A stretch of DNA of 64,000 nt, taken from the NCBI GenBank assembly GCA_040218735.1, contig JAVJQW010000050.1, positions 1 to 64,000 on the forward strand, given 5' to 3'. Each line of letters starts with the position of its first letter. Positions within the stretch are counted from its first letter, which is position 1. This document shows positions 1 to 64,000 of the stretch, piece after piece. The notes beneath the pieces are model-generated. The model did no database searches, was not told where the DNA came from, and worked only from the letters and a program-made list of their open reading frames with translations. This DNA comes from Deltaproteobacteria bacterium. GTDB taxonomy: Bacteria > Myxococcota > Kuafuiibacteriia > Kuafuiibacteriales > Kuafuiibacteriaceae. Both the position numbers and the translations under genes were made by a program.

Positions 1-95
1 TTGCTCACCACGTCGACGAGCTCCTCGATGAGCTCCACGCTCACCTCCAGAACGATGAACCGACCAGGAGAGGCTGCATTGTTTTTTCTGTTCAT
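1..95 (-). CDS. Four-helix-bundle protein (TIGR02436/23S-IVP/Avd-like), N-terminal part only; runs off window start
   Basis: Manual translation from ATG at 95: MNRKNNAASPGRFIVLEVSVELIEELVDVVS..., which aligns with the N-terminus of the 511..858 gene (RFVALDVALEMIRQLREPLA). GGAGGT directly upstream. Confidence 0.65.
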   Translation of the reverse strand, partial: MNRKNNAASPGRFIVLEVSVELIEELVDVVS

Positions 96-260
96 ACCTC
101 CCCCCGGCGCAGGCGGCGTGACGAACGGCCCTCCGTTCGGAAGGCTACTTTCAGTGGAATCTATTCGATGGCTCGGTCGTGCCGGGGAATCAGAATCACA
201 AGCCGATCGGCACGACGGTTGCGCCGCACATAAGGGATGAACAGAAAAAACAATGCAGCC
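72..260. repeat. Perfect 24-bp inverted repeat (72-95 / 237-260) duplicating the first 8 codons of the leftward gene
   Basis: ggctgcattgttttttctgttcat (72-95) is the exact reverse complement of atgaacagaaaaaacaatgcagcc (237-260). Imperfect extension to 63/270. Confidence 0.95.
208..222 (+). promoter_or_regulatory. Sigma54 (-24/-12)-type promoter
   Basis: CGGCACG-acgg-TTGC with exact GG-N10-GC spacing, 14 nt before the duplicated ATG at 237. Confidence 0.6.
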
Positions 261-410
261 GTCGCCCGGTAGCTCGGTGTGTGCACCTCAACCCAGAAGA
301 CGGAGAGAGAGTCCTCCCTCCGATCGAAGCGCCTCGCTCATGCCGAAGAAAGAACCTCTCCCGTCAAAGTGCCTTAGGGAGTTGAAACCATCCCCAGTGC
401 CACGACCCCC

Positions 411-534
411 GGCCGAGTTCTTGGTTGGGTTCACACCCATGAAGCGGCGCAACAGTCGCGCCAAGGACCGCAGACGGCCCTTGTCACGCCTCCTGCGCCG
501 AGAGGGGGGCATGAACCCAACCAAGAACTCGACC
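411..534. repeat. Inverted repeat (perfect 20 bp 414-433 / 512-531; 23 bp with one mismatch) duplicating the start of the rightward gene
   Basis: cgagttcttggttgggttca is the reverse complement of tgaacccaaccaagaactcg. Confidence 0.95.
449..463 (-). promoter_or_regulatory. Sigma54 (-24/-12)-type promoter
   Basis: Minus strand TGGCGCG-actg-TTGC with GG-N10-GC spacing, 14 nt before the duplicated GTG at 434. Confidence 0.6.
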
Positions 535-858
535 TACCGCTTCGTGGCGCTCGATGTGGCGCTGGAGATGATTCGTCAGCTCCGGGAGCCGCTTGCGAAG
601 ATTCGGACGCACGATGCGGATTTGGCGAAGCAGATCAGGAAGGCGGCAGCGTCGGTGCCGTTGAACGTGGCGGAAGGAAGCCGGCGCGCCGGGGGCGACA
701 GAGCGTATGCGTTCAGAGTTGCGCTCGGGAGCGCGGATGAAGTGCGCGCCGCGCTGATGTGCGCGGATGCGTGGGGGTACGCGGCGGCGGATGAGGAGCT
801 GCTGGCGACGCTGGATCGCTTGATGGGGCTCATCTGGGGCCTCGGCGGTAGGCGGTAG
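511..858 (+). CDS. Four-helix-bundle protein (TIGR02436 / 23S rRNA IVP family, Avd-like fold)
   Basis: 115 aa with family motif LAKQIRKAAASVPLNVAEG...AFRVALGSADEVRAAL...WGY. G-rich RBS before ATG 511. Confidence 0.88.
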   Translation: MNPTKNSTYRFVALDVALEMIRQLREPLAKIRTHDADLAKQIRKAAASVPLNVAEGSRRAGGDRAYAFRVALGSADEVRAALMCADAWGYAAADEELLATLDRLMGLIWGLGGRR

Positions 859-867
859 CTGAGGACG

Positions 868-895
868 CTCGGCGCCGTCGCGAGGCGGCGCCGAG
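868..895 (+). terminator. GC-rich hairpin with GCGA tetraloop after the four-helix-bundle gene
   Basis: ctcggcgccgtc-gcga-ggcggcgccgag (12 bp including one G.U), followed only by a weak ctcttc tail. Confidence 0.5.
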
Positions 896-912
896 CCTCT
901 TCGATCGCGAAT

Positions 913-1092
913 CGGAAGCGGAGACGGAGACGGATTCGGAAGCAGAGACGGATTCGGACTCCGACTCGGATTCGGATTCGGATTCGGGATCGGATTCGGA
1001 CTCGGACTCGGACTCGGAAACGGGATCGGACTCGGATTCGGGATCGGACTCGGATTCGGAAACGGGATCGGAAACGGAAACGGACTCGGACT
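913..1092. repeat. Degenerate hexamer tandem array, 30 units of CGGANN
   Basis: cggaag cggaga cggaga cggatt ... cggact cggact, in unbroken 6-nt phase between the hairpin and the rbfA stop. Confidence 0.95.
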
Positions 1093-1119
1093 CGACCTCC
1101 GCCTCAGCCCCGCCGCCCC

Positions 1120-1536
1120 CTACTCCTCCTCGCCAGCCTCGCCCCCCTCCTCATCGCCGTCCCGCACCTCGCGCAAGATCGCCTCGATCTTCGCGCCCTC
1201 CCGGATCGACTCGTCCGCGAAGAACTTCACCTTCGGCGTGAACCGCAGCGCCAGCCGCGAGGCCACCTCGCGCTGCGTTGCCCCCGCGGCGGACTCCAGC
1301 CCCTCGAGCACGTCCTTTTGGATCTTCGCGTCGTCCGGGAAGATCGAGACGTACACGCGCGCCTGCTTCAGGTCCGGGGTCATCGCGACGTCCGTGACCG
1401 TCACGATCGAGGCCTCCTTCACGCGCGGGTCTTTGATGGCGCCCTCCAGCAGCATGTTCGAAAGCGCCTGGCGCATCTGTTCTCCCACCTGCGTGGGCCG
1501 CGCCTTGTTGGACGCCTTGGTTCGCTTCTTCGCCAT
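1120..1536 (-). CDS. rbfA: Ribosome-binding factor A
   Basis: IKDPRV...VTVTDVAMTPDLKQARVYVS...LRFTPKVKFFADESI; lies downstream of infB. Confidence 0.95.
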   Translation of the reverse strand: MAKKRTKASNKARPTQVGEQMRQALSNMLLEGAIKDPRVKEASIVTVTDVAMTPDLKQARVYVSIFPDDAKIQKDVLEGLESAAGATQREVASRLALRFTPKVKFFADESIREGAKIEAILREVRDGDEEGGEAGEEE

Positions 1537-1832
1537 CAGGACACCGTCATGATCTCGAGCTTCGTATCGAGCACGTCCGCCCGACCGATCGCCATGTCCT
1601 CCAACGCGTCGAGCACCTTGTCGAGCATCGAGTTCGCGAACGCGTGGTCATTCGCCACCACGCTCACGCCGATGCGCGCACGGTTGTGGATGTCGTTGTC
1701 ACCGACCTCCGCCACCGACGCGTTGAACTTGTTGCGGGTGCGCTCGATCAACGAGCGCACCACCTTCCGCTTCTCTTTGAGGGAGAACGCCCCCGGAATC
1801 GAGAGCGTGACTTCCAGGACGCCGACGACCAC
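1536..1832 (-). CDS. DUF503 (YlxP-like) protein
   Basis: SLKEKRKVVRSLIERTRNKFNASVAEVG motif; conserved position between infB and rbfA. Confidence 0.9.
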   Translation of the reverse strand: MVVGVLEVTLSIPGAFSLKEKRKVVRSLIERTRNKFNASVAEVGDNDIHNRARIGVSVVANDHAFANSMLDKVLDALEDMAIGRADVLDTKLEIMTVS

Positions 1833-4766
1833 CTAGACCCGGGTCTCGGCGTGCTCCGGCTCGTCGAGGACCGCCTCGGTCATCACGATCTCGTAGGCCT
1901 CGATGATGTCGCCTTCCTGGATGTCGTTGAACTTCTCGATGCCCATGCCGCACTCGAAGCCTTCCTTCACCTCGCGGACGTCGTCCTTGAAGCGCTTCAG
2001 GCTCGACAGCTTGCCGTCGTAGATCGGCTTGTTGTCGCGCAGCAGCCGGACGTTCGCCGAACGCTGCACCACGCCGTCCACAATCGCACAACCCGCGACC
2101 GTCCCGACCTTCGGGACCGAGAAGGTCTGCCGAACCTCGGCGCGACCCAGGTAGCGCTCCTTCTCGACCTTGTCGAGGAGGCCGGTCATCGCACGCTTCA
2201 CCTCGTCCACGGCCTCGTAGATGATCGCGTAGGTCCGGATGTCGACGTCCATCGCACGCGCCGCCTTCAGCGCGTTGGTGTCCGGACGCACCCCGAAGCC
2301 GATGATGATCGCCTCCGACGCGGTCGCGAACTCGACGTCCGACTCCGTCACGCCACCCACACCGCTCGAGATGACCGACACACGCACCTTCGGCGTCGAC
2401 AACGCCGTCAGCGCACCGGACACGGCCTCGACCGAGCCCTGCACGTCCGCCTTCACGATGAGCTTGAGCTCCTTGTGATCGCCCGCGTTGATGCGGCTGA
2501 ACAGATCCTGCAGCGAGACCTTGCCCTGCGGCGACACCTCGGCCGCACGCCGCTTGTCGCGGCGGTGCGCCGCCAGCGCACGCGCGTCGTCCAGGTCCTT
2601 CGCCACACGAAGCTCGTCACCCGGGTTCGGCACACCGTCCAGACCGAGGATCTCGACCGGCATCGACGGCCCAGCTTCCTTCGTCTTCTTGCCGCCGTCC
2701 GACATCATCGCGCGGATACGGCCGATGTTCTCGCCGACCACCACGATGTTGCCGACCTCGAGCGTGCCCTCCTGAACGAGCACCGTCGCCACCGGTCCGC
2801 GCCCCTTGTGCACGTGACCCTCGACGACCACGCCGATCGCCGGCGCCTCGGGGTTGGCCTTCAGCTCCATGATCTCGGACTGCAGCGCGATGAGCTCGAG
2901 GAGCTCCTCGACCCCATCACCCGTCTTCGCCGAGATGTTCCGCGACAGCGTGTCACCACCCCAGTCCTCGACGAGGATCGAGCGGTCGGCCAACTGCTGG
3001 AGCACCCGGTCCGGGTTCGCCTCCGGCTTGTCGATCTTGTTGACCGCCACGATGATCGGCACCCCGGCCGCCCGCGCGTGGTCGATCGCTTCCTTCGTCT
3101 GCGGCATCACACCGTCGTCCGCCGCGACCACGAGCACCACGATGTCCGTGACGTTCGCACCGCGCGCACGCATCGCCGTGAACGCCGCGTGACCCGGCGT
3201 ATCGAGGAACGTGACCAGCCCCTTCGAAGTCGGCACCTGGTAACCCGCGATCCGCTGCGTGATGCCACCGGCCTCGCCCGCGGCAACGTTGGCGTTGCGA
3301 ATGCGGTCGAGGAGCGACGTCTTGCCGTGGTCGACGTGACCCATGACGGTCACCACCGGAGCACGCGGCTTCGAGTTCTCGTCGTACGTCTTCTTCGTCA
3401 CCGCGAGGGTCTTGCCCTCGAGCAGGTCCTCTTCCACCAGCTGGCGCGAATCCACCTCGTACTCGAAGTGCTCGCAGACCATGACGGCCGTGTCGTGATC
3501 GATCGGCGCGTTGATGTTCGCCATGATGCCGTTGCGCATCAGGAAGCCGATGATCTCGGCCGCCTTCTTCGACATCTGCTGCGAAAGCTCCGCGACGGTA
3601 ATCGTATCTCCAATTTGCACAGGCTGTTTTGCGACGGGCGTCAGCGGCTCCGTCTTCTTCGAAGGCCGCTTGTTGCGGATCCGCTTGCGGTTCGGCGACG
3701 GGTAGTACACCTGACCGCGGCGGTGCTCGAGGAGGTCCTTCGCGGACATCTCCTCGCGACGCCGGCCCGCGTTGCGCTTCCCGCGCGACGCTTCCTTGCG
3801 GACATCGACCAGCTCCTTGCGCTTGCCGGTCGCGTCCGTGCGGACCTCCAGCTCGAGCAGCGGCGAAGCCGGGACTTGCTTGCCCCACTCCTTGGGCGGC
3901 TCGGGCCGCTTGCTGGCCTTGAGGCGCGCCTTCAAGACGTTCGGATCGATCTTACGAACGATCTTCGTCTCGGGGACGTCCTCCTTCTTGGGCGCAGCCA
4001 CCGCCGAGGGCGGCGGCGGAGCGACGCGCGCCGAAGCCATGCTCTCGTCGCGCGCGGCGAAATCGAACTCGGAGATACCGATGTCTTCCACGTCGGGCTT
4101 TTCGTCCTCTTCGTCGTACTCTTCTTCGCGCTTGTCGGGACGCGCGGTCCGCGCCTCACGGCGCTCCTTCTTCGGTTCCTCGTCCGCCTTGGCCTCGACC
4201 GTCTCCGCGGCCTCCTCGGCGGGCGCCGCCTCGGCCTCGGGCGCGGCCTCCGCCTCGACGGCGGGGGCTTCCTCAGCCGGCGCCTCGGGCGCGGCCTCGG
4301 CCGCCTCGGGCGCTGCCGCCTCCACAGCCTCGGGCGCGGGCTGCGCGGCGGCCTCCTCGGTCGCCTCGGGCGGCGTGGGCGGCGTGGCGTCTTCGGCCGC
4401 GGGCTCGGCCGGCGTCTCGGGCGGAGTGGGCGTGGCTTCGGCCTGGGCCTCGCGGCGCACGACGGTCTGCGTCGTGGTGGGCTCGCCGCCCGGCTCGGCG
4501 GGCGCAGCCGCGCGACGACGGATCACGGTCGCTGGCTTTTCGCCCTTGCGACGACGACGGATCACGCCCTTGCTGACGCGACGCTCGTCGGTCTTCGCCT
4601 TGCGCTCGTCCTCTTCCTTCTTGAGGGCGCGCTTCACGTCGTCTTCGTCGACGGTCGACGAGTGCGACTTCACCTCGAAGCCGAGCTTCTGGAGCTTGTC
4701 GATCAGGTCACGGTTGTTGGTGTAGCCCAGCTCCCGCGCCAGCTCGAAGATTCGCTTCTTGCCCAT
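1833..4766 (-). CDS. infB: Translation initiation factor IF-2
   Basis: [13 protein letters not shown]-terminus; [17 protein letters not shown] and NKID GTPase motifs; C-terminal [13 protein letters not shown]. Confidence 0.99.
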
Positions 4767-4769
4767 ACG

Positions 4770-5498
4770 TCAGTTCACCTCGCTCCCCCCGAGGCCGCCC
4801 GAGCCTCGAAGTCCGGTGCTTCGAACCACCTCCGTCGCCCAGCGATCCGCCAGGCTCGAAGGTCGGATAGCCACCACCGAGACCGTCTCCCTACCGAGAC
4901 GCGCCCCGAGGGTCGCCTTGTCGTGTGCGAGCACCGAGCACGTCAGGCCCGCGCGCTCGGCGTTCTGTACGACCCGATGTCGGGTCCGGTCGCTCGCGTC
5001 CTGCGCGACGACCACCACCGCGTTCTGCGGGGCGTTGTTCAGCAATCGAAGGACGGCGTCCATTCCCAATTCGAGGACCCCCGCGCGTCGCGCCAGCCCG
5101 AGCAGCTCGAGCAACCGCTCGTCCAGGCGACGCACTGCGTCCTCGACGTGCCGCATTGCCTCATCCGGGGCCAGAGGTCGAGCCTTACCTTTGAAGACCC
5201 GACCCGACCCCTTCTCGGTCAGCGCTTCGACCAGACGGTCCCGGTCCGCGACGACATAAAAGCCCCGCCCGGGCGCCCGCCCGACCAGGTCGATGTACGG
5301 CGTTCCCTCGGGCCCGATCGCCAGACGAACCAGCGTGTCCTGAGGGGCGGCGGTCCGCGTCAGCGCGCACGTACGGGTGCCTGGCGGGGACTTGCGCCCG
5401 CCCGCCACCGACGCGGTCGTCTTCTGACGCCGCGCCGCCGCGCTCTTCTTGGCCGACCCCTTCGGGCCGGATGTCCGCTCCGCCACAGCCGTCACCAT
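4770..5498 (-). CDS. YlxR (DUF448)-L7Ae/YlxQ fusion RNA-binding protein
   Basis: RTC...LVRL...APGRGFYV (YlxR) followed by LLGLARRAG...G...AQDAS...LGARLGRETVSVVAI (L7Ae); lies between nusA and infB. Confidence 0.85.
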   Translation of the reverse strand: MVTAVAERTSGPKGSAKKSAAARRQKTTASVAGGRKSPPGTRTCALTRTAAPQDTLVRLAIGPEGTPYIDLVGRAPGRGFYVVADRDRLVEALTEKGSGRVFKGKARPLAPDEAMRHVEDAVRRLDERLLELLGLARRAGVLELGMDAVLRLLNNAPQNAVVVVAQDASDRTRHRVVQNAERAGLTCSVLAHDKATLGARLGRETVSVVAIRPSSLADRWATEVVRSTGLRGSGGLGGSEVN

Positions 5499-5502
5499 CT
5501 CG

Positions 5503-7161
5503 TTACGCCGTCGCCTCCTGGCCGGCCTCGCCCTCGGCCTCCGCAGGACCCGTCAGCAGCTCCGAGGGCGTGTAGCCCTCCTCCGGCCCGGCGTCGTCCG
5601 AGGAGACCTCCAGGGTCTGCCCGGCCTTCTCCTTCTCCAGGTAGACGATCGCCGCGTGGCGCAGCTGGTCGAGCTTCTCCTTGGCCAGGTCGGTGCGCTC
5701 CGCGGCGCGGTCCAGGTCGAACATGCCCGCGACGTCCTCGACGCAGAACACCCCCGCGCTCTCGACCGCCGCGATGGTGGAGGGCCCCATACCTTTGACG
5801 CGGGCGAGACGATCGGCCTCCGACATCAGCGTGTGCTTGTAGTCGTAGTAGTCGAACATCTGCTTCGCCTGGACGCGGGCCTTCTCCTCCTCGCTCTTCT
5901 TCTGCTCCTCGAGCTCGGCCTGCTCCTCGGCGACGACCCGCTCGGAGTCCTTCTTGAGGTGCTTCGCGAACTCCTCCCCGATCCCGGGGATGTTCGAGAG
6001 GAACGTCTCGTCGATGTCGAGGATGTCCTGCGCGCAGCGGACGCCGTAGTTGTAGAGCGTCTGCATGTGGATGTCGTTCACGCGCTCGAGGCGGCCGAGC
6101 GACTTGAACGCCCGATCCTTCACCTCGCGCACCTTCGACTCCGAGATGATGTCCAGGCGCCAGCCGGTGAGCTGCGACGCGAGCCGCACGTTCTGACCAC
6201 GACGTCCGATCGCCAGCGACAGCTGGTCGTCGGGCACGATGATCTCCATCGCGTGGTTCGACTCGTCGACCAGCACGCGGCTGACCTCCGCCGGCGCGAG
6301 CGCGTTACAGACGAACCGCGCCGTGTCCTCGTCGAACGGGACGATGTCGACCTTCTCGCCGCGCAGCTCCTGCACGACCGCCTGCACGCGCGACCCCTTC
6401 ATGCCGACGCACGCGCCGACCGGATCCACGTCGCGATCCGACGAGCTCACCGCGATCTTGGAACGGGCGCCCGGCTCACGCGCCGCCGCCTCGATCTTCA
6501 CGATGCCCTCGTAGATCTCCGGGACCTCCATCTCGAAGAGCTTGATGAGCAGCCCCGGAGAAGTACGGGAGAGCACGATCTGCGAGCCGCGCGCCTGCTT
6601 GTTCACGTCCAGCACGTAGGCCTGGATGCGGTCCCCGGCGCGGTAGCTCTCCCGCGGGCACTGCTCGCGCAGCGGGAGCACGGCCTCGGCGCGGCCGAGG
6701 TCGACGATGATGTTGCCGCGCTCGAACCGGCGCACGACGCCCGTCGCGAGCTCCTCGGCGCGGTCCGCGTACTCGTTGAAGACGTTCTCGCGCTCCGCCT
6801 CGCGGACACGCTGGATGATGACCTGCTTCGCGGTCTGCGCGGCGATGCGGCCCAGGTCCGCCTTCTCGCGCTTGATGCCGAGCGAGTCACCGACCTCGCA
6901 CTCGGGGTCGAGGTCGCGGCCCTCGTCCAGGAGGATCTCCGTGGCGGCGTCCTCGATCTGGTCGACGACGGTGCGGAACTCGAAGATCTCGACCTCCCCC
7001 TTGTCCTCGTCCCAGTGCGCCTCGATGTCGCGCTCCAGGCCGTAGACCTTGCGGGCGGCCGTCAGCATGGCCGCTTCGAGCGCCTCGATGAGGATGTCCT
7101 TACTGATCCCCTTGTCCTTGGCGACCTGATCGATGATGGCGTTGAGTTTCTCCAGCTCCAT
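5503..7161 (-). CDS. nusA: Transcription termination/antitermination factor NusA with C-terminal HhH extension
   Basis: [61 protein letters not shown] before ATG 7161. Confidence 0.98.
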
Positions 7162-7172
7162 GGTCAGTCCTC

Positions 7173-7670
7173 TCAAAAGTCCAACTCGGGCTCGAGGTTG
7201 GCTTTGGCGACGTTGTCCAGGTTCAGCGAGAAGTCGGTGCCGTCGATGTGCACCGTCAGCTCGCCGCCTTCATGCGCGGTGAGCGTCCCCGTGAAGACCC
7301 GCCGGCCGTCGAGCTTCTCGAAGGTCTTCACCTTCACGCGCTCGCCGACGACGCGGTCGAAGTGGGCCGGCTTCGTCAAAGGACGGAACAGACCCGGGGA
7401 GCTGACCTCCAGGTGGTACTTGTCGCCGATGATCTCTTCGACATCGAGGATGTCCCCGACGGTCCGAGACACAAACGAACAGTCCTCCACCGTGACCCCC
7501 TTCTCGGGCGTTCCGGGCGGCACCGTGTCGATGTACAGGCGCAGAATCATACGGCCACGGTCGCTGACGTACTCGACGTCCAACAGCTCGTAACCCTCGC
7601 GCTCCACGACGGGATCGAGCAGGGTCTTCACCCGCTCCACCGTCTGCCTGAGCTGCGTCTTCGCCGTCAT
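7173..7670 (-). CDS. rimP: Ribosome maturation factor RimP
   Basis: LRLYID...GVTVEDCSFVS...YHLEVSSPGLFRPL; first gene of the nusA-infB operon. Confidence 0.96.
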   Translation of the reverse strand: MTAKTQLRQTVERVKTLLDPVVEREGYELLDVEYVSDRGRMILRLYIDTVPPGTPEKGVTVEDCSFVSRTVGDILDVEEIIGDKYHLEVSSPGLFRPLTKPAHFDRVVGERVKVKTFEKLDGRRVFTGTLTAHEGGELTVHIDGTDFSLNLDNVAKANLEPELDF

Positions 7671-7710
7671 CCTTGGGTACCACCGGCCTCCCCACGAGGC
7701 CTACAAACGC

Positions 7711-7744
7711 AAAAAGGTGGAACACCCCGAAAGGCGCCCCACCT
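7711..7744 (-). terminator. rimP-leader attenuator hairpin
   Basis: Minus strand aggtggggcgcc-tttcgg-ggtgttccacct followed by a U-tract, about 40 nt upstream of rimP; matches the known rimP leader position. Confidence 0.7.
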
Positions 7745-7827
7745 CTTCCAACGGCTCTCGCCGATGAGAAAGGTTGTCGGCGACAGGTTGTGTCCGAACC
7801 GCCGCGGTGTTGCAAGGAAAAACAGAC

Positions 7828-8391
7828 ATGGACCTCTTCGACGCCCTCCGCCTCCGCCGCTCGATCAAACCGGAGAAGATGAAGCCCGACCCCGTCCCGC
7901 GCGCGCTCCTCGACCAGCTCCTCGACGCCGCGAACTGGGCCCCCTCCCACGGGCTCACCGAGCCGTGGCGCTTCGTCGTCCATACCGGTGACGCGCGCCG
8001 CGCTCTCGCCGACGCCATCTGCGAGACCTTCGAGGAGGGCCACCTCCCCGACGACGACCCACGACGCGCGAAGCTCCTCGTGAAGACCTCGACCGCGCCG
8101 GTGATCATCGCGATCGTCTGCGCGACCTCGTCGAATCCGAAGATCGTCGAACACGAAGAGATCGCCTCCACCGCGATCGCCGTCCAGAACATGCACCTCG
8201 CCGCGCGCGCGCTCGGGCTCGCGGGCTTCTGGTCGTCCGGCAAGAAGGCGTTCCACCCCGCGGTCGCGAAGCACCTCGGCATCGAGGCGCCGCACCGCTG
8301 CCTCGGCTTCTTCTACGTCGGCTTCCCCGCGGTGCCTTGGCCCGAGGGCACGCGCGGCGCGATCGCCGACAAGGTCGAGTGGCGCGACTGA
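7828..8391 (+). CDS. Nitroreductase family protein (YdjA-like)
   Basis: RRSIK...AANWAPSHGLTEPWRF...AVQNMHLAARALGLAGFWSSG. AAGGA RBS. Confidence 0.92.
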   Translation: MDLFDALRLRRSIKPEKMKPDPVPRALLDQLLDAANWAPSHGLTEPWRFVVHTGDARRALADAICETFEEGHLPDDDPRRAKLLVKTSTAPVIIAIVCATSSNPKIVEHEEIASTAIAVQNMHLAARALGLAGFWSSGKKAFHPAVAKHLGIEAPHRCLGFFYVGFPAVPWPEGTRGAIADKVEWRD

Positions 8392-8494
8392 TCGGCGCGA
8401 CGATCACGATCGAACATCGAAGATCGATCACCGCGTGGGGTCTTCGATTCGTGCCACGCGCGACGCGTGAAACGCGCGCAAGTGCACTGTTGAT

Positions 8495-8522
8495 TTGCAA
8501 TTCGAGCGTTTAGCGCTAAATT
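8495..8522 (+). promoter_or_regulatory. Sigma70-type promoter
   Basis: TTGCAA-N16-TAAATT in an AT-rich island of a very GC-rich sequence. Confidence 0.5.
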
Positions 8523-8528
8523 AACGTC

Positions 8529-8602
8529 ACCGAAGTTCTTCGGATGGCTCGAACAGCTTCGAAGCCCCACTCGGTCTCGCGCTGAGTGGGGCTTTGTTTT
8601 TT
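8529..8602 (+). ncRNA. Candidate ~75-nt small RNA
   Basis: Lies between the promoter and a strong intrinsic terminator, with two small hairpins (ccgaag-ttc-ttcgg; tcgaa-cagc-ttcga). No plus-strand ORF follows. Confidence 0.45.
8562..8602 (+). terminator. Rho-independent terminator
   Basis: aagccccactc...gagtggggctt 11-bp stem followed by tgtttttt. Confidence 0.85.
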
Positions 8603-8633
8603 GCTGCACCGACCGACGAAAGCCGCGTTGCAG

Positions 8634-9980
8634 CTACGACGAACGCAACGCTTCCTCGTCGACGCGCGACCTCCCGATCGCGAAGTAGTACACAAAACCA
8701 ACAACGAGGATCGCCGCGAACACCGCCGCGATCTCCGGGTTCGTCACGACGAACGCGATCAGCGTCAACACGCTCAAAACCAGGGCTACGAGCGGAAATA
8801 CGGGGTACGCGATCGCCTTGTAGGGGCGCGGCAGATCCGGCTCGTTCCGGCGCAGAAGCACCAAGCTGATCATCGAGACGATGTACAGCGACACGGCGCC
8901 GAAACACGCGAGCGTGATGATCTCACCGGTGCGTCCCGAGAGGATCGCGACGACGCCGAACACGAGGTTCACGAACAACGCGACGATCGGCGTCTGCGTC
9001 TTGGCGTTCACGCGGCCGAGCGGTCGAGGCAGGAATCCGGACCGCCCCATCTCCATCGTGGCCCGCCCCGCGGCCAAGATGATGCCGTGAAACGAAGCGA
9101 TCAACCCGAGCAGCCCGATGCCCAACAGCATGGTGTACAGCGGCGACTCGACGGCGACGACCTGCGCGAGCGCGAGCGGTAGCGGCGCGTCCGACTCCAC
9201 GGTCGAGCCCGGCGGGTAGACGATCGCGCGCCACCCTCCCACCGCGGTCGCCGTGAAGAACACGCCGAGCGCGAGCGTCACGAGCGTGAAGATGGCCGCG
9301 GAGAACCCGATCGCCACGTTCCGCTGCGGATCCTTCGCCTCCTCCGCGGCGTTCGCGACCCCTTCGATCGCCAGGTAGAACCACATCGCGAACGGCAGGC
9401 ACGCAAACGCCCCGCCCCACCCGTTGGGCAGCGGGTCGATCGCGAGGTTCGCGGGCTCGAACGACGGCGCGACCACCGCCATGAACACGAGCAGCTCCAC
9501 CACCGCGAGGATGGTGACGCCCAGCTCGAAGATCGCCGCCTGGCGCACGCCCCACGCGTTGATCCCCGTGAAGACGAGGAACGCGACGATCGCGATCATC
9601 TCGCGGTTCAGGCCCCCGTACTTCTGCGCGATGTACGCCGCGATGGCGCTCGCGATCGCGGGCGGCGCGAACACGAACTCGACGATCTGCACGAGCCCCG
9701 CGAAGAACGCCCCGACCGGCCCCAGCGCCCGCCCCGCGTACACGAACACGCCACCCGCCTTCGGCATCGCGCACGCGAGCTCCGTGTAGCTGAGGATGAA
9801 CGTGACGTAGAGGACGGTCATCACGACCGTCGCCGCGAGCATCCCGTAGGTGCCCCCGAGCGGCAGCCCGAGGTTCCACCCGAAGTACTCGCCGCTGATG
9901 ACGTACCCGACGCCGAGCCCCCAGAGCATCACGGGGCCGAGCGTCCGCTTCAGGCCGGGGTTGTTCGTTTCGGCGCTCAC
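8634..9980 (-). CDS. eat: Ethanolamine permease (APC family)
   Basis: LKRTLGPVMLWGLGVGYVISGEYFGWNLGL, WFYLAIEGVANAAEEAKDP, about 12 TM segments. Start inferred at GTG 9980. Confidence 0.85.
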   Translation of the reverse strand: MSAETNNPGLKRTLGPVMLWGLGVGYVISGEYFGWNLGLPLGGTYGMLAATVVMTVLYVTFILSYTELACAMPKAGGVFVYAGRALGPVGAFFAGLVQIVEFVFAPPAIASAIAAYIAQKYGGLNREMIAIVAFLVFTGINAWGVRQAAIFELGVTILAVVELLVFMAVVAPSFEPANLAIDPLPNGWGGAFACLPFAMWFYLAIEGVANAAEEAKDPQRNVAIGFSAAIFTLVTLALGVFFTATAVGGWRAIVYPPGSTVESDAPLPLALAQVVAVESPLYTMLLGIGLLGLIASFHGIILAAGRATMEMGRSGFLPRPLGRVNAKTQTPIVALFVNLVFGVVAILSGRTGEIITLACFGAVSLYIVSMISLVLLRRNEPDLPRPYKAIAYPVFPLVALVLSVLTLIAFVVTNPEIAAVFAAILVVGFVYYFAIGRSRVDEEALRSS

Positions 9981-10194
9981 GGGGCGAGAAGGTAGCAGGA
10001 GTGGGCCCCGGTATTCACTTCGCGGCCCCATCCTTCGCGCAGCGGAAGGGACAGCTCGGCCCCGTTGCCCGCGAAACGCGCCATCGCAAGACCGCTTTCG
10101 TACACGCGCCGCGGTCACCCCCCATAGGTGACAGCTATGGCGGCCATCGGCCGTGCCTATACCCGGGTTGGGGCGCGATCGCGCATGACCCGAC

Positions 10195-13100
10195 ATGCGA
10201 ACCCTTCTCGCGAGCATCCAGACCTCCACCCCTTGTCGGATCCCCTCCTCGTGGGGGGGCCTCGGCCTCTTGGTCGGCGCGCTCCTCGCGGTGACACCCG
10301 CCCCTGCCCTCGCCTTCGACACCGGCGTCTCCGACGACCGCGTGAGCCTCCCCGAGGGGCCGGGCGCCCTGGAGGGCGTCGGTGAGAACGTCAGCGTGGA
10401 CGACAACATGGGCCTCATGCGCTACGGCGTGTCGGTCGAGCTGCCCAACGGCTTCGACGGCCTGACCCCGGACCTGTCGTTCACCTACACCTCCGGCGGC
10501 GGATCGTCGGTCCTCGGCATGGGCTGGTCGATGGAGCTGCCCTCCATCGAGCGCATGACCATGCGCGGCGTGCCGCGCTACGACGAGACGGATCGCTTCG
10601 TCGCGGACGGCGGCAACGAGCTGGTCCGAGTCTTTGAGGGCGTGAGCGCCTCCGCGCCCGCAGTGTACCGGCAGCGCTTCGAGTCGAGCTTCACGCGCTA
10701 CACCTGGCACGACCGCGACGGCGGCAAGAGCGGGTACTGGCAGGCGGAGTACGCAGACGGCCGCGTCGGCTTCTTCGGCGCGGACCGAAACGGAACGCGC
10801 GTCCCCACCGCCGTCGAGGCCAACGGCGACGAGACGTTCAAGTACCACCTCGTCGAGCTCGTCGACGTCTACGGCCACCGCACGCGCTTCGACTACGTCA
10901 AGGACGGCGCCGTCTCGCTCGTGTCGACCGTCGCGTACGTCTTCACCGACGGCCAACCCACGTACCGCGTCGCGCTCACGTACGAAGGTCGCAGCGACAA
11001 CGTCTCCGACGCCAAGGCCGGGTTCGATCGCATCCTCACGCGGCGGCTCGCGGGGGTCCGCGTCGAGACCCGCGGCCAACAGCTTCGCCGCTACGCGCTG
11101 AGCTACGAAGACGACGCGCAGTCCGGGCGACGCACCCGCCTGCGTCGCATCGAGTCGTTCGGCAGCACCGACACCCGGTATCCGGTCGTCCACGGCTTCG
11201 GCTACTCGCGCGGCCTCGGCGCCCAGTGTGACGACGCGGAGTGCGGACGGCCGCTGCTCGTCGACATGACCAACGCCAACGGGCTCGGCGTGACGTTCCA
11301 GAGCGGGACCGCGAACCTCGTCGACATCAACGGCGACGCGCTACCAGACCTCGTCGACGCCTCCACGACCCGGCAGCGGCACCGCTTCTTCGTCAACCAG
11401 CTCGCCTCCGACGGCGCGCACACGTTCGCGAACCCGACGGACTCGGTGAACGGCCAGGTCTCGGCGTTTTCGCTCAACAACCCGCGCGTGCAGTTCATCG
11501 ACGTCAACGGCGACGGCTTCACCGACCTCCTCAGCGGCGGCACCACGGACCAGCAGGTCCTGCTCAACGACGGGTCCGGCGACTGGGCCCCCGTGCGCGA
11601 CCTCGCCGGTTCGGCCGTGTGGACGGGCGCCGACGCCGAGCTGCGCTTCATGGACTACGACAACGACATGGACGTCGACCTCCTCCGCAGCACCGCCACC
11701 GAGACGTTGGTCTTCGAGAACGACGGTGCCTTCGGCTTCACGCGCCGCGACCTCGCGCCGCTCGGCGTCGCCTTCTCCGAGAACATCCAGTTCACGGACA
11801 TGAACGGCGATGGCCTGCTCGAGATCGTCCAGCTGCAGGCCGGCGTGCTCCGCTACAAGACCAACTTCGGACGCGGGCGCTTCGCCGCGCAGTTCACCAC
11901 GCTGAGCCACCCCTTCGACGAGGCCGACGCAGCGCTCGCGCTGGTCGAAGACCTCGACGGCGATGGCTACGCGGACATCGTGGTCGCGACCGGCGACACG
12001 GTTCGCTACGTGCTCAACCGCAACGGCGAGTCGTTCGAACCGCTTCAGACCCTCGACGAGGCGAGTGGCCGGAGCCTGCCGAACCGCGAGTCGACGACCA
12101 CGGTGCTCGCCGCCGACATGAACGGCAACGGCTCGGTCGATGTGGTCTGGGTGAGCGCGACCGGGGTCGTGCAGTACCTGGACCTCTTCCCGGTGCGATC
12201 CCACCTCCTCACGCGCATCGAGAACGGGCTGGGGCGGGTGACGGCGATCGAGTACCAGCCGTCCGTCCAGCAGCGCGCGCTCTCCGCCGAGGAGGGCAGC
12301 CCGTGGATCCATCCGCTTCCGCACCCGATGGTGGTCGTGTCGCGGACGGACGAGTTCGACCTGCTGACCGACGTCCACGACGTCGTCGAGTACCGCTACC
12401 GCGACGGCTTCTACGACGGCGTCGAACGCCAGTTCCGCGGGTACGGCGAGGTCGTCCGGCTGATGCCCGGCGACGCTTCGACCGGGACGGGACGGATCCT
12501 CAGCCGCTACGACGTCGGTCGGACCGAGCCGCACCTCAACGGAACGCTGCGCGTCGTACGACGTGAATCGGACGACGCCGTCATCACCGAGACGACGAAC
12601 ACCTATGGCGACCCCGAGGCGTGCCCGGTGGCCGAGGTCCCGGACAACGCCACGCTGATCGAGCTCGGACGACGCCCGATCGGGTTCGCGTGCATGGTCG
12701 CGACCGAGACGGTGGTGCAGGAGGGCCTCGCCGCCAGCGAGCACGTCACGACCCGATCCACGATGGAGTACGGGGACGGCTACGGCAACGTCACCAAGAG
12801 CGCCAACCTCGGCGTCATCGCCGTCGGCGGCGGCGCGTGCAGCGCGTGCGCTCGCGGCGCCGCGGAGTTCGGTGCGCCCTGCGGCAACCAGTGCCTCGGC
12901 GACGAGCGGTTCGTCGAGCGGACCTACGTCGACGAGACCTCGGGGCGCTGGATCATCAACGTGCCCGCGACGGAGCGGGCCTTCGGCGTCGAAGGCGGCT
13001 CGCCCCTCTTCGCGCAGACCGACTACTACTACGACGGCGACGCCTTCGTCGGGCTGCCGGCCGGCCAGCTCACGCAAGGCAAGTTGACGCGCACCGAGGT

Positions 13101-16100
13101 GCGCGTCGACGACACCAAGACGATCCAGAGCCAGCGCCAGCGCTTCGACGCCCACGGCAACGTCATCGAGACGCTCGACCCGCTGGCTTCGATCGAAGGC
13201 CAGACGCACCGGCGTCGATACCGCTACGACGACGACGGACTGCGCGTCGTGCAGACCGAGGTGCTCAACCGCAAGCCGGACGGGACGCCGTACCAGCTGC
13301 GCCGCAACTACCAGTACGACGGGCTCTTCGACCGCCTGACGCTGGCGTCCGCGTGGATCCTCGTCGAGGGTGACACCGAGCGCACCGCCGCCGACGCGAC
13401 GGCCTACACGTACGACGTCTTCGGGCGACGGGCGAGCACGCTCTTCCCCGGCGACAACGGCGCGACCCCGACGTTCGAGTACACCTACGACCTCGGCAAT
13501 CCCACCACCCGCCTCATCGAGCGCCAACGCTCCGTGGCCGGGGGGACGCTCGACCTCGAGACCATCGTCTGCGTCGACGGACGCGGGCGTACGTTCCAGA
13601 CCCGCACGCGCCTCGCGTCGGGGCGCTACATCGTCGACGGGTTCACCGTCTTCAACCTGCGGTCGCAGCCGCTCGAGACGTTCCAGGCCTACGAGAGCTC
13701 TTCCGCGAACTGCGACGAGGCGCCGCCGACCGGCGTCGTCTCCCAGCAGTACCGCTACGACGGCGTGGGACGTCGCACCGAGACGATTCACCCCGACACG
13801 AACACGGCCGGCGGCGCCACCACCGAGCGCTACACGTTCCAACCGCTGCGGACGCTGATCTTCGACGGCGAGGACGGCGACGCGGCGAGCCCGCACCACG
13901 AGACGCCGACGGTGGAAGTCGTCGACGGCCTCGGCCGCATCGTGCGCGTGGAGCGCAACCTCGTCGACGCCACCGCGGTCACGCACCTCGAGTACGACGC
14001 CCTCGGGCACAGCGCCGGCTTCGTCGACGCCGACGGCAACGTGAAGAAGCAGACGTACGACGCGGTCGGACGGCTCTTGTCGATCGTCGATCCCAGCGCG
14101 GGCACTTCGACCTACGGCTACGACGACGCGAGCAACGTCGTGGAGCACACCGACGCCCGCGGCGTGACGGTGGCGTTCCGCTTCGACGGGCTCAACCGTG
14201 AGGTCGAACGCTTCGACGCCGCGAACCCGGAGGCCACCCGCATCGCGACCGAGTACGACAGCTCCGAGAACTGCGAGGCCAGTCGGTGCGCCAACACCGC
14301 CGGCCACATGGTGATGCGCACGTATCCGGCCGGCGCCGACTTCTTCGGCTACGACCTGCGGCGTCGCCCCTTCACGCAGGTGCGCGTGATCGAAGGGAAG
14401 ACGTACGAGCTCGAGACGCGCTTCGACAACGCCAACCGCGCCGTCGAGCGCATCTACCCGGACGGCCGGACGTTGGGCTTCGACTACGACGGTGCGTCGC
14501 GCATCGTCCGCATCGACGGCGTCCTGGACGAGGCCACCTATTCGGAGCAGGGCCTCCCGACCACGCGGCGTCGTGTGAGCGGTGTCGTGGACACGATTCG
14601 CTACGACCAGCGCCTGCGCGTCGTCGGTGTGGACGTCGAAGGCCCCTCAGGGCTCCTGCAGGCGATCGACGTCGGCCGTGACCGCGCGAGCAACGTCCTC
14701 CGCGTCGACGACGCGGCGCCGAACGCGATGCGGCCCGCGACGAAGTACACCTACGACGCGTGGTACCGATCGACCGAAGCCGACCTCGGCGGCGGCATCG
14801 AGACGATGACGTTCGACCTGGTCGACCGCATGCGGACCAAGAACGACGTCGCGTACACGTACGGGGACCGAATGGCCCCGACGTCCGTCGGCGACGCCGC
14901 GATGGACTACGACCCCGCCGGCTACGTCACGCGCGGCTACGGCTTCGACAACACGTGGGACTTCCTCGGTCGCATGGTCAGCAGCGCGGGTCAGCGCACG
15001 GTCCGTTCCGTCTACGGCGCAGACCATCGGCGCGTGGCTCGGCACGACGACGGCGGCGTCACGCACTACGTGGCTTCGGACTTCGAAGTGCGCGACGGGA
15101 TCTCGGTCATCTACGCGCGCATCGGTGAGCAGCGGATCGCCCGCCTGGAGTCCGCCGACTTCGCATCGACCTGGCTCGGTCGCCCGAGCGAGGCCGTGAA
15201 CGCCGGGACCGCGTACCGCGAGCGCCTCGCCGACGTGTCCCAGGGCGACGCGTGGCTGGCTGCCGCCGCGCGACGCATGCTGACGGCGGGACGTTCGAAC
15301 GTCGTCGCGCTGCACCACGATCACCTCGGCTCCGTCACGCTCGCCACGGGCGCGGACGCCGAGCTCCTCGGACGCCGAGCGTTCGGTGTGTTCGGCGCGG
15401 TCTCGGACGAGACCGGCTGGGTCGACCGCTACGGGTTCACCGGTCAGGAGCACGAGCCCCACACGGGCTTCATCCACTTCGCGCATCGGTTCCTCTCCAC
15501 CGAGAGCGGCCTGTGGCTCAGCCCCGACCCGGCGTTCGCCGCGGTGACGTCGGCCGAGCTGAACCGGCTCCCGGAGGCGATCGCGCGCTACAGCTACGTG
15601 CTCAACAACGCGGGAACGCTCGTAGACCCCGACGGCCTCAAGATCGAGAAGCCGTCGTTCAAGGGCTTCGTGAAGAAGGTCCAGGGCCTCGGCAATCGAA
15701 TCGCTCGGATTTTCCGGCGCGGTAACCAGGGCCAGCCCCGTTTCAGCGTAGACGTGGACGACATCGGTGGCATCCAGAACGTCCGCGGCGGTCAACCGCA
15801 GGGCGGTGACCGGGCAGCCAACGACAACGCAAGCGTCGCGTCGCGCAACTCGAGTCGCCAGTCGAGGCCGCTGAGCGTGCGGTCGTTCGACAGCGCGGCC
15901 ACCGGGGCGACGCGGATGTCCGCGCTCATGCTCGCGTTCACGCCGGAAGCCATGGAGGATGTGTTCCGGGCCGGCGGAGGTCACTCCGCCGAACCTGGCG
16001 GTGCGCACATGTCGCTTCCGGCGGCCCCACCGCCCGCCGCCGCCCCGCCCCCGGTGGCGCCGCCAAACCCCGCCGCGCAGGCGCCGCGCCCGCGCGGCAA

Positions 16101-16197
16101 CCTCCCGGCGAACTTCCGCCCGCACACGCCCCGGGGTCCGGTGACGCCGCCGGCGAAGATCTCCTCGTTGAACTACGACATCGAGCAGATGCTCTAG
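10195..16197 (+). CDS. Secreted SpvB/FG-GAP/YD-RHS repeat protein (TcB-TcC-like fusion) with cleavable C-terminal domain
   Basis: Signal-like N-terminus (ALLAVTPAPALA); PDLSFTYTSGGGSSVLGMGW (SpvB-like); DINGD/DMNGD FG-GAP repeats; YD repeats; RHS core HDHLGSV...YGFTGQE...YSYVLNN...DPDGL. Confidence 0.92.
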   Translation: MRTLLASIQTSTPCRIPSSWGGLGLLVGALLAVTPAPALAFDTGVSDDRVSLPEGPGALEGVGENVSVDDNMGLMRYGVSVELPNGFDGLTPDLSFTYTSGGGSSVLGMGWSMELPSIERMTMRGVPRYDETDRFVADGGNELVRVFEGVSASAPAVYRQRFESSFTRYTWHDRDGGKSGYWQAEYADGRVGFFGADRNGTRVPTAVEANGDETFKYHLVELVDVYGHRTRFDYVKDGAVSLVSTVAYVFTDGQPTYRVALTYEGRSDNVSDAKAGFDRILTRRLAGVRVETRGQQLRRYALSYEDDAQSGRRTRLRRIESFGSTDTRYPVVHGFGYSRGLGAQCDDAECGRPLLVDMTNANGLGVTFQSGTANLVDINGDALPDLVDASTTRQRHRFFVNQLASDGAHTFANPTDSVNGQVSAFSLNNPRVQFIDVNGDGFTDLLSGGTTDQQVLLNDGSGDWAPVRDLAGSAVWTGADAELRFMDYDNDMDVDLLRSTATETLVFENDGAFGFTRRDLAPLGVAFSENIQFTDMNGDGLLEIVQLQAGVLRYKTNFGRGRFAAQFTTLSHPFDEADAALALVEDLDGDGYADIVVATGDTVRYVLNRNGESFEPLQTLDEASGRSLPNRESTTTVLAADMNGNGSVDVVWVSATGVVQYLDLFPVRSHLLTRIENGLGRVTAIEYQPSVQQRALSAEEGSPWIHPLPHPMVVVSRTDEFDLLTDVHDVVEYRYRDGFYDGVERQFRGYGEVVRLMPGDASTGTGRILSRYDVGRTEPHLNGTLRVVRRESDDAVITETTNTYGDPEACPVAEVPDNATLIELGRRPIGFACMVATETVVQEGLAASEHVTTRSTMEYGDGYGNVTKSANLGVIAVGGGACSACARGAAEFGAPCGNQCLGDERFVERTYVDETSGRWIINVPATERAFGVEGGSPLFAQTDYYYDGDAFVGLPAGQLTQGKLTRTEVRVDDTKTIQSQRQRFDAHGNVIETLDPLASIEGQTHRRRYRYDDDGLRVVQTEVLNRKPDGTPYQLRRNYQYDGLFDRLTLASAWILVEGDTERTAADATAYTYDVFGRRASTLFPGDNGATPTFEYTYDLGNPTTRLIERQRSVAGGTLDLETIVCVDGRGRTFQTRTRLASGRYIVDGFTVFNLRSQPLETFQAYESSSANCDEAPPTGVVSQQYRYDGVGRRTETIHPDTNTAGGATTERYTFQPLRTLIFDGEDGDAASPHHETPTVEVVDGLGRIVRVERNLVDATAVTHLEYDALGHSAGFVDADGNVKKQTYDAVGRLLSIVDPSAGTSTYGYDDASNVVEHTDARGVTVAFRFDGLNREVERFDAANPEATRIATEYDSSENCEASRCANTAGHMVMRTYPAGADFFGYDLRRRPFTQVRVIEGKTYELETRFDNANRAVERIYPDGRTLGFDYDGASRIVRIDGVLDEATYSEQGLPTTRRRVSGVVDTIRYDQRLRVVGVDVEGPSGLLQAIDVGRDRASNVLRVDDAAPNAMRPATKYTYDAWYRSTEADLGGGIETMTFDLVDRMRTKNDVAYTYGDRMAPTSVGDAAMDYDPAGYVTRGYGFDNTWDFLGRMVSSAGQRTVRSVYGADHRRVARHDDGGVTHYVASDFEVRDGISVIYARIGEQRIARLESADFASTWLGRPSEAVNAGTAYRERLADVSQGDAWLAAAARRMLTAGRSNVVALHHDHLGSVTLATGADAELLGRRAFGVFGAVSDETGWVDRYGFTGQEHEPHTGFIHFAHRFLSTESGLWLSPDPAFAAVTSAELNRLPEAIARYSYVLNNAGTLVDPDGLKIEKPSFKGFVKKVQGLGNRIARIFRRGNQGQPRFSVDVDDIGGIQNVRGGQPQGGDRAANDNASVASRNSSRQSRPLSVRSFDSAATGATRMSALMLAFTPEAMEDVFRAGGGHSAEPGGAHMSLPAAPPPAAAPPPVAPPNPAAQAPRPRGNLPANFRPHTPRGPVTPPAKISSLNYDIEQML

Positions 16198-16209
16198 AGA
16201 CGCGCGACG

Positions 16210-16229
16210 GGGCGGCGTTCGCGCCGCCC
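16210..16229 (+). terminator. Hairpin after the RHS gene
   Basis: gggcggcg-ttcg-cgccgccc; no U-tract. Confidence 0.45.
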
Positions 16230-16258
16230 AATCCCCCTCGTGTGTTAAGGCTGCCGCG

Positions 16259-17134
16259 ATGGCGTCCTCTACGTTGCTCGGCAGGGGCCTCTCCGAGCGA
16301 TTCCTGATCGACCTCACGCGCGGCGACCTCGAGCCGTTGCTCGAATCCGTGAAGGCCCGCCGGCTGGATCTCCAGATTCGCGGCGGCTACCTGAACGTCT
16401 ACGATGGCCGCGCTTCGCTCCTGAAGCTGGAAGAAACACCGGCTGGCTATCGCGCGACGATTCACCACAAGTACGAGCCCGGCGATTTGGCGAGCGACGG
16501 TTCGGGGGACTATCGGACGAGGACGATTCCGGCCGACGAGGCCGCCCGTTGGGCGAACGACTTCGCGCAAACGTTGCCGCGACTGCAGGAGCAAGCGGCG
16601 GAGTTCGACAAGGACGAGGGTCGAGACGAGTTCGAGATCGCGATGGCGAATCGCGCCCCGCCGATCGTCGTCATCGACCGGCAGACCCGGCTGTCCGGTC
16701 ACCGCAGATCCCAGATGGATCTCTACGCCGCGGCGATCGAAGGCGACGTCGTTACGCTTCTCCTCGTCGAGCTGAAGCGCCAAGCCGCGGCCAACCCGAC
16801 GGACGTCTACGCCGCGGTCAAACAGATCGCCGACTACGCCGAGCTGCACGCACCGGGTGGCCACCTGAGGGAGGACATCGCGACCTCGCTGGAGACGATC
16901 GCCGAACAACGCGCTCGGCTCGGACTCATCGAACCACTCCCCGCGGACACCCGGCTCGCTTCGGTCCCGATTCGGGCCGTCGTCGCGATCGAGCTCCCCG
17001 CCGCCGAGCGCTTCACCCCGCCCGACGTCGTGGCCCAACCGCAAGAGGTCTGGTTCGCGCGCGTCGACCAGGAGACACACCGGTTCCAGCCGACCTCGGC
17101 GTGGTACCGGTGCGCGCCCGCCGCCGGGCGCTGA
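16259..17134 (+). CDS. Putative PD-(D/E)XK (NucS/RecB-like) nuclease
   Basis: E...IDRQ...MDL...LLLVELK...KQIADY, matching the D...ExK and QxxxY pattern. Confidence 0.6.
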   Translation: MASSTLLGRGLSERFLIDLTRGDLEPLLESVKARRLDLQIRGGYLNVYDGRASLLKLEETPAGYRATIHHKYEPGDLASDGSGDYRTRTIPADEAARWANDFAQTLPRLQEQAAEFDKDEGRDEFEIAMANRAPPIVVIDRQTRLSGHRRSQMDLYAAAIEGDVVTLLLVELKRQAAANPTDVYAAVKQIADYAELHAPGGHLREDIATSLETIAEQRARLGLIEPLPADTRLASVPIRAVVAIELPAAERFTPPDVVAQPQEVWFARVDQETHRFQPTSAWYRCAPAAGR

Positions 17135-17149
17135 CCACCGCGGATCGCG

Positions 17150-20100
17150 TCAGGCCTGGCTCGAGCCCCTCGGCTTCGGCATCACCTTCACGTCGATCGT
17201 CACCTTCTCGCCGTCGATCTTCACCTCGACCGGCTCGCCGCCGACGGCCTCGCCGAGTGTGAGCTTCGCGGTGAGGGTCTCCTTCTTCAGCGCGGCCTCG
17301 CGCGCCGCGCACAGGTCGAGCACCGATTGCGCGCCCGTGAGGCCGAGCGAGATGCGGGCGTCGAAGTCGAGCTTCAGGTCCTTCCTGCGCGCCTGGATCT
17401 TCGAGAGCACCTCGCGGAAGCGGCCGTCGGCGATCAGCTCGTCGGTGAGCGTCGTATCGAGGAGCACCACGCCGGTCGCGGCGCTCGCGGCCGCGAAGCC
17501 CTCCTTCGCCTCGACGTTCACCACCAGATCGTCCGCCGTGAACGTGAGCTCGGAGCCGTCGACGTCGAGGGTCACCTCGCCGCCGTTATCGAGCGCCTGC
17601 TTCAGCGCGTCCGCGTCGGCCGCCATGATCGCCTTCTGGGCCGCCTTCATCTTGCCGCCCAACCGACGCCCGAGCGCCTGGAAGTTGGGCTTCACGACGT
17701 ACGACACCAGGTCGTCCGCCTGCTCGAGGAGCGTCACCTTCACGACGTTCAGCTCCTCCTCCATGATCGACACGTACGGCCGGATGGCCGCCGCGAGATC
17801 CGCGTCCGACACCACCACCTTCGCCTCCGCGAGCGGCTGGCGCGTCTTGAGCTTCTCCTTCGCGCGGACCTGCAGCCCGAGCGACACCAGCTCGCGGACC
17901 TCCTTCATCGCGGCCGACAGCGTCTCGTCGATCCGCGACGCGTCGCCCGTCGGGTACAGCCGAAGGTGCACGCTGTCCGGCGGCCCCTCCCCGTACGGCA
18001 CGACGACGAGGTTTTGGTACATGTCCTCCGCCGCGAACGGGATGAACGGCGCGAGCATCAGCGACAGGTCACGGAGGCACTGGTACAGCGTCCAGTACGC
18101 GTCGAGTTTGTCCTGCCCGCGGCCCTCGGCCCAGAAGCGCTCCCGCGACCGGCGCACGTACCAGTTCGAGAGCCCCTCCACGAAGTCGGTCAGCAGCTGC
18201 GTGGCCTCGTACGACGCGTACTCGTCCATGCGCTCGACGACCTGCATCTTCGTCTTCTCGAGCTCCGACAGGATCCACCGGTCGAGCAGCGGGCGCTCCT
18301 GCACGCCGCGCTTCATCTTCTCGTCCGCGACCGGATCGAAGTGGTCGATGTTCGCGTAGGTGACGAAGAACGAGTAGACGTTGCGGAGCTTGATCGGCAG
18401 CTCCTTCTGCAGCGTCCGCACGTTCGACAGCGAGTGGCGCGTGTTGTTCCACGGCGGATTCGACGCGTAGAAGAACCACCGGAACGCGTCCGCGCCCGGC
18501 GCCGGCATCCCGCCGTACTCCACCATCACGCGCTGGTCCTCGGGCAGGTCCGGGACCTCCTTCGGCTTCACGTCCGTCGGCCCGAAGGCGAGCCCCAGCG
18601 CCTCGCGATCCTCCTCGGTCAGACGCAGCACGCGCCGCGGGAGCGACTGCTTCTCCGGGGCGAGCCCCTTCTTCACCTTGTGCACCACGAGCTTCACCTC
18701 GCGGCGCACGTCCGGGTTCGCGGTCCGGTACAGCGTGACCTTCGTGCCCTCCTTGAGGTCGAGCCCCTCCAGATCCTCGCGACCGATCCACGCCGTGCCC
18801 GGCTTGGGCGCCGCGATGCCCTCGGCGTACGGCGCGCTCGCCTCCACCGGGGCGAACTGCATCCGCACGTGGTCGAGGATGACCTCCGGCGGCGTGTAGT
18901 TGCCCTTGCTCTTGCTCTCCTTCTTGCCGTCGCGGTCGAGCACCAGCCCCAGCACGATGCAGCGCTTGTAGGGGTGTGGCGCCTCGCGGCCCTCGAAGAT
19001 GAGGTTCGAGATCATCATCAGCGAGTAGAACCAACCGCGGGTCTGGTCGATCGCCTCGGAGATGAAGTCGGCCGGGAACGCGCGCTCGAACTCCGCCTTC
19101 GAGCCGTCCACGTGCGGGTAGCCGAGCTGCGCGAACGGCATGCAGCCGGAGTCGAACCAGCAGTCGATCACCTCCGGAACGCGCCGCATCGTGCCCGCGC
19201 ACTTGCTACACCCGAACGTCACCGCGTCGATCCACGGCTTGTGGACGATCAGGTGCTCGGACAGCGTCGGGTCCTTCGCCTTCGCCTCCGCGAACGCGGC
19301 GAACGCCTCCGGGTTCCTCTTCTCGATCGCCGCGCAGGAGTCCGGCGCCTCCATCGTCCCGCAGCCGTCGCACACCCAGATGTTGAGCGGCGTGCCCCAG
19401 AAGCGCTCGCGCGACAGCGCCCAGTCGACGTTGCCCGCGAGGAAGTCACCGAAGCGGCCGTCCTTCACGTGCTCGGGCGACCACTTCACCTCCTGGTTGT
19501 TCTCGATGACGTTGTCGATCTTCGCGGTCGTGCGGATGAACCACGCGTCGCGCGCGTACTGGATCAGCGGGTCGTTCTCGGCGCGCTCCGCGAACGGGTA
19601 ATCGTGCTCGTAGACCTCGCGGTGGTAGAGGAGCCCGCGCGACTCGAGGTCCTTCATCAGCGGCTTGTCGGCGTCCTTGACCCAGGTGCCCTCGAGCCCG
19701 AGCGACGCGAGGCGCTCGTCGAGCTGCCCGTTCTCGCGCACCGCGCAGAACATCTCGATCGCGTCGTCCTTCATCTTCTCGTTGCGCCACACGCGCCAGT
19801 CGTCGTCGCCGAACGCGGGGGCGAGGTGGACGATGCCCGTGCCGGCGTCGAGCGTGACGAACCACTGCGGCGTGCCGCCCTGCGAGCGGTCACCGCCGAC
19901 GACGCGCCAGTAGCGCCCCTCGGCCGGGTCGTGGTCCTTCGCGTAGATGTCGAACGGCGGGACGTAGCGCTTCCCGATCAGGTCCGCGCCCTTCACGGTC
20001 TTCACGACTTCGAGCTCGCGGCCGACCTTCTCGCCGATCGTCTCGACGAGCTCCTTCGCGACGACGATCGTCTCACCCTCGTCCTTCACGTAGGCGTACT

Positions 20101-20830
20101 CGAAGTCCGGGTGCACCGCCGCGAACATGTTCGAGGGGAGCGTCCAGGGGGTCGTCGTCCACACCACCAGCGACGCGTCCTCGTCGACCAGCTTGAACCG
20201 CACGTACGCCGACGGGTCCTGCACGGTTCGGTAGGACCCGCCGACCTCGCCGGCGGACAGCGCGGTGCCGCCCTGCGCCCACCACCAGACGACCTTGTGG
20301 CCCTTGTAGAGCAGGCCCTTTTGGAAGAGCTGCGACAGCGCCCACCAGACCGACTCGACGTAGGACTTGTGGAAGGTGACGTAGGCGGTGTCGAGGTCCA
20401 CCCAGAACCCGATGCGCTCGGTGAGGTGCTCCCACTCCTCGGTGTACTTGAACACCGACGCGAGGCACTTTTGGGCGAAGCGGTCGACGCCGTACTCCAG
20501 GATGGCGTCCTTGCCGCGGATGCGGAGGTCCTTCTCGACCTCGACCTCGACCGGCAGGCCGTGGGTGTCCCACCCCGCGCGCCGCTCCACGTGGTAGCCG
20601 CGCATCGTCATGTAGCGGGGGAAGAGGTCCTTGATGACGCGGGTCAGCACGTGGCCGTTGTGCGGGAGGCCGTTGGCGGTCGGGGGGCCTTCGTAGAACA
20701 CGAAGTCGGGCTTGTCGCGGGATTCGGCCAGGGACCGGCGGAAGACTTCGCGCGCCTTCCACAGCTCGAGAATCCGGCCTTCGAGGGCGGGGAAGTCCGG
20801 GACGGCTTGATCGACCTTGGAGAACGCCAT
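17150..20830 (-). CDS. ileS: Isoleucyl-tRNA synthetase, type 2
   Basis: FVFYEGPPTANGLPHNGH, GWDTHGLPVE, WTTTPWTLPSN, DWALSRERFWGTP, EVIDCWFDSG, EAIDQTRGWFY. Confidence 0.98.
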   Translation of the reverse strand: MAFSKVDQAVPDFPALEGRILELWKAREVFRRSLAESRDKPDFVFYEGPPTANGLPHNGHVLTRVIKDLFPRYMTMRGYHVERRAGWDTHGLPVEVEVEKDLRIRGKDAILEYGVDRFAQKCLASVFKYTEEWEHLTERIGFWVDLDTAYVTFHKSYVESVWWALSQLFQKGLLYKGHKVVWWWAQGGTALSAGEVGGSYRTVQDPSAYVRFKLVDEDASLVVWTTTPWTLPSNMFAAVHPDFEYAYVKDEGETIVVAKELVETIGEKVGRELEVVKTVKGADLIGKRYVPPFDIYAKDHDPAEGRYWRVVGGDRSQGGTPQWFVTLDAGTGIVHLAPAFGDDDWRVWRNEKMKDDAIEMFCAVRENGQLDERLASLGLEGTWVKDADKPLMKDLESRGLLYHREVYEHDYPFAERAENDPLIQYARDAWFIRTTAKIDNVIENNQEVKWSPEHVKDGRFGDFLAGNVDWALSRERFWGTPLNIWVCDGCGTMEAPDSCAAIEKRNPEAFAAFAEAKAKDPTLSEHLIVHKPWIDAVTFGCSKCAGTMRRVPEVIDCWFDSGCMPFAQLGYPHVDGSKAEFERAFPADFISEAIDQTRGWFYSLMMISNLIFEGREAPHPYKRCIVLGLVLDRDGKKESKSKGNYTPPEVILDHVRMQFAPVEASAPYAEGIAAPKPGTAWIGREDLEGLDLKEGTKVTLYRTANPDVRREVKLVVHKVKKGLAPEKQSLPRRVLRLTEEDREALGLAFGPTDVKPKEVPDLPEDQRVMVEYGGMPAPGADAFRWFFYASNPPWNNTRHSLSNVRTLQKELPIKLRNVYSFFVTYANIDHFDPVADEKMKRGVQERPLLDRWILSELEKTKMQVVERMDEYASYEATQLLTDFVEGLSNWYVRRSRERFWAEGRGQDKLDAYWTLYQCLRDLSLMLAPFIPFAAEDMYQNLVVVPYGEGPPDSVHLRLYPTGDASRIDETLSAAMKEVRELVSLGLQVRAKEKLKTRQPLAEAKVVVSDADLAAAIRPYVSIMEEELNVVKVTLLEQADDLVSYVVKPNFQALGRRLGGKMKAAQKAIMAADADALKQALDNGGEVTLDVDGSELTFTADDLVVNVEAKEGFAAASAATGVVLLDTTLTDELIADGRFREVLSKIQARRKDLKLDFDARISLGLTGAQSVLDLCAAREAALKKETLTAKLTLGEAVGGEPVEVKIDGEKVTIDVKVMPKPRGSSQA

Positions 20831-20967
20831 GGCGCGCGGACCCTAGTACGGCGAACCAGCCGAGGCCATACATTCATGGCGGGCGCCGGCGCCTCGAAAA
20901 TCTGACCCTCGCGCACCGTCCGCAAAGTAGAATCCCCGAGGCCCCAACCTTGCACTCCGTACGCGCC

Positions 20968-23868
20968 GTGCGCCGCTCGCTCCTCGTCGCCCTCGCCTTC
21001 GCCGGCACCGCGTGCCCGGGTGAGTCGCGCCCGCCGGCCCCGATTCTCGGTGAAGTCCGGATCAGCGAAGTGGTGTCCTCGAACCTCGGCGGGGGCCCCC
21101 ACGCGGGGCGCGACGAGCGCGGCGAGTGGGACGACTGGATCGAGCTTCAGAACCTGACCGACCACGACGTGGACCTCGCGGGGCTCTTCGTCAGCGACCA
21201 CCTCGGCGACGCGCGTCGCTACCAAATCCCGCTCGACCCCGCGTTGGTCCTGAAGGCGGGCGCGCGCCGGATGCTCTTCGCGGACGGCGAGGTGCACCAG
21301 GGCTCGGCGCACCTGCCCTTCCTGATCGCGTCGAAGGGCGAAGGCGTGGTCATCACCACCGCCGACGGCGTAGAGCTCGACGCGATCTCGGTGCCTCCGC
21401 TCGCCACCGGCGAGTCCTACGCGCGCCTCGACGACGGCTTCACGGTCTGCGCCACACCCACGCCGAACGCCAAGAACGACTGCGTCGACCTCCCGACCAT
21501 CCCCACGACCTACGACCCGTACGCATGGCCCGACCCGTGGCCCCCGGTGAACGACGCGGCGGTGCTGATCTCGGAGGTGTCGCGCACTTTCGTCGAGCTC
21601 GAAAACCACGGCCCGGCGATCGACCTCGCGACGCTGACGCTCGCCTTCACGACGCTCGTGCCCCCCGCGACTTCGGGCGAGCCGACCGCGATCCCTGTGA
21701 CCGGGACACTCGCCGCGAACGCCCGGATGGCGATCGACGTCGCGCTCCCGGACGGCGCCCTCGTCACCCTCGCGGACGGGGACGAGGCGCTCGACCGCGT
21801 CACGTTCGAAGCGCTCGGCGAAGACGTCCTCGCCCGCCCCGCCGACGGGACGGACCTGCACCTGCGCTGCGGCCCCGACAGCGCCACACCCGGCGCGTCC
21901 TTCGACGGGTGTTCGACCCCGACCGGCACCTCGCGCCCCGCGTTCCTGCGCGGGCTTCGGTCCGACGCCGACATCGACCGCCTCGCGGAGCACGACCCCG
22001 AGCGCACCTCCGACGCGCGCTCGGTTAAGTTCGTCATCGATCGCCTCAACGGGAACACCGTGTACTTCATGGACAGCGAGACGTTCCCGCTGCACTTCGA
22101 CTGGGTCTGGGAGGTCATCGAGAAGAAGGCGCCGTTCGATCTGTGTGACGCGCAGGAGCGAGCCATCCACGACGCCGAGTGGGTGCGCTTCTCGCAGCGC
22201 AACTACTTCAACAACGTGAACCGCCCGTACTACCTCGGCACGCTCGTCCACTACGTCGACTCCGACCTGTTCACGATCGAGTTCGCGAGCGGCGACCGCA
22301 TCACGCCGCAGCAGATTCGCGAGGCGTTCTTCCTCGTCGCCGAAGCGGTGCGCGAGCCCGAGCGCCTCTTCCTCCGCCCCACCACCGCGAGCTTCGAGGA
22401 GCGGATGGGTGAGCTGGAGGGGCACGTGCCGATCGTCCCGGCCGGTGCGCCGTTCATGGGGACGCGCTTCGTCGCGCTCAACCCGGGGGTCGCGTACGGG
22501 ACGCTGGTGCACGTCGAGGACCCGGCCGAGGCGGTGCTTTCGTTTCAAACGATTCCGATCTTCTCGCGCATCCCGAACGACGTCCCGCTGGTGTCCGGAA
22601 CGATCACCGAGGAGCTGCAGACGCCGCTCGCCCACGTGAACGTCCTCGCGCAGAACCGCGGGACGCCGAACATGGCGCTGCTCGACGCCGCGACCGACGA
22701 ACGCATCGCGCCCTTCTTGGATCGGCTGGTCCGGCTGGAGGTCTCGGGCGACGACTTCTCGATCCACGCGGCGACCTCGACGGAGGCGGAGGCATTCTGG
22801 GAGGAGCGCTTCGGGAGCCGCCCGCCGTTCACGCCGGAGCGCGACGTGTCGGTGCGGAACATCGTGGATCTGTCGACGGCGTCGATCGTCGACACCCCGC
22901 GGGTCGGTGCGAAGGCGGCGCAGTACGCGGAGCTGATGAACCTGGACTTTCAACGCTTCGGCGGCGCGTGCGCGGTGCTGAGCGGCGACAAGCTCCTCCC
23001 GATCCCGCGCCCTGCGTTCGCGATTCCGTTCGCGCGGTACCTCGACCACCTCGAGCGCCACGGCATCGACGCCGAGATCGACGCGCTGATGGCGAACCTC
23101 CCCGAGGGCGTGGCCGAGCGGCGCGAGGCGGTGGAGCGCATCGCGAAGCGCATCGAGGACGCGCCGGTGGATCCGGCCTTCCTCGCTTCCCTCGAGTCGT
23201 TGGTGTCGTCGCGCTTCGGGCCGGAGCGCGTGCGCCTACGGTCGAGCACGAACGTCGAGGACCTCGTCGGCTTCAACGGCGCCGGTCTGTACACGTCGAA
23301 GTCCGCGCAGGCGAACAGCGACGTGCGCCCGATCTCGGACGCGCTGCGCGAGGTCTGGGCGAGCACGTTCACGTTCCGGGCGTTCGAGGAGCGGCGTCTG
23401 TTCAACGTCGACGAGTCGCAGGTCGCGATGGGCGTGTTGGTGCACCGCGGCTTCCCCGGCGAGGACGCCAACGGCGTGGTCATCACCAAGAACATCATCG
23501 ACCCGGCGCGCGCGGGTTACTACGTCAACGCGCAGGTCGGGGAGATCTCCGTCGTGAACCCCGAGGGGGCCTTCGTCGCGGAGCAGCTGCTGTACAAGGC
23601 GTTCAACCCGCCGGAGATCTCGGTGCTCGCGCGTTCGAGCGTGACCCAGGGCGCGCCCGTGCTGAGCCTCGCCGAGGCGCAGCGCCTCGCGTGTGTCGTG
23701 AGCGCCGCACACAACCGCTTCGCGGACCACTACACGGACCCGCTCACCCGCGCGGACTTTGCGCTCGACGTGGAGTTCAAGATCGACGGACCGAACCGCG
23801 ACGTCGTCATCAAGCAGGCGCGACCGTACATCGGGGTCGCGGTGGTCGAGACGACGTGTTCCGAGTGA
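20968..23868 (+). CDS. Lipoprotein with lamin-tail domain(s) and PEP/pyruvate-binding (PPDK_N, ATP-grasp) domain
   Basis: Signal ending in TAC; VRISEVVSSN...DWIELQN (LTD); VGAKAA, RSSTNVEDLVGFNGAGLY, VWAS, DVEFK...IKQARP (PPDK_N). Confidence 0.8.
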   Translation: MRRSLLVALAFAGTACPGESRPPAPILGEVRISEVVSSNLGGGPHAGRDERGEWDDWIELQNLTDHDVDLAGLFVSDHLGDARRYQIPLDPALVLKAGARRMLFADGEVHQGSAHLPFLIASKGEGVVITTADGVELDAISVPPLATGESYARLDDGFTVCATPTPNAKNDCVDLPTIPTTYDPYAWPDPWPPVNDAAVLISEVSRTFVELENHGPAIDLATLTLAFTTLVPPATSGEPTAIPVTGTLAANARMAIDVALPDGALVTLADGDEALDRVTFEALGEDVLARPADGTDLHLRCGPDSATPGASFDGCSTPTGTSRPAFLRGLRSDADIDRLAEHDPERTSDARSVKFVIDRLNGNTVYFMDSETFPLHFDWVWEVIEKKAPFDLCDAQERAIHDAEWVRFSQRNYFNNVNRPYYLGTLVHYVDSDLFTIEFASGDRITPQQIREAFFLVAEAVREPERLFLRPTTASFEERMGELEGHVPIVPAGAPFMGTRFVALNPGVAYGTLVHVEDPAEAVLSFQTIPIFSRIPNDVPLVSGTITEELQTPLAHVNVLAQNRGTPNMALLDAATDERIAPFLDRLVRLEVSGDDFSIHAATSTEAEAFWEERFGSRPPFTPERDVSVRNIVDLSTASIVDTPRVGAKAAQYAELMNLDFQRFGGACAVLSGDKLLPIPRPAFAIPFARYLDHLERHGIDAEIDALMANLPEGVAERREAVERIAKRIEDAPVDPAFLASLESLVSSRFGPERVRLRSSTNVEDLVGFNGAGLYTSKSAQANSDVRPISDALREVWASTFTFRAFEERRLFNVDESQVAMGVLVHRGFPGEDANGVVITKNIIDPARAGYYVNAQVGEISVVNPEGAFVAEQLLYKAFNPPEISVLARSSVTQGAPVLSLAEAQRLACVVSAAHNRFADHYTDPLTRADFALDVEFKIDGPNRDVVIKQARPYIGVAVVETTCSE

Positions 23869-23947
23869 CCGTTTCGGGCCGGTAACGTTTCGAAACGCGG
23901 AGTCCGCGGGAGGGAACCGCCTCGGCCACGAACGACGACATCGCGCG

Positions 23948-23962
23948 TGGCACATCCGTTGC
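23948..23962 (+). promoter_or_regulatory. Sigma54 promoter of the CBS gene
   Basis: TGGCACA-tccg-TTGC, 13 nt before ATG 23976. Confidence 0.7.
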
Positions 23963-23975
23963 GAGGCGAAGGGGC

Positions 23976-24377
23976 ATGGCTGCCAAGCTCGTCAAAGACC
24001 TCATGACGACGGACCTCGAGACGCTCGCGATGCACGAGACCGTCGACCTCGCCGCGACGATCATCGCGCTGGCGCGGATCCGTCACTTGCCGGTGACCGA
24101 TCACCAAGACCAGCTGCGCGGGCTTGTCACGCACCGCGACGTGCTGGAGGCGATCGCGAACCAGACCAAGTCGGGCGAGCTCGACCTGTCGAAGCTGGAG
24201 GTCCGGGAGATCATGCGTCGGGACCTGCACACGGTGACGCCGGACATGAAGCTCAGCGCGGCGGCGCAGATCATGTTCGAGCGCAAGTACGGGTGCCTGC
24301 CGGTCCTCGATGACGGCAAGCTGGTCGGCATCATCACGGAAGCGGACTTCGTCTACGCCGCGACCGAAGACGCGTGA
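23976..24377 (+). CDS. CBS-pair domain protein
   Basis: VKDLMT...IRHLPV...GLVTHRD; VREIM...YGCLPVLDDGKLVGIITEAD. Confidence 0.92.
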   Translation: MAAKLVKDLMTTDLETLAMHETVDLAATIIALARIRHLPVTDHQDQLRGLVTHRDVLEAIANQTKSGELDLSKLEVREIMRRDLHTVTPDMKLSAAAQIMFERKYGCLPVLDDGKLVGIITEADFVYAATEDA

Positions 24378-24429
24378 CCGCGCTTTGCGAAGGTGCGCGC
24401 CGACGTTAGGCTCGGCGCGCGAGGCAATC

Positions 24430-24780
24430 GTGAAGAAGATGTCGATTCCAGTCTTGGCAGTGGTTCTGCTGCTCGTGGTCGGTTTCCTGGTGTTGCGCGG
24501 CGGAGGCGGTGGTGTCTCCAGCGACGACGCCAAACAGCTCGTGAAGGACGGCGCGGTCCTGCTCGACGTGAGGACCACCGGGGAGTTCTCGCAGGGGCAC
24601 CTGCCGGGGGCGGTCAACGTCCCGGTGCAGGACCTCGAACAACGGCTCGACGAGCTCGACCCGAAGAAGTCGTACGTCGTCTACTGCCGCAGCGGTGCGC
24701 GGAGCGCGCGCGCGAAGCGGCTCCTCGACGCGAAGGGGTTCTCGGCCGTCTCCGATCTGGGTGCGATGAGCCGATGGTGA
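24430..24780 (+). CDS. Membrane-anchored rhodanese-domain protein
   Basis: N-terminal TM; LLDVRTTGEFSQGHLPGAVNVP; VYCRSGARS active loop. Confidence 0.9.
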   Translation: MKKMSIPVLAVVLLLVVGFLVLRGGGGGVSSDDAKQLVKDGAVLLDVRTTGEFSQGHLPGAVNVPVQDLEQRLDELDPKKSYVVYCRSGARSARAKRLLDAKGFSAVSDLGAMSRW

Positions 24781-25844
24781 AACGCGCGCTCGTCGTCCTG
24801 TTCGCGCTCGCGGCCTGCAAGCAGTCCGAGCCGAAGGCTCCGCAGGTCGACGTCGCGGCGCTGAAGGATCCGAACAACTGTCGGCCTTGCCACGCCGCAG
24901 TGGTCGACGAATGGCAAGCCAGCTTGCACGCCGGTGCACACGAGGACCCGATCTTCGTCGGCGTCCGGACGCTCCGCTCGAAGAAGGAACAGGACCTCGA
25001 GACGAAGTGCGCCGTCTGCCACGCGCCGGTCGCGGCGACGTCGGGCGTCACGTGTTTTGCGTGCCACGCGACGGCGGAGGTCCACGCGGATCGTGGGCGC
25101 GGGAAGAAGGCGCTGACATGGTCGTCGGACGGGCGGCTCTACGGGCCGTCGGACCTGCCGGCGAAGAAGACGCCGGTGCACGGGACGGGCGCGGCGCCCG
25201 CCCACCTGAAGGACGGCGCGACGCTGTGCCTCGCCTGCCACGGAGACCTCGCGAACGCCGACGGCGTCCCGCTGTGCCAGACGGCCACCGAGTGGGAAGC
25301 CGCGAAGAGCGGAAAGTCGTGCGTCGATTGCCACATGCCTCCGGCGAAGGGGCCGGCGAGCGTCGCGACCGCGAAGACCGAGCACACCAGTCACCGCTTC
25401 GCAGGGCCGCGCGGGTTGTGGACCACCGAGGGGGCGATCGCGGAGCGGAAGCTCGTGAGCGTCTCGGGGGCGATCGTCGACGGCCAGCTCGAGGTGCGCG
25501 TCGAGAACCGCACCGGGCATGCGTTCCCGAGCGGCTTCCCGGGGCGGATGGCGAAGGTCGTCGCGACGTCGGGTGATTACGCGCAGGAAGTGCTGCTCGC
25601 GAAGCGTCACGAGGACGCGGACGGCAAGCCGACCATCGCGGCCTACGCCAAGAAGATCACGGCCGACACGCGGCTGCTCCCGAACGAGACCCGCGTCGTG
25701 AAGTGGCCCGCGCCCGAGGGAGACGCACCGATTGAAGTGAAGGTCGTGTTGCGGCTGCTGCCGCCTCCGTTGGCGGAGAAGATCGGCGTCGACGGCCCGC
25801 TCGCGGCGCCGCGCGTGGTCGCGAAGACGACGGTCACTCGCTGA
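24774..25844 (+). CDS. Pentaheme c-type cytochrome lipoprotein
   Basis: Lipobox LAAC; five CxxCH motifs (CRPCH, CAVCH, CFACH, CLACH, CVDCH); GHAFPSG motif. Confidence 0.88.
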   Translation: MVKRALVVLFALAACKQSEPKAPQVDVAALKDPNNCRPCHAAVVDEWQASLHAGAHEDPIFVGVRTLRSKKEQDLETKCAVCHAPVAATSGVTCFACHATAEVHADRGRGKKALTWSSDGRLYGPSDLPAKKTPVHGTGAAPAHLKDGATLCLACHGDLANADGVPLCQTATEWEAAKSGKSCVDCHMPPAKGPASVATAKTEHTSHRFAGPRGLWTTEGAIAERKLVSVSGAIVDGQLEVRVENRTGHAFPSGFPGRMAKVVATSGDYAQEVLLAKRHEDADGKPTIAAYAKKITADTRLLPNETRVVKWPAPEGDAPIEVKVVLRLLPPPLAEKIGVDGPLAAPRVVAKTTVTR

Positions 25845-26658
25845 GGGTGTACGCCGCGAGGCGCTCGTGATCGCGACACGGGAGCTTGGTGCGGAGGCTG
25901 TGCACGCGCTCCAGATCGATCGTCGCGAGCGCGAACGAGACTTCGTCGACACACTGCGCGACGACGGTGCCCCACGGATCTACGATCATCGAGCGCCCGT
26001 AGGTGTTGCGCTTCGCGGCGTTCTGGCCGACCTGCGCCGGGGCGAACACGTAGGCTTGGTTCTCGATCGCCCGCGCGCGTAGGAGCACCTCCCAGTGGTC
26101 GCGCCCCGTCGGGACGGTGAAGGCGGAGGGGACGGTGAGCAGCTCGGCGCCGGCGCGGAAGTAGCTTCGGTAGAGGTCGGGGAAGCGGAGGTCGTAGCAG
26201 ACGGTGAGCCCGATCTTCCCGATCGGCGTGGACGCGAGCACCGGACGTGCGCCCGGCTCGACGGTGCGTGACTCCAGGTGCGTCGCGCCCTCGCCGAGCG
26301 CGACGTCGAACAGGTGGATCTTTCGGTACACGGCGAGCCGTCGGCCGTCCGGACCGAACAGCACCGACGTGTTGTAGGCGCGCTCGGCGGACGGCCCGAC
26401 CTCCGGGAGCGTGCCGGCGAGCAGGAAGACGTCGTTGTCGTCGGCGCACTTTGCGAGCCGGGAGAACGTCGGCCCGTCGACCGGCTCGGCGAGGGGGAGC
26501 TTCGCACGCTCGGGGCCCATGAAGCTGACGTTCTCCGGGAGCGTGACGAACCGCGCCCCCGCGGCGGCGGCCTCGCGGACGAGGCGCTCGGCGCTCGCGA
26601 GCGACGCTTCGACGTCCTCCGTGGTGGTGAGCTGGCAGACCGCCGCGACGTAGCGCAT
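25834..26658 (-). CDS. Carbon-nitrogen hydrolase (Nit1/deaminated glutathione amidase-like)
   Basis: LPEN, YRKIHLFDV and VCYDLRFP triad; HWEVLLRARAIENQ. Confidence 0.92.
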   Translation of the reverse strand: MRYVAAVCQLTTTEDVEASLASAERLVREAAAAGARFVTLPENVSFMGPERAKLPLAEPVDGPTFSRLAKCADDNDVFLLAGTLPEVGPSAERAYNTSVLFGPDGRRLAVYRKIHLFDVALGEGATHLESRTVEPGARPVLASTPIGKIGLTVCYDLRFPDLYRSYFRAGAELLTVPSAFTVPTGRDHWEVLLRARAIENQAYVFAPAQVGQNAAKRNTYGRSMIVDPWGTVVAQCVDEVSFALATIDLERVHSLRTKLPCRDHERLAAYTLSE

Positions 26659-26687
26659 CGAGCGCGAACGTTAGCGCGCGGGCCTCA

Positions 26688-27131
26688 TCACGTCAGCACC
26701 TTCACGAAGCAGCGGCTGAGCGGATCGTCCGCAAACGCCCCCCAGCAGGGACACGGGACGAACCCTTCGCGCCGGTAGAAGGCGATCGCGCGAGGCTGCT
26801 CGACGCCGGTCTCGAGGCGAAGGGCACGCGCACCGAGACCACGCGCGGCGTCTTCCAGCGCGCCCAGGAGCAGAACGGACGCGCCGCGCCCGCGCACCTG
26901 AGGACACACGTACATGCGTTTGACCTCGCACACCTCACCGTCCGGAACGAGCGCGGCGCAACCGATCGCGGTCGGGTCGTAAGCGACGAAGAGCTTCGCG
27001 TCGGCGGGCATCGCTTCGGGCCTGAACTCCGTCCCGGGGTTGGGGCCGTAGATCTGGTCGAGCTCGGACCACAGCGCGAGGAAGAGCGCGGCGACGTCAC
27101 CATCGTCCCGATCGACCTCGCGGACGTTCAT
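26688..27131 (-). CDS. GNAT N-acetyltransferase
   Basis: EVKRMYVCPQVRGRG...LRLETGVEQPRAIAFYRREGF. ATG 27131 overlaps the upstream stop. Confidence 0.88.
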   Translation of the reverse strand: MNVREVDRDDGDVAALFLALWSELDQIYGPNPGTEFRPEAMPADAKLFVAYDPTAIGCAALVPDGEVCEVKRMYVCPQVRGRGASVLLLGALEDAARGLGARALRLETGVEQPRAIAFYRREGFVPCPCWGAFADDPLSRCFVKVLT

Positions 27132-27904
27132 CGCCCTACGAACTTCCCGGCGCGGCGCTCCAGGAACGACATCATCCCCTCCGCGGCGTCCTCGGTGCCC
27201 ATCAACGCCTTCGCGCGATCCAGCAACCGCGCGGCCTCCGCCTCGAAGCCCTCCTGCACGCCCGCGCGCGCGGACGCGAGGGTCGCCTGCACCGCGAGGG
27301 GGGCCTGCGCGGCGATGCGGCCGGCGACGAGCTCGGCGCGTTCGATCACGGCGTCGGGCGCGACGACCTCCTGGACGAGGTTCATGCGGGCCGCCTCCGC
27401 GGCGTCGAAGATGTCGCCCGTGAGGAGCCAGCGCATCGCGTTGCCCCACCCGGCCTGCGCGACGAAGCGGAGGGTGCCGCCGCCGAACGGGTAGATGCCG
27501 CGCTGCACTTCGATCTGCGTGAACTTCGTATCGTCTCCCGCGATGGCGACGTCACACGCGAGCATCAGCTCGACGCCGAGGGTGAAGCAGTAGCCGCGCA
27601 CCGCGATCACCACCGGCTTGCTACGTCGACGCGCGCCGAGCCCGAGCGGATCCACGGTGCCCTCCGGGAACAGCGGGTTGCCGGAGGCGACCTCCGGACC
27701 GACCTTCGCGAGGTCGAGGCCACCCGTGAAATGATCGCCGTGCGGGTACACGAGCGCGCAGCGCGCGTCGGCGTCGTCTTCGAATGCGGTGTACGCCTCG
27801 GCGAGCTCGCGCAGCATCAGCGGATCGAACGCGTTGCGTTTGTCAGCTCGGTTCAGCCCGATGCGTGCGACGTGGTCGGTGACTTCGTAGGTGATTCGCT
27901 CCAT
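27128..27904 (-). CDS. Crotonase/enoyl-CoA hydratase family protein
   Basis: LNRADKRNAFD, HFTGGLDL, GVELMLACD, EVQRGIYPFGG. Confidence 0.92.
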   Translation of the reverse strand: MERITYEVTDHVARIGLNRADKRNAFDPLMLRELAEAYTAFEDDADARCALVYPHGDHFTGGLDLAKVGPEVASGNPLFPEGTVDPLGLGARRRSKPVVIAVRGYCFTLGVELMLACDVAIAGDDTKFTQIEVQRGIYPFGGGTLRFVAQAGWGNAMRWLLTGDIFDAAEAARMNLVQEVVAPDAVIERAELVAGRIAAQAPLAVQATLASARAGVQEGFEAEAARLLDRAKALMGTEDAAEGMMSFLERRAGKFVGR

Positions 27905-27981
27905 CGCGGCTGACGATATCTGAGCGACGCCACTGTGCCGATGCCGAATCCAGATCCGGCACGCGAACATTCGCTTCGACG

Positions 27982-30561
27982 ATGCTCCCCGCGCCGCGCG
28001 ATCGTTTCTGGGGCCGCGAAGACGAGCTGGAGCGGCTCGCCGCGCAGCTCGACGAAGCCCACGCGGTGACGCTCGTCGGCCCCCCGGGCATCGGCAAGAC
28101 CCGCGCGGCGATCGAGTACGCGCGGCGCTTCGCGGATCGCTACGACCGCGTCGGCTTCGTCCCGCTCGCCAACGCGTTCGAGCTCGGGCCGGCCGTCGCG
28201 GCGATCGGGGCGGCGTTCGAGATCGATCTCCCGCCCGTCGCGGGCGAGGCGATGCCGACCGCCATCGCGTCCTGGATCCGGGCGCAAGGTCGCATGCTCG
28301 TCGTGCTCGATAACTTCGAGCAGATCGTCGCGACCTCCACCGCGCTCGTCGACGCGATCGTCCGGCACGCGCCCGACGCCCACGTGCTCGTCACCTCGCG
28401 CCACCGCCTGCGCACCGCGGGTGAATGGGTCCAGGAGATCGGCGCGCTCCCGGACGACGGCGCCTACGGCCTCCTCGTGGATCGTGTGCAGCGCCTCCGC
28501 GGGAGCTACGCCCCCAAACCCGCCGAGCAGCAGCTCCTCCACGCCATCGCCGACAAACTCGAAGGCGTGCCGCTCGCGCTCGAGCTCGCGGCGATCCGGA
28601 TCAGCACCCTCGGCGCCGCCGCCGTGCTCGACCGCCTCGACGAAAAGCTCGAGTTCCTCACCGTCGGCCTGCGCGGCGACGACCTCGAACGCAGCAGCCT
28701 CAAGGAAGCCGTCGAGCGATCGTGGCGCCTCCTCGACGACGGCGAACGCTCGGTGCTCGCGGCCTGCTCGGTGTTCCGCGGCGGCTTCGATCTCGCAGCC
28801 GCCACCGAGGTCCTCGAAGACCCACGCGTCGTCGACGCGCTGCACGACCTCTGCGAGAAGTCCCTCCTCGGTGCGCAACCCGACGACGACGGACAAACGC
28901 GCTTCTTCGCCTACGAGAGCATCCGCGAGTTCGGAGCGGCGCAGCTCGACCCGGAGCACCGCGCGGCGCTCGAACGGCGGCACGCCGGCTACTACGTGCG
29001 CCGCGGTGAACAGCTCGAGCGCCTGCAGCACACCCCCGAGGCGGACGCACGCGCGGGGCTCGACGAGCTCGCCGCCGAACGCGAGAACCTCCTCGCCATC
29101 GCCGGGCGCGGCCTCACGGAGCGCCCCTCCGTCGGGCCCGAGTACGGCGTGCGCGCCCTCCTCTGCCTGGTGTCGCTCGTGGTCGCGCGCGGGCCGATCG
29201 ACGCGCTCGTGGAGCGCCTCGACCAAGCGCTCGACCAGTTCGAGCTCGACCCGCACCTGAAGGTTCGCGGGTTGCTCGGCGCGGCCCGCGGACACCGGAG
29301 GCTCGGACGCGGCGAGTCCGCGCGACGTCACCAGTCCGCCGCGCTGGAGCTCGTGGAGCAGCTCGGCGACGAGACGCTGCGCGCGCAGACCAAGAGCGAC
29401 CTCGCGATGACGCTCATGTCCGAGGGGGCCTTCGAGGCCGCGCCGCCGCTCCTCGCAGAAGCGCTCGAAGCTCGCCGGCGCAGCGACGACATCGCAGGCA
29501 GCGTCCTCGACCGCACGCGCATGGGCATGGCGCTGAGGGAGCTCGGTCGCCTCGACGAAGCCGACCCGCACCTCGCCGCCGCGCTCGCGTACGCGGAGGC
29601 CGGCGGTGCGCACGTCGCCGCGGCGATCACGATCGGCGAGATCGCTCACGTCGCGCTCGACCGCGGGGACTGTGAAGCCGCCCGCCGCGTCCTGCTCCGC
29701 GCACCCGTGCTGACCGGCCCACGCGAAGACGGTAGCGCCTCTGCGCTCGCGGAGGCGGCGGTCGCGGCGCGCGTCGGGATGCTCGCGCACACCGAAGGGG
29801 ATCTGGTGCGCGCAGAGGCCTATCTGCAGGCGGCGCTGATCGGTCTCCGTCGCGTCGGTTACCGGCGCTTCGAAGCGGGCGTCTCGGCGTACCTCGGCAT
29901 CGTCGACCTGGAGCGCGGCGCGCTCGACGCCGCCGCGGCGCGGATCTCGGCGTCGTACGAGGCGGTCCGCGACGAGCCGCGCGCCCGCGACTTCATGGCC
30001 GGTTGGCTCGCGGTGATCGATCTGCGGCGCGGCGAGTTCGAGTCGGCGCGGCGTCGGCGCGCGATGATGTCGTCGGTGGACGAGGACGATCCGCTGAGCG
30101 TCGCCGCGCACCGCCTCGCGATCCTCTCGGCGGGCGACGCCCCCGAGTCGGGCGGCGTCACGTCACACGAGGTGCGGCTCGTGGAGCGCGTCGCCCGCGG
30201 GCTCCTGAACCACGCGGGCGCGGAGCCGACGTCGAGCGCGCCGATGTTCGTCGCGGCGTCGGGGGACTGGTTCGCCGCGCCCACCGGGGAGCGCGGGGAC
30301 CTCAAGAACAAACGCGCGCTCCGTGCGATCCTCTTGAAGCTCGTCGAGGGGCGGCTGTTGTCCCCGGCCGTGCCGGTGCCGAGGGACGCGCTGATCGAGG
30401 TCGGGTGGCCCGACGAGCAGATCCTCGCGGACGCGGCGAAGAACCGCGTGAAGACCGCCATCTCGTCGCTGCGCAAGCAGGGGATCGGGACGGCGCTGCG
30501 GCACGAGAAGGGGGGCTACCTCCTCGACGCGGGCCTCCCGGTGGTCGTGATCAGCGAATGA
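27982..30561 (+). CDS. STAND/NB-ARC-like ATPase with TPRs and C-terminal winged-HTH (AfsR-like regulator)
   Basis: FWGREDEL, Walker A GPPGIGKT, VVLDNFEQ, LVTSR, LEGVPLALELAA; C-terminal LIEVGWPDE...NRVKTAISSLRK...GGYLL. Confidence 0.85.
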   Translation: MLPAPRDRFWGREDELERLAAQLDEAHAVTLVGPPGIGKTRAAIEYARRFADRYDRVGFVPLANAFELGPAVAAIGAAFEIDLPPVAGEAMPTAIASWIRAQGRMLVVLDNFEQIVATSTALVDAIVRHAPDAHVLVTSRHRLRTAGEWVQEIGALPDDGAYGLLVDRVQRLRGSYAPKPAEQQLLHAIADKLEGVPLALELAAIRISTLGAAAVLDRLDEKLEFLTVGLRGDDLERSSLKEAVERSWRLLDDGERSVLAACSVFRGGFDLAAATEVLEDPRVVDALHDLCEKSLLGAQPDDDGQTRFFAYESIREFGAAQLDPEHRAALERRHAGYYVRRGEQLERLQHTPEADARAGLDELAAERENLLAIAGRGLTERPSVGPEYGVRALLCLVSLVVARGPIDALVERLDQALDQFELDPHLKVRGLLGAARGHRRLGRGESARRHQSAALELVEQLGDETLRAQTKSDLAMTLMSEGAFEAAPPLLAEALEARRRSDDIAGSVLDRTRMGMALRELGRLDEADPHLAAALAYAEAGGAHVAAAITIGEIAHVALDRGDCEAARRVLLRAPVLTGPREDGSASALAEAAVAARVGMLAHTEGDLVRAEAYLQAALIGLRRVGYRRFEAGVSAYLGIVDLERGALDAAAARISASYEAVRDEPRARDFMAGWLAVIDLRRGEFESARRRRAMMSSVDEDDPLSVAAHRLAILSAGDAPESGGVTSHEVRLVERVARGLLNHAGAEPTSSAPMFVAASGDWFAAPTGERGDLKNKRALRAILLKLVEGRLLSPAVPVPRDALIEVGWPDEQILADAAKNRVKTAISSLRKQGIGTALRHEKGGYLLDAGLPVVVISE

Positions 30562-30632
30562 TCAGGATCTAACAGACTGTTTTACCGGACCTTTTACCCG
30601 CGCGAGCGCATCGATTCGTTATGCGTGTCGAC

Positions 30633-31586
30633 ATGAAAAAAGCGCTGCTCGTTTCGCTGACGTTTGCCCTGGGGTGTGCCGGTGCCGAGGGGGGCGCCGA
30701 CGTCGACGCGGACCTCGAGCTCGCGCACGCGAGCGACGCCGTGACGTGCAGCCCGCGCATGACCCACTTCCCGGTCGGCGAAGCGCACAACATCGGCTAC
30801 GACCACCGCACGTGCAGCACCGGCCGGTGCGCCGTGTCCTGCCCCGACCAGAACGCCAACTCGGACTGGGGCGGTCGACACCACGGCATCGACATCTTCG
30901 CGCGCCGCAACGCGCCGCTGGTGGCGGTCGCGCCCTCGCGCGTCGTCGCGGTGGGCGTGGTGAGCAGCACCTCGGGGCTGCGCGTTCGCCTGCGCGACGA
31001 CTGCGGCTGGGAGTACTACTACGGTCACCTCGAGTCGGCCGCGGTGCGCGTCGGCCAGCGCGTGCAGCCGGGCCAGCTGATCGGTCGCATGGGCAACAGC
31101 GGCACCGGCGGCGTACACCTGCACTTCAACGTCTCGCCCGACGGCCGCTACAGCTCGGACATCAACCCGTTCAACCTCCTCGTGCAGACGAGCCCGACCG
31201 CGTGCGCCGCGCCGCCGTCGCCCCCGCCTCCGCCGCCCGCGCCGACGAACTGCGGTCGCCTCGCCGCGAACCAGGGGCTGCGTCCGTACCAGAACGTCAC
31301 GTCGTGCAACGGCCGCTACAACCTCGTGCACCAGGGCGACGGAAACGTGGTGCTCTACCGCGGCGGCTCGGCGCTGTGGCACACCCACACGCACGGCCGC
31401 AACACCTCCAACTTCGTGATGCAGGGCGACGGGAACCTCGTCCTGTACGCGTCGGACAACCGTCCGCTGTGGCACACGCACACGCACGGGACCCACGGCG
31501 CGACGCTCTCCGTCCAGGACGACGGCAACGTGGTGATCTACCGAAACGGCCGCGCGCTGTGGTCGACGGGCACCGCGGGACGCTGA
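30633..31586 (+). CDS. Lipoprotein: M23 metallo-endopeptidase fused to bulb-type (B) lectin domain
   Basis: Lipobox LGC; HHGID, YGHL and HLH M23 motifs; Pro linker; three QxDxNxVxY motifs. Confidence 0.9.
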   Translation: MKKALLVSLTFALGCAGAEGGADVDADLELAHASDAVTCSPRMTHFPVGEAHNIGYDHRTCSTGRCAVSCPDQNANSDWGGRHHGIDIFARRNAPLVAVAPSRVVAVGVVSSTSGLRVRLRDDCGWEYYYGHLESAAVRVGQRVQPGQLIGRMGNSGTGGVHLHFNVSPDGRYSSDINPFNLLVQTSPTACAAPPSPPPPPPAPTNCGRLAANQGLRPYQNVTSCNGRYNLVHQGDGNVVLYRGGSALWHTHTHGRNTSNFVMQGDGNLVLYASDNRPLWHTHTHGTHGATLSVQDDGNVVIYRNGRALWSTGTAGR

Positions 31587-31621
31587 CGCACACCGCGCGC
31601 GTCGTGTAGCGTCCGCGGCGC

Positions 31622-32155
31622 ATGCGGATCGTTCAAGGACGCCACGGGGGCCGGCGCCTCGTCGCACCGCGGGGCGCCGGCACTCGACCCACCGCCGACC
31701 GCGTGCGCGAGGCGATGTTCTCCTCGCTCTTCGACGTCGAAGGCTGCCGCGTCCTCGATCTGTACGCCGGGTCCGGCGCCGTCGGCCTCGAAGCACGCTC
31801 GCGCGGCGCCGCGCACGTCACCCTCGTCGAGAAGGATCGCGCTGCGCTGCGCGCGATCGAACAGAACCTCGAGACCCTCGGTGACGACGACGTCGTCGTC
31901 CTCGCGATGGACGTGGGCCGCGCGCTGAAGCAGGTCGACACTTTCGATCTCGTGTTCGCGGATCCGCCGTACGCGATCGCGACCGAAGCGCTCACCGCGA
32001 TCCTCGCCGCGCCGATCTTCGCGCCCGGCGCACGCGTGGTCTTCGAACACCGCGCGACCGACGAAGCGGTGCCCTCCCCCTCGGAGCGCATCACGTTCGA
32101 GCGGACGAAGCGCTACGGCGAAGCCGCGCTGAGTTACTACGTCGTCGCGGACTGA
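31622..32155 (+). CDS. rsmD: 16S rRNA m2G966 methyltransferase
   Basis: TRPTADRVREAMF, VLDLYAGSGAVGLEARSRGA, FADPPY, KRYG. Confidence 0.93.
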   Translation: MRIVQGRHGGRRLVAPRGAGTRPTADRVREAMFSSLFDVEGCRVLDLYAGSGAVGLEARSRGAAHVTLVEKDRAALRAIEQNLETLGDDDVVVLAMDVGRALKQVDTFDLVFADPPYAIATEALTAILAAPIFAPGARVVFEHRATDEAVPSPSERITFERTKRYGEAALSYYVVAD

Positions 32156-32394
32156 CGAGGCGGCTCGGCGTCGAGCACGAGCCCGCACGCCTCGCAGCGC
32201 AGACGCGTCATCGTGCGCACCGCGACCTCGACGCGCTCGAAGTCGGTCCGGCGCTCGCCCCCCTCCAGGCACTCGGGGCAGGGACCGCCGCCGAGCTCTT
32301 CCTCGGCGATCGTCAACCCGCACCTCCGGCACTTCAGGCGCGCGTGAGTCTTCGGCGCCAGCACGGTGAGGTGTTGGTGCGGGCAGTCCTCCAC
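32137..32394 (-). CDS. Small Cys-rich zinc-binding protein
   Basis: 85 aa with CPH, CRRC, CPEC and CEAC motifs; fills the gap between rsmD and the aminotransferase. Confidence 0.7.
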   Translation of the reverse strand: MEDCPHQHLTVLAPKTHARLKCRRCGLTIAEEELGGGPCPECLEGGERRTDFERVEVAVRTMTRLRCEACGLVLDAEPPRQSATT

Positions 32395-32471
32395 GCCCGG
32401 GACGCTGGCACACCGCGGCGCGTTTCACCAAGGCTCGCGTTCCGCGTGAAAGCCGAGTAGACCGGTGCGCG

Positions 32472-33665
32472 ATGCGTCTCGCACAGCGCCTATCGCGCGT
32501 GGCTCCGTCCGCGACCCTCACCCTCGCCGCCAAGGCCAAGGCGATGAAGGCCGAGGGGCAGGACGTCGTGAGCCTGACCGCCGGCGAGCCCGACTTCCCG
32601 ACGGCGCCCCACATCATCGCGGCGATCCACCGCTCCCTCGACCGCGGCGACACCACGTACACCGCCGTGCCAGGCGTCCCGGAGCTGCGGGAGGCGGTCG
32701 CGGCGCACCACAGCCGCGACGACGTCCCGTTCGCCGCGGAGAACGTGATCGTGTCGACCGGCGCAAAGCAGTCGCTGTTCGGCGCGATGCAGTGCCTCCT
32801 CGACCCCGGCGACAAGGGCGTCGTCATCGCGCCCTACTGGCTCTCCTACGCCGACATGATCCGCGTCGCGGGCGGCGAAGTGGAGATCGTCCAGACCGAC
32901 GAGGGCTCCGACTTCCTCGCGGCGCCGGACCGCCTCGACGCCGCCCTCGCGGGCGCACGAGTGCTGATCCTGAACTCGCCGTCGAACCCGTCCGGCGCGG
33001 TCTACTCCGCGGAGCGGATGAACGCGATCGCCAGTGTGCTGCGCAAACATCCGGACGTGGTGATCATCGCGGACGAGATCTACGACCGCTTCGTCTACGG
33101 CGACGCGAGCTACACCTCGATCCTCGACGTCGCACCGGATCTCGCGGAGCGCATCCTGCTGATCAACGGCTGCTCGAAGACCTACGCGATGACGGGGTTG
33201 CGCATCGGGTGGGCGGTCGGACCGAAGCCGCTCATCGGCGCGATGTCGCGGCTGCAGGGGCAGTCGACCTCGAACGCTTCGGCGCCGATGCAAGCCGGCG
33301 CGCTCGCGGCGATCACGGGCGACCAGACGCCGGTCGAAGAGATGGTGCGTGCGTTCGACGTGCGGCGACGCTTCGTCGTGGGGCGCCTGCAGGCGATCCC
33401 CGGCGTGACGTGTTTCGAGCCGGCGGGCGCCTTCTATGTGCTCCCCTCGCTCGCGAGCTACGTGGGGCGCACGCTGCCCGACGGGAGCCCGATCGACGAC
33501 ACGTTCCCGATCACCGCCCACCTGCTCCACGACCACGGGCTGGTGGTGGTGCCCGGCGGCCCGTTCGGCGCACCGAACCACATCCGGCTGTCGTTCGCGG
33601 CGGACATGGAGAACCTGACCAAGGGGCTCGACCGACTGCGGGATGCCCTCGTCGCGTTCTCCTGA
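32472..33665 (+). CDS. PLP-dependent class I/II (aspartate) aminotransferase
   Basis: GEPDF, NSPSNPSG, DEIY, SKTYAMTGLRIG. Confidence 0.95.
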   Translation: MRLAQRLSRVAPSATLTLAAKAKAMKAEGQDVVSLTAGEPDFPTAPHIIAAIHRSLDRGDTTYTAVPGVPELREAVAAHHSRDDVPFAAENVIVSTGAKQSLFGAMQCLLDPGDKGVVIAPYWLSYADMIRVAGGEVEIVQTDEGSDFLAAPDRLDAALAGARVLILNSPSNPSGAVYSAERMNAIASVLRKHPDVVIIADEIYDRFVYGDASYTSILDVAPDLAERILLINGCSKTYAMTGLRIGWAVGPKPLIGAMSRLQGQSTSNASAPMQAGALAAITGDQTPVEEMVRAFDVRRRFVVGRLQAIPGVTCFEPAGAFYVLPSLASYVGRTLPDGSPIDDTFPITAHLLHDHGLVVVPGGPFGAPNHIRLSFAADMENLTKGLDRLRDALVAFS

Positions 33666-33735
33666 TCCCGCCCGCGGACCGCCGTTCGGGACAATTGCGC
33701 ACAACCTGAGCGCGCCTGAAACCGATAAGGCACGC

Positions 33736-34932
33736 GTGGACGCGGTCCGAAGTCAGCGGGTGTCGACGACGACGCCGATCGTCGAGACGCCGTCGGGCGG
33801 CCCCGCGAAGAAAGACGTCGAAGCACCGCTGCCGCCGCTCCCCCTCGCGCAGCGTCGCACGGCGCCCACCGCGCACCGCCCGCACCTGCTCGCGTTTGCC
33901 TTCGGCGGTCGGCTGAACAAGACGATCGCCGCCGCCATGGTGTCCGCGGCCATGCTCACCGGCGCGCCGGTGATGGCGCAGACGACGGACGTCGCGACGC
34001 GGCCGCCGGTCGCGACCACGGCGACACCGTCACGCATCGCGCAGCACGCGATCGTCGACGAAGAGGCCGAGAAGCGTCTGCTCGAAGAGCTACGCACCAC
34101 CGTCCTCGCGAACCCGAACGACTACAGCTTCGGTGAGGTCGCGCGGGCGCTGACGATCACCAAACGCATCGAACATCGGCACCAGGCGGACGAGGCGTCC
34201 GGCCAGTGCGGCGTCTACCGCGGCACGCGTCGCACCGGGAACCCGGAGGTCGCGAAGAACACGATCCGCACCGACTGCATCACGTTCCCCCTCGAGGTGC
34301 TCCGCGACGCGTTCACGCTCCGCGGTGAGTCCGACAAGTGGGACGCCGCGCTGTCGCGCGCGATCCGCGAGTCACGGGAAGCGGCGCAGGAGCAAGGGCT
34401 GTCGAAGGACAAGTGGGGCCTGCGCGGCACCGTGCTGATGCGTGTGATGATCGAGGACCTCGGGTGGAGCGACGGGATGTTGTTCTCACCCGACGTGAAG
34501 AACCCGTGGGACGGGCAGAGCTACCACCCGCAGACGCTGCGTTACACCGCCGCGCTCGGGCACTACGTCGGCGTCCCGCTCGACACGAGCCAGTCGGTGT
34601 TCGACTACCGCCTCACGCACCCCGAGGTTCGCGCTCGGGGGTACACGTCGACGCGACAGGTGAAGGATCGCATCGCCGAGTGCCGCGCCGGCTCGCCCGA
34701 CCGCTGGCAGAACCCCGGCGTACCGAGCGAGACCGAAGGCCTCGCGCGGCTCGCGGACCGGCCCTTCATGCTGCTCGCGGCGAAGGAGGGCCTGCACATG
34801 GCGCTGGTCCTCGACGGCTTCGTCTACGAAGCGCACTCGCGCTCGGGCTGCTACGACGAAGAGCTCATCGAGGTCACGCCGCTGCACTGCTGGCCGTGGA
34901 ACTCGGGCGTCATGACCGGGCCCGTCGACTGA
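33736..34932 (+). CDS. Hypothetical protein with putative papain-like (NlpC/P60-type) catalytic domain; start uncertain
   Basis: Long ORF with TDCITF ... GLHMALVLDGFVYEAH (candidate Cys-His-Glu/His triad) and a hydrophobic stretch near the N-terminus. Confidence 0.55.
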   Translation: MDAVRSQRVSTTTPIVETPSGGPAKKDVEAPLPPLPLAQRRTAPTAHRPHLLAFAFGGRLNKTIAAAMVSAAMLTGAPVMAQTTDVATRPPVATTATPSRIAQHAIVDEEAEKRLLEELRTTVLANPNDYSFGEVARALTITKRIEHRHQADEASGQCGVYRGTRRTGNPEVAKNTIRTDCITFPLEVLRDAFTLRGESDKWDAALSRAIRESREAAQEQGLSKDKWGLRGTVLMRVMIEDLGWSDGMLFSPDVKNPWDGQSYHPQTLRYTAALGHYVGVPLDTSQSVFDYRLTHPEVRARGYTSTRQVKDRIAECRAGSPDRWQNPGVPSETEGLARLADRPFMLLAAKEGLHMALVLDGFVYEAHSRSGCYDEELIEVTPLHCWPWNSGVMTGPVD

Positions 34933-35857
34933 GCCACCTGCCTCCAAGGGCGAGCGCCGCGAAGAGGAGCGCGAGCGGCGACCCGCGGTCGGGCGTCGAC
35001 TGGCATCCGCAGCGGGTCCCCGCGCTGTCGAGCGGACCGCCGAGCGTCCCCGCATCCGGCGTGACGCCGGCGTCGTTCGGGCCCGCGTCGGGCGTGGCAG
35101 CGTCCGGGGGGAAGCCGGCGTCGGGCGGGGAGCCGGCGTCGACGAAGCCTCCGTCGCGCGGCGGCGGGACGAAGGCGCAATCGCCGAACCACGTCGGTGA
35201 CGATACGTTTCCCGCGCGATCGATCGCGTCGAGGCGGTAGCAGCGGTCGGCGTCCGGCGTCTCGTCGATGCCCTCGACGATGAGCCCGATCGCCCGTTCG
35301 GTCGTCGTCACGTCCCAGTCGAAGAGCACCCCGACGATCCGCTCCGCGTCGTCTTCGATCTGCGCGAGGCGGTGGCCCGCCAGCCCGAAGTCGTCGGCGC
35401 CCGCGACGTACCCGCCCTCGATGACGAGCCCCGGACCGAAACACATCGAGTACTCGAGGCGCTCCTCGGTCACGGCGAGCGCGCCGGGCGCAGACGGCGG
35501 GGTGTCGTCGCGCGGGCCGATCGGGCCGACGACGAACGCCCGCGGCTCGCCGTAGTTGCGGAGCTCGACCTCGATCCGATCCCCCTCGGACGCGCCCGTG
35601 AGATCGACCGCGAAGTACTGAGCGCCCATCGGCTCCGGCGTGAGGTCGCGCGGACCCGCCGGCCCGTGGAGCACAACGCGCTCGACGAGGTCCGCGGAGG
35701 GGGTCACGCCGAACACCATCTGCCCGTTGGCGGGCAGTCGTTGGCCTTCCTGCGGAGCGACCTGGGTGATGCCGACGTACTGCGTGCAAGCGAGCGCGGC
35801 GGCGGGCGAAGAGACGACGCCGAACGCACCGGCGAAGAGGAGCCATCGCATGGGCAT
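34910..35857 (-). CDS. Secreted MYXO-CTERM protein
   Basis: Signal peptide; DAG-rich linker; C-terminal CGC...LALLFAALAL...RR. Confidence 0.75.
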   Translation of the reverse strand: MPMRWLLFAGAFGVVSSPAAALACTQYVGITQVAPQEGQRLPANGQMVFGVTPSADLVERVVLHGPAGPRDLTPEPMGAQYFAVDLTGASEGDRIEVELRNYGEPRAFVVGPIGPRDDTPPSAPGALAVTEERLEYSMCFGPGLVIEGGYVAGADDFGLAGHRLAQIEDDAERIVGVLFDWDVTTTERAIGLIVEGIDETPDADRCYRLDAIDRAGNVSSPTWFGDCAFVPPPRDGGFVDAGSPPDAGFPPDAATPDAGPNDAGVTPDAGTLGGPLDSAGTRCGCQSTPDRGSPLALLFAALALGGRWLSRRARS

Positions 35858-35954
35858 CGTCACAGCAGGTTGCGGGCCAGGCCTCGCGCGCAGCGAAACA
35901 TACCGATCGGTACTGACTTCCTGAGGGTGTGCGTTTTGTGGCGGTACGCGCCGC

Positions 35955-37400
35955 TCAGCGCTTCCGGCGGCCGGAGACGGTGTGCAGCTTGAGCATGTTC
36001 GTGGGCTGCGAGGGCGCGAACGGCATCTTCGTGGTGATGACGACGGTGCCGCCCTCGGGGAGCAGCCCGCGGTCGAGCGCCGTCGACTCCACCGCGCTGA
36101 CGAGTGACTCGACGTTGGTGGGCGGCGCGATCTTCAGCGGGCGCACGCCCCAGTACAGCCCCATGCGGCGGACCTCTTCGTCCGTCGAGGCGCACCCGAA
36201 GATCTGGCAGTGCGGGCGCCAATTCGCGACCAGGCGCGGGCCGAGGCCGCCCTGCGTCCAGGAAGCGATCGCGACCGCCGACATCTCCCGCGCCGTGACC
36301 ACGGCCGCGTGCGAGATCGCCCACGCGTGCGAGGAACGGAGGTCGTCGACGAACTTCGGGACGGAGAACGGATCCGGCGCCGTCTCGGCCGCGTTCGCGA
36401 GCGCCGACATCGTCTCGACCGCCTTCACCGGGAAGTCACCCATCGCGGTCTCGTCGGAGAGCATGACGGCGTCGGCGCCGTCGAAGACCGCGTTGGCGAC
36501 GTCCGAGACCTCGGCGTGGGTCGGCCGCGCGTGGTTCGTCATCGACATCAACATCTGCGTCGCGACGACGGTGATCTTGCCGTGCTCGCGCGCCATGCGG
36601 ATCGCGCGGCGCTGTACGCCGGGGACCTGCTCGGCGGGGAGCTCCACCCCGAGGTCGCCGCGCGCGACCATGATGCCGTCGCTCGCCTTGATGATGTGTT
36701 CGAGGCGCTCGACGGCCTCCGGCTTCTCGATCTTCGAGATGATCGGCACGACGCGGCCGTGCGCGCGCATGTGCTCGCGGAGCTGCTCGACGTCGTGCGG
36801 CGACCGGACGAACGACAGCGCGACCCAGTCCACGCCGATCGACAGTCCGAACGCGAGATCGTCGAGGTCCTTTTCGGTCATCGACGGCGCGGAGATCTGC
36901 GTGCCCGGGAGGTTGATGCCCTTGTTCGAGGAGACCTTGCCGCCGAGGACGACCTTGCACTTCACCTCGGTGCCGTCGATCGCGATGACGTCGAGGCCGA
37001 CGCGACCGTCGTTGAGGAGGACGCGCTCGCCGACGCTGAGATCCTTCGCGAGCCGGTCGTAGGTCGTCGGCATGCGATTCACGTCGCCGACGAAGCTCCC
37101 GTCGGCGGACAGGGTGACCTCGGCGTCCGTCTCGAGCATGACGGCGTCCTCGAGTTTGCCGAGGCGAATCTTGGGGCCTTGGAGGTCCTGGAGGATCGCG
37201 ATCGGTTTGAGCGTCGTCCGCTCGGCGGCGCGAATCCGCTCCAGTATCGCGCGGTGATCCTCGTGTGCGCCGTGGCTGAAGTTGAGGCGCGCGACGTCGA
37301 GGCCGGCGCGGATCAGCTGCTCGAGCGTCTCCTGCGACGCGGACGCCGGACCGATGGTGCCGATGATCTTCGTGCGGCGCAGGTGTGATTCGGTGACCAC
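35955..37400 (-). CDS. pyk: Pyruvate kinase
   Basis: RRTKIIGTIGPAS, ARLNFSHG, DLQGPKIR, SKIEK, MVARGDLGVE, ATQML. Confidence 0.98.
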   Translation of the reverse strand: MVTESHLRRTKIIGTIGPASASQETLEQLIRAGLDVARLNFSHGAHEDHRAILERIRAAERTTLKPIAILQDLQGPKIRLGKLEDAVMLETDAEVTLSADGSFVGDVNRMPTTYDRLAKDLSVGERVLLNDGRVGLDVIAIDGTEVKCKVVLGGKVSSNKGINLPGTQISAPSMTEKDLDDLAFGLSIGVDWVALSFVRSPHDVEQLREHMRAHGRVVPIISKIEKPEAVERLEHIIKASDGIMVARGDLGVELPAEQVPGVQRRAIRMAREHGKITVVATQMLMSMTNHARPTHAEVSDVANAVFDGADAVMLSDETAMGDFPVKAVETMSALANAAETAPDPFSVPKFVDDLRSSHAWAISHAAVVTAREMSAVAIASWTQGGLGPRLVANWRPHCQIFGCASTDEEVRRMGLYWGVRPLKIAPPTNVESLVSAVESTALDRGLLPEGGTVVITTKMPFAPSQPTNMLKLHTVSGRRKR

Positions 37401-37558
37401 GCCCCACGTCTAACGTAGACGTCAGGGCGTGAACAGGGCGTCCACGCTCGGGACCGTCACAGCGCGCTCCACGAGGCGCTGGGCCTCCTCGACCGTCGCC
37501 GCGAGGACCCGCGCGCGCACCTACTCCGAAACCTCGAAGCCCCGCTGCGCCAGCACGG

Positions 37559-39799
37559 TCAGCACGGACTTCGCGAGCCCGCGCGCCGACCTTCGTGGCG
37601 CCCTTCACGGCGGCGCAGCGCGAGGGCGCCGCCGAGCACGAGCAGCCACGCCCACGACCATTCGGAGCGGCCCCAGGTCGTCGCTTCACATCCGCAGCCT
37701 CCGCCGCGGCGGCTGCCGGTGTCGATCGCGGCGGTGACGAAGCGCGCGCGGACGATGACGTTGCCGGTGGCCTGCGTGAAGTCGGCGTCGAAGACACTCA
37801 CCGCGATGGTCGTCGTCGCGACCTCCGTGGGCATGCCGACGATCGCGCCGCGCGTGGCGTCGAACGTGAGGCCCGGCTGGAGCGAACCGGACTGGATTTG
37901 CCAGGTGTACGGCGGCACGCCGCCACGCGCCATGAGCAGGACGTCGTTGTCCGCGTTGATGCGCACCGAGACGTCGGAGGTGACCAGCTCCAGCGCCGTC
38001 AGCTCCGAGACGTCGAGCGTCAACGCGCCCGAGACCGAGCCGCCGTCCGCGTCCGTGGCGCTGACGTTCATCGTGAAGCTCCCGACCATCGTCCCCGTCC
38101 CCGCGAGGAGGCCCGAACCGTCCACCGCGAAGCCCGGGGGCGCCGCGTCGACCGTGACGGTGTAGGGCGGGCGCCCGCCCGTCACGAGCGCCGCCGAGTA
38201 CGGCCGACCGACCACCGCAGCGGCGAGCGCCGAGGTGAGCACCAGCGGCCCCGCGGCCACCGCTTCGATCGACAGCGGCACCACCGCGTTGTCCCCGAGC
38301 CCGTCGACGATCGACACCGTCATCATCGACACCCCCGCGGCGTCGGGTGTGCCCGTCGCCTCGCCGGTGCTGACGACCGTGAGCCACGAGGGCGCACCCG
38401 AGATCACCTGGAACGCGTACGGTGCCGTGCCGCCCGTCGCCTCGAGCTGGGCCATGTACGCCGCACCGACCGTCGCGGCCGGGAGCGAAGACGACGTGAG
38501 GCGAATGCCCGTCGTCGCGCCGTCGATCGTGAGCGTCAGCCCCTGCGTCACCGGCTCCAGGCCGTCACCGGAGCACTCCACGACGAACGAGCTCGTGGTC
38601 GCCGCCGTCGGCGTCCCGAAGATCAGGCCGTCGGATTCGATCGACAGCCCCGCGGGCAAGGCACCTTGCACGACCCGCCACACCGGCGTCGACGCACCGA
38701 CCTGATTCAGCGCCGCCTCGTAGTACGTCCCGATCTCTCCGTTCGGCAGCGACGTCGTGGTGATGACGATTTCGTTCCCCGCGGGGACGACGTCGACGGC
38801 GCCCAGCTGCTGCAGGTTGTCGTTCTCGTTCGTCTCACTGACGACGCCCCCCGCGTCCGCGTAGAGCGCGAGGTAGAAGCGGCCCGTCTGCGACGGCACC
38901 ATGAACGTGAGCGTCCCCGAGATCGCGTTCCCGGCCGGCACGGTCGACACCGACGCCGACCCCAACGCAAACCCGGCCGTCGTCACCGGCGTCGTCTCGC
39001 CGACCAAGAGCGCGACCTCGCTGGCGCCCGCCGGGCCCGCGCCGTCGTTGGCGAGCTCGAAGTCGATCGAGACCGTCGCTCCCTCCGGCACCGACGCCGG
39101 GATCGTCGTCAGCGAGAACACCCGAAGGTTCGGCGACTGCGGCGGGTTGTTGCTCGGCGAGAATCCGATCGCGGTGCCGCTCGGGACGTCCGTCAACGTG
39201 CAGGTCGGCGAGCACGGCAACGAGACACCGTTGGCGCCGGTCGCGTCCTCCAGACCGATCGTCGCCGACCACGACGAGCCCCCCACGCGCGGCCCGTAGA
39301 TGAACGCGATCGTGTCGGTGCTCCCGTCGATCGCGACCTGGTAGCTCGCGGTCTCGCCGGAGAAGTTCAGCGCCTCGTTACTCACCCACTCGATCACCAG
39401 CGTCGTGCCGGTGACATACGAGTACGCCGCCGCGCCGTTCTGGAAGGTCTGGTCGAACCACATCGGCGCGAGGAACGCGTTGGGCGTCGTCGTGCTGGGG
39501 ATGGCGACGTTCGAGTACTCGGTGTCCCCCGTCCCGATGGTCAGCAGACCGTTGGTCGTCACGTACAGCGGCGTCCCCGACGGGATGGTCTGGCCGAAGT
39601 AGTCGAAGCTGAACGGCAACGTGACCGTTCCGTAGTCGTCATCGCTGGCCGGCACGTTCACCGGCGTCCCCATCGAGACGATGCTGCTGTACGTGCCCGA
39701 GACGACCTGCGTCGTGTAGCTCTGGGCCGAAGCAGTGGTCGCGAATCCGGAGGCGGCTGTCGCGAGTGTGAGAATCCGTACGAATCGAGCGCGCACCAA
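37559..39799 (-). CDS. Surface protein with CARDB and putative Ig (He_PIG) domains and MYXO-CTERM
   Basis: Signal peptide; VSETNENDN (CARDB); repeated GG(T/V/R)(A/P)PYxF...LPAGL...GTPT; GGGCGC-TM-RRR tail. Confidence 0.82.
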   Translation of the reverse strand: MVRARFVRILTLATAASGFATTASAQSYTTQVVSGTYSSIVSMGTPVNVPASDDDYGTVTLPFSFDYFGQTIPSGTPLYVTTNGLLTIGTGDTEYSNVAIPSTTTPNAFLAPMWFDQTFQNGAAAYSYVTGTTLVIEWVSNEALNFSGETASYQVAIDGSTDTIAFIYGPRVGGSSWSATIGLEDATGANGVSLPCSPTCTLTDVPSGTAIGFSPSNNPPQSPNLRVFSLTTIPASVPEGATVSIDFELANDGAGPAGASEVALLVGETTPVTTAGFALGSASVSTVPAGNAISGTLTFMVPSQTGRFYLALYADAGGVVSETNENDNLQQLGAVDVVPAGNEIVITTTSLPNGEIGTYYEAALNQVGASTPVWRVVQGALPAGLSIESDGLIFGTPTAATTSSFVVECSGDGLEPVTQGLTLTIDGATTGIRLTSSSLPAATVGAAYMAQLEATGGTAPYAFQVISGAPSWLTVVSTGEATGTPDAAGVSMMTVSIVDGLGDNAVVPLSIEAVAAGPLVLTSALAAAVVGRPYSAALVTGGRPPYTVTVDAAPPGFAVDGSGLLAGTGTMVGSFTMNVSATDADGGSVSGALTLDVSELTALELVTSDVSVRINADNDVLLMARGGVPPYTWQIQSGSLQPGLTFDATRGAIVGMPTEVATTTIAVSVFDADFTQATGNVIVRARFVTAAIDTGSRRGGGCGCEATTWGRSEWSWAWLLVLGGALALRRREGRHEGRRAGSRSPC

Positions 39800-39856
39800 G
39801 GAGACCTCCCCAACTGCGTCCTACGCAGCGCGGGGGCGATCCTACCTCAGGTTTCG

Positions 39857-40291
39857 TCAGAACGAATCGTCATCGTCGTCGTCGAAGTCTTCTTCTTCTT
39901 CGTCGTCGTCGAATTCGAAGTCGTCGTCGTCGAAGTCCTCGTCGTCGTCGTCCTCGTCGTCGAAGTCCTCGTCGTCCTCGTCCTCTTCGTCTTCGTCGTC
40001 ATCCCCACTTCGGACGAGGCCGAGGGCCCCTCCGCCCTCGTCGTCCGAGGGGCCGTAGGGGGGCGGAAGCTCGTCGTTGTCGAGGTTCAGCTCGAACTGA
40101 ACCTTGCTCCGCAGCGCCGCCATCGCCGTGAGCAGGTCGTCGAGTGCCTGCGCAAACGAGTGGCAGCGGTTGGAGCTCGGACGCGCGCCGCAGTGACTGC
40201 ACTTGATGGCGGTCGGGCGCTCGAGGAGCTGCGTGATGTTGACGTCGAAGTCGGCCTCACAAGAGTTGCACTGGAAGGTAATGGTGCTCAT
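39857..40291 (-). CDS. Zinc-ribbon protein with poly-acidic tail
   Basis: CNSC...CSHC; C-terminal stretch of more than 40 residues, nearly all D/E. Confidence 0.75.
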   Translation of the reverse strand: MSTITFQCNSCEADFDVNITQLLERPTAIKCSHCGARPSSNRCHSFAQALDDLLTAMAALRSKVQFELNLDNDELPPPYGPSDDEGGGALGLVRSGDDDEDEEDEDDEDFDDEDDDDEDFDDDDFEFDDDEEEEDFDDDDDDSF

Positions 40292-40421
40292 GCGGCGGTC
40301 CCTGTTTCGCGGCCGGAGATTGGGGGGAGATGGAGCGGATGTCGAGGGGGAGCTCACAAAAAATGGACGCGCCCCGCTCGACTCGACAAGCCCTCGGCCC
40401 CGCGGCTACCGTCGTAGCGCG

Positions 40422-41247
40422 TTGAAGCTCGCCGTCCCGATCGTCCTGCTCGTCGCCGCGGCCGCCTGCGTCCCCGAGGCCGTGGAGCCGATGCGCGACG
40501 GCGGTCCGGTGCAGACCAGCACCACCACCGACGCGGGACCGTCCCGACGCCGGCACCGACAGCGACGCCGGGGTTCGCGACGCCGGCGCACGCGACGCCG
40601 GCACCGCGCCGCGCGACGCGGGTGTGTACGACGGCGGCCCCGTCGTCGACACCGACATGGACGGCATCCCCGACGACGAGGACCCGATGCCCACGTCGCC
40701 GAACACCCTGCTGTTCTCGGATCAGTTCGACGACGTCGGACCCGAGTGGATCTTCTCGTCGGTGTCGATGTCGATCCGCCCCGAGCGCAGCCAGCTCGTC
40801 GTCAATCGCCTCGAGCCGTTCGAGCGCGAGGGTTGGATCGGGCCGCAGCCGACCTGGGGGGACTACCTGATTCGTACGCTGATCCGCGTCGACCGCGTCG
40901 GCAACGACAGCTCCGCACGCAGCGGACACGCGGGCCTCATCGCCCGCGTGAGCCAGGTGACGCCGAGCCGCTACGTCACGTGCGGCGTGGACCTCAAGGA
41001 GCGCGAGCTCGTCCTCGCCGAGCACGAGGGCACCATCGCGACGACGCTCGAGAGCGTCCCCGGCACGTTCGAGCCCGGGCAATGGTTGCGCATCAACCTG
41101 CGCACCGAGGGACCGAATTACGTGTGCACGGTCGGCGGCGTCGAGCTCACCGCGCGCTCGACGACGTTCTTCGCGGGGTCGATCGGCTTCAGGACCTACG
41201 ACTCGACCTTCGCGGCGGACTGGGTCGAGGTCTACGAGATCTTCTGA
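40422..41247 (+). pseudogene. Frameshifted lipoprotein gene (DAG linker, DxDxDG Ca-binding loop, ConA-like/DUF1080-like domain)
   Basis: Signal peptide LKLAVPIVLLVAAAAC in one frame up to ~40536; the DAG repeats and globular domain continue in the +1 frame (ORF 40624..41247). Confidence 0.65.
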
Positions 41248-42083
41248 GCCTCGGCCGCCTTGGCCTCCTCCCAGCGCGCCTCGAGCTCGTCGAGCGAGGC
41301 CTCCTGCATCGGACGGCCCGCCGCCTTCATCGCGCGCTCCACGTGCTCGAAGCGCCGGCTGAAGCGATCCACGGTGCGGCGCAGCGCCTCCTCGGCGTTC
41401 ACGTCGACGAAGCGCGCGACGTTCACCATCGTGAACAACAGGTCGCCGAGCTCGTGCTCGATCTGCGCGGGGTCGTTCGAGGCGACCGCCGCCTTCAGCT
41501 CGGCGAGCTCCTCGTCGAGTTTGTCGATGGGGCCCGCGATCTTGTCCCAGTCGAACCCGACCTTGCTCGCCTTGTCCGTCACGCGCTGCGCGCGGAGGAG
41601 CGCGGGGAGCTGACGCGGCACGCCCGAGAGCACGGACTTGTCGCCCTTCTCCTTCGCCTTCATCTCCTCCCAGCGCTTGTAGGCGTGGTCGGCGTCGTGC
41701 GCGTCGCGATCGCCGAAGACGTGCGGGTGGCGGCGGACGAGCTTGTCGCTGATGCCGTTCACGACGTCGCGGACGTCGAAGTCACCGTCCTGCCGGCGCA
41801 CCTCGGACTGGAAGACGACCTGCAGCAGCAGGTCGCCGAGCTCCTCCGCGTGGGCCTTCGGGTCGCCGTCGTCGATCGCGTCGAGCACCTCGTAGGCCTC
41901 CTCGACCAGGAACGGCTTGAGCGACTCGAGGTCCTGCTCGCGGTCCCACGGGCACCCGTCCTCGCCGCGCAGCCGCGCCATGATCCCGACCAGGCGCTCG
42001 AAGGCCGCGCCGAACTGGTCGCGGTCCGCGTCGGGGGGCTCGGTGAGGCGGGCTTCGTCGGCGAGGGGCGCGGGGCGGCTCAT
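41232..42083 (-). CDS. mazG: Nucleoside triphosphate pyrophosphohydrolase MazG
   Basis: LRGEDGCPWDREQ, EEAYEVLDAI, EELGDLLLQVVF, KLVRRHPHVFG. Confidence 0.96.
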   Translation of the reverse strand: MSRPAPLADEARLTEPPDADRDQFGAAFERLVGIMARLRGEDGCPWDREQDLESLKPFLVEEAYEVLDAIDDGDPKAHAEELGDLLLQVVFQSEVRRQDGDFDVRDVVNGISDKLVRRHPHVFGDRDAHDADHAYKRWEEMKAKEKGDKSVLSGVPRQLPALLRAQRVTDKASKVGFDWDKIAGPIDKLDEELAELKAAVASNDPAQIEHELGDLLFTMVNVARFVDVNAEEALRRTVDRFSRRFEHVERAMKAAGRPMQEASLDELEARWEEAKAAEAQKIS

Positions 42084-42222
42084 CGGGCGCGGAGGCTACC
42101 GCAGTTCACCGGCCGCCCCGTGCACAAACTTTGTGCGTTTTGGTCGACGCCCAACGAATTTCAAAGTGTTGGCTCGGTCACACCCAGACTTGGGCACACG
42201 TTTTTCACAGCCGACCTACATT

Positions 42223-43830
42223 TCAAGTGGATCGGCGCGCGCGGCGCAGGACTGCCCCCAAGATCAGGGTGCCCTCCTCGATCCGCAGCACCTTCGCGAG
42301 CCCGAAGTACACGGGGATCGCGAACCCGAAGATCCCCGCGAGCCACAGCGCCCCCACGAGGTTGTCGCCGCCGAGCCAGCCTCGGGTCTGGGCCGCCCAC
42401 CCGGCCAGCACCGCGCCGGGGAGGACCGCCACGAAGCACTTGAGCGCGTGCACCGCGACGCTCGGCCCCTTCTTGGGCTCCGACCGCTCACCCACCGTGG
42501 TCCGCACGCGCGCCTTCAGGAGTGCTCCCAGGACGACGACCTGTGCGAGCGCCGCGAGGACGGTCGCGATCGTCAGCCCGTGGATCCCGTAGCGGTCCAT
42601 CGACCACCAGCCCACGGCCCCGGTCGTGACCATCGACGCGAGCGCCGCCGCCACCGGGGTCTTCGTGTCGCCGAGCGCGTAGTACGTCGGCACCATCACG
42701 CGCACCGCGCCGATCGGCACGAGCGCCGTCGCCATCAGCAACACGAGCTCGGCGGTCGTCGCCCCCGCCTGGGCCGTGACGCGCCCGTGCCTGAAGAGCA
42801 CACCGACGATCGGGGTCGCGGCCACGACCATGATCGTCGTCGCCGGCACCGTCACGAAGTTCGTCGCGCGCAGCGCGCGGTTGAAGGTGGCGAGGAGCTT
42901 GTCGACGTCCTTGTTCGCCGCGTGCTCCGAGAGCGTCGGCAGCGCGGCGATGCTGATGCTCACCGCGAAGACCCCCAGCGCGAACTCCTGAAGGCGCGTC
43001 GCCCAGAAGTAGCAGCTCAGGTCGCCCTCCGGCAGGAACGACGCGATCTGCCGGATGATGAGGATGTTGATCTGGTAGACCGCGACGCCGAACACCGCGG
43101 GGAGCATCCGGCGCCCGAGGGTCCGCAGCGTCGGGTGTTTCAGATCCAGCCGCGGCGCGACGATCATCCCCTCCTTCGCGAGGAAGGGCAGCTGGAGCGC
43201 GAGCTGGAGCGCGCCACCGACCAAGAACCCCCACGCGACCGCCTCCACCGGCACCTCGAACAAGTGCCGAAACACGATCGCCGCCACGATGATCGCGACG
43301 TTCAGGAGGATCGGCGCGGCGGCGGGCGCCGCGAAGCGGCCCTGGGTGTTCAGGACGCCGCTCGCCAGGGCCGTCAGGGAGATGAACCCCAAAAAGCCCA
43401 TCATGATGACGGTGAGGTCCGCCGTGAGGGCCGCGCGCTCGTCCTCGAACCCCGCCGCGAACAGCTTCACGGCCTGCTCCGGGAACAGCATCCCCACCGC
43501 GATCAGGACGAGCAGGATGGGGATCAGCACCGCCATCGTAGCGGCGGTGAAGGCCCGCATCGCGTCTAGGCCGCCCCGCTTCTTCTCCTCCGACAGCAGG
43601 GGGATGAAGGCGATCATCAGCGACCCCTCGGCCACCAGGCGCCGCATAAAGTTCGGCACCGTGCTCGCCATGATGTACGCGTCGTGCACGCCCTCGGCCC
43701 CGAAGATGTGCCCGAGCGTCGTGTCCCGGACGAACCCGAGGATCCGGGAGAGGAGCGTGAAGACGGCGACGATCCCCGCCCGACGCGCCATCGTGCGGCC
43801 CTCCGAGCGTCCCTTGTTGCCCTCCGTCAT
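42223..43830 (-). CDS. murJ: Lipid II flippase MurJ
   Basis: TLLSRILGFVRD, VPNFMRRLVAEG, YYALGDTKTP; multi-TM. Confidence 0.95.
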   Translation of the reverse strand: MTEGNKGRSEGRTMARRAGIVAVFTLLSRILGFVRDTTLGHIFGAEGVHDAYIMASTVPNFMRRLVAEGSLMIAFIPLLSEEKKRGGLDAMRAFTAATMAVLIPILLVLIAVGMLFPEQAVKLFAAGFEDERAALTADLTVIMMGFLGFISLTALASGVLNTQGRFAAPAAAPILLNVAIIVAAIVFRHLFEVPVEAVAWGFLVGGALQLALQLPFLAKEGMIVAPRLDLKHPTLRTLGRRMLPAVFGVAVYQINILIIRQIASFLPEGDLSCYFWATRLQEFALGVFAVSISIAALPTLSEHAANKDVDKLLATFNRALRATNFVTVPATTIMVVAATPIVGVLFRHGRVTAQAGATTAELVLLMATALVPIGAVRVMVPTYYALGDTKTPVAAALASMVTTGAVGWWSMDRYGIHGLTIATVLAALAQVVVLGALLKARVRTTVGERSEPKKGPSVAVHALKCFVAVLPGAVLAGWAAQTRGWLGGDNLVGALWLAGIFGFAIPVYFGLAKVLRIEEGTLILGAVLRRARRST

Positions 43831-43901
43831 GCGGCCCCCTTCAAGCCACCGAAACTGTCGCTTGACAACCTCGACGGCGACCGATACCGACCACCCTCTC
43901 T

Positions 43902-44159
43902 ATGGCCAACCACGCATCTGCCAAGAAGCGGCATCGCCAGAACCTCAAGAAGAACGAGCGCAATTCCGCTGTCCGATCGCGGATGCGGAAGGCGATCAAG
44001 GAAGCCCGCGCCGCGGTCGACGCCAACGCGGACGACAAGGCCGCGCAGGTGCAGAAGGCCGTTCGCGAGGTCTACATCGCGTCCTCGAAGAACGTGATTC
44101 AGCCGGGCACCGCGAGCCGCAACGTCTCGCGCCTGATGAAGCTGGCCGCCGCTCGGTAG
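43902..44159 (+). CDS. rpsT: 30S ribosomal protein S20
   Basis: MANHASAKKRHRQ...N...SRMR...ASRNVSRL. TTGACA at 43862. Confidence 0.95.
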   Translation: MANHASAKKRHRQNLKKNERNSAVRSRMRKAIKEARAAVDANADDKAAQVQKAVREVYIASSKNVIQPGTASRNVSRLMKLAAAR

Positions 44160-44187
44160 CGCCGGCCCCCGTACGCGGAGCCTCCCC

Positions 44188-45888
44188 GTGTCGCCCCCGC
44201 TCCCTAGCGGTGCGACGCCCTTCCAGGCGGACATCCTCGCGCTCCAGCTGGAGCTGTATCGCCACAACGAAGACACGATCAACGCCGCGGTCGACGGCTA
44301 CACGCCGCAGTTCGAGCGCTACGCCGCGCGGTACCGCCGGACGGTGCGAAAGGTCGACGGCCCCGCACGACTCGAGCGCCTGATCGAGGCAACCCACGAC
44401 GCTGACGTCACGCTCGTCGGCGACTACCACACCCTCTCGCAGTCCCAGCGCACCTTCTACCGGTTGCTGCGCCGCCAGCCCGAGGACGGCGCGGACATCG
44501 TCGTCGCGCTGGAGATGTTCCCCGCGAGCCACGACGAAAACCTCGCGAAGTTCGTAGCGGGCCGCATCCAGGAGAAGACGCTGCTCCGCCGCGTCGGGCA
44601 CGTCGACCGCTGGCCGTTCGGTTCGCTGCTCCCGCTGCGCCCCGTCTTCGAGCTGTGCCGGGAGCGAGGCTGGCGCGTCATCGGGATCGACACCGACAGC
44701 AGCGCCCCCCTCGACGAACGCGACGCCTTCGCGGCGGAGCGGATCGCCGACGCCCTCGCGGAGGGCGGACGAGCGTTCGTGCTCATCGGCGAGATGCACC
44801 TCGCGCCGGCGCACCTCCCGCGGTCGTTGAAACGAACGCTCCCGAAGAAGTGCCGCGTGCTGCGCGTCCACCAGAACCCGGAGCGAATCTGGTTCGACCA
44901 GGCCGCGCAGGGCGTCGTCGACGACCACGAGGTGCTGCGCATCGGGCCCGACGCCTTCGCGCTCCTCACCGCGTCGCCGGTGGTGTGTCAGCAGTCGTTC
45001 CTGACCTGGCTCGACCGCCTCCAGGACGGCGAGATCGAATCACCGCGTGCGCTCGACGCCGACGCCGCGGAGGACCTCTTCGTCCACGCCGCCAAGATGA
45101 TCGCGCGGGCGTTGGATCTGGGGCTCGGCGAAGCGCTCGACCACGTGGAGATCGTGGGCCCGAGCGACCTGCACTTCTTCGACCGGCTGTGCCGCTCCGG
45201 CATGTTCACGCGCCAGGAGGCGAAGCAGATCAAGGCGCACATCCTCGCGAGTGAGAGCTACTACATCCCGCGCGCCCGCCTCGTGTACCTCGCGACGTTC
45301 TCGATCAACCACGCCGCCGAGGAGGCCTCGCACTTCCTGCGGCACCACGTCAGCGGCGAGGGCCTCGAGGATCCGCAGGGGATGGTCGACGCCTTCTACG
45401 GACGCATCCTCAACGAGGCGATCGGCTTCATGGGCAGCAAACTCGTGAACCCCAAGCGCAAGTGCGTCCACGTCCGTGATCTGAAGAAGCTCGTCGCCGA
45501 CAGCGACGCGCCCCCCGCACCCCGCGGTCACCGGCGCCGCGCGCCGCGCCTCGCATCGACCGGCGGCCACGAGGCCGGCGGCCTCTCCGCCATGGACATC
45601 GAGACGGCGCAGTACGTCGTCGCGCACAAACGGATGGAGCGCGGCACCAAGGTCCCGTGGCTCGCGCAGGTCTTCGACAGCGACGCACAGCTCTTCAACG
45701 CCGTCACCCACGCGCTCGGCTACATCCTCGGCGACCAGCTCTATTACGCGCTCGTCCGCGGCGTCCTCACGAAGGATGACGCCCGACGCCTCTACGCCGA
45801 GCCGTTCGAAGAGGACGGCGCGGCGCTCATGCTCTACTTCGAGCTCGCCACCCGTCTACGCAACGTCCGCATACCGCAACGAACTTGA
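44188..45888 (+). CDS. ChaN/TIKI-like domain protein
   Basis: VTLVGDYH...VVALEMF...ERD..AA.RI...VLIGEMHL pattern; extra C-terminal domain. Confidence 0.65.
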   Translation: MSPPLPSGATPFQADILALQLELYRHNEDTINAAVDGYTPQFERYAARYRRTVRKVDGPARLERLIEATHDADVTLVGDYHTLSQSQRTFYRLLRRQPEDGADIVVALEMFPASHDENLAKFVAGRIQEKTLLRRVGHVDRWPFGSLLPLRPVFELCRERGWRVIGIDTDSSAPLDERDAFAAERIADALAEGGRAFVLIGEMHLAPAHLPRSLKRTLPKKCRVLRVHQNPERIWFDQAAQGVVDDHEVLRIGPDAFALLTASPVVCQQSFLTWLDRLQDGEIESPRALDADAAEDLFVHAAKMIARALDLGLGEALDHVEIVGPSDLHFFDRLCRSGMFTRQEAKQIKAHILASESYYIPRARLVYLATFSINHAAEEASHFLRHHVSGEGLEDPQGMVDAFYGRILNEAIGFMGSKLVNPKRKCVHVRDLKKLVADSDAPPAPRGHRRRAPRLASTGGHEAGGLSAMDIETAQYVVAHKRMERGTKVPWLAQVFDSDAQLFNAVTHALGYILGDQLYYALVRGVLTKDDARRLYAEPFEEDGAALMLYFELATRLRNVRIPQRT

Positions 45889-45934
45889 TTCACTCCATTT
45901 GTGAACGGGCCGGAAGGTGCGATTCTGAGTGGTG

Positions 45935-47389
45935 ATGAGGAATCGACCCAGGCTCGTCGTCCTGCTGCTCGCCGGAGCCGTCAGCTGCGCGGGCGGCGCA
46001 GGTGACGACATCGTCCCGCCACCGCGCGACGGCGGGTTCGTCCGTGACTCGGGCGTCATCCGCGACGCGGGCCCGGGGCGCGACGCCGGATTCAGGGACT
46101 CCGGCCGGCGACCGCGCGACGCCGGGTTCAGGGACGGCGGCCCCGGGCGCGACGGCGGCCCCGGGCGCGACGGCGGCTTCGCGTGCACGCCACCGCTCAT
46201 CGAGTGCAACTCGACTTGCGTCGACCCGTTCGCGGACCCGCTGCACTGCGGCGCCTGCGACACGACGTGCACCGCCCCCGACACCTGCCTGGTCGGGGTC
46301 TGCAGCGGCCCCCCGCTCGAGATCACGACGAGCGTCGCACCGCAGCTCATCGGCTCGGGCTGCAACGGCGCGGAGTCCCAAGCGGACACGGTTGCGATCG
46401 ATCCCGCGCACAACCTCTACGTCGCGATGCTGTGCGGGAACCGTGACGCACGCGTCGCGCGGAGCACCAACGGAGGCGTCTCGTACTCGCCAGCGGTCCC
46501 GATCGGTTTCGGCGAATCGAAGCAGGTGACGATCGTCGCCGACGGCCCCGGCGTATTACACGCGTTCGCGCAGACGACCACCAACAGCCTCCTCTACGCG
46601 CGCAGCTTCGACTTCGGCGCCACGTGGAGCGCGCCGCGTATCATCGACGGCGGTCCGATCAACTTCGGGTTCAACAGCCTCCGCGTGAACGCCGTCGCGC
46701 GCCGTGGCTACGTCGCCTCTTCGGTGATGGTCTTCGGCAACGCGATGCTGCGGGTGTACCGCAACGAGGCGTCGGGCTCCGGAGCCTTCCTGCGGACGGA
46801 AATCGGGTTCGGTTCGTGGGGCGGAAACCTAGCGCTGGATCCGGTGAACGACGACGTCCTCCTCCTGGTCGAGAGCATCGAGGAGGCGCGCGTGTACCGG
46901 AGCACGGACCGCGGCGCGTCGTTCGCGCCGATCTTCACGTCGGGCCCGCTCGCCACGGCGCCGGAGTACGTGTGGTCGCCGCCCTACGCCATCGCCGCAT
47001 GCTCCATCTACATGTTCGGGATGAAGGAACAACCGCCCTGCTTCTTTCGGCTGGACACGACGACGATGCAGTCGGCGCCCGTCGCGATTCCGACCGGGTA
47101 CATCGGCGTCTACTCACTCGGGTACGGCAGCGTGGCGCTCGGGAGCGACGGCACCGCCTATGTCGCGCTGGACGAAGGTACGGATCCGGTGGGGCCGAAG
47201 ACCGGGATGGCGATCGGGCGAATCGCTCCGGGCGCGACCGCGATCTCGGACGTCCGAATCATGACGCGCGACTACCCGACCGACCTCGAAGTGAGCACGA
47301 TCGACATGAAGATCGTCCCGGGCACGTCGGCGGCGGTCCTCACGTTCACGACCAACGCCGGGGTCTGGGCGGCGGTCGAAGTCTTCTGA
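45935..47389 (+). CDS. Lipoprotein with DAG/RDGG linker, Cys-rich repeat and BNR/Asp-box propeller
   Basis: Lipobox VSC; CVDP..DPLHCGAC; three Asp boxes (STNGGVSY, SFDFGATW, STDRGASF). Confidence 0.75.
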   Translation: MRNRPRLVVLLLAGAVSCAGGAGDDIVPPPRDGGFVRDSGVIRDAGPGRDAGFRDSGRRPRDAGFRDGGPGRDGGPGRDGGFACTPPLIECNSTCVDPFADPLHCGACDTTCTAPDTCLVGVCSGPPLEITTSVAPQLIGSGCNGAESQADTVAIDPAHNLYVAMLCGNRDARVARSTNGGVSYSPAVPIGFGESKQVTIVADGPGVLHAFAQTTTNSLLYARSFDFGATWSAPRIIDGGPINFGFNSLRVNAVARRGYVASSVMVFGNAMLRVYRNEASGSGAFLRTEIGFGSWGGNLALDPVNDDVLLLVESIEEARVYRSTDRGASFAPIFTSGPLATAPEYVWSPPYAIAACSIYMFGMKEQPPCFFRLDTTTMQSAPVAIPTGYIGVYSLGYGSVALGSDGTAYVALDEGTDPVGPKTGMAIGRIAPGATAISDVRIMTRDYPTDLEVSTIDMKIVPGTSAAVLTFTTNAGVWAAVEVF

Positions 47390-47390
47390 T

Positions 47391-50300
47391 TCAGGGGCTG
47401 CGGTAGGCGATCCGAACCGCGAGCCGATCCAAACGCACCGACGGCGAGTGGCCGGCGCCGAGGCTGGCGTTCGGTGTGATCGCCACGTCGAGGCTGGGCT
47501 CGAGCGAACGCACGAGCGCCGCGGCGTCGCTCCCCGACGCCGAGGCTTCGAAGCGCGCGGGCGCGTCGGTCGTCGCGGCATCACCCCCGAGGGATCGCCA
47601 CGCTCCGCGCTGGTGATCCCAGACGCGTGACGCCACGCCCTCGACGGTCGCGCCCCCCACCGCTTCGAAGCCACGTCCACCGGCGGCAGCCTCGACGGTC
47701 ACGCCGACGACGGTCCCGCGGACCGCGGCGCGCGCGAGGTCGAACCGCACCGTGACCGCGGGGCGGTTGTCGGGGTCGACGTCGAGGACCCTCAGGTTGC
47801 CCGCCCCCACTTGGCTCGGGTTGGCGATGGGCGCCATGATGCGCTTGCGCCGCGGGTCGTACGCGGGTTCGAGGGCGGCAAATCCCGTCGGTTTGGCGCC
47901 GACGGTGGCGCGGGGTTCGAAGACGAACGCCCGCAGCTCGTACAGGTCGGCTTCGACCCCGTCGAAGCCCGCTCGGTAGGTCTTGTCGCGGAGCGGATCG
48001 CGAAAGCCGACGCCCCACCCCGTCCACGGCACCAACAGCGGCTGCTGCGTCCACACGCCGGACTGGAAGACGTTCCAGAACCCGTCGAGCCCGACGTAGG
48101 TCGTCGTCAGGAAGCGGTTCGGCGTCGGCTCGTACAACAACGTGCTTTCGCCCGTCGGTTCGTCGCCGGACCAGATCAACTGCCACCGGACCCCGTTCCA
48201 GCTCCAGAGTGCCCCACCGACCCCACCGCTGGCCGTAAACGTCTCGAACGCGAGCGCGACGACCTCCTGCCGGCTCGTGTCGAAGGCCAAGATGTTCCCG
48301 GCGATGCCCGCCGGGCCCGGATCCGGGTCCTCGACGTAGCGCCACGCGCGACCGTCGTGGAGGAACAGGCCGACCAGCGACTCCGCGATTTTCGCGAACA
48401 TGACGGCCTCGCCGCGCACCGGGTCGTACACCATCGCGGACGGCTGCCCGATCGTCGGCTCGACCGACACAAGGCGCCAACCTCCATCGTCCCAGGTCCA
48501 CGTCTCGCCCACGTTTGCGGGCGGCACGTAGCTCGTATGCACGAGCACGGCGTCGAGCCCCGCGTGATACGTCGCGGAAGCGCCGTTGCCCGGCTCGAAG
48601 GCCGTGGTGAGGCGTGCGTCGGACGGCGTGCGATCGAACCACCCCTGTTCGGAGACACGCCACGTCTTCGACGGCGCCGCGGCCGCTCCGAGGGCCGCGC
48701 CGCTCACGACGATCACGTCGTCGAGCGCACCGTGCGTCGCGGCGACGATCCCCGACCCGCTCGGCGTCCCCGCCTGCGTCGCCGTCTGCGTCCAGCCCGT
48801 CCCGTCCCACCACCACGCGTCGTCGAGCCCCGGCTCCGCGAGGCAGCGCTGGTTCGGCTCCGAGGTGACGCCGCCGAGCACACCGACCGCGCCCGACTCG
48901 GGGTCGTAGACCATCGTGTGGCACGCGCGCGCGGACGGCCACGGCGTCGTCCGCGGCACCTCGCTCCAGGCTGCGCCGTCCCAGACCCACAGATCGTCGA
49001 GGGCGGCGCGGCCGCGCGCCGAAGTAATGCCGCCGAACATCACCACGCCCAGCCCCGGCGCGTAGACCATCGCGTGACGATCGCGCGCCGGCGGCGCATT
49101 CGCCTCGGTGCGGTCGACCCAGCGCAGGGTCGGCGTCGTCGTCGACGCGCTGACCTCCAACGTCCACGTGTCCGCGAGCCCCGTACCGAACTGCCCCGCA
49201 GCCGCGAGCGAAGACTCGTTCCCTCCGAACACGACGAGCGCGCCGACGGCTTCGTCGTACGCGACGGCGTGCCCGTTGCGGCTCGGCGGCTCGGCCCCCG
49301 GCGCGACGCCGATCTCACCCCAGCGCTCGCCGCTCCAGCCGTACGCGACGAGCCGATCGACGCTCCCCGGACCGAGCGGCGGGGGCTGGTCGGGGACGAG
49401 GCGTCGGCACACGAGCACGCTCCGCCCGTAACGTCCGTGGAACGCGAAGTGCCCGAAGGCTTCCTCACCGTCCAGGCTCCCATCCTGACACCGCGGCGCC
49501 GCGCCGCTCGTCACGAACGTCGTCCACGTACGGCCGTCGAACTCCCACGTCTCGTTGCGGACCTCGTCGCCAAAGCGTCCGCCGAGGAGCACCGTGCGTG
49601 CGCGCGCCGCATCGTACGCGGTGCCCGCGAACCGGACCTCGTCGGGGAGCGGCGTCCGCGCCGCCGCTATCTCCGTCCACCGCAGCGGATGGTCGACGAC
49701 GGGACCCACGCCGTCCTCCAGCGCGAGCCCCGTGCCGTCGCCCACGGGTGTGACGCCTGCGAAGTCCCGGCGGAGCGAACGCGGTAATCTCTCCATCGCG
49801 TAGACCTCGGTCGGCGGGCCCGCGCCCTCGACCGCGGCCGGCACGGTGAGCACCGTGTTGCGCACGCGCGCCGCCGTCCCGTTGGCGTCGTGCAAGTTGC
49901 CCGACGGGTCGACGAGGAGGACGTAGACCTCGGCGCGATCGAACGGCGCGAGCGCGACCTCGAAGCTGCCGTCGGCGAGCGCCACCGCGACGCCGGCGCG
50001 ATTCGCCCGCTCGACGCCATCCACCAGCGCTCGGGCCGCGTCGTAGACCACCACCCGCGTGCCGGGCTCGACGGTACCCGCCGAGCCGCGCACGACGTAG
50101 CGAGGCGCCGGATCGTCGAACGTCCCCCAGGGCGCGCGCTCGTAGACGATGCGCTCGGCGTCGTCCACGTCCGGCGCCGCGGGTGGGACGTCGTCCACCT
50201 CGTACTCGAGGCTCGGCGACGCAAACGGCGAAGCGTTGCCGGCGGCGTCCCTACCCGTGACGAGCGGTCGCTGGACGCCAGGCGGATCGTCGCCGACCGT

Positions 50301-51197
50301 CCTTTCGAAGATCCACGCGCCGAACTCGGTGGTCACGTAGTCGAACGGGAGCTCCGAGCCCGCGAGTCGAACCGTCGGGGTAGACGTGACGGTCTCGTTG
50401 AACGTGAACGTGAGCCGGACCGTCGTGCCGACGCCGGCGGCGGTCGGCACCACGATCGCCCCCGGCGCTTCGAACGCGACGGACGCGGATCCGCCGAGCA
50501 CCGCGGGCGGCGTCGTGTCGAGCACGATGGTGGTGGAGGTGCTGCTCGACGTGTAGCCGGCGTCGTCGATCAGTCGCACGAACACCGCGCGGGTCCCGTC
50601 GGCGCAGCCGCCGGTGTTCTCGCAGTCGAGCTCCAGATCGTACGGCACTTCGTGGACGCGGGCGTCGGGCTGGAGCGCCACCCTCGCGCGACGGAACGAC
50701 AGGCTCGGGTCCTGCGCCACGACCGCTTCGACCACCCGCGCGCGGTCCGCCTCGATGCGCAGCGTGAGCTGCGAGCTCGCGACGGCCCCGCCGCTGACGT
50801 CTGCGACGGACAACGCCGTGATGCGCGGTACACGACGGAGCGGGATCGCGACGTTCACCCGGATGGACCGACCGACGATCAAGTCGAACGGTTCCGACAC
50901 GCCGTAGGCGATCACCGCGGACGTCTCGGCCGAAGCCCCGTCGCGCACTTCGAGCCGCGCGACCCTCCCCTCGCCGTGCGCGATCGACAGCTGAATCGGC
51001 GCGTCGACGGAGGCCTCGCGCACGGCCCCGCCGAGGACCGCTCCGCTCGGGTCACGGACCTGCGTGTGGAAGTAGAGTCCGGTGAGATCGTCGGGGAGCT
51101 CGCCGCCGATCGAAAACGACAGCGACACCACGCCCTCGCTACGACAGCCCAACGTCGCCGTGAAGGCGAGCGCGGCGAGGAGCACCCCGCGAGACAC
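47391..51197 (-). CDS. Large lipoprotein with Ig-like and Kelch-type beta-propeller domains
   Basis: Lipobox LGC; repeated R..HAM(V/A)YD...VV.FGG...D(T/L)W.WDG..W. Confidence 0.8.
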   Translation of the reverse strand: MSRGVLLAALAFTATLGCRSEGVVSLSFSIGGELPDDLTGLYFHTQVRDPSGAVLGGAVREASVDAPIQLSIAHGEGRVARLEVRDGASAETSAVIAYGVSEPFDLIVGRSIRVNVAIPLRRVPRITALSVADVSGGAVASSQLTLRIEADRARVVEAVVAQDPSLSFRRARVALQPDARVHEVPYDLELDCENTGGCADGTRAVFVRLIDDAGYTSSSTSTTIVLDTTPPAVLGGSASVAFEAPGAIVVPTAAGVGTTVRLTFTFNETVTSTPTVRLAGSELPFDYVTTEFGAWIFERTVGDDPPGVQRPLVTGRDAAGNASPFASPSLEYEVDDVPPAAPDVDDAERIVYERAPWGTFDDPAPRYVVRGSAGTVEPGTRVVVYDAARALVDGVERANRAGVAVALADGSFEVALAPFDRAEVYVLLVDPSGNLHDANGTAARVRNTVLTVPAAVEGAGPPTEVYAMERLPRSLRRDFAGVTPVGDGTGLALEDGVGPVVDHPLRWTEIAAARTPLPDEVRFAGTAYDAARARTVLLGGRFGDEVRNETWEFDGRTWTTFVTSGAAPRCQDGSLDGEEAFGHFAFHGRYGRSVLVCRRLVPDQPPPLGPGSVDRLVAYGWSGERWGEIGVAPGAEPPSRNGHAVAYDEAVGALVVFGGNESSLAAAGQFGTGLADTWTLEVSASTTTPTLRWVDRTEANAPPARDRHAMVYAPGLGVVMFGGITSARGRAALDDLWVWDGAAWSEVPRTTPWPSARACHTMVYDPESGAVGVLGGVTSEPNQRCLAEPGLDDAWWWDGTGWTQTATQAGTPSGSGIVAATHGALDDVIVVSGAALGAAAAPSKTWRVSEQGWFDRTPSDARLTTAFEPGNGASATYHAGLDAVLVHTSYVPPANVGETWTWDDGGWRLVSVEPTIGQPSAMVYDPVRGEAVMFAKIAESLVGLFLHDGRAWRYVEDPDPGPAGIAGNILAFDTSRQEVVALAFETFTASGGVGGALWSWNGVRWQLIWSGDEPTGESTLLYEPTPNRFLTTTYVGLDGFWNVFQSGVWTQQPLLVPWTGWGVGFRDPLRDKTYRAGFDGVEADLYELRAFVFEPRATVGAKPTGFAALEPAYDPRRKRIMAPIANPSQVGAGNLRVLDVDPDNRPAVTVRFDLARAAVRGTVVGVTVEAAAGGRGFEAVGGATVEGVASRVWDHQRGAWRSLGGDAATTDAPARFEASASGSDAAALVRSLEPSLDVAITPNASLGAGHSPSVRLDRLAVRIAYRSP

Positions 51198-51243
51198 CGC
51201 CCCAAGTCTTAACGCGCAGCCCAGGTGACGCCAAGCCGTCGCC

Positions 51244-51924
51244 TCAGCGCTGCCAGCGACCGCCCGGGAGCAGGTACTTCAGCGCACCCGCGAGGTCCGC
51301 TTCGATGCGGTCCGGGTCGGCCGCGATCTGTTTGTCCTTGGTGCGGTGGCCGCCTTCGAGGAGCCAGACCTCGAAGCCCAGCGCGCGTGCCGCTTTCACG
51401 TCCGTCTCGGTGTCGCCGATCCACAGCGACTCCACCGGAGGGATCCGGTAGCGGTTCTTCACCAGCTGCGCCTTGTGTTTCCACCGCCCGTCCGGATCCG
51501 GGCGTCGCCCCTTCTTGGGGACGCCGGAGAGGATGGTGACGAAGTACTTCGACAGCCCCATCGACGCGACTTGGCTCTCCAGGTTCGTCGGGTCGCGCCG
51601 CAACGTGACCAACACGATCGGCGTCTTCGTGTAGAGCTTCCCGAGCGCCGTCTCGACGCCGGGGCGGAGGGTGTCGAGCGTCAGCAGCTCCGGGGTCTCG
51701 AGTCGCTCCTCGAAGCGCTCCTGGTAGACCTTGTACCGCGGCGGGAACAGCCGCGACCGCTTACAGATGTCCTGCCACGGTTTGTCCTCCAGCCGCAGGC
51801 CCCAGTACTCCTTCTTCGGGATCGCCTTGCCCTTGATCTCGGTCGACTCGATCACGTCGACGTACGCCGCGTAGTGCCGCGCGCTGTCGTCGATCAGGGT
51901 CCCATCGAAGTCGAGGAACAGCAC
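51244..51924 (-). CDS. HAD-superfamily hydrolase
   Basis: FLDFDGTL motif I; IGDTETDVKAA motif IV. Confidence 0.88.
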   Translation of the reverse strand: MLFLDFDGTLIDDSARHYAAYVDVIESTEIKGKAIPKKEYWGLRLEDKPWQDICKRSRLFPPRYKVYQERFEERLETPELLTLDTLRPGVETALGKLYTKTPIVLVTLRRDPTNLESQVASMGLSKYFVTILSGVPKKGRRPDPDGRWKHKAQLVKNRYRIPPVESLWIGDTETDVKAARALGFEVWLLEGGHRTKDKQIAADPDRIEADLAGALKYLLPGGRWQR

Positions 51925-51927
51925 GAC

Positions 51928-53217
51928 TCAGCTCCCCACCGCACGGTTGAGCGCACGGTGCGCGATGTCCTTGCGATACTGCATCCCGTCCCACGCGATC
52001 TCATTCACCGCGCGGTACGCGGTCTGCGTCGCCGCGAGCAGGTCGTCGCCGAGCGCCGTCACGCCCAACACACGGCCGCCCGCGGTGAGGATCTCGTCGC
52101 CCTCGGCGCGTGTCCCTGCGTGGAAGACCGTCACACCCTCGATCGCGGACGCCGCGGCGAGCCCGCGAATCACGTCGCCCTTCTTGGGGGACGTCGGGTA
52201 GCCCTCCGCGGCGAGCACGACGCACGTCGCAGCCTGGGCGCTCGCCGCGATCGTCGGACGCTCCCGTTCGTGCAGCTCGCCCGACGCCGCCGCGACGAAG
52301 AGCGCGTAAGCGTCCTCGTCGAGCCGCGGCAGGAGAACTTGCGCCTCCGGATCACCGAAGCGGACGTTGTACTCCAGCACCCGCGGCCCGTCCGCCGTCA
52401 GCATCAGCCCCGCGTACAACACCCCCGAGAACGGCGTCCCGCGCGAAGCCATGCAGTCGACGATCGGCTTCAGGCACGACTCGGTGACCTCGGCGAGCAG
52501 CGCGTCGGTCCCACGCGGCGCCGGCGAGTACGCCCCCATGCCACCGGTGTTCGGCCCCTCGTCGCCGTCGTAGGCACGTTTGTGGTCCTGCGAAGGGGCG
52601 AACAACGACACCGTCTTGCCGTCGGCCAGCGCGATCACCGACAGCTCCTCGCCCTCCAACCGTTCCTCGACGATCAGCTGCCGACCCGCTTCGCCGAACT
52701 TGCCGCCCAGCGTCTCGCGGATCGCCGCTTCGGCTTCGTCGATCGACGCGGCGACCACGACGCCCTTCCCCGCCGCGAGCCCGTCGGCCTTCACCACGGC
52801 GCCCGGCAGCGTGCGCGCGAACCCCACGGCGGCGTCGGCCTCGTCGAAGCGCCCCCACCGCGCGGTGGGCACCTTCGCCTCGTCCATCACGGTCTTCGCG
52901 AACGCCTTGCTCCCCTCGAGCTCCGCCGCCGCCCGACTCGGACCGAGCACCAAGATCCCCTCCGCGCGACACCGGTCCGCGAGCCCCGCGACGAGCGGCG
53001 CCTCCGGCCCGACCACGACGAGGTCGATCCCCTCCTGGCGCGCAAAGGCGACGAGGCCATCGACGTCACCGACCGAAATCGAGACACACGTCGCGACCGC
53101 TTCGATGCCCGCGTTGCCGGGCGCCGCGAACACCTTCGGGGCGCTCGGCGACCGCACGAGCGCGTCTACGAGCGCGTGTTCGCGCCCTCCTCCTCCGACC
53201 ACGAGAACCGACGGCAT
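51928..53217 (-). CDS. purD: Phosphoribosylamine-glycine ligase
   Basis: VGGGGREHAL, APGNAG, KADGLAAGKGV, QDHKRAYDGDEGPNTGGMG, EYNVRFGDPE. Confidence 0.98.
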   Translation of the reverse strand: MPSVLVVGGGGREHALVDALVRSPSAPKVFAAPGNAGIEAVATCVSISVGDVDGLVAFARQEGIDLVVVGPEAPLVAGLADRCRAEGILVLGPSRAAAELEGSKAFAKTVMDEAKVPTARWGRFDEADAAVGFARTLPGAVVKADGLAAGKGVVVAASIDEAEAAIRETLGGKFGEAGRQLIVEERLEGEELSVIALADGKTVSLFAPSQDHKRAYDGDEGPNTGGMGAYSPAPRGTDALLAEVTESCLKPIVDCMASRGTPFSGVLYAGLMLTADGPRVLEYNVRFGDPEAQVLLPRLDEDAYALFVAAASGELHERERPTIAASAQAATCVVLAAEGYPTSPKKGDVIRGLAAASAIEGVTVFHAGTRAEGDEILTAGGRVLGVTALGDDLLAATQTAYRAVNEIAWDGMQYRKDIAHRALNRAVGS

Positions 53218-53288
53218 GGTGGACTTGATCGGCGCTCGTCCCGACGAGGTCAAGCATCGCAAGGGTCGGCCGATGAGAGAGGTCGGCC

Positions 53289-54446
53289 GTGTCCGCATCG
53301 TCCCACCGCACCGCTGCGCAGCTCGCCGCGGTGAGCCACGAGCTGCGCGGCCCCCTGAGCGGTGTCGCGAGCCTCGCGACGCTCCTCCTCGACGAAGGCG
53401 GCCTCAGCGCTCGGCAGACCCAGCTCGTACGCATCCTGGAGCGCTCCGCCGAAGACCTGGTCCGCCTCCTCGACGACCGCCTGACCTTCGAGAAGCTGGC
53501 GGCGCAGGCGGTCGAGCTCGAGCCACGCGCCTTCGACCTCGCGCGGAAGATCGACGACCTCGTGACCCTCCTCGGCGCGGCGTTCGGCTCCCAACGCACC
53601 GCCCTCCGCGTCGACTACCCGGACGCCGTTCCGCGGCTCTTCGTCACGGACCCGACCCGCCTCGGCCAAGTCCTGACGAACCTCCTCACCAACGCGCTGA
53701 AGTTCACGCCCTGCGGCGCCGTCACGATCCGTGTCCGCTACACGCCGAGGCTCGACGACGAAGGCGACCTCACCCTCCAGGTGATCGACACCGGCATCGG
53801 CATCCCCGCCGATCGGCGCAGCACGCTCTTCGAGCCGTACACCCAAGCGGAGGCCGCGACGACCCGCCGCTACGGCGGCACCGGCCTCGGCCTCGCCATC
53901 ACCGGGCACGTCGTCGCCGCGCTCGGCGGCACCATCGACGTCGACAGCCACGCGGGCGGCGGGTCCCTCTTCACCGTCCGCCTCCCGGTCCAGCTCGCCG
54001 ACACCCCGACGCTCCCCACGCGCGACATCGCGATCGACGCCAAGCTCGGCGCCGGAACCCGCGCGCTGGTCGTGGACGACGACGCGCTGTCCCTGTACGT
54101 CGCCGAGGAGCTGCTGCTCGCCTTCGGCTGCGAGGTCTACACCGCGGACGACGCCGAGAGCGCACGCGCGCTCCTTCGCCAACAGCCCGTCGATCTGGTG
54201 TTCCTCGACGGCCACCTCCCCGACGCGTGTGGCTACGACACGGGCCGCGAGCTGCGCGCGCGCTTCGGTGACGCGCTCCGCATCGTGGCGCTCACCGGCG
54301 AACGTGAGCAGGAGGGACGCGTGCGCGCACGCGACGCGGGCCTGGACGCCCACGTCGCCAAACCGGTGACGCCCGAGAGCCTCGAAGCGGTGCTGACCCG
54401 GTTCTCGGTCAGAGCCCGGCCGCCAGCAGCGTCCGACGCAGCGTGA
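53289..54446 (+). CDS. Cytoplasmic hybrid histidine kinase (HisKA-HATPase-REC) with no sensor domain
   Basis: SHELRGPL, QVLTNLLTNALKFT, DTGIGI, GGTGLGL; REC LVVDDD...VFLDGHLP...KP. Confidence 0.9.
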   Translation: MSASSHRTAAQLAAVSHELRGPLSGVASLATLLLDEGGLSARQTQLVRILERSAEDLVRLLDDRLTFEKLAAQAVELEPRAFDLARKIDDLVTLLGAAFGSQRTALRVDYPDAVPRLFVTDPTRLGQVLTNLLTNALKFTPCGAVTIRVRYTPRLDDEGDLTLQVIDTGIGIPADRRSTLFEPYTQAEAATTRRYGGTGLGLAITGHVVAALGGTIDVDSHAGGGSLFTVRLPVQLADTPTLPTRDIAIDAKLGAGTRALVVDDDALSLYVAEELLLAFGCEVYTADDAESARALLRQQPVDLVFLDGHLPDACGYDTGRELRARFGDALRIVALTGEREQEGRVRARDAGLDAHVAKPVTPESLEAVLTRFSVRARPPAASDAA

Positions 54447-57162
54447 GGCTGTTCGGGTTCACGCGGAACGCCGTCTCCAGCTCACCGATCGCCGTGTTCC
54501 GGTTGGACCCTTCGAGGTCCATCGCCGCCAGCTCGACCTTCGCCGCGAGCAGCCCGGGGTTGCTGCGCAGCGCGGAGCCGAACTCGGTGCGCGCCTGTCG
54601 CTCCTTGCTCTGCTTCGCGAACGCACGCGCCTGCAGCAGCGAGCCGAGCGCGCTCCCGCGTTCGACCGCCTGCATCTTCGCTGTCGCCTGCACGGCCGTC
54701 GCCGCGTCGCCGCGGTCCAACGCGAGCTGCGCCTTGTACAGCAGCGCCGCGACGTTCGAGCCGTCGATCCGCAACGCGCGGTCCACGGCGGTGCGCGCCT
54801 GCGCGACGTCACCCATGTGGTAGTACAGGATCGCCATCGACGAGCTCGCGACCGAAGCGTTGCGCTCCTCCGTCGCCGAGCGCCGGAACTGATCGATCGC
54901 CTCCTTCACCGCGACGTCGAGCCACGACAGCAGCCCCTTCCGCGCCCGCGAGCGCGCCTCGTCGGGATCGACCTCCGCCGCCTGGCGCATCGAAGCGTAA
55001 GCCTGCGGCGACGCCCCCATCGACAGGAACACACCGGAGAGGATCCCGCGCAGCCGCGGATCCCGCGGGTCGTTCTGCACCGCCGTCTCGAGCGCCTTCA
55101 CCGCGGACTCCCGCGCGCCCTGCGCGACGAACGCCCGCGCCTGGAGCACCAGGGCGGCCGGCTCGCCGGGGCGGGCGTTCAACGCACGCCGCGCGTACGC
55201 GTGCGCGGTGGTCGCAGAGTTGGTCATCAGCGCCGCCTCGCCCCGCACGAGGAGTGAGACCGCGTCCTTCGGCGCGTACGACAGCGCCTTATCGGCGAGC
55301 ACCACGGCACGCTCCGGACGACGTCGCGACAGCTCGGCGCGCGCCCAACCACCGTACGCGCGCGCCGCGCGGCTGCCGTACATCGGTCGGTCCTGCGTCG
55401 CGGCGTCGTAAGCGCGGATCGCCTGCGTCGTCTGGCGCTCCTCCATCTTCAGCTCGGCGAGCGCGATCAGCGCGGCCTGTTTGTCACCCTCCAGGCTGCT
55501 CGCCTTGGTGTACGCGGCCTCCGCCTGCTCCAACATCGCGAGCTCGCGGTACAGGTCACCGAGGTTGCGGTTCACGACCGCATTCTCCGGGTCGACCTCC
55601 AAGCGCTTCTCGAGCATGTCGATCGCCGTCGCGTAGTGACCGACGCGCGCGTTTGCCAGCGCGAGGAAACGCTCCGCGCGCCGCAGCTCGGGACGGTACC
55701 GATGCGCCGCCGACGCCTCGGTGATCGCGAGCTGAACGTTGCCCTCCAGGTAACACTCGGCGAGCAGCAGCCGCGCGCGTGCGTCGGTGGAGTTCTTCTC
55801 GATCGCCTTGTCCGCGTTGGAGCGACAGTTCGGGAGGTCGCCCTTCGCGAGCGCGACCGAACCGAGCGCGCGATAACCGTCCGGGAGATCCGAGGCGATG
55901 TCGATCGCGTACTGCGCCGCCGCCTCCGCCACGCGCCGCTCCTTGACCGACGCGCTGTCGAAGCGCCACACCGCGAGGTTCTCGACGTACCCCGCGATCG
56001 CGCGTGCGTCCGACTCGTCGAGCAACAGCGCCCGCTCGTACGCCTGCTCCGCCTGCTGGTACCCGTTCCAGGTGTCCTCCAGGTGCCGCGTCCGCGCGGT
56101 GACGAGGTGCTCGTCCGCGGTCCCGCTCACGTCGGGGTGCGCGAGCCGCCAGTTTGCGACGTATCGTTTGAGGGGGTTGGGCCCCGTCGGACCGAGCGCC
56201 GTCGGCCCGGCCACGATGCCCTGATAGATGCGCTCGATCAGATCGCGCTGCGAGTACGCGACGAACCCGAGCCCGCCGATCACCGCGAGCACGATCAGCG
56301 GCGTGACGATGCGCGACAGATCCATCGACCGCCGCGGCGCTGCGTAGCTCCCCTTCGGCGCGACGGAGACCTGCCCGCCGACGGACAGACTCGCGAGGTA
56401 CGCGATCTCCTTGAAGCGCCCGATCGGTGCGAAATTGATCCCGTCGTTCGAGAAGTCCGCCGACGGCGACAGCTCACCCGAGCGCACGCGCGCGCGGAGG
56501 TCCTCAAGCGTCAACGGCCCTTCCGTTCGCCCGTCCGGCGTTCGAACGTGCCAGTTCGCGACGGACGGTGCGGCCGGGCCGTCGTCGATGTCGGCGCTGC
56601 GGCGGTCGCGCTGGTGCGCCTCACACAGCCCGATCACCTTGTCGAACTCGTCCGTCAGCGGCGTGCCGCACACCTGACAGGACGCGTCCGGCTCGTCGAA
56701 CGGCTGGCCTCCGCCGCTCGTCATGCCCGGCGGCGGCGGCGGGATGTTGCCGCTGTCGTGGGGCACGGACAGATCCGACGCGAGCGACGCGCCACCCTGC
56801 GGCGGCGACGACGGAAACGCCGCGGGCACCGTGGGCTCCTGGCTCCCCCCGAAGGGCGAGCCACCACCGAACGGCGACGCGCCGAACGGTGAAGCGCTCT
56901 CACCCCCGAAGGGCGGAGGCGCACCACCTCCGGACGGGCCACCGCCTCCGGGCGGACCACCACCGAACGGAACGGAGTCGAAGTCTCCGATCTGCCCCGG
57001 CGCCGACGGCGGCGGGGGTGGCGGCGGCGACGCCGAGGCGTCTCCACGTTTCACCAACTTCACGTGTCCGCAGTACGGACACTGGGCACCGATCGGCTGA
57101 TCCGACAGCTGACTGTCGTCGATCGTGTAGGTCGCGTTACAGACCTCGCACTCGATCCTCAT
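54409..57162 (-). CDS. Zinc-ribbon/GYF_2/TM/TPR protein
   Basis: N-terminal CEVC...CPYC ribbon; Pro/Gly linker; WHVR...GP (GYF_2); TM helix; many TPRs. Confidence 0.85.
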
Positions 57163-57185
57163 CTACGAACTCCCGCCTCCACCAC

Positions 57186-58772
57186 TCAGTGGCGGAAGTG
57201 TCGCACGCCCGTGAAGACCATCGCTATACCGTGCTCGTTCGCGGCCGCGATGACCTCCTCGTCGCGCTTGCTCCCCCCGGGTTGGGCGATCGCCGTCGCG
57301 CCCGCCTCCGCCAGGACATCGACCCCATCACGGAACGGGAAGAACGCGTCCGAGGCCACGACGGTGCCCTTCAGGGCCTCACCGGCCTTCAGCCCGCAGA
57401 TCTTCACCGCGTCCACCCGACTCATCTGACCGGCGCCGACCCCCACCAGGCGGTCGGCCTGCCCGAATACGATCGCGTTCGACCGCACGTGTTTGGCCGC
57501 GACCCACGTGAACGCCAGCCCGGCCAGCTCCGCCTCCGTCGGCGCACGCTCCGTCACGACCTTCGCCTCCGCGATCTCCGTGACGATCCGCGATCCACTG
57601 TCCTTGGTCTGCAACAACGCACCGCCGCGCACCAGCCGCAGGTCGACCTCCGGCCTCTTCGCGACCGCCCACGACGCCTCGTCGAGCTTCAGCACCCTCA
57701 GGTTCTTCTTCTTCGCGAGCACCGCGAGCGCCGCCTCGTCGTAGCCGGGCGCGATGATCGCCTCGACGAAGCTCTCCGTGAGCGCCGCCGCTGCGGCCTC
57801 GTCGAGCGGGCGGTTCACCGCCACCACGGATCCGAACGCCGACAACGCGTCACAGTCGCGCGCCGTGCGGATCGCCGCGGGCACGTCCTTCGCGCACGCC
57901 GCCCCGCACGGGTTGTTGTGTTTGATGAACACCGCGACCGGGTCCGACTGCACGGCCCCCAGATCGATCGCGAGCCCCAACGCGCTGTCCGCGTCGAGCA
58001 GGTTGTTGAACGACAGCGCCTTGCCCTGGAGCGTCTCGGTCGCGGAGAAGAACGACGGCGCCTCCCCCACCGGCCGGTAGAACGCCGCCGCCTGGTGCGG
58101 GTTCTCGCCGTAGCGCAGCTCGAGGACCCGCTCGTAGGACTTCGTGATCTGGGCGGGCGCCTCCACGGGACCGTCCGACACCTGACGCTCGAAGTACGCC
58201 GCGACCTCCGCGTCGTAGCGCGCCGTGTGGGTGTAGACGTCCCGCGCGAGGCGCCGCCGCGTCGACGCGTCGATGTCCTCCCCCGCCTCGAGCCGGTCGA
58301 GGATCGGCGCGTAGTCGTCAGGCTTCGTCAGGACCACGACCTGCGCGTGGTTCTTCGCCGCCGCGCGCAGCAGCGTCGGGCCGCCGATGTCGATCTCTTC
58401 GACCGTGGCCTCGAAGTCCGCGCCCCGCGCCACCGCGCCGGAGAAGTCGTAGAGGTTCACGGCGACCAGGTCGATGTAGCCGATGCCGTGCGACTCGACC
58501 TGCGCCACGTGGCTGTCCAGGTCGCGCCGCGCCAAGATCCCGCCGTGCACCTTGGGGTGCAGCGTCTTCACGCGGCCGTCCAACATCTCCGGCGACCCCG
58601 TGTAGTCGCCGAGCCGCGTGACCGGGACACCCGCGGCCTCGATCGCCTTGGCGGTGCCGCCCGTCGAGATGATCTCGGTCCCGAGCGCCGCGAGGCGCCG
58701 GGCCAGATCCGCGATGTGGGTCTTGTCCGTAACGGAGAGGAGCGCGCGACGAATGCGTGGCTGGTCGGTCAC
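57186..58772 (-). CDS. purH: Bifunctional AICAR transformylase/IMP cyclohydrolase
   Basis: [56 protein letters not shown]. Confidence 0.99.
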
Positions 58773-58820
58773 GGGCCTCGGTCTACAACATACGCGCGGC
58801 GCCGGCCACCGCCCTCGGGG

Positions 58821-59489
58821 CTACTCCTGGAGGACGGGCAGACGCGCCTGACCCGCAGGGGAAGGCCCACCGACCGGCAGCTCGCGACCGTCCAGGAAGG
58901 TCTCCAGCGCGACTTCACCCTCGCGTAGCTTGTCGAGGCCGCTGACCTCGACCTGACGGATCCGCTCGCGCGTGAGGTTCATGATGTCCCCCACCTCCTC
59001 GAGCGTGATGCCGCCGCGCTCCGCGACGTCGAGCGCGCAGGTCTGCGCGAGCTCCCAGACCTCTTTGTCCGGGAAGTTGATCTTGATGGACCCCGTCACC
59101 GGATTCACGTCCAGGTAGAGGTGGTAGCGGCAGGAGACGTACAGGCACGGGCGCTTCGCCTCGCGGCACTCGCTGCGGTGCCCGGGGCGGTCGTACGCCA
59201 AGATCTCCGGGAGGGTCCCCTGCGCCAACATCCGCCGACGCTCGCGGAGCATCTGCTTGCGCGCGATCGTCTTGCTGCGACGGCGATCCTTGTCGCCGGA
59301 CTCACCTTCCGGGACCTCGTCCGCGACCTCTTCGGCCGCCTCGACCTCTTCCGCCTCGACCGGTTGGGGCGGCTCGGTCAGGTACTCACTCGCGGGCAGG
59401 CTGCTGTCGTTGTGCCAGGGGTCCTGATCCGCCTGGTCCACCCACTTCACCTGCTTGCCGCCCTCACCCGATGAGCTCCCCACGGACAT
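58821..59489 (-). CDS. Sigma70 region-4 HTH protein with Cys/His cluster
   Basis: [21 protein letters not shown] (region 4.2) preceded by C-x6-C-x4-C-x2-H...C; no region 2. Confidence 0.8.
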
Positions 59490-60106
59490 TAGCGTGCTCC
59501 TCGGCGTTTCGTCTTGGACGCCTTCTTCTTCGCGCGCGGCTTCTTCGCCGGCGCCTTCTTGGTCGTCGCCGCCTTCGCGGACGCCTTCGGCGCGGCCTTC
59601 TTCTGCGTGGCCTTCGCCTCCGCCGCCTGGATGTCCGTCGTGAGACGGTCCAGCGCCTTCAGCCAGTCCTTCGCATCCTTCTCGAGCTTCTTCAGCTGGC
59701 TCTTGAGCTTGGAGCGGCTCGTCCGATCCAGCTCGCGGGCGCCGAGGTCCTGCTCCGCCGCTTCGACGGCTTCCTCGAGCGAGACCCGCGCGTGCGACAG
59801 CTTCGCGCGCGTCGCCTGCGCCGCCTTCGCGAGATCCTCCAGCGTCGCGCCGTCCTTCATGGCCCGACGGATCTCGTCGACACGGCGGACGACCTCGACC
59901 GGATAGATCCCTCGGGACCCGCGGTGTTTGCCCTTCTGCCCCACGCGACGGCTGCGCGGGAGCAACCCGAGCTGCACGTACTTGCGAAGTGTGGCTTCGG
60001 AGAGCTTGGCTCCGGCACCTCGGAACACTTCCAAGATCTGCTGGGACGACAGGCCGTCGGCGTTGACTCGTTCGATTTCGGCGATCTGCCGTGAGCTCAG
60101 GGACAC
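59489..60106 (-). CDS. MerR-like HTH protein with Lys/Ala-rich histone-like tail
   Basis: [15 protein letters not shown]...IY; coiled coil; [21 protein letters not shown] tail. Confidence 0.75.
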
Positions 60107-60130
60107 TGAGATCTACCCTCTTGGCCAGGA

Positions 60131-60159
60131 AAATTAGGGCCGCCCAAAGATCAAGTCAA
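60131..60159 (-). promoter_or_regulatory. Sigma70 promoter for the MerR-like/sigma4 gene pair
   Basis: Minus strand TTGACT-N17-TAATTT, 25 nt upstream of GTG 60106. Confidence 0.65.
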
Positions 60160-60236
60160 GCCCTCCAATGTAAAACATCGAATGGAATGGATCCAAAGGA
60201 CCCCATTCAAACGAAACTACTCAGTGGATCCGAACT

Positions 60237-60875
60237 TCAGGGCGCCTCGAGATCGAAGAAGACGGTGTCGTTGGCCGAGGCCTTCACTTCGATCCCCTCG
60301 ATGCACTTCGTCCCCATCACGTTGCCGTTCCCCTGCCGCTCGGACATCGCCTGCACGAACAGCAGCCGGTTGGATCCCACCTCGAACGACATCACCCCGA
60401 TGACCACGCCGGCCGGATCCGCGCTCTCGTTCGGGAAGCGCGCAAAGCGCGAGTTCGGTGCGTTCAACCGATCGTTGTCGAGGAACGAACACGTCGACAG
60501 CAGCGCCGCGCACGTCATCGTCCCGCCGTCCGCCATCGTCGGGTTGAACGAAGTGATCGTGTAGCTCTTCGCCCCCGCCGTCGCCGGCGGGACGCCGAAC
60601 TGAAACTGCACGTCGACGAGGCTCATCTCGCGGCACGCCCCCGACTCACACACGTGACTGTCGGACCGCGACGGGCACGCCGAGCAGAACTCGACCGCCG
60701 TGAAGTTCTGCGCGCCCGAACCGCACTCGCGGTTCGAAACACACTCGCTCCCCGCCGGGGAGCCCGCGGTACCGCACATCGTCGGCGTCACCGAGTCGTC
60801 ACCCGAGCCGTCGTCGCCGGAGCCGCAGGCCACGAGGCCCGTCGCCAGGATCGACATCCACACGTATCGCTTCAT
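60237..60875 (-). CDS. Cys-rich hypothetical lipoprotein
   Basis: MKRYVWMSILATGLVAC lipobox; multiple Cys. Confidence 0.75.
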   Translation of the reverse strand: MKRYVWMSILATGLVACGSGDDGSGDDSVTPTMCGTAGSPAGSECVSNRECGSGAQNFTAVEFCSACPSRSDSHVCESGACREMSLVDVQFQFGVPPATAGAKSYTITSFNPTMADGGTMTCAALLSTCSFLDNDRLNAPNSRFARFPNESADPAGVVIGVMSFEVGSNRLLFVQAMSERQGNGNVMGTKCIEGIEVKASANDTVFFDLEAP

Positions 60876-60916
60876 CGCGCGCAGAGGATCACGAACCACC
60901 CCGCGCCGAACATCGG

Positions 60917-62755
60917 TCAGCCGCGGTCGAGATCGACTTCGATCTTCTTCGACTTGCCGGCCTTGAGGTTCACCGTGCGCACCGCGGGCGGCAGCCCGTC
61001 GACCTCGACGCGGACCTTCACCGGACGACCGCTCGGGACATCCTTGAGCACCATCGGCGTCACGCGATCCGCGACCGGGAGCTCATCGACGACGACCCTT
61101 GCGCCCGGGGGCATCGTCGTGATTCGGAGCGTCGCCGCCTTCTCGAGCACAAACGGGATTCGTCGGACCTCGGCCGCGACGCTCGCCTTCACGACGGCGT
61201 GTTTACGCGCGAAGCCGTCCTTGCGGACCACGATGCGGTACTCGATGTCGGGGATCAGCTCGACCTCGACCGGCGTCGGATCCTTCACCGGCTGTTCGTC
61301 CAACAGCACCACCGCGCCGGGGGGCGTCGTTTCGATCCGGTACTTCGAAGTCAGCTGCTTCGGCGGCGCCTCGGGCGGGGACACGATCGGCATCCACCGA
61401 TCCCGATACTCGTAGGCGCCGTACCCCGCGCCGCCGAGCACGAGCAGGAGCAGCGCGAGGATCAGCGGCGCCTTCGACCGGGGCGGCTGATGGACCGGCG
61501 TCGGCAGCGGCGTGGATCGTTTGGTCTGCGACGGGCGCGGCGTCGGCGGTCCGATCGGCTCCGCGAGCGCCGGGACGTCCGATCCGCTCTGCGACAGATC
61601 GATCATCCGCGGGCCCTTCGACGCCTTGCGCTCCTGCGCCGGCGGCGGCGTCCGCTTCTCGCGGGTCTCCCAGGACTTCGGCACGGCGCGTAGCTGCGGG
61701 CGCTGCCGCTTGCCCTTCATCGTGACGCCGAAGACCTCTTCGTACTTCTGCGCCGCGTCCATGTTCTCGATCGTCGGACGCGAGCTCTTCTTCCCCGCCG
61801 GCTCCACCACGCGCCCGGACGTCGCCTGCTCCGGATTCTCGACGCGCCCCTCCACGAGGTCCTTGATGTACGCGGCGAGCGCGGCCTGCCCCGCGTAGTG
61901 CGTCATCGCCGCCTGGAAACGCTCCAGCGCGATGTGCATGTCCTGGCTGGTGATGTAGCGATCCTGCGGTTGGATCGCGAGGGAGGTCTCGAGGATCTCC
62001 TGGAACTGCCGGGGCACCTCGGAGCGGAACGTCTCGACGGATCGCACCGGGCGTGTCGGCGCATAGTTCGGCGCGCGATCGAGGTTCGGATCGTGGAGCC
62101 GCTCGTTCGTCATCAGCTCCCACAGACAGATGCCGAGCGAGAAGGTGTCGGAGCGCCCGTCGACCTGCTCGCCGCGGGACTGCTCCGGGCTCATGTAACC
62201 GAACTTGCCGACGGCGCCCTTCGCCTGCACACGCGTCAGTCCGGCGCGCGCCTTCGCGATCCCGAAGTCGACGATCTTCACGCTCCCGTCGATGGAGACG
62301 ATCAGGTTGTGCGGTGAGACGTCGCGGTGCACGAGGCCGAGGCTCACGCCGTTCGCGTCGGTCAGCATGTGGGCGTAATGCAGCCCCTGGCACACCTGAC
62401 TCGCGATACACGCGATGTGCTGCAGCGGCATGAACTGCCCGATCGACTTCAGCTTCCGACGGATGTCGTCCACCGTGTAGCCGGGCACGTACTCCATCGC
62501 GATGTAGTAGATGTCGTCGACGAGACCGAAGTCGTAGACCTGCGCGATGTTCGGATGATTGAGCAGCGCCGCGAGGCGCGCTTCGTCGAGGAAGAGCTGG
62601 ACGAACGCGCGGTCCTTCGCAAGCTGCGGCAGGACGCACTTGAGGACGACCGGCTTGACGAACCCTTCGGGACCGATCTTCTCGCCGAGATAGACCTCGC
62701 CCATCCCGCCGACCGCGAGCCGCTTGCGCAGGCGGTAACTACCGAGCTGGTCCAC
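60917..62755 (-). CDS. Membrane Ser/Thr protein kinase with PEGA domains
   Basis: GGMGEVY, HRDVSPHN, DFG, GYMSPEQ; TM; two IxTxPPGAxV PEGA repeats. Confidence 0.95.
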   Translation of the reverse strand: MDQLGSYRLRKRLAVGGMGEVYLGEKIGPEGFVKPVVLKCVLPQLAKDRAFVQLFLDEARLAALLNHPNIAQVYDFGLVDDIYYIAMEYVPGYTVDDIRRKLKSIGQFMPLQHIACIASQVCQGLHYAHMLTDANGVSLGLVHRDVSPHNLIVSIDGSVKIVDFGIAKARAGLTRVQAKGAVGKFGYMSPEQSRGEQVDGRSDTFSLGICLWELMTNERLHDPNLDRAPNYAPTRPVRSVETFRSEVPRQFQEILETSLAIQPQDRYITSQDMHIALERFQAAMTHYAGQAALAAYIKDLVEGRVENPEQATSGRVVEPAGKKSSRPTIENMDAAQKYEEVFGVTMKGKRQRPQLRAVPKSWETREKRTPPPAQERKASKGPRMIDLSQSGSDVPALAEPIGPPTPRPSQTKRSTPLPTPVHQPPRSKAPLILALLLLVLGGAGYGAYEYRDRWMPIVSPPEAPPKQLTSKYRIETTPPGAVVLLDEQPVKDPTPVEVELIPDIEYRIVVRKDGFARKHAVVKASVAAEVRRIPFVLEKAATLRITTMPPGARVVVDELPVADRVTPMVLKDVPSGRPVKVRVEVDGLPPAVRTVNLKAGKSKKIEVDLDRG

Positions 62756-62779
62756 GCACGTCAGACGATAGCACCAGAC

Positions 62780-63529
62780 CTACCCCTCGTCTTCCTCGGG
62801 TGTCGCGCCAGGATCGTAGGCGAGCCGTCCGTCGTCGTAGACCACGAGGACGCGCCCGTACTCGCGCGGCCAGTAGAGCAGAATCCCGTTCATCTTCGCG
62901 CTCCCGAGCGCGCGCTCGACCCACGCTTCGGCGTACGCCAGATCCGGCGCGCGGCTGATGACGGCGATCCCGTAGTCGATCCCCCGAAGGTTCCGGCGCG
63001 TCGTGACCTCGTGACACAGCACCGCGGTGCGGACGTGGCTCGTGAGGATCGCGAGGTCCACGAACCGGAGACCGTCAGGGTTGAGCGGCTCGTCGTCGAA
63101 GTCGTTCGCGGCACGCGCGCGTGTCTGCACGAGCTCGAGGCGCGCCTCTTCGATCCGTTTGTCGACCTTCTCCAGGACCGACTTGCGCGGCGCGAGCGAC
63201 TCCTCCTCGAGCATCCGCTTCGTGCGCGGGCGCGCGTTCTTCATGATCGTCTGCAGCCGCTCCGTCAGCTCCAGGACGCGGTGGGCGCCCTGCAGCACGG
63301 CGCACGCGACGATCAGGCGCGACAGGTACTCCCGCTCGTTCGGCGCGGGGCCGAAGCGCGCGAGGATCTGCGTGGGCCGCCACTCGATGTCGTTGCGGAG
63401 CGGATCGAGATCCGCCTTGGTGACCTTGCGCGGCGGGAGCTGCATCTCTCCGCGCGCGCGCGGCGGCGGCGGCGAGTGCGCCACCGACCGCATGTAGTTC
63501 CAGAGTTTGTGTTTGCGCCCGCGGCTCAT
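62780..63529 (-). CDS. Hypothetical protein
   Basis: 249-aa ORF co-oriented with neighbours; ATGA overlap with the upstream gene. Confidence 0.7.
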   Translation of the reverse strand: MSRGRKHKLWNYMRSVAHSPPPPRARGEMQLPPRKVTKADLDPLRNDIEWRPTQILARFGPAPNEREYLSRLIVACAVLQGAHRVLELTERLQTIMKNARPRTKRMLEEESLAPRKSVLEKVDKRIEEARLELVQTRARAANDFDDEPLNPDGLRFVDLAILTSHVRTAVLCHEVTTRRNLRGIDYGIAVISRAPDLAYAEAWVERALGSAKMNGILLYWPREYGRVLVVYDDGRLAYDPGATPEEDEG

Positions 63530-63774
63530 GAATCGGCGGCGGGTTCCTCACGCTCCTCGTCCAGGCCCGTGACCGAGAGGATCGTGTGGTAGATGCCGAC
63601 GGCGAGCGCGTAGGCGCAGCAGAACGCGACCGCGTACAGCGAGTACTTCAGGCAGAACATCGAGACGGTGGCGAGGCCGTCCATCTCGTACCAGCGGCCG
63701 AGGACGTAGCCCCCGCTCGAGAAGAGCGCGACGGTGGCGATCAGGGCGACGAGGAGGGAGATGAAGCGCGGCAC
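63526..63774 (-). CDS. Small two-TM membrane protein
   Basis: Two hydrophobic helices; ATGA overlap with the next gene. Confidence 0.65.
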   Translation of the reverse strand: MPRFISLLVALIATVALFSSGGYVLGRWYEMDGLATVSMFCLKYSLYAVAFCCAYALAVGIYHTILSVTGLDEEREEPAADS

Positions 63775-63820
63775 GACGGAGCGTCAGACTGACGCCGCCG
63801 TGCCGCCCGAGGCAAGGAAA

Positions 63821-64000
63821 TCAGTCGGCGATCTCACACTGCGAGCCGGCTTCCGAGTCGCAAGCGGTGATCACGAACCCGTTCACGAAGTCGAACAGAC
63901 GGTCGAGCGTGGCGCCCGAGCCGAACGTGAAGACGTCCGTGTAGTTGCGATCCGTGCTCATCGTGAGCAGGTACGCGTCCGCGGCGTTCGCGACGATCCC
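63821..64000 (-). CDS. C-terminal fragment of a hypothetical protein (runs off window end)
   Basis: Open frame with high GC3: GIVANAADAYLLTMSTDRNYTDVFTFG...SQCEIAD*. Confidence 0.6.
   Translation of the reverse strand, partial: GIVANAADAYLLTMSTDRNYTDVFTFGSGATLDRLFDFVNGFVITACDSEAGSQCEIAD

Follow-up and report, generated by a model that had tools for sequence, protein, structure and literature searches.

A conserved hairpin-forming 5' module with a sigma54-like core precedes four-helix-bundle and DUF559 genes at more than 100 loci

Among small bacterial genes that lack an explanation, those for four-helix-bundle (4HB; S23p/Avd-like) and DUF559 proteins are some of the most common, and they are known from rRNA intervening sequences. 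Two 4HB genes stand head to head at the left end of the window, by which we mean the whole 64,000-nucleotide stretch analysed here (contig JAVJQW010000050.1, positions 1 to 64,000). Each has an inverted copy of its own first codons upstream, which raises the question of what a mirrored translation start is for. A preliminary description of this DNA had proposed either a sigma54 promoter switched by inversion or an RNA mechanism. The stretch 63-534 is best read as a head-to-head pair of "start-site palindromes", copies of a 5' module that is conserved and portable. This hairpin-forming module, with its sigma54-like core, is shared by two cargo families at more than 100 loci, and provides a defined sequence handle for asking how such cassettes are expressed, silenced and moved. 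A core that served as a promoter dependent on structure, or that gave rise to an unlocking RNA, would represent a new kind of gene control.

Two palindromes in an operon junction

A long imperfect palindrome stands upstream of each 4HB gene (Table 1). Its outer stem mirrors that gene's first codons, as the preliminary description had noticed. Inverted-repeat searching recovered the 24-bp perfect repeat that it reported for the minus gene, within a repeat of 28 nt that is 96% complementary (72-99/233-260). The 20-bp perfect repeat reported for the plus gene (414-433/512-531) was also recovered, as the outer part of a palindrome with 60-nt arms (411-470/475-534, 75%) and a 4-nt loop. Since arm pairing extends in this way, each cassette is one long imperfect palindrome, more than a terminal repeat pair. 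The fold energies of the hairpins beat those of shuffled sequences, with z from -6.8 to -11 and 0 of 200 shuffles equally good. The ends that the two cassettes were said to share are real and homologous (97-122 versus 483-508, 85%); on the gene-proximal side a G-run comes after GTCACGCCnCCTGCGCCG, and on the distal side the motif is CGGCRCGACnGTTGCGCC. An A.C mismatch at 434/511 makes the mirrored start codon of cassette 2 a GTG and not an ATG.

The perfect 20 bp of cassette 2 is particular to this genomic copy; a C is found at 419 in the paralogous copies C33 and C66, and in contigs of all four public runs. An assembly fold-back artefact, which had been raised as a concern, is excluded by the same structures lying mid-contig in C66. 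The contig ends within the minus gene, the rest of which lies in C43 or C13 (both overlapping by 96 nt at 100%), and the complete reading frame of this gene can be read in C66, C13 and C43. The nearest solved chain to the plus-gene protein is 2gsc_A. Positions that vary in other strains fall mostly in the terminal region of cassette 1, and the central spacer is conserved in the three genomic copies except for an indel at 319-331. A search of 1-1300 for sigma70-like promoters and terminators found none.

Table 1 Features at the left end of the window, with the evidence for each
Feature	Position	Strand	Evidence or remark
Minus 4HB gene, first 31 codons (117 aa in all)	1..95	-	TIGR02436 match
Cassette 1 outer stem P1, gene-side arm: start codon and codons 1-8 of minus gene	72..99		Inverted-repeat search, folds
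Cassette 1 gene-proximal conserved core, GTCACGCCGCCTGCGCCG on minus strand	105..122	-	Motif recurs in 119 instances elsewhere
Cassette 1 variable terminal region of hairpin	130..201		Folds
Cassette 1 gene-distal conserved core, sigma54-like CGGCACG-N4-TTGCG, pointing right toward plus gene	208..226	+	10/12
Cassette 1 outer stem P1, distal arm mirroring minus-gene start	233..260		Inverted-repeat search
Central spacer between both palindromes	261..410		Comparison of three genomic copies
Cassette 2 outer stem P1, distal arm mirroring plus-gene start; GTG on minus strand	411..433		Inverted-repeat search, fold
Cassette 2 gene-distal conserved core, sigma54-like TGGCGCG-N4-TTGCG, pointing left toward minus gene	444..463	-	10/12
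Cassette 2 gene-proximal conserved core GTCACGCCTCCTGCGCCG	483..500	+	Inverted-repeat search
G-run, ribosome-binding-site-like, in internal loop between core helix and outer stem	501..510	+	Sequence, fold
Plus 4HB gene, 115 aa; 512-531 is the gene-side arm of cassette 2	511..858	+	PF05635 E 3.8e-12, TIGR02436
Array of tandem hexamers (GGAyTC-type) at the right end of the repeated/inserted unit	900..1094		Repeat search
rbfA, host gene on one side of the insertion	1120..1536	-	truB on other side, in C43

The divergent pair, its two palindromes and the flanking hexamer arrays form a unit of about 1.65 kb that is inserted between rbfA and truB, in an essential operon junction. In 17 of 18 family relatives the rbfA-truB gap measures 14-117 nt. 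In C43 the minus gene is followed by the partner hexamer array and then by truB. The ends of the unit are these arrays, which are direct and not inverted, and the palindromes lie inside. The genome holds three copies of the unit, about 90% alike, and genomic copies have as neighbours rbfA, truB, TrkA, a carbamoyltransferase and proteins of unknown family. Neighbours in relatives include selA, amtB, an MFS transporter, relA, a sigma54 activator and an IS transposase, and in several relatives the cassette sits between convergent genes, behind a terminator-like hairpin. The insertion in the rbfA-truB junction had been missed by the preliminary description, as had the DUF559 cargo described below.

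A module family and the selection on its pairing

Scanning species-representative genomes for the core motif gave 119 instances of the module in 117 stretches, carried nearly always by Myxococcota. The gene directly 3' of the module is a 4HB gene in 59 instances and a DUF559 gene in 41; the other 19 have neither, and 9 of these are cut by a contig end. All eight of the presumed DUF559 genes submitted to Pfam match PF04480, a nuclease-like cargo unrelated to the 4HB proteins. The outer stem, P1 (median 25 bp), differs in sequence between copies but keeps its complementarity, and covers the ribosome-binding site or start codon. Next come a short internal loop, with a median of 5 x 7 nt, and P2, a core helix of 17 bp that hardly varies and in which three mismatches are conserved. 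Beyond P2 lie P3, a 5-bp helix that covaries, and a variable tip. Among 105 distinct instances, the ribosome-binding site lies inside P1 in 62 and the ATG at the top of P1 in 20; most of the 18 classed as "other" also hold the start site inside P1 on inspection. One relative, L025, keeps P1 only, without any core.

No palindrome was found at the other two TIGR02436 genes of this genome (C39 and C9) or at more distant homologues, so the module belongs to one clade and not to the whole family. It is best read as part of small, selfish-type gene cassettes of Myxococcota. Word searches of the literature found no description of the hairpin, and no Rfam 15 family reached its gathering score; the best match, a plant microRNA-precursor model at 38.6 bits against 268, arises because the module is a long hairpin. 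PADLOC matched no defence family to the 4HB proteins and gave the DUF559 proteins only a weak DpdF match (E 0.0044).

Selection for pairing with the gene's own start, suggested by the preliminary description, agrees with the comparison across copies. The stem sequences fall into 26 unrelated groups, and in every one of these the stem matches its own gene; the median pairing score of a copy's own arms is 20.8 versus 7.05 for arms from unrelated copies. In the RNAalifold consensus, 18 of 28 pairs show compensatory double changes. Watson-Crick pairs fill 284 of 336 cells in the 3-nt core spacer and 535 of 560 in P3, and in the C66 copy 446 G>A is compensated by 499 C>T. The hairpin module is supported, as judged from such comparisons, as a real, selected system.

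Whether the folding happens in RNA or in DNA can be approached through the mismatches. In the 896 cells of P3 and the spacer there are 11 sense wobbles, 13 antisense wobbles and 53 other mismatches. Pairing is strictly Watson-Crick and G-U is not enriched on either strand, so both levels are possible. The outer stems looked asymmetric at first count, with 80 sense A.C against 14 sense G.T mismatches; the counts are 41 and 10 when collapsed to 26 clusters, and 89 and 23 with gapped arm alignment. For 77 of 106 whole hairpins the antisense strand gives the better fold. Antisense-strand folding was nonetheless rejected as a reading of the wobble counts, as the distal arm is G/T-rich, with 64% of pairs having a distal G or T. 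Per opportunity, and assuming that only the distal arm drifts, the rates are T>C 60/525, A>G 11/98, G>A 29/963 and C>T 12/730. The distal-arm substitution pattern is evidently GC-biased drift and not wobble tolerance, and in stems free of coding constraint both wobble types are equally rare.

The sigma54-like core and what the hairpin may do

The distal core matches the sigma54 consensus TGGCACG-N4-TTGCW at 10 of 12 positions at 208(+) and 448(-), with GG at -24, GC at -12 and a 10-nt spacing. There are 435 such matches in the 11.6-Mb genome, 4 of them in the window; reversed sequence gave more matches than the genome itself and is therefore unusable as a null model. As the preliminary description had it, the -12 GC stands 14 nt before the mirrored start in both cassettes. 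The motif was also rightly said to face away from its own gene: orientation is constant, with the motif on the gene-distal arm in all 100 gene-linked instances. Among relatives found through the protein, an antisense-strand motif of at least 9/12 is present in 8 of 11, and is weaker there (9/12, GTGC replacing TTGC). The motif is retained on the distal arm even at a cost to pairing, with conserved mismatches at -24 and -22. The genome encodes rpoN, about 100 sigma54-activator matches and RNase III. The distal core is a candidate sigma54 promoter. In the divergent pair the two motifs face each other, with predicted starts at ~234, reading to the ATG at 511, and at ~437, reading to the ATG at 95; that each motif points at the partner gene is absent from the preliminary description.

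From the sequence we infer both a translational lock and promoter activity, and tentatively prefer an explanation that combines them: the portable hairpin would lock translation of read-through transcripts, and the core promoter would here face the partner gene. Transcripts entering a cassette from outside, for instance by read-through of the nusA-infB-rbfA operon, would fold the palindrome and bury the translation start of the cargo gene, so that the cargo would not be translated from foreign transcripts. The distal core would act as a sigma54-type promoter directed away from its own gene, and the two outward promoters of the divergent pair would each read into the partner. Of the leader hairpin imagined in the preliminary description, the part that the sequence bears out is a hairpin covering the start site. 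Several observations sit poorly with such a lock. G-U pairs, which a stem acting only as RNA should tolerate, are not enriched. Between convergent genes, read-through needing a lock may be rare, and an outward promoter would read only into the repeat array. A simple lock leaves unexplained the conservation of the core sequence and its three mismatches across classes, and stems of -75 to -130 kcal/mol offer no obvious route to unlocking.

Alternatively, the palindrome would be a DNA-level site, a single-stranded hairpin or cruciform serving cassette mobility or recombination, with the overlap of the start site being mere compaction. We consider this unlikely. It would resemble attC sites and the end hairpins of IS200/IS605, where structure is kept, sequence is variable and conserved unpaired bases are read by protein. 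Strict Watson-Crick pairing with no strand-specific wobble tolerance is consistent with it, as are the conservation of the three core mismatches, the use of one module with two unrelated cargo families, and a multi-copy unit that is often found at contig ends and whose sites, an operon junction among them, are non-syntenic. However, no integrase, HUH transposase or reverse transcriptase adjoins the copies examined, and the printed module sequences contain no attC core sites. The palindrome also lies inside the repeated unit, the ends of which are hexamer arrays, and at least 82 of the 105 distinct instances have the translation start in the gene-side arm, an arrangement for which a site of recombination alone would have no need.

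An improbable alternative gives the core a role in unlocking. A key (anti-antisense) RNA, transcribed from the outward sigma54 promoter, would pair with the distal arm of the locked read-through mRNA, displace the gene-side arm and free the start site in a signal-dependent manner, much as DsrA unlocks rpoS. Its 5' end would be a copy of the gene-side arm and its body antisense to the upstream flank, which comes close to the "decoy RNA" of the preliminary description. The 14-nt spacing and the constant motif orientation argue for it, and the organism has very many sigma54 activators. As the internal loop has a median of 5 nt, the predicted outward start lies among the first few bases of the distal arm. 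Invading a perfect intramolecular stem of 20-35 bp would be kinetically hard, however. The mirrored frame is not conserved, being broken by an indel between copies, and distal arms of relatives lack the CAT that would mirror the ATG; since neither the mirrored start nor its small open reading frame is conserved, such an RNA would be non-coding.

More doubtful still is that the fold itself makes the promoter. A folded single template strand, or a cruciform, would bring the distal sigma54-like motif in front of the gene. The distal-arm motif would then be the non-template strand of a promoter pointing down P1 into the gene, the internal loop would supply a bubble that is open in advance, and the transcription start would lie at the top of the gene-side arm. 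The resulting mRNA would be without the blocking arm, and folding would do what the preliminary description ascribed to inversion. A single-stranded state could come from replication, uptake or a mobile intermediate, and in linear duplex the core would fire away from the cargo. The precedent is the Frpo single-strand promoters described in PMC11541004. The required geometry holds in the window (14 nt from GC to ATG), in the Anaeromyxobacter type, with a 5' leader of ~25-30 nt that includes a ribosome-binding site, and in genome G002, where the motif is in the tip. Pairing statistics are DNA-like, and cassettes between convergent genes need a promoter of their own, with none visible on the sense strand. 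Against this, the folded promoter helix would carry G.A at -24, G.T at -22 and G.G at -15, the use of a folded template by sigma54 polymerase is conjectural, cruciform extrusion is unlikely with tips of 15-70 nt, the cassettes have no known single-stranded life stage, and L025 has P1 without a core. If true, this would be a sigma54 counterpart of Frpo on chromosomal selfish cassettes, and expression of the 4HB protein or DUF559 nuclease would depend on the physical state of the DNA.

The invertible promoter, in which a recombinase would flip the segment between the outer repeats and turn the gene on, was suggested by inverted repeats of 20-28 bp on either side of a sigma54-like motif directed away from the nearest gene, but is highly improbable because orientation is constant, the segment is itself palindromic and no recombinase adjoins any copy examined (DNA left of the window being covered through C43 and C13 only). 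None of the 100 gene-linked homologous instances has the sigma54-like arm beside the gene, and none of the six cassettes of this genome is flipped. In four runs, border-bridging contigs were all in the reference orientation and no cassette-border joints occurred; these were Logan contigs and not raw reads, and contigs drop rare variants, so flipping at low frequency is possible. Two joints between opposite strands (1-600 and 3-598) were rejected as inversions, as they reflect the similarity of the two paralogous genes. A false lead is thereby removed: a phase-variable inverton is not supported here.

Relation to known systems

Among mobile elements, the module recalls integron attC sites, which are also imperfect palindromes. 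In both, structure and unpaired bases are conserved, sequence and tip vary, and the attached cargo reading frames are small and lack promoters. An attC site lies 3' of its reading frame, has RYYYAAC/GTTRRRY core sites and needs IntI. The palindrome here is 5' of the reading frame, with no such core sites on inspection and no integrase adjoining the copies. IS10 and IS50 offer a second likeness: upstream sequence of the element itself pairs with the start of translation of the transposase, and through this fold-back inhibition transcripts that enter from outside go untranslated. The native promoter of IS10 lies inside the pairing region and reads toward the gene, whereas here no sense promoter is visible and the only motif points away.

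Frpo promoters are single-strand promoters that fold to mimic duplex DNA just upstream of genes, as set out in PMC11541004. As in the cassettes, the Frpo/ssi elements of plasmid leading regions place an imperfect hairpin directly 5' of a mobile-DNA gene, with promoter elements in the stem. In the account given there, these are sigma70-type -35/-10 elements with a known single-stranded transfer stage; the elements here are sigma54-like, chromosomal and predicted only. The hexamer arrays have a counterpart in the GGGAATC-type heptamer repeats of Xanthomonas and Nostoc, intergenic tandem GGANTC-like arrays with some inverted pairs, which PMC4692102 discusses as G-quadruplex formers, with no link to 4HB genes in its account of them. 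Their period is 7, against 6 in the arrays that bound the cassette here. A further link to Xanthomonas is that the nearest solved relative of the 4HB protein is XCC0516.

The 23S rRNA intervening sequences with an S23p reading frame, found in Coxiella and Leptospira and treated in PMC4990558, share the cargo family (PF05635/TIGR02436). Like the cassettes, they are regarded as selfish elements inserted where transcription is high. Each kind has a long stem with nearly perfect pairing (28 bp in Coxiella), which takes in the ribosome-binding region near the start of the reading frame, going by what that source describes. The stem of the intervening sequence is formed by the two ends of the element, encloses the reading frame and is cut by RNase III; here both arms are 5' of the reading frame or over its first codons. 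The host site is an rRNA helix in the one case and a protein operon junction or intergenic spacer in the other. Unlike the intervening sequences as portrayed in PMC4990558, the module here has a conserved sigma54-like core, direct hexamer arrays as its bounds and DUF559 as an alternative cargo.

Two palindromes over a divergent gene pair

The source genome comprises 11.6 Mb in 70 contigs, and the window is the opening 64 kb of one of these, C70. Here two four-helix-bundle (4HB) genes of the TIGR02436/PF05635 family diverge, each preceded by a palindromic cassette (see table). The preliminary description had reported twin mirrors of the gene starts, and much of it holds: both inverted repeats were recovered, the gene-side arms are the opening codons of the two genes, and both cassettes have inner motifs in common. 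The mirrored start of cassette 2 is also present, but the mirrored codon is GTG. Likewise, its perfect 20 bp exist here but are peculiar to the window copy, because paralogous copies and the contigs of all four public runs (4/4) have C at 419. In cassette 1, the proximal (gene-side) and distal motifs pair (105-129 with 202-226, 80%). Each palindromic region folds, as RNA or DNA and on either strand, into a single long hairpin (z -6.8 to -11 versus shuffles). The closest solved relative of the plus-gene product is 2gsc_A, Xanthomonas XCC0516.

Features of the window and their coordinates
Feature	Position	Strand	Remarks
Minus 4HB gene	start 95, exits contig	-	rest read in contigs C43 and C13
Plus 4HB gene	511-858	+	115 aa; PF05635 E 3.8e-12, TIGR02436
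Inverted repeat, cassette 1	72-99/233-260		28 nt, 96% complementary
Inverted repeat, cassette 2	411-470/475-534		60-nt arms, 75% complementary, 4-nt loop, outer 20 bp perfect
Proximal motif, GTCACGCCnCCTGCGCCG	97-122 and 483-508		85% match
Distal sigma54-like motif, cassette 1	208	+	10/12 of consensus
Distal sigma54-like motif, cassette 2	448	-	10/12 of consensus
Other sigma54-consensus match	23948	+	10/12
Other sigma54-consensus match	35864	-	10/12
GC-rich inverted repeat	861-877/886-902		17 nt, 88%; directly 3' of plus-gene stop, before array; may be a terminator-like hairpin, without T-run
Hexamer array	900-1094		
DUF503 gene	1536-1832	-	between infB and rbfA in operon

The whole divergent pair occurs in three copies: in the window, at C33:1-1075 (91%) and at C66:240220-241285 (90%). 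The last sits mid-contig, which rules out a contig-end artefact as the origin of the repeats; its cassette 2 differs by a compensatory pair of substitutions, 446 G>A and 499 C>T.

Anatomy, cargo and distribution of the module

Upstream of homologues with 50-57% identity, a matching element is found with recognisable inner motifs and outer stems that differ in sequence yet remain complementary. Read 5' to 3' on the gene strand, the module runs P1a, J1, P2a, P3, tip, P3', P2b, J2, P1b, gene, where P1 is the outer stem, P2 the core helix and P3 a 5-bp helix; the J1 and J2 loops have medians of 5 and 7 nt. The core arms are GGCGCA-N6-GYGCC (P2a) and GTCACG-N3-CCTGCGCC (P2b). The tip is variable: cassette 1 has 72 nt, cassette 2 has 4 nt, and the search pattern allowed 15-45 nt. 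Scanning species-representative genomes for both core motifs with such a tip gave 119 instances in 117 stretches, nearly all in Myxococcota MAGs (Anaeromyxobacter, "Polyangiaceae", "Myxococcales"). Two contigs binned elsewhere carry the motif pair as well, L073 (labelled Micrococcales MAG, where a 4HB gene follows with its ATG within the stem) and L095 (labelled Planctomycetota MAG), which could reflect mis-binning or horizontal transfer.

By protein search, homologues are present in 4/20 family genomes (also all those sampled of the order and class) and in 25/401 sampled genomes of the phylum. They are multi-copy; many form convergent or divergent pairs, and many stand at contig ends. In G002, a genome of the same family, the homologue (45% identity) has a 23-bp stem of unrelated sequence over codons 1-9. 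The palindrome is absent from the source genome's two other TIGR02436 genes and from more distant homologues; the architecture belongs to the window pair and its relatives but is not common to all TIGR02436 genes. At L025 (G083:C15), a 4HB homologue has no conserved core; its ribosome-binding site is covered by a perfect 22-bp stem closed by a 13-nt loop, so this is the module reduced to a minimum. At L163 (G369:C2:1203000-1219000), two identical hairpin-plus-4HB units each adjoin an identical DDE transposase gene, together forming a large inverted duplication that surrounds about 2.4 kb.

Directly 3' of the module lies a 4HB gene in 59/119 instances, a DUF559 gene in 41/119 and neither in 19/119, 9 of these 19 being truncated by a contig end. 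DUF559 is confirmed as an alternative cargo; all eight presumed DUF559 genes submitted to Pfam match PF04480, and four further ORFs of unknown type had no match there. The gene-side arm contains the translation start. In 62/105 distinct copies the ribosome-binding site lies within P1b with the start codon just 3' of it, and in 20/105, the window included, the ATG stands at the top of P1b, which so encodes an N-terminal tail. Another 18/105 were classed as "other", most with the start also inside on inspection, and 5/105 have a weak P1.

P1 has a median of 25 bp and is perfect in 27/106 distinct copies; its pairing score has a median of 20.8 between own arms versus 7.05 with arms of unrelated copies. 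Three spacer bases in the core covary (CCC/GGG, TTT/AAA, CTC/GAG, CGC/GCG; Watson-Crick in 284/336 cells), P3 is Watson-Crick in 535/560 cells with all four pair types in use, and RNAalifold on 43 representatives gave 28 pairs, 18 with double (compensatory) changes. The pairing itself is therefore under selection.

Which strand folds was addressed through the mismatches. Gapped alignment of P1 gave 89 A.C, 23 G.T and 119 others (41 A.C and 10 G.T once collapsed to clusters), and the antisense-strand hairpin is the more stable in 77/106. Antisense-strand folding as the source of the A.C skew was rejected, since the distal arm is G/T-rich and wobble rates per opportunity are equal: for drift in the distal arm only, A>G (sense wobble) stands at 11/98 and T>C (antisense wobble) at 60/525. 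The skew points to GC-biased drift of an unconstrained distal arm. In stems free of coding constraint, mismatches of every kind are rare: of 896 cells, 11 hold a sense wobble, 13 an antisense wobble and 53 another mismatch. The constraint thus appears to be strand-symmetric and Watson-Crick. By these counts, a DNA hairpin, or a need for hairpins in transcripts of either direction, would fit better than a one-strand RNA stem.

Genomic setting and hexamer arrays

Contigs C43 and C13 both overlap the first 96 nt of the window at 100%; from rbfA-truB synteny we infer that C70 joins C43, not C13. Read through C43, the left side runs from the minus gene through a hexamer array to truB, and the right side from the plus gene through the array to rbfA, DUF503 and infB. 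The rbfA-truB gap is 14-117 nt (by alignment ends) in 17 of 18 family relatives and ~950 nt in one; given these flanks, the ~1.65 kb made up of the pair and its two arrays is an insertion into the nusA-infB-rbfA-truB operon at the rbfA-truB junction, as confirmed in the source genome. The other two genomic copies adjoin a TrkA-like gene and a carbamoyltransferase gene. Units in relatives lie between ordinary genes: selA in one setting, amtB with an MFS gene in another (a synteny shared by two genomes), and a sigma54 activator with relA in a third; one adjoins an IS transposase.

The units are bordered by tandem 6-nt arrays, GGAnTC-like and varying by locus. Where they flank a pair, the arrays are direct to each other; relative to the gene they take either orientation. 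Genome-wide there are 33 (GGAnTC)n runs of six or more units, for the most part GGACTC, GGATTC and GGAATC (including the window array and C55:113480-113870, C66:162090-162560, C52:146245-146731 and C27:14567-14999), and only six arrays flank the three 4HB pairs. Several are back-to-back inverted and would form hairpins with arms of ~150-250 nt; these gene-less palindromes are likewise confirmed in the source genome. In another genus (L171, G005:C5), a short GAATCC-type array lies within the rbfA 3' end at the rbfA-truB junction with no cassette; it could be a solo remnant of deletion between direct arrays or a pre-existing target.

Candidate mechanisms and the closest described system

As first proposed, the distal motifs match the sigma54 consensus; the 11.6-Mb genome has 435 such matches, four of them in the window. 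In each cassette the -12 GC precedes the mirrored start codon by 14 nt. On the strand opposite the gene, P2a reads TGGCGCG-N4-GTGCG, with TTGCG instead of GTGCG in the window. Three P2 mismatches are conserved on the gene strand (C.C, C.A, C.T); two fall at -24 and -22, and thus the distal arm retains the GG required by sigma54 and the proximal arm has GT. The source genome encodes rpoN, RNase III and ~100 sigma54-activator-domain matches.

Our tentative preference, held at somewhat under even confidence, is that the palindrome is a portable start module that locks translation of foreign transcripts, with the distal core as a sigma54-type promoter. A transcript from outside would carry both arms and sequester the start site within a stem (-75 to -130 kcal/mol), leaving the cargo untranslated. 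Here the source of foreign transcripts would be the rbfA operon; they would run forwards through the minus-gene unit and backwards through the plus-gene unit. The sigma54-like motif does face away from its own gene, as the preliminary description stated, but that it faces the partner gene was overlooked: in the divergent pair the two predicted promoters would face each other, each reading into the partner, with starts at ~234 and ~437. Several points count against the lock. In convergent pairs and single units an outward promoter would read only the array and the neighbour's terminator, the motif is weaker in relatives, the conserved mismatches and missing G-U tolerance are unexplained, and no sense-strand promoter is visible in positions 1-1300.

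A hairpin acting at the DNA level in recombination or mobility is unlikely, though it is the strongest of the three alternatives; strand-symmetric pairing is consistent with DNA, and no integrase or reverse transcriptase was found in the neighbourhoods of relatives' units examined. That a sigma54-made "key" RNA opens the lock is improbable. Slightly less probable still is a fold-back promoter, in which the folded template strand places the distal motif before the gene. The open bubble would coincide with the 5 x 7-nt internal loop and the start would fall at the P1b top, the geometry formerly sought through inversion; Frpo single-strand promoters offer a precedent (PMC11541004). The invertible promoter, flipping the segment between the P1 arms, can be set aside as very improbable: the sigma54-like arm lies beside the gene in 0/100 gene-linked instances, and 0/6 cassettes in the source genome are flipped. 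In four runs, the contigs that span 95/96 (X1, X3 and X5) and 236/237 (X5) all keep the reference orientation, with no joints at cassette borders; as rare variants are lost from contigs, this weighs against frequent inversion only. The segment between the arms is palindromic in its own right, unlike known invertons, and no recombinase was found near the cassettes.

A word search of the literature found no description of the module, and Rfam has no such family. Among described systems, the closest is an intervening sequence in 23S rRNA that bears S23p (PMC4990558). The two share the cargo family, a selfish character and a long stem beside the ribosome-binding region of the ORF; in the S23p intervening sequence, however, the stem encloses the ORF, lies in rRNA and is cut by RNase III.
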